64,000 nt of DNA from Blastocystis sp. Blastoise (Eukaryota > Protista > Bigyra: Opalinata), in contig JBBPEB010000032.1 of NCBI GenBank assembly GCA_039096225.1, positions 248,001 to 312,000 of the forward strand, written 5' to 3'. Below, one piece after another: positions 1-64,000 of the stretch. The first letter of the stretch is position 1. Every line of letters begins with the position of its first letter. The translations under genes were made by a program, and so were the position numbers. Under the pieces are notes generated by a model. That model was not told the origin of the DNA. It saw only the letters and a program-made list of their open reading frames with translations, and searched no databases.

Positions 1-1
1 T

Positions 2-430
2 CATTATCAAGAAACAGATCTTGAAGGTGCTGCTAAAGCATTTCAAAAAGCATTTTCAGCAGCTCCTTGGAGTGAAGAATGGCCTGATTTGAAATATGTT
101 GAACGATACCTACATCAGTATGTTGAAGAACCTAGATTTCTCGGATACATTGGTATCTATAAAGGTCAAGTTATATGTGGATGCTTTGCTACTATTCATT
201 TATGGCCTACTGGAGATGAATGTATTATTCAAGAGCTTTTTGTAGATCCTTCGTTTCATAGTCAAGGTTTTGGATCTAAATTTATCACTTACATTAAAGA
301 AGAGGTTAAGAAAACTGGAATTAATTGTATTAATTTATTAACAAAGCGTGGTTTCCCTGCTGAATTCTTCTATCAAAAGAATGGCTTTTCTGATTTCGAT
401 CCTTGGATTTATGTTCGTTCTGAATTCTAA
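2..430 (+). CDS. GNAT-family N-acetyltransferase, bacterial-type, 5'-truncated by window
   Basis: Frame open from base 2 (HYQETDLEGAAKAFQKAFSAAPWSEEW...); ELFVDPSFHSQGFGS acetyl-CoA motif and AEFFYQKNGF; no introns seen. Confidence 0.9.
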   Translation, partial: HYQETDLEGAAKAFQKAFSAAPWSEEWPDLKYVERYLHQYVEEPRFLGYIGIYKGQVICGCFATIHLWPTGDECIIQELFVDPSFHSQGFGSKFITYIKEEVKKTGINCINLLTKRGFPAEFFYQKNGFSDFDPWIYVRSEF

Positions 431-1184
431 GTTCGTAAACTATTGATTATAATGTTATATTTATGTAACTCTTCTCAATTAGTTTTGTTTCAGTATTTAA
501 AATGAAAAGTTATTTTATTTTCATATTCAATACCTGCGAAAAGAATCAATTAGTCTATCTAATGAAAACAAATCTAATCTAACATACGTAATCATTCGTA
601 TGCTTATAATGTGATCAAGTCTCTTGAAATATATCTCTTCAGGTATATATTGTTTTAGGTAGAACGTCATTAGTATGACAGTATATTATTTTGTATATAT
701 AGATCCTCAAATATTAAAACACAATATCTTTGGAAGAAAAGACGTTTTTAGTAAATAAAACACTAGTTTCGGTTTTTTCCTTGATAAATAAAAAGGTTTC
801 TCTGTAGAACTGGGTGCTTTTTTTATAGGAATTTTTCAAGTCGCCTCAAATTCGTCTTCTTTATCCAATCAAAGAATAATAAAGTATATCATCTACTAAA
901 GCAGTTGATATTTATTCGTTGTATTTGAAGAAATGAAAATGACGCAGGTTGACATGACTATCAAAGCGGAAATATCGATGCGACTCTACTAGTGTCTTCT
1001 ATTGAATATCCATTCAATATATACAGTCAAATTTCTTCAATAATGACGCAGTTTCTCCATTGAACAGAAAGAGGAGTCAACTAAAAACATTAATAAAAAA
1101 GGATCTTTCATATATTTTATTTATACTGTTTTTCAGTTATTTCAATTATTTCTATTAAAAAAATTATTTCTAAATTAAAGAATC

Positions 1185-1652
1185 ATGTTCGGTCTTATTA
1201 ATTATGAAGAAGTCCATTATAGAGAAATGAAAATGAGTGATGTTCAATATGCTTGTGATCCATATGTTGAAGCATTTGATCAGGAACCATGGTGCGAAGG
1301 ATGGGAAGGTACAAAAGGTCCTCAAGCTTTTATGAGCTCTCTTATGTTTATTCCTCGCTTTCTTGGATATGTATGTACATACGAAGATAGACCTATTGGA
1401 TGGTGTTTCGGTTGGATATTCGAATTGGGAAAGACAAGTGTATATCATGTTGAACTATTCTTCCTTGCTCCTGAAACAAGAGGAGGTGGTATTGGTTCTA
1501 AATTCATGAATTATATTAAAAGAATGTCGAAGAAAGATGGAGCTGATGAAATATCATTATGGACGCGACGATCTTGTCCATGCTTCCGTTTTTATCTACG
1601 TAATGAATTTACTGCTTCCGAAGATTGGGTCGAATGCTCTTGTAAATTGTAA
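1185..1652 (+). CDS. GNAT-family N-acetyltransferase, tandem paralog
   Basis: AFDQEPWCEGW, FFLAPETRGGGIGSKFM, FYLRNEF; aligns by eye with the upstream gene (PRFLGY shared); single exon. Confidence 0.9.
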   Translation: MFGLINYEEVHYREMKMSDVQYACDPYVEAFDQEPWCEGWEGTKGPQAFMSSLMFIPRFLGYVCTYEDRPIGWCFGWIFELGKTSVYHVELFFLAPETRGGGIGSKFMNYIKRMSKKDGADEISLWTRRSCPCFRFYLRNEFTASEDWVECSCKL

Positions 1653-1939
1653 TTTTAGCAATATTTGTATTTTATTATTGATTCCTATATTATAATATCC
1701 TCACCTATTTTCTCTTTTGTTTGCTTATTTCTTTGATTAAAGCTCATTTAAAATTTATTTTGCTTTTTTCTTATTATTATTTTGTTTCAATATTAAAGAT
1801 TTATATTACTGGTATTCAAACTTAGTAATAAATATCTTGATGCTTGCTTTTCTCTGTAATTGTTTATTCCGCCTTATAAATTGTTATTCATTATAATTTG
1901 CTGTCATTAAATCTAGTTTTTTGTTTTATTTTTAAAGAT

Positions 1940-3091
1940 ATGGGCATCTCAGACATAGAAATAATTTGTATATGTCCATTTTTGGATGTAGATAATATTA
2001 AAATACATTTCTCTTCAAGATTTAATTCATTTCCTTTGACTGATCAAGAATTGAAACAAAAAATTGAAGATACATGGAATGACGCCTTAGAAAAGAATCC
2101 AAGAATATGGAATCAATCCAAGTTTCGTTATCATTCCGTAAATTACAATGAAAATGAGCGTAGATGCATTCTAAATCTTGGTTTCACTGATTATAAGTCT
2201 TTCATAACTACAAACAATAGTGATTTACATGATAATTTGTTTGAAAGAGGTCTTTCAGATTGGAGTATACTTTGATTTTTATTTTTTCTATTGAATATAG
2301 ATGATGGAGATGCATATATTGGCAACCCTATGGGAAATCAAGCATGTATTTGTACCAGTGATCATTACATGGTTCTTATTCAAAGAAGTCAGTTTGTTTC
2401 AGAATCAAAAGGTCGTGCAGCTGGACCAGGTGGACATCCTGAACCAGAAGTATATTTATTAATTAGTATAGTGATTATTTCTTCGATTATTATAGTATTT
2501 ATCTCTTAAAGAAGCCCCGAAAGAAGAAGATGCGTCTATTAATAATGTTATAGCTATAGAACTGTATAAATCGATATTAAAGGAAATATATGAAGAAACC
2601 AGTATTCCTATTTCTTCTGTTTATATAAATAAATTGATTGGATTTATGAGGTATGCTTTATATTACTTATATATATATATATTGATTATTAATGTATATA
2701 TTAACATTTATAAAATATTAACTATTAATATATATTTATATATATATAGAAATAAAGTAACAGGAGGCCGTCAAGGAATGCTTTTCTTCTGTAAAACAAC
2801 ACTTTCAAAAGAACAAGTATTAGAAGAATATAGAAAAGGTGTTCAAGATCAATATGAATCGATTAACTTAGTATTTATTCCTCTTATGGATATTCTTAAT
2901 AAAGTATATATCCATATATATTATATATCATTCTATTTATTGTATACCTATATATACATATTCTACTATTTTATTTCTTTTGTTAGAAATTACCTGTATT
3001 ATTATATTCACCAGAATCAGAAGCTATTTTTGTTTGTCTCCAACAGTTATATATGAATAATAAACAACAAACAGAAGCTATATGCTTATAA
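1940..3091 (+). CDS. Nudix hydrolase, NUDT22-like (UDP-glucose pyrophosphatase), 5 exons
   Basis: Four GT-AG introns join PRIWNQSKFRY, LGFTDYKSF, GPGGHPEPE and KEIYEET; ends AICL-TAA. Confidence 0.8.
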
Positions 3092-3449
3092 ACATTTTCT
3101 TATATTAGTTTATTATTTATTTCTTGTTTATTTTATTATGCGAATGATTCTTAAAGAAAGTCTGCTATAATAAGAATATAATAGATCTTATTAAACAAAT
3201 AAAAATGATGAACAAAAGAAAATTGACATGCAATGGACTTTAAAAGCAACGAACAATAAAAACAAAAATGATATAAAAGATTCAAAAGAAAAACGGATAA
3301 TTAGTTTATTAGACCAACAAATAATAAAAATATCCTTATAACTAAAAGAATAATATAAAAAAGAAATGATTTTTGCAGAGAACAGTGTATTTACAAGTAA
3401 AAGAATGAAATAATAAGATACATAAAGAGACGAAACATGTTCATAAGAA

Positions 3450-5515
3450 TTAGAATAATCCAGAAAGAATCGAAACATAAGAGTTCTTTCGTTCTTCTCT
3501 TCCTTCAGTTTTAGATTTATTCTCAATACTCAACGCATTCTTCTCATTGGATTCAAGCGGAACACCGTACACTTCGATCTCTGTAACTGTAAATAAATTA
3601 CTATTGGACGCTTCATTTGTGTTAACGAATAAACTAGATTTTTGAGGAGTATTCACGTGACTATAGGTTTGTGCACCACAAATATTTGTTTGAACACTAT
3701 CGCAATGAGAACAAATCTTTAAATCATATCCCTCACCAAAGATAGGACCATCACGTGATGAACAGCGAATAGCATAAGACTCATTAAGAACAGGGTAAAT
3801 TGTAGGAGCAATATCATGCTCATTACTAAGAGTAAATAAAAAAGCTTTTGAATCAGACTTATAGGCTATAAAAAACAAAGATAGATAATCGTATATTATA
3901 TATAACATGTAATAGAATTTATAATAAAATAATCAATAATATAATATATCTATAATATAATAGAATCAATAATATAATATATCTATAATATAATATAATC
4001 TATAATATAATAGAATCAATAATATAATAGAATCAATAATATAATAGAATCAATAATAGAATAATCTATAATATTAACAATAATAAACAAGTAAAATATA
4101 CTTTCTTTATATGGTGATTCCCACGGGACTGACGTATATCCTCCAAAGATATTATTGACTCCATATTTTCCTTTCTGTTTAATAATTACAACTGTTTCTC
4201 CATAATTATCACAACAAGCGTGAAACTCTCTTCCTTTATAACCATCTCGACTTCCTCTATATATATATATATAGTTATAAATGTGAACAAAAAAAAAATA
4301 ATATTGTTTAACAAAAATAAATTTTATATATATATTCATGAAATTTGATATTAATCTGCTCAATAAAAGACAATATATAATATACATATTAAATAATAAC
4401 GATAATAGATAACAAATAATATACATATTAAATAATAACGATAATATATAACAAATAATATATATATATTAAAAATAATCAATAATAACTAAACATTCTA
4501 TATACCTATATAATAATTTCCATGGTTTCGATCCATCAACCATTTTCGCTAAAGCTTGTGAGGTCACGGGTGATAATATTTTTGAATCTGAAAAATGAAT
4601 CCATATATAATCTAAAATCTTATGATAATCTTCTTTAGACAACACTGTTAAATCAGCAAATAATAAATCTAAATTAAGAGCAGAATGTTTTTGAAGAGAA
4701 AGATCAATTGAACCAGACTGAATGAATTGATGAAGAATATCTACATATGTGATAGTTCTGTCATAATAAAAGGCATTCGTGAAATAATCATAGTTATGAT
4801 TCCCATCGTTTTCTTGTAACATAAAACTATCAAATGCGTTATTACGTCTTAAGTATTGCTCAATTATATCATCCTTCTTGCCATTAAAAGTAATCACAGT
4901 ATCAATTTTATTGTTATAAGGTATCACTTGATCATCAAATATATGACATCGACGACCTAATTCTTCAGGAATTGGTAAACTCAAGAATGAGAAGAAATCT
5001 AACAAATCCTTTAACTCACCATCATTGTAACTATCATAATCAATAACCTCTCCTTTAAGAAATGATACGATTTCAGGAGCAAATGTAGAATCATACTCTA
5101 TATAAAGAGAACCATCATCAATACGGACATTATCATCAATGAGTTCTGAGAAATAAGATCCCTTGAATTGATTCAATCTACTGATTTCTACAGGATAAAT
5201 GGTATTAGATCCTGAAAAAATAATGTATTCTTTCTCTTTACGATCTCTTTCTTCAAAGGAACTACGAATTGTCTTTGAGATGAATGGCTGATTGTAAGAG
5301 GAAGCATTGCAACGTCGATGACGAACCACTGGTTTTAAGTAACCATCAATAGACTGATTTAAAGTTTTACAAAGTAACTCAGATTGATCTAAACCTACTT
5401 GAAGAGCAGAAATAAATAAATTAGATATGTTTTTAAGAGAAGTGCGGTAATGTTCTATTGAATTTTGAATATCAATTAATGAACTATTACTTAATTCACA
5501 ATTATTATTAACCAT
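3450..5515 (-). CDS. BTB/POZ-like + TLDc domain protein, 3 exons
   Basis: Spliced WKLLYR|GSRDG...FHACCDN...IFGGYTSVPW...AFLFTL...GPIFGEGYDL...EIEVY is a TLDc domain; GSYFSEL...DGSLYIEYD...IVSFLKG is BTB-like. Confidence 0.85.
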
Positions 5516-5881
5516 ATTACTTTCTATATAAAATTTTGTAATATTAAATAAACTTTTGAGTAAAACTAAGAAAATATTCTTAAAAAACGAGTAAGAAAAC
5601 AGAACACTTTTTCAGTCTGAAATGAAAGGACACTGAATATATTGTTTTAGTACTTGTGTGTTCTCTTTATATACTTTCTTTAGTAGTTACATAAATATTC
5701 AAATTAAAAAGGGGATGTTCTGTATATAAAGAATAGATTCTATTTATTTTATGATGAACATGTTAGTTTTTTATATAAAATAATAATCTCAGAACAAACA
5801 AGAGTTTATGTCATTTATTGATAATGAATATGTGAATCTAAGAGGTACTCGAGACATTTTGAATAAATAAAGAAACAATAA

Positions 5882-9159
<3,278 letters not shown>

Positions 9160-9623
9160 AGTTTACGATGCAAAAAAAAACTTATAATTAAAAAGAAAAG
9201 TTTTGTGTTTTGAAAAAGAGAAGATTCTTTTTGTTGTCTTTTCTATTTATAGGCTTTGCAAGATATGATTGACTCTTATAGTTATCTTTACTTAGAAAAC
9301 TATTCTTCAATTGATGATAAAACTTACATTGTTACGTATATATATACTTTTGATTGACGTTATTTCTCAAGTTAAATTTATATTTATTGGTATCAAAATA
9401 ATAGAGTTGATGAGTTATATAGAAATGCAAAACAAAATGCGATATAATAATACTACCATGTGATGACTTAGAAAAGGATGACTTAAATTAATATATATTT
9501 TATTTCAAAATTATGTACGAAATATTGATTAAGATATTCTGAAGATGAAATTGGCTTAAATGAAGAAATAAGTTGATTATGGAACGAAATGCTTGCAATG
9601 ACTCTTAATTTTATAGAGAATGA

Positions 9624-13503
<3,880 letters not shown>

Positions 13504-13859
13504 TTTACTAAAACTTGAGACGAATGATAATAAAAACAAATATACTTTCAATAATCAAATTCTAAGGTTCGAAACTTATTTGATCATCTGAAAAGTGCTT
13601 AAATAGAGTCATCAGCGAAACAAATTGTGTTTTTTTCTTTTTTTTTGTTCAACAGAAAAGAATTTTGTGTTATTATTTGTTGGGATGATCCATAAATTCT
13701 TGAATAATACATGTATAAAATTATCACGATTATTATTATTATTTGTACTACATAAATATTATTCAATTCAAGAATACTTGTTGTTTAAATACTAAACTAC
13801 CGAATAAATGAATGAAAAACAGAAAAGTTTTTCAAAGTGTTTTTTTTAATCATTGAATT

Positions 13860-14828
13860 ATGCAGATATTCTTACTTTTTCTTATTGTTATGTATTGTGA
13901 GTCATTAAACCACTCCAATTCATATTATAAAACACGATTTGATGCTTATATATCGCAATTTAATCGTGAGTATACTTCTCAAGAATCACGATATCGTTTA
14001 TATTTATTTTCTGAAAATTTAGATTTTATTGAGAAAGAAAATTTGAAGAAACATTCCTATAAATTAGGTATTACTCCTTTTATCGATCTGTCTGATGATG
14101 AATTCAAAGCTTCTAAATTTTGTGGATGCCTCATGAAACAACCTGTTCGTGAAAAACATGTAGCTTATATAAATAGGACAATACCAGAATCTGTGAATTG
14201 GGTCGAGAAGGGTGTTGTAAACGCAATAAAGGATCAAAGATCTTGTGGATCGTGTTGGGCATTCTCTGCTGTTGCTGCAATGGAAGGTATGGATGCAATT
14301 AAAAATGGGAAACTACAGTCTTTTTCAGAACAACAATTAGTTGATTGTGATATATCTTCGTTTGGATGTGCTGGTGGTTTTATGGATAATGCATTTCTTT
14401 ATGTGATTCAGAATAAGGGTATTTGTTCTGAAGAATCTTATCCTTATACAGCTAAGGATGAAGACTGTAAAGATAAGAAATGTACGTCTATAGCTACTGT
14501 TTCTGATTATGTAGATATTGAAGAGAATAATGGTGAACAACTTCTTATGGCTCTTGCCAATCAACCTGTTTCTGTTGCTATTGAGGCAGATTCCTTTGTT
14601 TTTAAGTATTATCAAAGTGGTATAATTGATGCTGAGGATTGTGGTAGTACTTTAAATCATGGTGTTGCAGCTGTTGGTTATGGAATTGAAGATGGCATAC
14701 AATATATTCTTGTAAGAAATTCTTGGGGAGAAAATTGGGGAGAACAAGGATATGTAAGATTAGCACATTATAATAAAGGAGAAGGAGTTTGTGGTATTAA
14801 TCTCTCAGCTTCTTATCCTCTTATTTAA
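13860..14828 (+). CDS. Papain-family (C1A) cathepsin L-like cysteine protease, secreted, single exon
   Basis: Signal peptide, ERFNIN-like I29 prodomain, QRSCGSCWAFS, LNHGV, RNSWG. Confidence 0.96.
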   Translation: MQIFLLFLIVMYCESLNHSNSYYKTRFDAYISQFNREYTSQESRYRLYLFSENLDFIEKENLKKHSYKLGITPFIDLSDDEFKASKFCGCLMKQPVREKHVAYINRTIPESVNWVEKGVVNAIKDQRSCGSCWAFSAVAAMEGMDAIKNGKLQSFSEQQLVDCDISSFGCAGGFMDNAFLYVIQNKGICSEESYPYTAKDEDCKDKKCTSIATVSDYVDIEENNGEQLLMALANQPVSVAIEADSFVFKYYQSGIIDAEDCGSTLNHGVAAVGYGIEDGIQYILVRNSWGENWGEQGYVRLAHYNKGEGVCGINLSASYPLI

Positions 14829-15160
14829 TATATCATCAAGCAATTCAGAATTTGTGTTACTTTAATATGTAGAATTTGTATTTTGTGATATTTTATATAG
14901 TTATTAGTACTCATGTAAAAGAGTTTATTATTTATTTTCTATTTAATCATTAGTTTTGTTTGTTCGTTTCCATACTCTGATCCAATTTCTTTTCATTTTT
15001 TTATTATTTTATTCTACATAAATAGTAGCATTCAATAAATACCTTTATTGATATTTAGCCATAACAAAAAACGTATATTTCCACAAATAAAAATTAAAAG
15101 AAAATGTTTGTTGATGAAATATCAAAATAATGAAAAATCGGATATAAACAAATTTTGAAA

Positions 15161-17336
15161 ATGATGCACATATATGATACAGAGGATTATGATATTCTCT
15201 GTACATCAGATTGTATAAACGATGAAGACATGATCAATTCAGTTAGTTATGTATGTCGATTATGTTGCTTTGATTTCATTTTTTGTATAGATATTACTTA
15301 AAGATCAGTTTTCAGAAAAGAATCGGCTCTGTTTGAAGATGAAATCAGTGAGGAATTCACATTTATTGTCAGCATCTTCTATTATTAATAAAGTATTTAA
15401 TGTACATTAATATTTCAAATAATTCAGGTACGTCCTCCATCATTCCATTCGATGAAAATGGTTTATGAAGAAATTTTTGGATTTCCTTTTTATTTTGAAT
15501 GTATATTTCTTAAAATATTGTAAGTTTATTAACGAAGACTCTAGATGAGATGAAGAACAATACAACTGTCGATGCTTTTTGTGAAGAATTATATTCGTTA
15601 ATACAGAAAACATCATCCATCACTTTTTCAACAAATCCATATAGTATTTTTATTTTTATTTATTTATTTAACATTTACTTAATAATATTCTTATTATATA
15701 TATATAATTCTTAGTCACAGATCCTCAAGTTCATTTTAATTTATTACATGATCGAATATCTCGTTCTATATATATATTTGAAAATGATTATTCTTTAAAT
15801 CATTATTTTTTAGATAAACTTATTTTTAATCTAGAAATCTTATGTATATTATATTATAATATAATATATTATATTATATTATAAACTATTATATTATAAA
15901 CTATTATATTATATTATATTATATTATATGTTTATTATATTATTATATATTATTATATATATTATTATATATACCCATAGTCCCAGTGTCATCTCTTTTA
16001 TATCAGGCTTATATATCTTTAAAGAAAAGTATATATATATATATATATTGATAAATAACTATATATATATAGTTATTATTCACCACGATATTGAATTGCC
16101 CAACATTTCTAAAATATATATAAATAGTATATATATATAATATATTCTAATATATATATATATGTATATAGATTCTTTATCTTATATATATCAGTTTTCT
16201 AATGAGCATATGAGTTTATTACCAAATACAATATGGATATATAATAATCATAGTATATATATACTATAGTATTACTATACTTTATTTATATATATATATA
16301 GATATTAATGAGTTTTTATGTATTCATCATGATTCTAATACAAATAGTATTATTATACTTATTACTATTATATATAAATATATATATATATAGATAGCTC
16401 TAGTAATAATACAGATATTTCTGTTCACTCCCCATATATATATCTATCAAGTATATATGTAAATTATTAATATATATATATATATTTAGACTCATCAATT
16501 CCTTTCAGTCGATATCAGCAACTTTTTAGATATTCATCATTAATATGTCTTGAATTCATTAAAATTAATTGTATATCTATAATAAAAATTTTTATTCTAA
16601 GGCTTAATATATATTTATTATGTTTATTTATAATAAAAATAATATTTATTATCATTATTATATATATAGATTATCCACATATATCTGATATTCATTCACT
16701 TTTTTCCTTATTATTATCTACAATATTCCCACGATTATATAAAATTGATCTAAGCCATAATAATCTTCACGATTGTTTTTATGGTATTTATGATTTATTA
16801 CGATTCAAAACATGCCCTCTTTTACAATATATTAATTATTCACATAACCATATTTCTTCGGAAGAAGTGGATTTGTATATAACTACACTTTCTCCCGTGG
16901 TTATCCGTCATATTCTAGATATCAATTTATCTTGTATATTTTCTCATATATATATATTTATATAATCATTTCCATATATATTCTTTATTTATTTATGTTT
17001 ATTAATATTTCTACATATCTTTTATCCATTTTTATATATATATATAATTCAATTTATATATATATAATTCAATTTATATATAATATGATTCATTTCCCTC
17101 TATATATACACATTTCTCTCTAGATTGCTCTCTCTATTCCTCTGATTTATATCTAATTATCTTACATTTCTCTGCCTATAAATGGATTCAACTTCAAAAA
17201 CTAGATTTGACAGGTAATATAAATATTCTATATATTCATAGTATTCTCTTTTTCTATAGGGAACAACTTTTCTTTTGATATTATTATTTCCAATCCCGAT
17301 ATTAAATCAATATTAAACTCTATCATCTATGTTTAA
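15161..17336 (+). CDS. Leucine-rich repeat protein with many short exons (start uncertain)
   Basis: About 12 GT-AG introns, nearly all phase 1, give an open frame with LYKIDLSHNNL, LQYINYSHNHI, ILDINLS, LQKLDLTGNNF. Confidence 0.65.
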
Positions 17337-17473
17337 TTGATAAATGACATTTCATTTTGTTTTTAATAATTATTTATTTATAAAAACAATTCTAAAACAT
17401 ATTTTTATAACAAAATAAGTGTGTATATATTCAAATCAAATAGTTCAAATAAACAAAGAGAAATAAAAAGATA

Positions 17474-17555
17474 TGCACGAAGCGGGACTCGAACCCGCGC
17501 ATGCGAACATACTACGGCCTTAACGTAGCTCCTTAGACCACTCGGACATCCGTGC
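17474..17555 (-). tRNA. tRNA-Leu(AAG)
   Basis: GCACGGA/TTCGTGC acceptor stem, CTACG-TTAAGGC-CGTAG anticodon arm, long variable arm, GGTTCGAGTCC T arm. Confidence 0.96.
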
Positions 17556-18659
17556 TATTGAAATTTTTGCTTTTATTATCGTATTTATAATATGTGCTAT
17601 ACGATAACATCCAATGATTTTCTTGAAATTCTTTGCAAAGCGTTTCTCGTCGATATAAACTGAGTTAGTTACTAAGAAAGTGTTTGAAATAATAAAATAT
17701 TATTTAGCTCGTTGAAATTATAAATATTTTGCTATTCCTGTTGACCTATCCAATAATCAATATTATAAATGCATCTGAATTTCAACTCACTATGCTATCT
17801 CTGATCATAAAACTATATTTGATTAACTTTTATCAGTTACAGTAAATCATATACTATAAATATAGATTCACTCTCGAAGACAATTTTAATGATTCTTATT
17901 TATATTTCTATCTACAACTTCAGAAAACACTTTTTTTCCAAAAGAAATACTTTTTAATATTAAAAAATGTAAAGAAGATATATAATTTAAGTAAATATAA
18001 GTTCTATCTTTTAGAAGCAGTGAACCATATATATAAAATTACATATACACAACAATAATGATTATTTAACTTTTGTTTAGCAATAAAAAAAAAGAGTTTT
18101 GATAATGATAATAAAAAATTATTTTAAAAGTCTGTTCATATAGAATATTTAATGTGTAATATCTTTCTGATTCTTAAATAAATAAAGAAAAGTTCTTGTT
18201 GTTCATATACTTGGAATAATCTTGATCTTAATGTTCTTACATACATTTTTATATAGACTTTGAAGTATATATTGTATAGTTCCTCAACACACACCTCGCT
18301 TGATGTCTAACATTCGTTTAGATCTCATAATGAGAGAGTAATAGCAGTTGAAAAACGACGCGAAATCCCCGCGACTATCAACATCAGTAGAAAACTGACG
18401 ATATTTTTCTAAAATAAAATGGAACACAAATAATGGATGACCAGTAATTCATCAAGAAAAAAGTGAAGACCAATAACCTTTTTAATTTCTTACCTTTGAT
18501 TTCATTTTTTATGGCTCCTTATGCATACAAAAATGCGATGTTTTTCTGACGTGAGAATAATAAAATTGGGTCAGAACAGAATATATTCATCAAAGCTTAA
18601 CATAAAGAGGAAAAAAATGTTTACAAAAAAATATTTTATTATTATAAGATTTATTTAAC

Positions 18660-19986
<1,327 letters not shown>

Positions 19987-20435
19987 ACAATTTATACTTG
20001 TTTCTATTTCTAGTCAGAAACATTTTTTTTTTCTATTATTGTTTATTATTGTTTTTAATTCTATTTCTTAGTTTCAATACTATTTCTTGTTCTTTTCTTA
20101 TTATCACTCACGAATTATTTCTTCTAGTTATCTTTCGTCCTTATTTTATGTACTTATTTGTTTTTATTAAGAATATTATTATTATTAGGCACATAATGTA
20201 CATAATTAATATGTGATCTCCTTTCATTGTTTTGTTTAATATAAATCATTTTTTTAAAACAATTATAAAAATTTATTATATAATCTGAATTTTTGTGTAA
20301 GACTAACTTAATTGTTGTGTCAGTTTCTAATAATTATTTAGCTTTCTATTTCCTTATATAAAAGTAATTTCATTAAATTAATAGAGTTATTCAATCATCA
20401 AGAGTCTTGAACGTTGTCTGCTAGTTATTTAGATT

Positions 20436-22954
<2,519 letters not shown>

Positions 22955-23687
22955 TTCTATATTTGATAATTATTCTTACTTATTATATATATATACCTAG
23001 TTTATCTATAGTATAAATATTATTTAATCTTTTCTATTCTTTGTTTTATTGATAATAACATATTCTTTTCTTATTTTTTTCTTTTCATTTTCACTATTTT
23101 AATAGTCCTATATATCTATATATCTGTATGTGATTGGTAGCATATATTGATTTTCTTCTTTTTATGTTTTTTCCTCTGTATTTTCTATTTTCATTTGATT
23201 CGTATGTTTTATGTCTTTTGTAGTCGATAGGTTGGGTGATTTCATTGTTCGTTATTAGTTTTGCTACACAATTTATTGTATTATTATACAATATATTTAT
23301 TATATATTGTTTTAACGTTAATGAAACACATTATAGTAAAGTCAAATATCCAAGAATATTATATGACTAAGAAAACTATATATTGATAATAGATCACCAA
23401 ATTTAGTCAAAAACCAATATTCATTTGATTGTCATGTTCTATTTATATAATATTATAAGTGATACTACTTATATAAAGCAAAACAAAAAGCTTTTAACAA
23501 GTTCAATAACAAAAGACAGCTATAAATCAAAAGAAATGAAAATAAATAAAACTAATAAACACATAAAAGAATAAGAATGAATAATAATAGATAAGAACGT
23601 ACTATCTATATATATATTTAGTTTACAAATCAACAAAAAGAAAACATAAAAAAGAAAAATTTTTTTTAAATGAATAACACAACCTAT

Positions 23688-24100
23688 TTACGACAAATAA
23701 CCGTGATTTTTATCATATTCCTTTCGACGTTCTCGATCTCTTAGCGTAAAATATGCTTCGATAATAGCACGTGACTTTTCCTCAGAATCAGGACCTCTAT
23801 ATATAATATAATTATATATATAATAATTATATATATATATATATATAATAATTAAAAATATATATATACTTATAGAAATCAGGATGATATTTCTTGATTT
23901 CACGTTGAAATGCACGTTTAATATCATCCGTTGTAGCCGTTATAGGAACATCTAAACGGTCGTAATAGGATTCCTCAAAGAAAGACTCGTCATACACAGA
24001 GGATTCAGTTTGTCTGTATATATAATGTTATATATATAATGTTATATATATAATGTTATATATATAATGATATATAAAGTGATATATAATGTCATATAAA

Positions 24101-24142
<42 letters not shown>

Positions 24143-26057
24143 TGAATATTATAAATACTTTTTCTTATTTCGAATTTGTTCTTGTCTTTCTCTCACATCA
24201 TCAAACTTACTTTCATACTAGGGAATATAGAATATAGAATGTATACTTATTATCACAATAAGAACAATATACATAATTATTATAATAAACAGAATAACAA
24301 TCAATATTATTATGATGTTTATTATATACTTATGATAATCATAAATATATACCTCTTCTTCATCAATTCCTAATACTTTCTCAAAATAATCAAATAATCG
24401 CGGGAATCGCTCTCGTCTTCTTCTCATTTTTGCTTCATATGAAAACTGTTTTCTAAATAAATATACATATCAATAATATACAAATTCTAAAAAAGAGGAA
24501 TTCAAATAGTAAAATAACCGTGGTAATTATTTGTATACCTATGTAATTCCTTGAGTTTCTCGGTTTCTCCACTTCGTTCATATAATTTTTCTTTCCTCAT
24601 CATATCATGATATATGCGATTGATATATAACTATACAATATATAGGTTTATACTAATAATTAGTTTTAAATTAGAATAAAATTATATATATATATATATA
24701 TATACTTCTGTGGACCAGTCGTAGAGCATATGAATTAAAGAAATAATCGCGGGAATAATGGTTTTATCCTAAAAATGAATTTATAAAAAACAAAAAATAA
24801 ATACAATTCGGAGTAATGGCACGTGCTTTTCATGTTTGAGCATGTGATATGCATGACCTGAGGGGATTCCAGTGATACCACTTATATATACACAAAAATC
24901 TTTTCTCATTTCACTTGATTCTGCAATAAACACGGGAATATATACCTTTAAATGAAGAAGATATATATATATATATATAGAGAAATATAGGATAGAATAA
25001 TCTATAATAAATTAATAAAAATTATATTTATGATAAAATTCTATAGAATAATAATAAAACTATATGATAAAATAACATACAATACATATATAACAATAGA
25101 AATAAGAATAGTGAAAACATTTATTTATTAATATATAAATATCTTTATACTCTTTTTGTAATAACATTTGTATATGAATATTGTAAATTGTTTAAAATAG
25201 ATTTTTTATTATTGTTATTCAATGTAACAGCTAATTTTGCTTTTTCCTATCATTAAAAATATAATAAAAAAATTATGGAAATGAAATATTAATAGTTTAA
25301 TAATACACAATTAATAATATATAATATATAATATATAATATATAATATATAATATATAATATATAATATATAATATATAATATATAATATATAATATATA
25401 ATATATAGTATATATAATATATAATATATAATATATAATATATATACTTCTTCTTCTACAGCTGTTTGTACAATTTTCCATGCTGTGCTTCTGTACATGC
25501 TCCAAGGATCAACTTCATCTACATCATCCATCATCTCTGAACTAAAGGTAGTTATATCGATTAAACGACTCTTCATCTTGTCTAACTATATATATATATA
25601 TAAATATATACTAATCATTCAAAAACAAAAACAAAAACAAAAAATGTATAACTTAACTTACATATCGTCTGTTATATTCAGATCCAGCATATATCTGACA
25701 CATAGAACGTTTATTTTTATCAATATCATTATAAGATGTTGCTACAGTTGTATTGTCAAATTTTGTATATACATCAAATGAGAAACAGTAAAAAGGTAAA
25801 TAAGCTTTACGTATTTGAGCATTTAATGATGTAATATTTGAATTCTTTGATAGCCAATATGCCAAAGATTCTTGAGCACGGTCATCATCAACTGCAAAAT
25901 ACATACACTTCACATCACCTGTTGTACTGGATGCATAACGAAAAAAAGATGATTGAATCAATGGAAAGTTGTTAGATCCTGTTTTTCTATACAAAGCAGA
26001 AGATACTCTAGAAGAGTAAAGTAATGATTTATATAATAATTGCTTTGTAGCAAACAT
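23688..26057 (-). CDS. C-terminal J-domain (DnaJ) protein with predicted mitochondrial presequence, about 10 exons
   Basis: YYDRLDVPITATTDDIKRAFQREIKKYHPDF...IIEAYFTLRDRERRKEYD; N-terminus MFATKQLLYKSLLYSSRVSS; all junctions GT-AG and in frame. Confidence 0.82.
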
Positions 26058-26181
26058 ATGTATGACGAACAAAGCAAAAAATGATAATATAAAATAATGC
26101 AAAGAACTGATGCTGAACTGAAACTTATTTATTTTTAACTGACTGGTTTTCGCTGAAAATTGCTGGAAGTTGGGGTGTGCC

Positions 26182-26322
26182 CAGGGTTCGCCAAACTGTA
26201 CTTTGAGTCAAATCTGTACTCCAAGAGAGTCTTTATCTACGCCTTTTGCGTCTAAAAGTATCCATAAAAATTGGCTCTTTTAGGAAATTTGTACTCCAAG
26301 AGAGTCTTCGTGGCGAACCCTG
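26182..26322. mobile_element. Putative MITE / non-autonomous DNA transposon (hAT-like ends)
   Basis: Perfect 12-bp TIR CAGGGTTCGCCA...TGGCGAACCCTG; internal 19-bp direct repeat TGTACTCCAAGAGAGTCTT; GC above background; TSD degenerate at best. Confidence 0.7.
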
Positions 26323-27329
26323 CTGTGTGTCGTATATACCTAGATAATATCAGTTTTGAGACACATTTTTATATCAAGACAATTCTCTGTGAATAAATTG
26401 TTTTAGATATTAAATCAACTTGGTTCTCATTATGCATTGGGTGATGATAGATTCGATGAATGACTAAGGTCATCCTAGAGAAATATTAAAATGTCAATGA
26501 CAAAAATATTTTGAATCATTACTTGAAGGTTATTCTAAACTACTATACATATAGTTTACATAAGTTTAGAATACAGGAATTATATTTATATAGAAAGAGT
26601 GAAGAGAAAAAAGTGATTTACATAAGTGATAAGTTATTTGATTCAATTAATATTAAAACAGTTTGTATCTGCATTGCTGAAATTAATTTTAAATTGTTAA
26701 CGATAATGCACATAAAGTTAATGTCAATGGATCATAGAAAAGTGAAGAAATCAACAAAAACAAAACAAAAATAAGACACTATAGAATTATAAAGAAAAAT
26801 AAAATAATTTTCAAGCCACAGATGACTACATAGAACACTAAACTAAAGAAATCTATTCTAATATATATATGCATATATATATAAACAATAATAATCATGA
26901 TAAAGAAATCAAAGAGAAATGCAATTGAATAACACAAATTGATAGTAATGAAAGCAGTATTTATTATAAATTATTTATCATATTAATATCTAATATATAT
27001 ACATATAAAGAAGTAAGAAAAAATACAGATGAAAAACAAAAAATATATATATATATATAATATATATATATATATAGTATATTGAATACTAAATCTTCAA
27101 AAATATTTATGGAATAAAAAATAACTATATCTATAAACTATGAGAAAAAGAAATAAAAAGAAATTATATGAATATATATATATATAAATCTATATAATTA
27201 TAGATGGAAATATAAATATTATATATATATTTTGTAAATAAAAGTAAAGTTAACACGAGTTTTCACAACAATACATAATATATATATATAAGAGAAATAT
27301 ATATATGTATATATATATAAATATATATA

Positions 27330-29238
27330 TTAATCACAGAAATAGACAACAGATTTATCTTTATGATTGTGTTTCAATTCCGTTAAGAACTGTTTATATA
27401 AAGAGGTCTGTTTGAAGTTAGGATCATTATAATGAGAATACCATTCACGCTTTATTTGGTTCCTATATATATATATATAGGTAAAGAATTATTTGTTTTT
27501 ATATAATAGATATATATATAATAAATATAATAAATATAATAAATAATAAATATAATATATATAATAAATATAATAAATATATAATAAATATAATAAATAT
27601 AATAAATATAATAAATATAATAAATATAATAAATATAATAAATATAATAAATATATATATATACATATCATTTGGCATTTCTATAATAAATCCATGATTA
27701 AGAATACTAAATGTATACCCAGTATAACGAAGATACTCTATATATTGGATATGATTATAACCGAAATCGACGAATCGCTCGTCAAAAAGGGGCATTGAAA
27801 CGGTCTTCTTCATAAATATATATCTATATAATAAATATATTAAAATATAATATAAGATAATAAATGAAAATAATATGATTCTATACAAGTATTATATATA
27901 TATATATATGGTTCTTGAATATGATTTTTAAAACATTCAAATTGTGAGTATTTTGATTCTTTGTTGAAATCAAAAAACCATTCTTCATAATGATATAACT
28001 ATATATATATATATTGTAACTTTTTATATTCATTTAATATCTACTATATTTATATATAAAATATTCATATAAAATTAAAATAGATAGTTATATATATATA
28101 TATATAAATGTGTATTAGCTTGATAATGAATAGGAAGACAATCATAAGTATCTATACAATCGACTAACTCCTTCTTATCCTTAGGATATGAATTGGATAT
28201 TCTATATATATATATATATAGAATTATTAAAAAATTAAAATATATATAATAATAATTTATATTATAAAACTTATATATAGAATTATTAAAAAATTAAAAT
28301 ATAATAATAATAAAGCTATCCTATAACTTATTATATATATATACGAATTCAATACAGATTCTTTATTAGAAAATTGTTTTCTATATTTATATTCAAAGGC
28401 AGGAACAACAATAACATTCTTTGAATTATTTAATAGAGATGAAGGAAGAGATAATAAAGATTGATCTAAATCCACTATATATATGTATATAAAGTGAAAA
28501 TCCAATAAACATCATCATATATAATAATTTCAAAAAAAAAACTCTGATAAAAACTATAAAAAAAAGTATATAATATTAAAAAATACCTGAAGGAAGCATG
28601 TCAATATCAAGAATGAGCATATATTTGGTTGTAACAGCTTTTATTGATATATTTCTTAATTTATTAATTGGATATATAGCATTATTGTCTTTCTTCACGG
28701 GAATGAATGTAACTTGAGATGAAAAATGATGATTTTGTTTGAATTTCTGTAAAGCTAATACTCCATTGGAATCAATCAAAACAGATATGATAATAGGTCT
28801 ATGGATTATTAACAAAATAGAATCATGAAACAAAATAGATATATGATATAGGTCATATTTAAAGGAAGAAAATCACAGTATATATATTCTAGATCAATAT
28901 GTAATAAATAAAAAACATACCCAGACCAACGTTCTATCATGTAAGGTAAATACACAAGATAATCAACACTATAAGAATAAGTGAATCACTAAGATATGTT
29001 AAATCAAGATACCTGCAATGTGTAACAATTGTTATTTCATTTTGAGGAGAAGTCAAATTTGAATGTGTATTCATGTTTGAATCCCTAAGATGCCTAGATT
29101 TCGTATTTGAAGATTCTAAAGAAGAAGGCATTGAATTACCAGTTACCATGAATACAAAACTAGCAGATATAAAGATAAGAAAGAAGTATTAAATAGAATA
29201 TACGAAAGGAATAAAAGTGTAAGAATATGATTATTCAT
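27330..29238 (-). CDS. Glycosyltransferase family 49 (LARGE/B4GAT1-like), 9 exons
   Basis: [44 protein letters not shown]; two donors are non-GT (see findings). Confidence 0.85.
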
Positions 29239-30007
29239 CTTTAAATTATGATACGAATAAAAGGAATATATATGATAAAGGAATGATTATTTGTAGAAAC
29301 AATTCACCAACTACGAAATGTCCACAAATTTTGTAAACATCTGTTTTATTGTGTTTTTCGTAATCAAGAAAAGTTTAATATACTCTCATTCTCATGTTAA
29401 GCATTCACTTTATATGAATAATTTATATCTGAATCGATATAGATATAGATATCGTATTCGTTTTGAATACGTTAGACATTCATCAACATTAATTTGAATT
29501 TTATTCATGAATTATGCTTTTGAAATAGTTAAAAACAGTAGTATATAATATCAGAACTCGATTCGATTCAGAAATAATAATTTATTTTTAATGTTAAAAA
29601 AGTTAATTGTCCTCCTATGTGAGTCAATAATGTATTTGAGTATAATTCATTCATTTTTCGTTATAACAAATGAATATATAAAAAATATAACTCGTAAAAA
29701 AATATAAAAATGAGTTTGACACATCATATTCCAACAGTATATATATATGATAATGTAGTTAAAGGAAATACAAGATAGAAATATTAATAATTAATTGATA
29801 ATATAAAGCAGGAGTTAATGAGATTTAAAAAAAATATATTTAGAAATATATTTATAATAATTAGAGTAATAAGAATTTAATTTCCAAGGAAAAAGTACAG
29901 ATTGTCTTTGAGTTTTATTATCAATCTTTTTTTTACTGTTTTATGAATAGAAAGTGAGTTTTATTTATAATAAAAATAATTTTTATTATTGATTATCTTT
30001 TATTAAG

Positions 30008-31523
30008 ATGAATAAGGACGATATTGAAGTTTTTGAGACTTTTCCTGAAATTGAGAGTAAACCCGTTCAAGTTCCTGGAGATATAGTGGATTCAAGTATT
30101 ATATCTGAATCTCAGACAAAAACGGATGGTTACAAGACACTACTTCAGAATAATGTTCAAAATTCTGGCCGATATGAAGGTTATGGTGAAACAACTGATT
30201 TATATGCAAAGTTCTTACATATAAAGAAGGATTTTGATACTCTTAGTCAACAATTAAAGAAATATACAAAGCCTGTAAGTAGTAATTTATTTTATGAACT
30301 TGCCTTTATAAATTTAATGCTTTTGAATATAATATATATACTATTTAATTCTTTAGTGTGATGATCGTATCAATAATCCAAGTCAAGTTATTGATTTCGT
30401 AGAGAAATATAATAATAATTTAATGAATAATAGTAGTATTCATGAACTTCATGTATATATTAATATATTCTTTTTTATTCTTATCATTATTTTTTATTCT
30501 TATCATTATTTTTTATTCTTATCATTATATTTATTCTTATCATTATTTTTGAATATCATAATATATTATATTATATATATAGGATATTGATGTTTTAAAT
30601 CATGATATTCATTTAGCTAAAGCAAGTGATAAACAATGTATATAAATATGATTTATAACTATATATGATATAACTATATATAATAATATACTATATATGA
30701 TATTATAACTATATATGATATTATAACTATATATGATATTATAACTATATATAATAATATACTATATATAATAATATACTATATATAATAATATACTATA
30801 TATAACTATATATATAGCTAATATTCAATATACAATGTTTTCATCTCCTACTCTATCTGTTGAACCTTCTAAATTCTTGAAATTACAAGAACAAGTATTA
30901 CGAATGAAAGACATATTAACTATTCTTCAATCTACCTTTGGTAAACAAACAGATATAGAAGAGAGTATTGTTACAATGGAAAAGAAAATAGAATTATTAG
31001 ATGAATTTAATTTAAAAAATCTTAGAAACTTATTAGTTGTATATATATTAATATTTTTTTTTAATTATTTATTTATTGATTATTATATATATATATTTAA
31101 AATTTTATATATATTATAAAGTAATATATATATTTTTTACACATTCTTTTTTTCTCTATATATATATTTTAGGTATTAAACCGTGAGATTCCTTTATCCA
31201 ATACATTCTTAGCTCAGAACTTTGGATTTACAGATGATGAACAAGTTATTTTACAATATACACAGGATAAATTAATGAAATTAAATACTTTTGTAGAAGA
31301 CGTTACTATACTTGTCAATACTATTAAGAATGAAGAAAAGAAATATAAACAAGTTGCTTCTATCTCTGAAAGACTTCATAATCTTATAGTTAAACAAGAA
31401 ACACTTATGGCTGATATGAAACGAGATCAACTTGCTCTTCATAAAGTCGATCAATCTTTAGATCAAACTCTTCAAACAATGGAACAAAATATCATTGTTA
31501 TTAAACAACGTCTTGGAAAGTAA
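30008..31523 (+). CDS. Probable dynactin subunit 2 (dynamitin/p50), 5 exons
   Basis: N-terminal EVFET motif, ET...KF..IK helix and C-terminal coiled coil LDQTLQTMEQNIIVIKQRL resemble dynamitin; four GT-AG introns in frame. Confidence 0.55.
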
Positions 31524-31788
31524 ATTAAAAATATATTATTTTCTTTTATTTCTCTTTTTATATATATATCTATAATTTTGTTATTGTTGTTGACAATATA
31601 GAATCGTCTACAAAAATATATATATATATAGAATTAATAATAGACTACTTAATAAAAAAAAAAAACACAACTCTATGAAAATAGAATATCTGGTAGTTTC
31701 ATTGTAACATAACTTAAAATAAAATCAACCATGACATACTTTAGTTACCTGCAATAACTCGAGTTGTTCATAGATAAGAATATTTTTT

Positions 31789-32327
31789 TTAGTTCTTTCT
31801 ACGATAAGAACAATCGCCTTGGAAAGCAACCTTACCTCCGGTAGGATGGCAAAGAACTTGAGAACAACCATATATATGAATGATCATTAATAAATTTTTA
31901 TGACTAGTAAATAATAATTCAAATATAGAGTATATCAATAAATCAACGAACTCAAAAAAAAAATATCATTGTATATAATAAAAAAATAAGGAAATTTACA
32001 AAAAAGTATTTCATATTTATATAAATTGATAATAAAAAATATACCCTTGGCACATAATGACAGATTGAGCATGGCTGAAAACAGTAGTAATAAAAAAGAA
32101 GAAATAGAAAAAAAATAATTGAGAAAAAAAATTAATGGAGTAACAGTTACGGCACTTAACATCCATGAAATAGCTGTTAGGAGCTTGAACAAGACGCTTC
32201 AGCTTGTGTTTTCTGTTTTCTTCAGAAGCATTAGGATTACGAAGATCACTGACCAATACGAACAAGAAAATAAGCATATCATCCCAAAATATGAACTAAT
32301 ATATAAAAATAGTCATAAACATACCAT
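31789..32327 (-). CDS. RPS27: 40S ribosomal protein S27 (eS27), 4 exons
   Basis: [31 protein letters not shown]...[11 protein letters not shown]...CSYRRKN; splice junctions are non-canonical in this sequence. Confidence 0.95.
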
Positions 32328-34003
32328 TTTTGTTTGTGTTAATACAAAACTATTGCAGGAAAATAATATAATATTCTTGACCTGTTTTCAACATCAACCA
32401 CACATAAAAAGAAAGAATAAATAACAAAAAAAGAATTTTTTTTATTGGCTGATTTTTGGTCGAAATGAATATGTCAAGAGAATTATTACATGCTATTGGA
32501 TCAAATTTTAAAAACCATCTCAAATTGACAAAAATATATTTATCACTATTGATTTGTCAAAAATAGTTTTTATTCTAGAAATTTGACATTTATTTTTCTT
32601 GTTTTTTCTTTTTAAATATTTTATGTATCATAAATAGAAAAATAGTCTTTATTGTACTCTTATTTTGATTGGTTTACCAAATACATACATAATATTGTTT
32701 TTATAATAAAAAAGAACAAATTATGTTTTTTGTTAATCATTTTTATTCATCTTATTCTTTTTAATTTGCGTTTACTATTGAGAATGAATGAGAAACAGTA
32801 AAAGAAAAGTAAAAACATAAAACTTTTATATACTTTGAAATTATTATCAGCTATTTTTTTATTTCTGAAGAATTTGGTTAAAGAATTGAATACTCAGATT
32901 TCGTTATTATCTGATTATTATCAAATTAAATTATAATAATTCTGATTCTTCTAATTATGACAATTTCTTTTTGAATTTTATGATTGTAAAAATATCGTCT
33001 TTGACAATTTTATATAGGACGTAATCAACAGTAGAATATGAATGCATACAAGTAATTCTCTACTCTTTATATATTTGATTTGAGCAGAAAAATTGGAAAA
33101 GGTAAGTCACAAAATAAAAACTGATGCTATTAAATATAAATTTCATGTAAAAAAAAATAATGTCAGCAAAATAGTCTAGAATTTTAGGTTTCTTTGTAAT
33201 AGAATACAAATAACAAAATTTATACTATGTACATTATAATCAGTTCAATGTAAACAGTATTAACAAACCTTATGCTTATTTCAAGGTATTTTCAAAACAC
33301 AATACGGTATTCGGTTATAAACAAAAGGTTCAAAGTGATACAATCCTAATAAGCACTATGCTATAGTTAATAAACGCTATAAATTGACTACCTAAAATGA
33401 AATAAAAATCTGAAGATAAGCCAAAACACAAATTAGTAGAACAATAAAAAAAGAAGCAAAAGAATGTTAATATGTTCCCTTCTAAAGTAGTCCATAAATC
33501 TCGTTCATTCAATGAATCTTTCAATGCTGTCAAAGAAAGCCAATGAAAAAAGAGTCTGTGATGACACAACCATTTCGATTTTGGGATGTCAAAAAAATAT
33601 TCGTGATTATATGCAAGAAATAAGTGGAGAAAGATATATTTCCACAAATCTCATGTTTTCTCACGTTGGAATTTCTTTGTTGATTACTTCGAGTAATGCC
33701 GATACGATCTCGAAACTTCGAAACGAGATATAAGTTGAAGAACAGGTTTTAGAAACTGTAGTGTTTAGTATTCTTTGCGTACAGTGATCAACTTTTTATT
33801 ATAAAAATCATACAACATTTCTGTCAAACAATCTTTTTTACAATTATTTATAAAATAAACAGAGGAATTAGGGCATCAAGATCTGGTATAGAGATAATTT
33901 CCAATTTCAACTTTTTTGCATATACCTTTGTTTTAGAGTTTTAGGTACATTGTATGTTTGTGTTTTTATTGTTAGCATTCTATTATTGATATAGTACGCA
34001 AAG

Positions 34004-34129
34004 ATGGCTCCCAAAGACGATTTTGATTTTGATGATGATGAGGAAGTCGAAGAAGTCGAAGAAGTAGAAGAAGTAGAAGAAGAAGAAGAGGAAGAAGAAG
34101 AAGTTGAAGAAGAAGAAGTTGAAGAAGTT

Positions 34130-34160
<31 letters not shown>

Positions 34161-35418
34161 TAGAAGAAGTTGAGGAAGAAGAAGAAGAAGAGGAAGCTCC
34201 TAAAGAAATCACTGAAGGTAATGGTTTCAATGCTGATGATGATGACTATTATGATGAAGATATTAAGGAAGATGTCTGGAAAAATGGTCCTAAAAAAGTT
34301 TCTAAGGTAAACATCATTTAATATTATGATATAAAAAAGTTAATGGGTTGTTTACTTTTATATATCGATAATTTTTTTTTGCTTTTTAATCGTGTTCATT
34401 TCATTATTTATATTTGTTAATTATATTCTAAATTATATCTATATATATAGGAAATTGATCCTGATAAATGTTATCAACACAGTTTCAGAAAAGAAGGTGT
34501 CGGCAAATTCTTCAAGAAGTATTTATTTTTTTAATTTTTTTTTATAATATTATTTTTAAATTCAATATTTTAAAATTATTTTATTATAATTTAAAAATAT
34601 ATATCTAAATTGAATAATTATTAAATGAATAGTATCATAAATGTTTTTATTTTTTTTTTTAAATATTATTATCTATTAATATAATGTATACATCATATTT
34701 ATAAACGAATAAATGTTTAATAATAAATATTAATTATATTCATTAATTATATATATATATATATATTTATAGAAGACTAAGCTGAAAGTCACTTGGGAAG
34801 TTGTTATTGAAGGAGAAGAACATACTATTGCTGTTTATCACAGTCAATTATCTGGTAAGAAGGTTGTTTTATTAGATGGTGATGTAGAGTATGAAGATGA
34901 TGCTATCTTTGATTCTGGTTTAGATTTCACTTTCCCTTTTAAGATTGAAGGTAGATCTGTTACTATTTTAGTTACTGATGCTCTTGGTGATGGTAAAATC
35001 GGTTGGGAATATGATCTTCTTATTGATGATGTACCTCTTAAGGAATTAGAAGATGCTAGGTATATATTGTGATTTATATACTCTTATTATTTTAATGCTT
35101 TTTTATTATGTTACTTTATAATTATTATTTTATAATTATTTTTTTATAATTATTATTTTATAATTATTATTTTTTATAATTATTATTTTATAATTATTAT
35201 TTTTATAATTATTATTTTTTATAATTATTATTTTTTATAATTATTATTTTTTTATAATTATTATTTTTTATAATTTTTTTTATAATTATTTTTTTTTTAT
35301 AATTATTTTAATTATATAATAATTATCATTTCCTTAAATATATTATATACATACATATGTATATAGATCCATGAAGACTGGAGGTGCTGTTGGTGATGAT
35401 TCTGAATTATTTGATTAA
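34004..35418 (+). CDS. Acidic (poly-Glu) protein with FAIM1-like beta-sandwich domain, 4 exons
   Basis: VTWEVVIEGEEHTIAVYHSQLSGKKVVLLDG...WEYDLLIDD matches the FAIM pattern W....H.I...H...SGK.....DG; E-rich N-terminus. Confidence 0.7.
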
Positions 35419-36551
35419 AAAAAACACATTTATTATATTTCTTTTTTCTTTTTAGGTTAGTCTTCTGTTCTCCTCTATTTGACAGCGTGATACTATTTAT
35501 TTTATGTTCATCATTGTATAGTTTTTCATTTGACGCCTTTAAACTTTTAATTGAATTACATTCATAATAATATCAATACTCTCTTCCAATTTAAATGTTT
35601 TTTTTTCTTGGTTCACCAATTTTTCATTGTTTAGAGTATCAATATTTTTAATATGTTAATGCTATTTTTGTTTAATAGAAAAGAGTATATCTGTTTTTAA
35701 CAATAATGATTTTATACAAAATATGAAGTGACATACAATGAAAGAAACTTTTTCTTTATCTATTATAACTTTGATTTAAGTGTATTATTTATTATCATAA
35801 CTTAATTTTATTATTTTTATCATTCTATGAAACTATTTAATGAAATGGATAGTTTTTGTTTGGTTATATATATATATATTTCGTAATAGTCTGAATATAC
35901 TATTATAATATACTATTATAATATACTATTTTCTATTCTATTCATTACTTCTTTCTCTATATATTTACATAAGTTTGATCTAATTTTGTTTCATTAATAA
36001 CTTTGATAAATTAACTCAGAAATCTATTTAATATATACAATAAAAAGAGTAATATTACTATTTTCTCTTTTATATCTATTTCTCAAAATTCTTATATTAC
36101 TGATATATACATATTCTGATACACACAATAAGTATACACATAAAGTAACAATTTACCAGATAATGATTTTCATAATTTCTCTATATATTAAAATATATAA
36201 TATACACTGAATCATCTTTTAATCGATATATGCAACTTATACTAAATGAAATGAATGTAAAATGTAACTCATTTTTGAAACTAATTACACCATTGTATCA
36301 TTATTATTTTTCAATTATAAATCAAAAGATCAAAAACACATTGAAATTTCATCACTAATCATTTAATCATTTAATTAATTTATTTTACTTCACTTAATCG
36401 AAAAAACATTTTTGTGATTTGTTAAGGCATTCATTCCTCAATTCAGGTTTTATCTGGAAATAAAGGACTGGATTTAATCACGGGAATCTCTCAATTCATA
36501 GTGGATTTTCCAGAGATAATTTTTCAGGTCATCAAACCATGGGAAATTCTG

Positions 36552-36712
36552 GAAAATGACGGCGTAATTCACACTCAGCATAGTAGAAGGTGTTTTCTTT
36601 AGAGTATGCATAGTAGACCAGGCCAATAGGCGGGTAGCCTATTGGCCATACTATGCTGAGCATGAATTTTTTCGTCATACTATGCTGAGCATAAATTATC
36701 CCGAAAATGACC
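36552..36712. repeat. GC-rich nested inverted/direct repeat upstream of the second GT49 gene
   Basis: GGCCAATAGGC-gggta-GCCTATTGGCC core (36621-36647), GCATAGTA/TACTATGC arms, CATACTATGCTGAGCAT twice. Confidence 0.85.
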
Positions 36713-36796
36713 AAAAGCACTTCTTTTTTGTTTATCATTTATTTTTTTTTATTTTTCATTTTTGTCTTTTCCTTCTTCATTTTTTATTTGGTGAAA

Positions 36797-38019
36797 ATGG
36801 CATTTACTCAAATGAAATTCATACTCTTGACTATTGTCTCATGTGTTTTTACTATGATTATAACAACTTCAATGTTACTCAGTGTCGATAGTATATTTGA
36901 TACTAGGACTCAATCTTTCACAGTAAAAGACATACCAAAACATGTAAGATAGTCACATATATATACAATTTTAACTATCTATCTTTATTAGGCTCAATCG
37001 CTACGAAATAGTTTCTTAATTTCAAATACTGATGTATATATATTTTTTCTATATTCTATTGTCGATCTATTTAATATATATAACTTCATTATCCTTTTTT
37101 AATATATATAGGATAAGCATGGTATGTTTTATTTTGTATTCTTATTTTGTTTTAAATTAAACTAATTAGTTATAGAAACTGTGATTCAAAGTGCTCCTTT
37201 AAAGAGTATTACTATTAATCAATATACAACAGTTACAAACGATTCTGAAACAGATGAGAAAAGTGTTGACGAAGAAACAAACAATGATATAACTAAAAAT
37301 TCTGATGAAAATTCAATTCCTGTTTCGAATGATAATCACAATGATGATAATGATAAGGACGAAAATGAAAAAATAAACATAAATAATAATAATAATGAAA
37401 GTGATAATAGTAATGATAATGAAAATGATAAGAATAATGAAAATGATAAGAATGATAATAGTGATAATAATAGTGATACTAATAGTGATAATAATAGTGA
37501 TAATAATACTACTAATGATAATACTAGTGGTAATACTAGTGGTAATACTAGTGGTAATACTACTACTGATAATACTACTACTGATAATACTAATGATAAT
37601 ACTACTGATAATACTACTAATGATACTACTAATGATACTACTAATGATAATATTACTACTGATAATACTACTGATAATAATACTAGTGATAATGCTACTG
37701 ATAATAATACTAGTGATAATACTACTAATGATGCTACTACTACTGATACTACTGATAATACTACTAATGATACTACAAAAGTCGACTCTTCTTCTTCTTC
37801 TTCTTTACCTGCAGAAACCTCTAATGTTGAATCGTCACAGAAACAAAAAGAATCTATTCCAATTAAACAATTCTATCAAACCTCAGATGAAACCGATAAC
37901 CACGGGAATAACGATATTCCTAAAGAAGCTAGTTCAATAGAAAAGAATGATCCTGTTATGTCCATTACAGTTCCCCACGAAAATTCAAATTATGATGTTA
38001 CTCTTACGAGTCAAATGAC

Positions 38020-38055
<36 letters not shown>

Positions 38056-38122
38056 TATTATATATATATATATAGACATGAACGTATATGTTTATTGAAA
38101 CATCTTTTGAAATTATGGAGAG

Positions 38123-38201
<79 letters not shown>

Positions 38202-39465
38202 ATAATAATATATATATAATATATAATATTATTATTATTATTTCTTCAGTCCTTTTTCTTTGGGTGTATATACAATCGAAGAAACAGATGCATTCACACG
38301 TTCGAAAATTAGTAATTTACATTTACCCGAAAGAATGGTATTCTCTTATTATAAAGGAGAAACTTTTAATGTGTTTCCCATTAATAAAATGAGAAATACC
38401 GCCATTGAGCACGTGACTACCACTCATTTCTGGTTAACGGATATGGATATGTGGCCAATGCGTATATATATATATATAATAAGTATAATAAGTATAATAA
38501 GTATAATAATAATAATAAGTATAATAATAATAATAAGTATAATAATAATAATAATAATAAGTATATATATATATATATAGAAGAGACATATGATCGTATT
38601 TTATCGCTTCCTGAAGAGTATCTCGCGGATACCAAATTGGCGCTAATTGTGCCCGCCTTTGAAATTGAAAAGAATAGAAAAAAATGTATTAGTTTTGAAT
38701 CTTGTGGAGTTGATTTATTTAATAGAATGCCTAGTAATAAGAAAGAGCTTGCCGAATGTTTGGAACGAAAAGAATGTGATAGATTCAGACCTAAACAAAG
38801 ATTACATAATTATTATCCTGAAAACTTTTTTATGGATAACGAAACGGTTGTTTTTGGTGTAAAATGTTTTAAAGGAAAAACACAAGAACCGTATATTAAT
38901 AATATATAATAATATATAATAATATATAATAATAATATATAATAGCATATATTCCACATTATTCTAGTTATGTTGTCGTTAAGAAGACCCCCACCATGCC
39001 CCTCTTTGACGAGCGTTTCGTTAATTACGGTTACAATAAGGTCCAATGGTTAGAGCACCTTCGATATGTCGGTTATTCCTTTATGGTCATTAATAATGTA
39101 TTTGCTATGGACTTACCCCACCCGAGGTATACATATATATTATTATTATTATTATGATTATTATAATTATGATTATTATGATTATAATTATGATTATTAT
39201 ATAACACTATATATATATATTATTATTATTATTATTTTAATAATAGTTAACTATATAACACTAAATATTTGCATATATATATTACTATATATATCATATA
39301 TATATTACTATATTACTATATATATATAGATCTCGTTATTTGAATAGTTTTATTAAGAGTATTCAAGACACAAAAGGAAAAGAAATGGAAATGTTGTTAG
39401 TATATGAACAATTTATGATGGAACTTCAACAGAATCCAACGCAATCAGTCATTCCCAAGTGCTAA
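36797..39465 (+). CDS. Glycosyltransferase family 49, type II membrane, with Thr/Asn/Asp-rich stem, 9 exons
   Basis: N-terminal [53 protein letters not shown]; all GT-AG; includes a 10-nt microexon at 37112-37121. Confidence 0.9.
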
Positions 39466-40734
39466 TTGAACTGTGTTTTGTACGGAGAATATATATATAT
39501 TTATTGATTTTCAATTATTTTAAATAATCACTCGTCTATACATATATTTTACTTAAAACCCCTTTTACTATATATATATATATATTTGTATATATTACTA
39601 TATATTTTATTATTTTATATATATATATATATTATTTGTTTTCCAAATTAATTCCAATTTATAAAATTTTTATATATTTCTCTAAAAATATTAAAATATA
39701 TCTGTATATATATATATATATATTCATTATTTCTATTCCTCTAACAAATCTCTATATATATATTATATATATTTGTAAAACACAACTTTAAAGTTTGTGT
39801 TGTTAGTGTGTATATTTCTCGTCTAAATATATATATATATATATATATTAACTACCTCTCTCTTAATTTATTATTTACATTTTTTTTTAACTATTTGAAA
39901 TATCTTTAATTATTTATTATTTATTAACATTACTTATTATACTTTTACCATAAATATTTAAATTCATTTTTTAAAATATGTTTTTATTTTTTACATTTTT
40001 TTTTTTTAAAATCTTTTTTTCGTTGACATTTTCTTCTTTTATATATGTATGTATACATATATGTATATATAAATCAAATTATTCATTAATATAGTCACTT
40101 TTCGTTTTAATATTGTACTTAGTTTTGTTCTTATTATTATTATATATATTGTCTATTGTTATTACAAACTATATATTGATTATTACATAAAAGTCATTCT
40201 ATTATTATTAAATATATATATATGATATTAAAAAAAAAAATCTTTAAAAATGGTTTTCAGCATATATAATTGATATTGAATGCCAAGACTATATTCATTT
40301 GATATTAAATTTATTTTATCTATCCATATATAGCATCAGGTATATTTTGTTTGTCAAATGAAATATTTTGTATTGTTTTCTTTATATAAAAAGTAAATTT
40401 ATATTATTATTTAACCTCTTCATTATGTAATAAAATTGATAATCTCTTGTATTGTTCAATAATACTTATATATATATTATTTTGAAATTTATACTCTTAT
40501 TTTTAAATAAATTATATTAACAAAACAATGATAATAAATAAGACAATGATAATTAATAACTTTAAAATATTCAGAAAATTGAATAAGATAAGGATACTAT
40601 AAGGAAATAAAAAACCAAAGTATATATAAACACATATAATATAAAATAGAAGGTCTTTTTAAATATTAATAAAAAATATATGAAATATAAAAATTATTGA
40701 ATTATTAAATCTATATATAAATAAAAATAAAACA

Positions 40735-42430
40735 TTATGATTTAGATTTTATTGATAATTATTATTCGATAAAAACGGTATTATCTAATCATAAATCATA
40801 AAAAGTAAATGAATAGTGATCACTACATAAATATATATAACAATAAAAAAACAATATATATAAATATATAAAACACACTAGAAGATATTTAGATTTCTTG
40901 TGGATACATTAAAGAATAAAAACGGTATCATTCAATCATATATCTATAAAAAAAAAAGGAAATAAAACAAGTGATAACTCTATAAATAAATAATATAAAA
41001 TTAAAAAAAGTATTATAATTTTTGTAGCCAATAATAATAGACAAAAACGGCATTATCCAATTATATATATCTATAAAAATTAGATATACTTTATAGTTAT
41101 ATAAATATAAAAAGTTAAATAAATAAATAAAAAAGAATACACTACAGAATATTTAAAAACGTTTGATAATACTTTTAGATAAAAACGATATTATCCAAAA
41201 TGAAATATTAATAAATAAATAAAAATAGTGTATAACATATATATAAATAAAAAGAATATATAAATAAATAGAATACTAACAAAGTATTTATATTCTTTCA
41301 ATAAATAAAATAGAAACAAACGGCAGTATCAATTGTATATATCTTATAAATAAATATACTTTATAGTAATAAATAAATAAAAGGATATATATAAATACTA
41401 ATAAGATATTCATAATTTTTTTAACGAAAAATCAGTAGATAAAAACGATATTATCCAAATATAAATATTATAAATAAACATAATAGTAATCAATATATAT
41501 AATATATAATAAAAAGTATTTTATTCCGTTATATAAAAAATAGATAAAAACGGTATTATCAAATTCTATATATATAAAATAAGCATACTTTATAAATAAC
41601 AAAGTATATAGAAAAAACTAGTAAGTAAAATTGATTCTTTGAATAATTAATGAATAAAAACGATATTATTCAATTAGAAATCATAAAAACAAATATACTT
41701 TACAGTTATAAAAAACAGTAAGTATTTTTATTCCTTTCAATAAATGAAATAGGTAAAAACGGTATTATCCAGTCATATATCTTAAAGATAAGTATACTTA
41801 ACCGTAATATATAAATAAATATAAAAATAAATAAATAAAAAAGAATACACTAGATAATATTTATATTCTTTCAATAATAAAAATACTGGGTAAAAACGGT
41901 ATTATCCAATATAAATATATATATTAAAAATAATAAACAGAATAGTGGATAATATATAAATAAATATTAAAAAAAAACTAAAAAAGTATTAAGATTATTT
42001 GAACAATAATAAACTAGATAGAAACGATACCATCTAATAATAATCTTGATATATAAATATACTTTATAGTCAAATATATAATAAAAATTAGACATATAAA
42101 AAGTATTTTATTTCGTTATATAAAAATAGATAAAAACGATATTATCAGATTCTATATATATAAAACAAATATACTTTATAAATAGATAAATAATTAAAAT
42201 ATATAAATAAATTACTAAAAAGGAAATACATAATAAACTTGAATAGTGAATAAAAACGATATTACTCAATTATATATAGAACAAATACACTTTATAGTAA
42301 TATATAAACAAAATAGATATATATACATATATAGAATAATAAAAGTACTTATATTCTTTCAATAAATAAAATAAATACAAACGGCAGTATCAATTATATA
42401 TATCTTATAAATAAATATACTTTATAGTAA
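40735..42430. repeat. Array of 14 degenerate ~125-bp units, each an imperfect hairpin with loop AAACGRYA
   Basis: Core GATAA-AAACGRYA-TTATC recurs every 99-147 bp. Confidence 0.9.
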
Positions 42431-42639
42431 CAAATAAATTAATATAAAAAATTATAAATATAAAAAATAAACAATTTATATATAAATAAATAAAATCAAA
42501 AAAAAATATATTATAAAACAAATATAAATTATAAATAAATAAAAGAAAACCTTCGAAATTATATATATATATATTCATAGAGTTGAGGAGAAAACAATAG
42601 ATAAGGAATAATTATATGGAGAGAAGAAATATATATATA

Positions 42640-43440
42640 TATAGTTAACAAACAAAATTAGATTAAATTATAAAAATGAGATATAATAACATCAAATATA
42701 TAGTTAACAAATTATATATAATATAAAAAAATAGATTGAATTATAAAAATGAGATATAAATAACATCAAATATATAGTTAACAAATTGATATATAATATA
42801 AAAATTAGATTGAATTATAAAAATTAGACATAATAACATCAAATATATAGTTAACAAATTGATATATAATATAAAAAATAGATTGAATTATAAAAATGAA
42901 ATATAATAACATCAAATATATAGTGAACAAATTGATATATAATATAAAAAATAGATTGAATTATAAAAATTAGATATAAATAACATCAAATATATAGATA
43001 ACAAAATGATATATAATATAAAAAAAATAGATTGAGTTATAAAAAATGAGATATAATAACATCAAATATATAGTTAACAAATTGATATATAATATTAAAA
43101 AAATAGATTGAGTTATAAAAATGAGATATAATAACATCAAATATATAGTTAACAAATTAAATTAAATTATAAAAAATTGAGATATAATAACATCAAATAT
43201 ATAGTTAACAAATTGATATATAATATAAAAAATAGATTGAATTATAAAAAATGAAATATAATAACATCAAATATAGTTAACAAATTAAATTAAATTATAT
43301 AAAAATGAGATATAAATAACATCAAACATATAGATAACAAAATGATATATAAAAATTGAGATAAAATAACATCAAATATATAGGTAACAAATTGATATAT
43401 AAATAACATCAAATATATAGATAACGAAATGATATATAAT
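42640..43440. repeat. ~73-bp tandem minisatellite, about 12 copies
   Basis: AACATCAAA recurs at 42688, 42762, 42835, 42908, 42982, 43058, 43133, then shortened copies to 43405. Confidence 0.92.
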
Positions 43441-44233
43441 ATAATATAAAAAATATTATAAAACAAATAATAAGAATATATACATATATATACATTCAAT
43501 AGGACGGGAAATAGATCACATAATGATCCAAAGTATATATATATATATATAGAAAGGTATTATAACAATTGACAACGAACTAATTTTTATTAGGTTTTAA
43601 TTATATATTACTTTTTTTTTTTTTATTATTTTTAATTGTAACTAACTACTTAATAATTTTTTTTTATTTTTATTTTTTTTTAAATATATACATATTTTTT
43701 TATGTATATTTATAATTATTATTATTTTTTTTTTATTTTATTTTAATAATTTTTTTTTTAATTATTATTTTTAAAGATATAATAATATTATTATTATTAT
43801 TATTATTAAATTGTTATAATTACCTTATATTATATAAGAATTATACTAAGAGGATGAGAGAAGGAATTATTATGAATAAAACGATATATATATATATATA
43901 TAAGATTCACGGGATAAAAACTTATAAATATACATATAATAAAAAAAAATGAAAAATATATTTAAAAAATAAAATATATAACTACTAAATATATATATTA
44001 TAAATGTAGAAGAAAATATATTTATCAAATAAATAATAATTCCAAAAAAAAATTTACATATAAATATCCTCTTAATAAAAAAGAAAATGGAAAAGTGAAA
44101 AAAAATATAACAATAAATATTGTTATTAGAGTATAATAAGAAAAAGTGTTAAAAAAAGTGAAAATTGATATTCATATAAAGAATAATCAAATTAATAAAA
44201 AAATATATATATATATATAATATAAAATAGATC

Positions 44234-47200
44234 TTAACGTGGTTGATTCTGTGTATAATTATAATTCATATTATTATAAATTGGAATAGAATTAGTATTA
44301 ATAGATCTATTAGAAGAAGGCATAGTATTATTATTATTATTATAAGGAGTATTAATAAATGAAGTTGTATGTTTATTTAATTGTGGACTAATACTAAATA
44401 GAGTACCTGAAGGATTATTATTTATATTATTATTATTATAAATAGGTTCAAAATGAGTTGTTGTACTTAAATTATTATTATTATTATTATTTATAGGTAG
44501 ATTAGTATTAGTTCTATATATATCATTTGAATCTAAAGTAGATATTGGAGTAGTATTCATATAATTAGTAGAAGATAAAGTATTATTATAGTTATTTGTA
44601 TTATTCATATTATTATTACTCATAATATTATTTCTATTAATAGGTATAGGTACAGACATACCTACAGAAGGTATATTATTATTATTACTCATAATATTAT
44701 TATTATTAGAAAGAGGAGGAATATAAGATGAATTATTATTATTAATATTATTATTAGGAAGAGGAGAAATAGATGTTAATTGATTAATATCCATAGGATG
44801 AACGGATACATTATTATTTTTATCTATATGATGATATATAGTATTATTTTCAATAGATTCTTCTATTGTAGGTACATGTATATTAAATTCATTTATATCA
44901 TTTTCATTTGTAGTAAACCCAGTCATATTAACATTTTCTTCTATTTCTAGATCTTTTACCATCTTATTATGTTCTTCTAATAAAGTATTATTTTCTTGTA
45001 TATCATATTTAGCTCTTATTTTATCTATAGTACGTCTTTCTAACTTTATATCATCTTTTAAATCCGCTAATTTCTTCTTTAATCTATTATCTAAAGTTAA
45101 TACTTGTTCTAATATCGAATGTGGATTTGTTAAATCTACATGATAATCAGTTAAATATGTTTTAAATAATGATTCTAACACACCACGTATATATATAAAT
45201 GAACTTATATTTACACCTTCTTTTGGTACAACTAATATTTTATAATTATTATCATTTAATACATATTGATGATATAATATATTATAATCATTCATATATT
45301 GTTTTAATGTTTTATCATTAGTATCATATTGACTTTGTAATTCTTTATATTTAATAATTACATAATTATATTTCTCTTTCATAGAAGCAAAATCAGCATG
45401 AGAATATTTTAATGTTTGAGCTGTCTTTTCATTCTCTTTATGTAATTCAGTATATGAAGCTACAGATTCTTTAAATTGTTCATCTAATTTTTGATATTGT
45501 TCAATTATACTTTTATTATCACTTTGTAATTGTTTTATTTGATCTTTCTGTGATTGAACCAATTGTTTCGTTTTATTATTTTCTAATGTTGAAGTTTGAA
45601 GAAGTGCTTCTGTTGAACGTACTCTCGATTGTAATGTTTGTAATTTTGTTTGATCTTCATTCTGATTCTTCGTTATAGTTATTATATGATTATTCATAGA
45701 TTCTATATTATTCATTATATTCTTTAATTTATTAGTATATACATCTTGTATATTATTAGTATTAGTATTATTATTTATATATTGAGGAATAGTAGAAGAA
45801 TATATAAATAAATTATTTTTATCTATATATACACTAATAGAATCAATAGATTCTCGATAAGATTGAATTATAGCTGATAAATTATTTGTATTATTATTTA
45901 CTGATTTATATTGATCTTTTATTTGATTTAATTCATTTATTAATTGATTATTCTTTTGATTTAATTCTTGTATTTTATTCATATATTGAATATTTTCTGA
46001 TTTCTTTGTTTCAACTACTGTTGATAATTGTTTATATATATCTGTATATTGATTATTATGATAAGAATAACAAATACTAAGAATATATAATAAATCAGTT
46101 AATGAAGATACTTTATATGTATCCATATGTATATTTAATATAGATTGTTCTTCATTTGATAATTGTAATTGAATTGATAACGGTAAGAAAGGAGATACAT
46201 TCAAATTACTCATCATATTATTCTTATAAGATTTAAATGAATTCATTAATGTAGTTATATTTGTAACTAATGGATTAGTTGATAGTATCATTGGAGAAGA
46301 AAATAATAATGAAGATGAAGGAGATATAGAAGTAGTAGAAGAAGAATAAGAGAATTGTCCTGTTATATATGTCTGTAAAATAGATATAAATGAATCAAAT
46401 GTATATTCTTGTTTAAATAATGTATTTATAGTATTCATTATATAACTTAAATATTGTTTATATGTATTATGATTTGATTCTAATTCTTGATGATTAGTCT
46501 TTAATTGTGTAATGATATCAATAATATATTTATCAGGATTCTTCATATATTCTTCTTGACTAAGAGATACTATATTATTATTTACAAATAATATAGTATA
46601 TATATTCATTATATATTGATAATATATTTTATATTGTTCTTCATAATATTGTTTTTCTTTAGTATTTTGAGTATATAAATTAGTTTGATTCAATTTCATA
46701 TTTTCTAATTCAGTATGAATACTCTCTATATATTTATTACGTTCATTTATTACAATATCTTTATTATTTACTTCTGTTTGTAATAAATTATATTTATTGA
46801 TTATATCTTTATAAGTATCTACAAGTGTCGTATATTGATTCGTTTTCTCTTCTAATTGTGAATCTATTAAAGATCTATAACGTATATGTTCTATATTTAA
46901 TTTAACTAAATGATCCCATAATTCTTGAAATCTTTGTATTAAACATGTTAAATATTCATCTAAAGATAATTGAGAAACATTACTATCTGTTAATAAAGGA
47001 AGAGAAGATATAAATGGTGTTGTAGTTGAACTTATATTCACTAAGGATTGTTTTAATATATCAATAGCATTTCGGAAATTATGTAATCGCTGACGAACAA
47101 CAGAATCTACTTCTTTATAAGTAGTATTTAATTGAGTATAATTACTATTTAATTGAGTATAATTAGTATTTAATTGATTATAATCATTTATTTTTTGGTC

Positions 47201-48318
47201 TAGTTGATTTGTTAACGATTGTATTTGATTCTTATAAGAAGTATCTAATTGAATATATTCATTATTCTTTTGGTCTAATTGATTCTTTAGTATTTGAATT
47301 TGATTCTTATAAGAAGTATCTAATTGACTATAATTAGTATTTAATTGATTATAATCATTTATCTTTTGATTCAATTGATTCGTTATTGACTGGAGCTGAT
47401 TCTTATATGAAGTATCTAATTGAGTATAATTACTATTTAATTGATTATAATCATTTATCTTTTGTTCTAATTGATTTGTTAACGATTGTATTTGATTCTT
47501 ATATGAAGCATCTAATTGAGTATAATTACTATTTAATTGATTATAATTAGTATTCAATTGATTATAATCATTTATCTTTTGGTCTAATTGATTCTTATAA
47601 GAAGTATCTAATTGATTATAATTAGTATCTAATTGATTATAATCATTTATCTTTTGATCTAATTGATTCTTTATTATTTGAATTTGATTCTTATAATTAT
47701 TATCTAACAAATTATATTCATTTGTTTTTTGCTCTATTTGTTTTGTTAATAATTGAATTTGATTCTTATAAGAAGTATCTAATTGACTATAATCATTATT
47801 CAATTCATTATAATCATTTGTTTTTTGTTCTAATTGATTCTTATAAGAAGTATCTAATTGATTATAATTAGTATTTAATTGATTATAATCAGTATTTAAT
47901 TGATTATAATTAGTATTTAATTGATTATAATCACTATTCAATTCATTATAATCTTTTGTTTTTTGATCTATTTGTTCTTTTAATAATTGAATTTGATCTT
48001 TATAATTATTAATATCTATATTCATTTGTTTAATAGTATTCGTACTAGATTCTATTGATGTTTCTAATTCTTGTATTTTATTCATATCATTTATTGTAGA
48101 CGTATTTGAAATAGTTACTAATTCATGTTTTATAAATATATCCCATAAACAGGATATTAATAAATCATTAACTAAAGAATCAGATAGAGTATTTGTAAGT
48201 AAAATATCATCTGAATAATTTTCAAATAATATATTACTTTGTAATGTTGATATATAACTCTTATATTCTTCACTTTGTTGATTAAATATATTCATAGCAT
48301 CATCATCTAAAACATGAA

Positions 48319-48411
<93 letters not shown>

Positions 48412-51400
48412 CAATATCAATAGTATCAGAAATAGATATAATAGAATTATTATTATTAGATATAAATAAACTATTAATATTCTTATTATATTGAGTAATA
48501 TTCTTTATTATATTACTAATAACATTAATATTCTTTATATCAATATCATGTTCATTCTCTTTATTTATTAGTTTCTCTTTATATTGTTCTATTTCATTAT
48601 CTTTACTCATTAAAGAACGTCTTAATACTAACATATTATCACGTAAATTCTCTACTTCTCTTTTATTCTTATCTTCTATATCTTTAGTATTCTTTATATT
48701 TATAGATAACATATCTATCTTATCATGCAAACGTGGAATCATTTCAAAATATAATTTTATTGCATTTATTAATTGTATAGATGAACTTAACATTAAAGAA
48801 TCACTATCATTTTCATCATTATTATTTTCATTATTATTAGATAATGATAAAGAAAGAGAAGAAGATAAAGATAAAGGAATATTTATTCTATCTTTATAAG
48901 TATCTTCATAAGTATTTATATAAGATTCAATATCATTAATTTCTTCTTTATATATACGATTCATATTTTTAATTGAATTACATTCTTTTTCTAAAGTATC
49001 AAATTTCATTTTTAATTCATTATTTTCATTATATAAATGATTTTTATCAGAATCTAATTGATTCTTCTCTTTAATTATATTATTATAATTCTCTTCTAAT
49101 TTATCTTTTTCTTCTTTATATTGATTCATAGTTATAGTATTAGTTGATTCATATTGATCTATACGTTGATGTTCAGATATTAATAATATATATAGATTAC
49201 GAATTGAAGTTGTTATAGACTCATGATCTGTTATAGTAATAGAATCTATATATTCATTAATTGTATCATCTTTATTATTCTTTATATATGTATTAATTCG
49301 AGTATCATTAAGAGAAGTATTTAATTCATTTATTAATGTATTATATTGTTTTAATAATATAGAATATTCATTTGTTTTTAGTATATAATCTGAAGATAAA
49401 GATGTTTTTTCATTTGCTAAATCATTTAGACTATTCTTTAAATCATCAATTGTTGAATGAAGAGTAGAAATAGTATTCTTAGAGTCATTACTATCATTCG
49501 TTAATTGAGAAATACTATTCTTTAACTTTATATTTTCTTCAGATAATTGAGAAATCTTATTCTTTGAATCATTTATAGATATTGTTAATTGAGAAATTGT
49601 ATCATTTAAAGAAGAAATTATATTCTTAGAATCCATATTTTGATTGGATAATCGAGTAATAGTATTATTTAATGTAGTAATAGTATCCTTATTCTCTGTT
49701 AATGTATTTTGATAAGAAGAAATAGTATTTTTAGATTCTTCTATTTCATTTGATAATTGAGAAATATTATTTTTATTATCATCTATAGTTTTATAAAGAG
49801 AATCAATTAATGATTTCGAATTATTATTCTCCTCTGATAATATATCTATTTGTTGTTGTAAATCAGATATCGTTTGAGTTAATGAAGAAATAGTCTCATT
49901 ATTCTTTATTATAGTATCTTTTAAAGATGAAACATCTGTCTTTGAAGTATTATTATCAGTAGATAATTGATCTATTGTAGATTTATAAGTATTAATATCA
50001 TTAGATAATTGATCTATTGTTGATTTATAAGTATTATTATCAGTAGATAATTGATCAATCAGTTGTTTGTTTTCTTCAATTGTTGATTTATAAGTATTAT
50101 TATCTGTAGATAATTGATCAATCAGTTGTTTGTTTTCTTCAATTGTTGATTTATAAGTATTATTATCTGTAGATAATTGATCAATCAGTTGTTTGTTTTC
50201 TTCAATTGTTGATTTATAAGTATTATTCTCATTAGATAAATCTTCAATAATCTTCTTATTATCTTCAATTGATTTATTTAATGATTTAATTGTTAATTGT
50301 TTACTATTAACATCAATAGATAATTCATTTATTTCTTTCTTTAACGATTCAATACTAGTATTTAATGAAGAAACAGTGATATCATTATTATTATTATTTG
50401 TAGCTAATTGTTCAATTGTTGATTTATAAGTATTGTTTTCATTAGATAATTGTTCAATTGTTGATTTATAAGTATTATTTTCAGTAGATAAATCTTCAAT
50501 TATTTTCTTATTGTTTTCAATTGTAGATTTATAAGTATTAATATCAGTAGATAAATCTTCAATTCTTAACTTATATTTATTATTATTAGTAGATAAACCT
50601 TCAATTGTTGATTTATAATTATTATTTTCAGTAGATAAATCTTCAATTGTAGATTTATAATTATTAATGTTTGTAGATAAATCTTCATGTGTTGCCTTAT
50701 AATTACTATTTTCATTAGATAAATCTTCAATTACCTTCTTATTATTTGTCTTTAAATCTTCAATTATCGATTCATATTCATTATTCTTAATAGATAGATC
50801 ATTTATATGATTAACTAAAGATTCAATATTCTTTTTATTTTCATCAATAGTATTAGTATATTCATGAATATGATTCATACTATCATTACGTTCATTCGTT
50901 AATACTATAATTTGATTCTTATATTTATCAATTTCATTATTTAAAGAAGATATAATACTATTCAATTCTTCTATTTTATTTGTTAAATCTTGTATAGTAG
51001 TATTTGAAGTATTTATATGTTCATTTTGTACTTTTAATAATTTATCTTGTGTTTCTTCAAGTTGTTTATTGGATCTATTCAAATGATCTTTTAATACAAG
51101 AGCACTATTCCTATAATTAGTAATAGTATTATTTATATGATTCATATTATCTTCAAGATAAAGTATTTTTGATTTATTATCATCAATAATTCTAGAGAAC
51201 TCATTATTTGATTTTAATAATTCATTATTTGATTTTAATAACTCATTATTCTTTTCAGATAATTCATTATTCTTTTCAGATAATTCAGTATTTGATTTTA
51301 ATAACTCATTATTCTTTTCAGATAATTCATTATTTGAATTATTCATAATATTGATTTCATTTTCAATTTCTTCAATTCTATTCTTTTGTTCTTCTATTGT

Positions 51401-54400
51401 TATATTTAAAGATTGAATTGTATTATGAAGTGTCTTTTGAATATCATTTAATCGATTTATTTCTTGTTCTTTAGAATCATTAGCCTTATTTATTGTCGAT
51501 ATCTTTATATTCATCTGTTCTTCATTCTCTTTTAATATACCTATATCTTTCTTCTTTGATTCTATATCATTCTGATAATCTATAATAGAAACATTAAGAG
51601 ATTCTATAGTATTCTTTAACTGATTCTTCTCTTCTGTTAATGATGTTATACTTATTAATTTCTCTTCTAAAGTCTTCTTTGTATTCAATAATAATTCATT
51701 TATAGTATTCATATTCTTATTCATATTCGTAGAATCTACTTGAAGTTTCTCATAATCTTTCTTATATTGATCGATAGTAATAGTATTAGTAGTAACAGTA
51801 GTCTTTAATTGATTAATATCTTCAAGTAATTTATTATTTATTGAATCTTTTTCTTCTAATTCATGATTTAATATATCTAATTGACTTTGTAATTGATTCT
51901 TTATAGTATTAAGAGAATCAATTGTTGTTGTTAATTCTTTATTCTTACTAGAAAGTGATACAATAAGACTTTCTTTTTGATCTGATTCAGAAGTAGAATT
52001 CATTATAGATGTTTGAAGAGATACAAGATTTGTATTTAATTCTATATTCTTATTCTTTATATCAGCTAATTCATTCGTAGAAATATCTAAATTATGTTGA
52101 AGAGAATGAATAGTATTATTATATTCATTATTCTTCTTTTGTATTTCTTCTTTTTCTGTATTAATAGAATCAATTGTATTATTTAAATTATGTATTATTT
52201 CTTCTTTTTCATTCTTAATAGAATCAATTGTATTATTAAGATTATTTATAGTATCTTGAAGTTCTTTAATAGATGTTTTAGACACTAAAATATCGTTATT
52301 AAGAGTATCAATTGTGTTCTGAAGAGAAGGAATACTATTCACTTGAAGATCTTCATTCTTTGTGGATAGAGTCTTTATTACTGTTTGTTTCTCTTCTAAC
52401 TCATTATGTATTTGATCGATAGTATGTTGAAGAGTAACAATAGTAGTCTGTGAATCATTTATCTTTATACTATTATTCTCTAACTCATTAGTCTTTATAT
52501 TTATAATAGTATTCATATTAGATATAGAATCTTCTAATGACTGTATTCTTACAACTTTCTCTTCTATTTCTTTTGTTAAAGAATCAATTGTTGTTGTAAG
52601 AGAAACATTCATTGAAGTGATATCACCATTCTTTATCTTCATATTATTATTCTCAATAGTTAAAGAATCAATATTATCCTTCATATTATTATTATCAATA
52701 GTTAAAGAATCATTATTATCCTTCATATTATTATTATCCATAGTTAAAGAATCAATTGTATTCTTCTTCTTATTATTATCAATAGTTAAAGAATCATTAT
52801 TATCCTTCATATTATTATTATCAATAGTTAAAGAATCATTATTCTTCTTCAATTCATTTATTATATTATTAAATTCATTATTTTTATTCTTTATTTCATT
52901 ATATTCATTAGTTATAGAAAGTAAATTAGAATTTATTTCATTATTTTTATTCTTTAATATATCTATTAATTCATTTAATGAAGTTATATTATTATTTAAT
53001 ACTATATTTTTCTCTTCTAATTCATGTATAGTATCTATGGAATTCTTTACTATCAATTTATTTTCTTCTAATTCTTGAACTATATTATTATATTTATCCA
53101 TATAACTAGATAAATTACTTTGTAAATCATTATTAGTATTCGTTATATTTGTTAAAAATACTTTTTGTTCATCATCATTTGTATTTAATTCTTTTATTAA
53201 TTTCTCATAATTATCTATCTTTGTTAATAAATTATTATTAGTATTCATTAATGATGTTATAGTTGATTTTAATTCATTATTATTCTTTAATTCATTATGA
53301 TAATCAGTTTCTATTGTAGTATATTGAGATACTAATATAGAATTACTTGAATTTAATTCATTATATTCACCTAATAATGTTTTATATGTTGTATTTAGAT
53401 CATTATATTCTTTTTGAACTGATTTATATTTATTTTCAAACTCTTTATTTATTGTTGATAAATCAATTATATTATTCTTATTTATATTGATTTCTTTTAT
53501 TTTCTCTTCTATAGTATTATTTAATGTACTTATATTCAATTGTAAAGTAGTATTTAATTGACTCTTTCTTTCGATAGTATTCTTTAAATCAATTATTTCA
53601 TTATTTAATTCAATTATTTCATTTTCATATTTATTATTAGTATTCTCATTAGATAGTTTTAGTTCATTTATTATACTATTATTAGATTGATTCATATCTT
53701 CTATAGTCTTTTCTAATGATTCAATCTTCTCTTTATATTTATCAACATATAATTGTAATTCATTATTTTTTTGTATATATTCATTCTCTTTATATAATAA
53801 ATCATTCTTTTGTTCTATAGATAATTCTTTTAATCGTTGTATTAAATCTATATTCTTTGTATTTAATATATTCATATTCTTTTTCATATCTTCAATTTCA
53901 TTCTTATAATTATCTATCTTATTATTATAATTATTCATTATTTCTATAATCTTCTTTTCATGATATATACTTATAGAATCCATTTCATTCTTATATATAG
54001 TATTCATATGTTTTAAAGATATTAATTCAACTTGCTGCTTTTCATTAAAACTATTTAAATTCTTATTTTCTTTTTCTATATATTGATATTTTAATTCTAA
54101 AACTTGAATTTCAGTATTTAATCTAAGAATCTTATTATTCATTTCTTCTATATTCTTATTATTCTCTTTAATATTTATTAATAAATTCTTATTTTCTTCT
54201 ATAATTTTATTATATTTATTTAATATAGAATTATATTCATTCTCTTTTATTCCTATTTCTTTTTGTAATAATATTATTATAGATATATATTTTGTAGATA
54301 AAGAAGAAGATATAGAATTCTCTTCTAATATTGTATTACATAAAGATTGAATCTTATTATCTTTTATAAAAGTTATTAATTTATTCATTTCTGTTTTATA

Positions 54401-57400
54401 TTCAGAATCAGACATATATATAAATTCAGAATCAGAAGATTCGGATGAACTAGAAGAACTAGAAGAATCAGATAAACTAGAAGAATATATTTTTTGTTTT
54501 TCTTTCTTTTGTTGTAACATAACATATTTTGATACATTTTCTAATAATAAAGAAATTTCTGATGATTTTTCGGTTAAATCATTCTTTAATTGATTAATAA
54601 GAATACTCTTATTCTGTAATTCATCTTTATATACTTCTATATCTTTATTATATTGAATTAATTCTTCTTCTAATTTATTTATTATTTTCTTTTTATCATT
54701 TAATTCACTTAATATATTTAACTTTTCATTTTTAATATCATCTATCTCATTATTCATAAGATTATTTATATTTCGTTCTTCTATTAATTTTGATTTTGAT
54801 TTCATATATTCATCTTGTACTACTTTTGTTAATTCACTATATTCATCTAATTTATTCTTATAAGAAGATTCTATAGTAGTTATTTGTTTCTTTAATGAAT
54901 CAATTTCTAATTCATAACTATCTATCATTTCTTTAAATTGATTATTACTATTCATATTATCAGTTAATAAACGAACTCGTGTATTTAATTCTATATTCTC
55001 AATCTCCATCTTTTTATATAATTCATCAAGTTCATTCTTTGAAGTTATAACTGTATTTAATGCTATTTTCATCTCTTCTAAAGAGACTTCTACATCATTT
55101 TTCTTAGTTAATAACTTATTATTATCTTCTAAAAGTGAATTATTATTGATTTTCAATTCTTTTATTTCATTCATTAAAGAAGTTATAGTATTATTCATCA
55201 ATTTAGTTGATTCAATTAATGATATATTCTTATCTGATATATCTTTATTCAATATATTTATATTATTTAGATCTTCTTCTAATGATGATTTCTCTTTTAA
55301 TAATTCAGAATTCTTTATAGATATTTCATTTATAGAAGTAGATAAAGTATTCTTTTCATTTGTTATTAATTGATTCTTTTCTTCTAAAGAATGAATACTA
55401 GTATTTAATGTTGAAATAGTCTCTGATAAACTATGATTCTCATCAACTATTAAGGTATACTTAGTCGATAAAGTCGTATTTGTTAATGATAATGTTGATA
55501 TATTCGATTTCAAATCTATTATTGTATTCTCTAAGGTACTACTAGTAGTTGATAATTCTTCATTTATTTTCTTAAGAGAAGTATTATCTGTAGTTAATTG
55601 AGTATTATTAGTTAATAATTCTTCATTTATTTTCTTAAGAGAAGAATTAGTATCAGTTAATTGAGTATTAGTAGTAGATAATTCTTCATTCGTTTTCTTA
55701 AGAGAAGTAATATTTGTAGACAATTCAGTATTATCATTAAGTAATTTAGTATTATAAGTAGATAAATCTTCGTTAATCATTTTAAGTGAAGAATTTTCAT
55801 CAATTAATTGAGTATTAGTAGTTATTAATTCTTCATTAGTATTTTTAAGAGAAGAATTTTCATCAATTAATTGAGTATTAGTAGTTATTAATTCTTCATT
55901 AGTATATTTAAGAGAAGAATTTTCATCAATTAATTGAGTATTAGTAGTTATTAATTCTTCATTAGTATTTTTAAGAGAAGATATATCTTTAGTTAATTCA
56001 GTATTATCATCAATTAACTTAGTATTATAAGTAGATAATTCTTCATTCGTCTTCTTTAGAGAAGAATTTTCATCAGTTAATTGAGTATTAGTAGTTGATA
56101 ATTCCTCATTAGTATTTTTAAGAGAAGAAATATCATCAGTTAATTGAGTATTAGTAGTTGATAACTTTGAATTTTCATCAATTAACTTATTATTATAAGT
56201 AGATAATTCTTCATTCGTCTTCTTAAGTGAAATATTATCATTAGTTAATTGAGTATTAGCATTTAATAATTCTTCATTAGTATTTTTAAATGAAGATTTT
56301 TCATCAATTAACTTATTATTATAAGTAGATAATTCTTCATTCGTTTTCTTTAGAGAAGAATTCTCATCAGTTAATTGAGTATTAATAGTTGATAACTTTG
56401 AATTTTCATCAATTAACTTATTATTATTATTTAATAATTCTTCATTCGTCTTTTTAAGTGAAGTATTATTATTAATTACTTGTTGATTTTCATTATCTAA
56501 TTCATTAGCAGCATTTGTTAATTCTTCATTAGCTTTTTGTATACCCATAAAATCATTATATAAATGATCATAATTCAACTTTAATTGATTATTATCTTCA
56601 ACTAATACAGTATTCTTATTCAATAATAATTCATTATTATCTTTTAAAGAAGAATTCTCATTTATTAATACAATATTTGTATCTTGAATTGTCTTTAACA
56701 TAGTGTTTATTTCTATATTCTTATTACTTAAAGTAATATTTTCATTATGTAATAATATATTATAATCATGATATTCATTTATCTTCTTCATGACTAACAA
56801 TTGTTTCGATTCAATTGAAGTCTTTTGTTCTATAATAATATTCTTTAAAGAAAGTATTTCTTTATGAAGATCATTCACTTGCTGTTGAATCAGTCGTTCT
56901 TTCTTTAACAACTCTTTATTAGTTGATAACAATTGTTCTTTATCTTCATTAAGAGAAAGAATAATAGTCTCTTTATTCTTTAATGTAGAAATATAAACTT
57001 CTTTTTCATTTATTAATAAATTCATACTATTTGATAAAGATTCTTTTACAGTTATTAAATCATTCATAGTATTAGTAAGAGATGCTTTATCTTCTATTAA
57101 TTTCGTATTCTCTATTTGTAATGAATGATATATATCATCTATTTCTTTATTCTTAGAAACTAATTCATTATTAGTCTCTAATAAAATAGTATAATTATGC
57201 TCTAAATCCTTATATTGAGAAGCTAAAGTATTTTTAGCAGTCGATAATTCATTATTAGCAGTTGTTAACTCATTAATCTTACTAGTTAATTCAGTATTCT
57301 TATCAATAAGATTATTATTATTATCAGTTAACTCAATATTCTTAGTAGCTAATTCAGTATTCTTAGTAGTTAACTCAGTATTCTTAGTAGCTAATTCAGT

Positions 57401-60400
57401 ATTCTTAGTAGCTAATTCATTATTCTTAATAGTTAATTCAGTATTCTTATCATTAAGATCGTTATTATTATCAGTTAATTCGTTATTCTTATCAATAAGC
57501 TCCTTATTCTTATCAGTTAACTCAGTATTCTTATCAATAAGATTATTATTAGTATTAGTTAATTCAGTAATCTTATTAATAAGATTATTATTATTATCAG
57601 TTAACTCAGTAATCTTAGTAGTTAATCCATTATTATTATCAGTTAATTCAGTAATCTTATCAACAAGATTATTATTATTATCAGTTAATTCAGTAATCTT
57701 AGAAGTTAATTCATTATTAATATCAGTTAATTCATTATTCTTATTAATAAGATTATTACTAGTAGTAGTTAATTCATTATTCTTATCAATAAGATCGTTA
57801 TTAGTAGTAGTTAACTCATTATTCTTAGTAACAAGATTATTATTAGTATCAGTTAACTCAGTATTCTTAGTAGTTAATTCATTATTAGTAGCAGTTAATT
57901 CATTATTATCATCAGTTAATTCAGTAATCTTAGTAGTTAATTCATTATTAATACCAGTTAATTCATTATTCTTAGCATCAAATTCATTATTCTTATCAGT
58001 TAACTCAGTTATCTTATCAACAAGATTCTTATTACTATCAGTTAATTTATTATTAATATCATTTATTTCAGTTATCTTATCAACAAGATTAGTATTATTA
58101 GCAATTAATTCATTATTACTATCAATAAGATAATTATTACTATCAGTTAACTCTATATTCTTATGAATTAATTCATTATTCTTATTATGAATTCTACTTA
58201 TAGAAGAAATAATCATAGTTTCTAAAGAATCAATAGTAGTTTTATTATTATCATCATTATCATTAGCATTCGTATCATTAAGGGTAATAATATGATTATA
58301 AATATTATTTAACTTATCATTATTCAAAGTATATTGATTGACTATTTCTTTATAATTATTATTTAATAATTCATATTTATTCTCAATAGCCAAATTAGAT
58401 TCTTTTAATTCTTCATAACTATTTAATAATTCAATACTATTATTTTCTAAATATTCAATTTTCTTTTGATTCATTATTTCTTTATCATTCATATATACAA
58501 TAGTCTTATTAATATCTTCAAGAATTGTATCTTTATTATTAATTATCATCGAATAAGATTCATTTAAATAATTCATATTCTTAAGAATTAACTCTTTATT
58601 CTCTTTAAAGAATTCAGTTAAGTTATTAGTTGTTCCATTTGTTAATAATAAATTACTTGTTAATACTTCAAATCCATTCATATTCTTATTCATATAAATA
58701 TCTGAATCCTTTTTCATTCTACGATAATCATCAAGTATATCGAATAATTGACTGAATAACTCAATCATAAGGGCATTATCGTTATTATTAACATTATTAT
58801 CGTTATCGTTATTATTATTATCTTTATTAATTAAATTCTTTAGCATATTTAAGATAGTTTCTTTATTTAAATCTTGATTAGTTCCATGAATATAAGTAAT
58901 ACTATTATATAATAATACTTTAAAGGAATATAACATAGTTTTACTATAATTATAATCACTAAAATAATCAATAAATCGTTTTTCATTCTCAAATAATAAA
59001 TTACTATAACTTATATAAATATTATTTTGAGTTTCAAGAATTACTTTATAACGTTCAGATAAAGTATTATATTTATTAATAATACTATTCATTTGTTCAA
59101 CATAAGTATTATTCATTTCAACTATCTTATTCTTCTTTTCTTCTACTATCTGTTGAGTATTTTCTAATACATTTTCTATATCTACAAGTTTCTTTGATAA
59201 ATTAGATTTATCTTCTTGTAATTGAGTAATGATCTCTTTATCTTTCTTAATAATAGTTGTTAAACTATCTAATTCTGATTTATAATATACATTATTAATA
59301 TCAGTTACATTCATTTTATATATATCCATTTCTAAAAGAGACTTTTTAATTTCATTATCTTTAATAGCATTAACAGAAGTATTCATTTGATCAGATAAGA
59401 CTTCTATTTCATTCTTCTTTGTCATATATTCTTTTAATAATAAATCAATATTTTCATATTGTTTCATATATAACATACATATATCTTCATATTGGAATAG
59501 ATCTTTAAAAGAACCATTCTGAATATCTTCTAATGGCATATTAATACTTGGTTTATCACTACTTTCAATACAAGAAGGAATCTTTACAAATAATATATTT
59601 GTAATTAATTTTAATGAACCTTCTAAAGTACTTAATATATGACGTGTTGCTCTAGTTACAGAAAATAATATATTTGAATCAGTTTCAGATATACAAATAG
59701 TTTCTATCTTATTATCTTGATCTATACCCATTATTTCAGAAATAGGATTAAAATAATTAATCATATAATTATATATCTTTTTATAATTATCTTCAAGAAT
59801 ACGATTATAAAGAGATTTTGAATTAGCATCATTTCTTAATGAACGAACTTTATTTTGTAATTGATCTAATTCTTCTTCTAATTCATCATTTTCTTTCTTT
59901 TTATTATGATAAAGTTCTGTTAAATTATCAAGTCTTTGTTGATAATTCGATATTAATATATTCAATTTCGTTTGATTTAATACTAATTCACGATTCTTTG
60001 TAGATAATGAAATTATTTGTTGCTGTTTCTTACTTGTAGCATTCTTATTCTTATTCTTATTATTAGCAACTATTTTCTCCATACGATCTTCTAAGGTATC
60101 AATAGTCTTTTGAAGACATTCTTTCTCTTTAGTAAAAGTAGTAGTCGAAGAAGATAATTCTTCTTTCTCTTTAGTAAGAGATATATTCTTCGTAGTAAGA
60201 CTAGTATTAGTAGAAATAAGTTGCTCTTTCTCTTGAATAAGAGTAGCATTAGTAGAAGATAATTCTTCAATCTTAGTAGTAAGAGTATTATTAGTAGAAG
60301 ATAAATCTTCTTTCTCTTGAATAAGAGTAGTATTAGTAGAAGATAATTCTTCAATCTTAGTAGTAAGAGTATTATTAGTAGAAGATAAATCTTCTTTCTC

Positions 60401-63400
60401 TTGAATAAGAGTAGCATTAGTAGTAGATAAATCTTCAATCTTCTTATTAAGAGTATTATTAGTAGTAGATAAATCTTCAATCTTCTTATTAAGAGTATTA
60501 TTAACAGTAGATAAATCTTCAATCTTCTTATTAAGAGTATTATTAACAGTAGATAAATTTTCTTTCTCTTTATGAAGAGTATTAATTTGATGAATTAATT
60601 CTTCTTTACGTTTAGTAGAAGTATAAAGTTTATTATTAAGATCTTCTTTGATCATCTTTATATTTTCATTATCTTTCTCTAATTCTTCTTTAGCTTTTAC
60701 TAAGGAATTAATAGTTATTTTATTCTCTTCAATAGTATTAGTAAGAGATGTATTAGTATCAACTAAGGTATTATTAGTAGAAGAAAGAGTAGATATTTGT
60801 TTTTCAAGATCTTCATTTGTAGCAATTAATTCATTATTTATACTTAATAAAGTAGTATTAGTAGAAGAAACAGTCTCTAAATTCTCTTTTAATTCATCTT
60901 TTTCAAAAGATAATGTAGTTACTTGAGTTATTAAATCTTCTTTCTCTTGAATAAGAGTAGTGTTAGTAGAAGATAAATCTTCTTTTTCTTTACTAAGAGT
61001 AGCATTAGTAGCAGACAAATCTTCAATCTTAGTAGTAAGAGAATTATTAGTAGAAGATAAATCTTCAATCTTAGTAATAAGAGAATTATTAGCAGTAGAT
61101 AAATCTTCAATCTTATTATTAAGAGAATTATTAGCAGTAGATATATCTTCTTTTTCTTTAATAAGAATAGCATTAGCAGTAGATAAATCTTCTTTTTCTT
61201 TATTAAGAGTATTATTAACAGTAGATAAATCTTCAATTTTATTATTAAGAGTATTATTAACAGCAGATAAATCTTCAATCTTATTATTAAGAGTATTATT
61301 AACAGCAGATAAATCTTCTTTTTCTTTATTAAGAGTATTATTAATATTCGATAATTCTTCTTTTTCAGATAATAACTTTTCATTATGACTAACTAAAGTA
61401 TTATTTTCTAAATTAACTTTAGAATATTTTGCATGAATATCGATATTTTCTTCAAGTAAATGAGAATTCTTCTTTTCAATATCTTCAATAGTTTTACAAG
61501 ATATATCATATTTTACTTGTATATCTTCATTCTTCTTTATTATTTCAGAATTATTAGCTAATAATGAAGATATATGTATATCTTTTTCAGAAATATCTTT
61601 CGACATTTTATTATTCTTATTTTCAAGTAATTTATTTTCTTGTAAAATAGTACTATTATGTTTCATTAATTCTTCATTCTTTTGAAGTAATAGTTGATTC
61701 TTATCATTAAGATCATCATTCTTTTGAAGTAATAGTTGATTCTTATTATTAAGATCATCATAATTCTTTCTATTAATAGTATCTTCATTTCTTAAAGCAT
61801 TATATAATTTATTAATTTGAAGAGAATAATCTCTTTCAGAATCTAATTCACATTTTAATTGATTATTCTTTACTATTATAATACTATAACGATGTTCAGA
61901 ATCATTAAATAATACTTCTAATGATTTTATCTTCTCTTTTAATTTAGTATTTTCAAATAATACTAATTTACAATCATTATATATACTATCTAATCTCTTT
62001 GTTAGTATATCAATTTTCTCATTATATTCATCAAGTGGTAATTGTTCTAAATTGAACTTATAATTATTAATAATTTCACTTATAGTATGAATTTCTCTAT
62101 CATAAATTAGTTTATTCTCTTCAATAGTATTTTGAAGATCTATAATTTTATTTTCATTAGCAGTAATATTTGTCTTTGATAAATCATTCTTTATTAATAA
62201 AGTATTAATCAAAGTATTCAATTGTTTTGTTTCATTATATATAGAAACAGAATCATCTTCATATAATTTAACTTGATATTTCAATGATTTATTCTCTTTT
62301 ACTATTTCTTCATATTCTTCTTTTGGAATAGTTATAGTTATAGAAGAAGAAGAAGATATAGATTCTTCAGATAGAGGTATAGTTGTAGTAGATAATAATT
62401 CTTGAGAAATAGGAATATTAGTTTTATTAGTATTAGTATTAGTATTATTATCAGTTAATTTATTTTCTTGAGAAATAGGAATATCAGTTTTATTAGTATC
62501 ATTATTATCAACAGATAATATTTCATTATTATTATCATAATTATTATCAACAGATAGAATTTCATTATTATTATTATCAACAGATAATATTTCATTATTA
62601 TTATTATCAACAGATAATATTTCATTATTATTATTATCAACAGATAATATTTCATTATTATTATTATCAACAGATAATATTTCATTATTCTTTTCAGAAT
62701 AATAAGAAGAAGGAGAAGAAATAGATTGTTCTTCATCCATTATATGATCATTAATATTATTATTTGGTAGTATATCAAGTGTAGAATTAAATGGTGAATA
62801 AGGATCTTTATAATGATTACTATATAAAGAAGGTATAGTTAATAAATCATTATACACTTGTTCTAATATAGAAGAAGTAGTTGTCATTAATAAAGGACAT
62901 TCATTATTAATCATAGTATTCATAGTATTATTATAAATATCATTTTCTATAATCATATTAAATACTATTTGATGTAAACAATCATATATAGGTCCATCTA
63001 TTTGAGAAACATGATTATTCTTTAAAATAGTATCAATATATTTAATACATCGATCATATATATATTCATAATAAACTTTTTCAGTTTCATTCGTATAACT
63101 ATTTACAGTCTTTTCCATAGTTATATCTTTATTAAGAATAGTATCTGTTATTGATTTATTCGATATCATAATATTAAATACAATTTGATGTAAGAAATCA
63201 TAAATAGGTCCATTTAAATCAGCAACTTTATTCTCTAATATAGAATCTATATATTGAATACAAAGAGAACTTACTTGCTCATAATATTCTTTTTCTTCTT
63301 CATTCGTATAACTATCTACTGTCTTTTCAACAGAGAAATCTTTATTAATAGCAGTAGTAGTAGTCATAGTTATACCATTAATCATAACATTAAATAATAT

Positions 63401-64000
63401 CTTATGTAAATTATCATAAATAGAACCATCTAAATCTATAATATTATTATCGATCATTAAATTATTAAGATATGTATTACATAAATCATTTATATATTCA
63501 TAATAATCTTTCTCTTCTTCATTAGTATAACTATTTACAGTCTTTTCTATAGTTATATCGTTAAGAGAAGAAGGGCTTTCAAGGATAGTACTTTCATTAT
63601 TGTTATCTTCATTATCATTATTGTTATCTTCATTATTATTATTATCAATAATATCACTATTATTATCTTCATTATTATTATTATTATCAATAATATCACT
63701 ATTATTGTCAACAACACTATTATTATTATTATCAACAACACTATTATTATTATCTTCATTATTATTATTATTGTCAACAACACTATTATTATTATCAACA
63801 ATACTATTATATTCACTACTATCCTTATCATACTTAGTTAATAGAGTAGGAGTTTCACCTGTTTGAAGAATAGTATTTACTACATACATAATATCAGTAG
63901 CATTATTAAAATGTTTATCAACATAATTCTTTAAAGAAGATAATTCTTTCTTATTCTTCTTATCCTGAGTGACTAATGTTATTATATGTTGATATAAAAT
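44234..64000 (-). CDS. Giant coiled-coil protein (>6580 aa), one uninterrupted exon, 5'-truncated by window
   Basis: Frame stays open from the window end to TAA at 44234; long heptad arrays (LSTTNNT/LNKKIED, ELTDNNN, YNQLDTS); Asn/Pro-rich tail. Confidence 0.9.

Follow-up and report, generated by a model that had tools for sequence, protein, structure and literature searches.

A locus-specific tandem array of quasi-palindromic units with a conserved eight-nucleotide centre in Blastocystis

What keeps eight nucleotides nearly constant at the tip of each of 14 neighbouring fold-backs whose stems differ from copy to copy? The question is raised by an AT-rich tract in a Blastocystis assembly (33.34 Mb in 34 contigs, ~21% GC), within a window of 64,000 nucleotides (C21:248001-312000) for which an earlier note had proposed either a multivalent protein-binding RNA or an array of DNA hairpins such as a centromere or origin. 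The pattern is real and unusual, and it is confined to one duplicated locus.

Architecture and setting of the array

The window contains 17 matches to the motif AAACGRYA, as opposed to 6.1 +/- 2.3 in shuffles, and 14 of the 17 fall exactly at the loop starts listed in the earlier note (40773 to 42379), on the + strand only and within 1.6 kb. AAACG..A is invariant across these 14 units, as had been claimed, and centre positions 6 and 7 vary solely as R and Y. Cutting at the motifs gives 14 pieces that align with one another and prove to be homologous members of a tandem repeat that has diverged; its period is 99-147 bp (from W1 to W14 successively 147, 125, 138, 135, 125, 105, 110, 99, 137, 128, 112, 120 and 125 bp); Tandem Repeats Finder did not detect the array. 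The 22-nt core of the unit is laid out as a 7-nt left stem, an 8-nt centre and a 7-nt right stem, with the consensus TAGATAA-AAACGRYA-TTATCCA. The best-conserved columns of the units form a compact block of 9-10 bp.

40715 to 42449, + strand: array of 14 diverged tandem units, W1-W14, each an imperfect palindrome around a conserved core
40766 to 40787, + strand: W1 core, centre AAACGGTA, covariance model score 44.4 bits
40913 to 40934, + strand: W2 core, GAATAA / TCATTC with one A.C mismatch; the paralog has a perfect TTATTC
41038 to 41059, + strand: W3 core, centre AAACGGCA, with a private 12-bp outer helix
41176 to 41197, + strand: W4 core, centre AAACGATA
41311 to 41332, + strand: W5 core, closing pair C-G, sister of W14
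41436 to 41457, + strand: W6 core
41541 to 41562, + strand: W7 core, sister of W12, covariance model score 47.3 bits
41651 to 41672, + strand: W8 core, a perfect 7-bp TGAATAA/TTATTCA
41750 to 41771, + strand: W9 core, GGTAA/TTATC with a G.T
41887 to 41908, + strand: W10 core, TGGGTAA/TTATCCA
42015 to 42036, + strand: W11 core, closing pair G-C, with a private 13-bp outer helix
42127 to 42148, + strand: W12 core
42247 to 42268, + strand: W13 core
42372 to 42393, + strand: W14 core, closing pair C-G; a stem A in the window is G in the paralog

All the inner stems quoted in the earlier note are present, but not every one is fully paired, W10 containing one G.T and W11 one A.C mismatch; the ATAC/GTAT stem of W14 has the closing pair C-G, and its sister W5 carries an A.A mismatch. 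The quoted outer arms are present as well: folding recovers the 12-bp helix of W3 and the 13-bp helix of W11, and TAAGTAT of W9 pairs with ATACTTA. Outer blocks AAAGTAT (left) and ATACTTTATAG (right) are recognisable in 9 units, the 7-bp outer blocks being complementary in 9 units, and the remaining 5 units have a CACTA...TAGTG-type outer pair in their place. The contention that structure and loop, not primary sequence, are conserved is too strong, because the units are 14 homologous copies of one repeat with a readable consensus and shared outer blocks; the same GATAA/TTATC stem is common to 8 of them.

The array lies in a gene-free spacer between two convergent genes, with a 73-bp minisatellite beside it and the end of a segmental duplication close by.

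39340 to 39465, + strand: last open reading frame (ORF) piece of the upstream gene, outside the duplicated segment
39466 to 44233, unstranded: gene-free spacer of 4.8 kb between two convergent genes, containing the array and the minisatellite
40489 to 40490, unstranded: sharp left breakpoint of the duplication, 225 bp before unit 1; the other copy runs from C21:48841
42654 to 43438, + strand: 73-bp minisatellite adjoining the array, with a copy number that differs between the paralogs
44234 to 63889, - strand: intron-free ORF of 6551 codons for an Asn-rich coiled coil, ending 1.8 kb from the array and co-duplicated with it

The GC content of the spacer is about 12.7-15.2%, the lowest of the window, and it contains no ORF > 69 aa. 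Its length is ~7x the median intergenic length of 645-719 bp given for tortoise Blastocystis isolates (PMC12129017). The array shares the composition of this surrounding spacer, with 15% GC overall (core 28%, non-core 12%), against 59% for a tRNA-Leu in the same window. The + strand gene upstream was called GT49 by an earlier reading; Pfam gave no match on its two largest ORFs. No relatives were found for the giant protein, either with its N-terminal region or with its 601-aa C-terminal region, and exact look-up of an array ORF gave no match. Several candidate features of the spacer were discarded. The 73-bp minisatellite is no more similar to the ~125-bp units than shuffles are, and kinship between the two was rejected. 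The Blastocystis downstream element TGTTTGTT at 42647-42654 (- strand) was dropped as a marker of polyadenylation, no such element being reported for the tortoise isolates (PMC12129017). The outer blocks resemble splice sites (AAA|GTATTT ... TTTATAG|T), but on that reading the "exons" would consist of A-rich linkers full of stops.

A second array, 98.5% identical, lies at C21:48841-50924, 240 kb upstream on the same 1.15-Mb contig. It makes up the left-hand end of a duplicated segment of >= 31 kb, to which the 73-bp minisatellite and the giant gene belong as well. A simple 240-kb tandem duplication is rejected, since nothing to the left of 40490 is present twice. Beyond these two arrays the family was not met again in the genome: a 24-nt core pattern allowing <= 3 mismatches had 17 matches genome-wide, all 17 inside the two arrays, and a covariance model of the core found 14+14 matches at 35-47 bits, all in the same two arrays, the next being a singleton of 30 bits, a trivial inverted repeat of A/T. 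Besides the paralog, blastn of the array against the genome returned only low complexity of the ATAAATAAATA and ATAAATA types, so a dispersed family was set aside. Rfam gave 0 matches at gathering score over the window and, at E <= 10 over 39466-43690, 5 sub-threshold matches to miRNA models, 0 of them inside the array. The earlier note's remark that it recognised no known family is thus borne out, Rfam being empty for the array even at E <= 10 and the genome searches having met no dispersed transposable element family. In metagenome contigs a spaced pattern of three loops was found in >119 stretches, 0 of which had hairpin context, and these are therefore chance matches or unrelated repeats. 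The array is not a known RNA family, a transposon family or a genome-wide satellite; it is one quasi-palindromic unit of ~125 bp amplified head to tail, whose copies are old and occur only here and in the recent paralog.

Pairing of the arms and conservation of the centre

Arm pairing exceeds chance in arm-swap, complementarity and covariation tests, in agreement with the earlier note, and the folds are weak. In the arm-swap test every left arm was joined to every right arm of the 14 units and folded, with arms of 10, 25 and 48 nt. Own arms gave fold energies of -9.7 versus -5.1 kcal/mol for cross-unit combinations on the + strand, and -15.7 versus -8.9 kcal/mol on the - strand; the weakest of the six tests, 10-nt arms on the + strand, had p = 0.01, and the remaining ones had p <= 0.00015, with 5e-5 for 48-nt arms on both strands. 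An energy-free count of local complementarity outside the inner stem likewise gave 9.43 for own and 7.58 for foreign arms (p = 2e-5), and the controls (reversed but not complemented, and direct) were flat. The array is therefore a dyad-symmetric AT-rich tandem repeat, with homologous units that have intra-unit inverted symmetry beyond chance.

The covariation score was higher than in 500/500 shuffles and in every slid register, a result that comes from ~3-4 independent double changes among paralogous units of one genome. The closing pair is Watson-Crick in 14/14 units (A-T in 11, C-G in 2, G-C in 1), for which the chance probability is ~0.001, or 0.006 if W5 and W14 are counted as one lineage. 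Pair 50-67 changes from G-C to A-U in three units (p about 0.01). Such covariation among the units of an array can be mimicked by template switching (PMC8794818).

When single units are folded as RNA, z averages -1.2 for the + strand and -2.2 for the - strand; for + strand DNA it averages about -0.7, with values between +0.6 and -1.9. In roughly one unit out of three the fold is no better than that of shuffled sequence, and the RNAalifold consensus of the 14 units contains only the 5-bp inner stem, at -1.4 kcal/mol. Thermodynamic stability and a GC content above background are expected of a structured non-coding RNA, and the array fails on both counts. Standard pairs make up 83.7% of inner-stem cells on the + strand versus 89.8% on the - strand. 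The strand preference that the earlier note drew from wobbles stands in part: eight inner-stem A.C cells become G.U on the - strand as it had indicated, but W9 and W10 prefer the + strand, so that wobble use is mixed and picks no strand cleanly. Counts of wobbles over the full arms (10 vs 26) were dropped as a means of choosing the strand because the alignments are noisy.

Between units of the array, pairwise identity is 79% in the 22-nt core (shuffled 46%) and 61-64% in the arms (shuffled arms 52-55%), i.e. the arms are almost saturated, and long-term change has been far slower in the centre than in the rest of the unit. Arm identity reaches 91% for W5/W14 and 82% for W7/W12 but only 48-77% for other pairs; with arms so near shuffled similarity, most units are effectively independent lineages. 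An invariant AAACG..A in units with near-saturated arms looks like purifying selection on a recognition sequence.

The recent past, as read from the two paralogs, differs from this long-term record. Substitutions between them amount to 1.30% in the core (4/308), 1.22% in the non-core of the array (17/1393), 0.44% in the unique flanks (5/1138), and 1.55 / 1.47 / 2.24% at codon positions 1 / 2 / 3 of the giant gene, positions 43692-43763 being kept out of the counts. At the long-term core/arm ratio of ~1/5 the core should have changed 0.75 times and it has changed 4 times (P = 0.007); since the duplication the core has not been slower than the rest of the unit. The same comparison confined to the eight invariant columns has low power, with ~1.4 changes expected and 1 seen. 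Among the individual changes are, in the paralog, a G-to-C within the "invariant" loop of unit 1 and the insertion of one base in W3 and, in the window copy, changes of W2 and W14 that break pairs. In the paralogous W2 core two nearby changes produce a core identical to that of W8, a pattern that is compatible with conversion.

Explanations for the conserved centre and the paired arms

The reading that we favour, tentatively and with somewhat less than even confidence, is that the array is a tandem repeat akin to a minisatellite, restricted to its locus, whose existence and evolution are those of a DNA element. A unit that became single-stranded during replication or repair would fold back on itself, and differences between its arms could then be copied repeatedly from one arm to the other by intra-strand template switching or hairpin-templated repair. 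Such copying would yield complementary, seemingly compensatory changes and unit-specific pairs of arms without selection on an RNA. Replication template switching is a documented source of hairpins and of apparent compensatory changes that arise without selection (PMC8794818). This process, together with the single locus, the background composition, the weak folds, the mixed wobbles and the neutral-looking recent divergence, is what leads us to favour a DNA-level minisatellite; mixed wobble use between the strands is expected of a process acting on DNA. The covariation of the closing pair and of pair 50-67 fits selection on pairing equally well.

The weak point of the DNA-level minisatellite is that template switching does not explain the invariant centre. 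The centre and the first stem pairs might be kept in either of two ways: lesions at the hairpin tip may be repaired from sister units by short-tract conversion at the centre, or a sequence-specific protein may act there. Short-tract conversion has been proposed for the conserved cores of classical minisatellites; its focus on the hairpin tip is here something we infer, with one weak supporting case.

The centre is explained more naturally if the units form a functional hairpin array that is recognised through its loop, as RNA or as DNA. This is a reasonable possibility, though we hold it with reserve, and its positive support is the pattern itself. The more specific proposal of a multivalent scaffold, in which ~14 weak stem-loops with an invariant AAACGRYA/URYCGUUU loop would present themselves, as - strand RNA or folded single-stranded DNA, to a putative loop-reading protein, is rather doubtful. 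We know of no description of such a multivalent hairpin scaffold from Blastocystis or from any other stramenopile.

The RNA form of this proposal, which we consider unlikely, supposes that the array is transcribed and its loop bound by a protein. The - strand would most plausibly be the source, by read-through, as a very long 3' region of the giant gene or as a separate non-coding RNA, and the ~14 weak stem-loops, with URYCGUUU as their loop (AAACGRYA if + strand), would resemble the repeat modules of long non-coding RNAs. A conserved loop on co-varying stems is the classic signature of a hairpin read through its loop, and several observations favour the - strand: more of its inner-stem cells are paired, eight of them by the A.C to G.U exchange, it folds better against shuffles, it carries only 4 AATAAA hexamers in the array as against 42 on the + strand, and the array lies downstream of a giant - strand gene with which it was co-duplicated. 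But the same strand has 38 runs of five or more T within the array, W9 and W10 favour the + strand, and shuffles fold as well as a third of the units do. Structured RNAs of AT-rich genomes are normally GC-enriched, and at 15% GC the hairpins here are of marginal stability. The confinement of the family to a single (duplicated) locus and a core that has been no slower than its flanks since the duplication also speak against an RNA.

Alternatively the units may be hairpin or cruciform sites in DNA, read at the tip or spacer by an enzyme or binding protein, e.g. a tyrosine recombinase, an HUH/rolling-circle nuclease or a polar replication or transcription barrier between the convergent genes. The units resemble such sites in that their inverted arms enclose an asymmetric centre of 8 nt and all of them point the same way, mixed wobbles suit DNA better than one RNA strand, and both the convergent genes and a duplication breakpoint 225 bp from the edge of the array provide a fitting context. 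Against this, an A/T stem of 5-7 bp that carries a loop of 8 nt has, in DNA, a folding energy near 0 kcal/mol, and the motif is absent from the rest of the genome. Neither array adjoins a recombinase or Rep gene, the neighbours being the so-called GT49 gene and the coiled-coil gene; the flanking ORFs that were scanned showed neither a recombinase nor a Rep domain, and the spacer, with no ORF > 69 aa, offers none. Judged as core sites of a tyrosine recombinase, the units have a spacer of suitable length but arms that vary and co-vary, and they do not qualify; judged as rolling-circle/HUH origins, they have the conserved loop and lack a Rep domain in the scanned flanking ORFs. In lox/FRT and attC sites the conserved part is the arms or stem bases, not the centre. 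We consider DNA hairpin sites quite unlikely.

It is improbable that the array is a homotypic cluster of 14 double-stranded sites of ~10 bp (AAAACGRYA), read by a monomeric factor and serving as enhancer, insulator or terminator of a neighbouring gene, in which the dyad would be incidental. The compact 9-10 bp conserved block, the uniform orientation and a roughly nucleosome-scale spacing agree with such a cluster, but an always-paired closing pair and the co-variation of the arms are left unexplained, and the motif is not enriched elsewhere (6 matches outside the arrays vs 3 in a control).

A decayed tandem fold-back transposon or MITE, with units of terminal inverted repeat, loop and terminal inverted repeat and AAAGTAT / ATACTTT as terminal repeats, would suit the unit size, the overall fold-back shape and the complementary outer 7-bp blocks of 9 units; with no dispersed copies by blastn, core pattern or covariance model, and 14/14 units in one orientation, it is largely refuted and now very improbable.

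Low GC marks centromeres in diatoms, fellow stramenopiles, and a gene-free island with dyad-symmetric repeats that is the lowest-GC stretch of the window, 4.8 kb between convergent genes and so long relative to the median intergenic length (PMC12129017), might be a centromere or part of one; this is the least credible reading of all. The earlier note had reasoned that one array per chromosome would point to a centromere, and the distribution is a different one: two copies lie 240 kb apart on one 1.15-Mb contig and the family is missing from 33/34 contigs, so that a shared centromeric satellite is excluded.

Significance and relation to known systems

Should a protein indeed read the centre, the locus would offer a natural and compact case of a multivalent hairpin array, in a gut protist that has been little studied, and would give a handle on a new RNA- or DNA-binding activity. 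Should the array be no more than a DNA-level palindromic minisatellite, it serves as a warning that a conserved "loop" and "compensatory" stems in tandem repeats can pass standard covariation controls without an RNA gene. The array is also a palindromic, AT-rich tract of fragile appearance where a large segmental duplication has its edge.

Among systems in which an enzyme acts on folded or inverted DNA, lox/FRT sites share with the array the inverted arms around an asymmetric 8-bp spacer, but their arms keep a conserved sequence and show no co-variation, and the array has no adjacent recombinase gene. The attC / VCR arrays are likewise imperfect palindromes of ~60-140 bp in one orientation; here there is no integrase nearby and there are no cassettes between the units, and attC conserves the base of the stem, not the tip. 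Geminivirus/CRESS rolling-circle origins resemble the units in having a folded DNA hairpin with a conserved loop and a variable stem, but the array is without a nearby Rep gene and its loop is unlike NANTATTAC.

The closest RNA counterpart is the Xist A-repeat, with several conserved cores of ~25 nt, a short stem-loop, variable A/U-rich spacers and a proposed multivalent protein binding. That repeat has a GC-rich core and proven transcription, whereas the array has a GC content of 15-28% and is known from its DNA alone.

Hairpins made by template switching (PMC8794818) show the same complementary arm changes and perfect short stems and would fit the unit-specific pairs of arms. They do not account for the conserved loop of the array, in which no individual switch event could be reconstructed. 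Jeffreys-type minisatellites are similar in that diverged units contain a short conserved core, perhaps tied to repeat turnover and not to a role in the cell. Their cores are GC-rich, common to many loci and not placed at the tip of a fold-back, unlike the array with its one locus and its dyad around the core. PATRR-type repeats and other non-B-DNA satellites are, like the array, AT-rich, non-coding tandem imperfect palindromes, and the array also adjoins a rearrangement breakpoint; it departs from the PATRR type in that its arms are short, mismatch-rich and unit-specific, in its restriction to a single locus, and in having an asymmetric 8-nt centre that is far better conserved than the arms that flank it.

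A segmental duplication bearing the giant coiled-coil gene

On the contig that holds the window (C21), a segment of at least 31 kb is present twice in direct orientation, an intrachromosomal segmental duplication whose copies are 240 kb apart; the length is a lower bound, the right end lying beyond the compared stretch:

Window 40490-64000 and beyond (C21:288490 to at least 319767): duplication copy 1
C21:48841 to at least 80000: duplication copy 2

On its left side the duplication has a sharp breakpoint, 225 bp away from the palindromic array of 14 AAACGRYA units. The giant coiled-coil gene (window 44237-63889, - strand) and its duplicate have diverged by 1.55%, 1.47% and 2.24% at codon positions 1, 2 and 3, so that positions 1 and 2 have changed nearly as far as position 3, and the two genes differ by many in-frame length changes. 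The protein is either weakly constrained or subject to reshuffling among its own internal repeats. A search for its relatives in two protein libraries found none.

The minisatellite at window 42654-43438 is homogeneous, with a 73-bp unit and 91% matches, and its copy number is unequal between the paralogs (294 gap positions). Kinship of this minisatellite with the 125-bp array units was considered and rejected; the two are unrelated.

Strand skew and splice-like blocks around the array

The A/T skew reverses near 40.6 kb, the + strand being T-rich to the left (window 39466-40714) and A-rich to the right (40715-44233). The sense strand is therefore T-rich downstream of each convergent gene, and the whole array belongs to the domain of the - strand gene. 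In the array units, the conserved outer blocks resemble splice sites (AAA|GTATTT ... TTTATAG|T, with ~90 nt between), a likeness that may have arisen by chance in such AT-rich sequence:

Window 41283-41375, and the corresponding positions of eight further units: splice-site-like outer blocks

Dispersed and unrelated repeats

More than 20 sites, spread over many contigs, share 96-100% identity with a stretch of ~142 bp, which is therefore one copy of a dispersed, young MITE-like element:

Window 36561-36702, upstream of the second gene that the earlier note named GT49: MITE-like element copy

The same stretch had been described there as a "nested GC-rich palindrome with CCAAT boxes".

On contig C16, a short hairpin, GAATG-AGGTGTAAG-CATTC, occurs five times in the stretch L036:700-1140 (G000:C16:646500-646940) with identical stems and irregular spacing. 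After these, a ~75-bp repeat with a hairpin of its own is present in three copies (L036:1150-1345). The GAATG/CATTC hairpins are a separate family with no relation to the AAACGRYA units.

The downstream gene element motif

Across the whole window TGTTTGTT occurs 13 times, versus 2.8 expected, three of the 13 matches falling within coding repeats of the giant gene. This excess contrasts with the genome paper on tortoise isolates, in which the Blastocystis downstream gene element shows no enrichment (PMC12129017).
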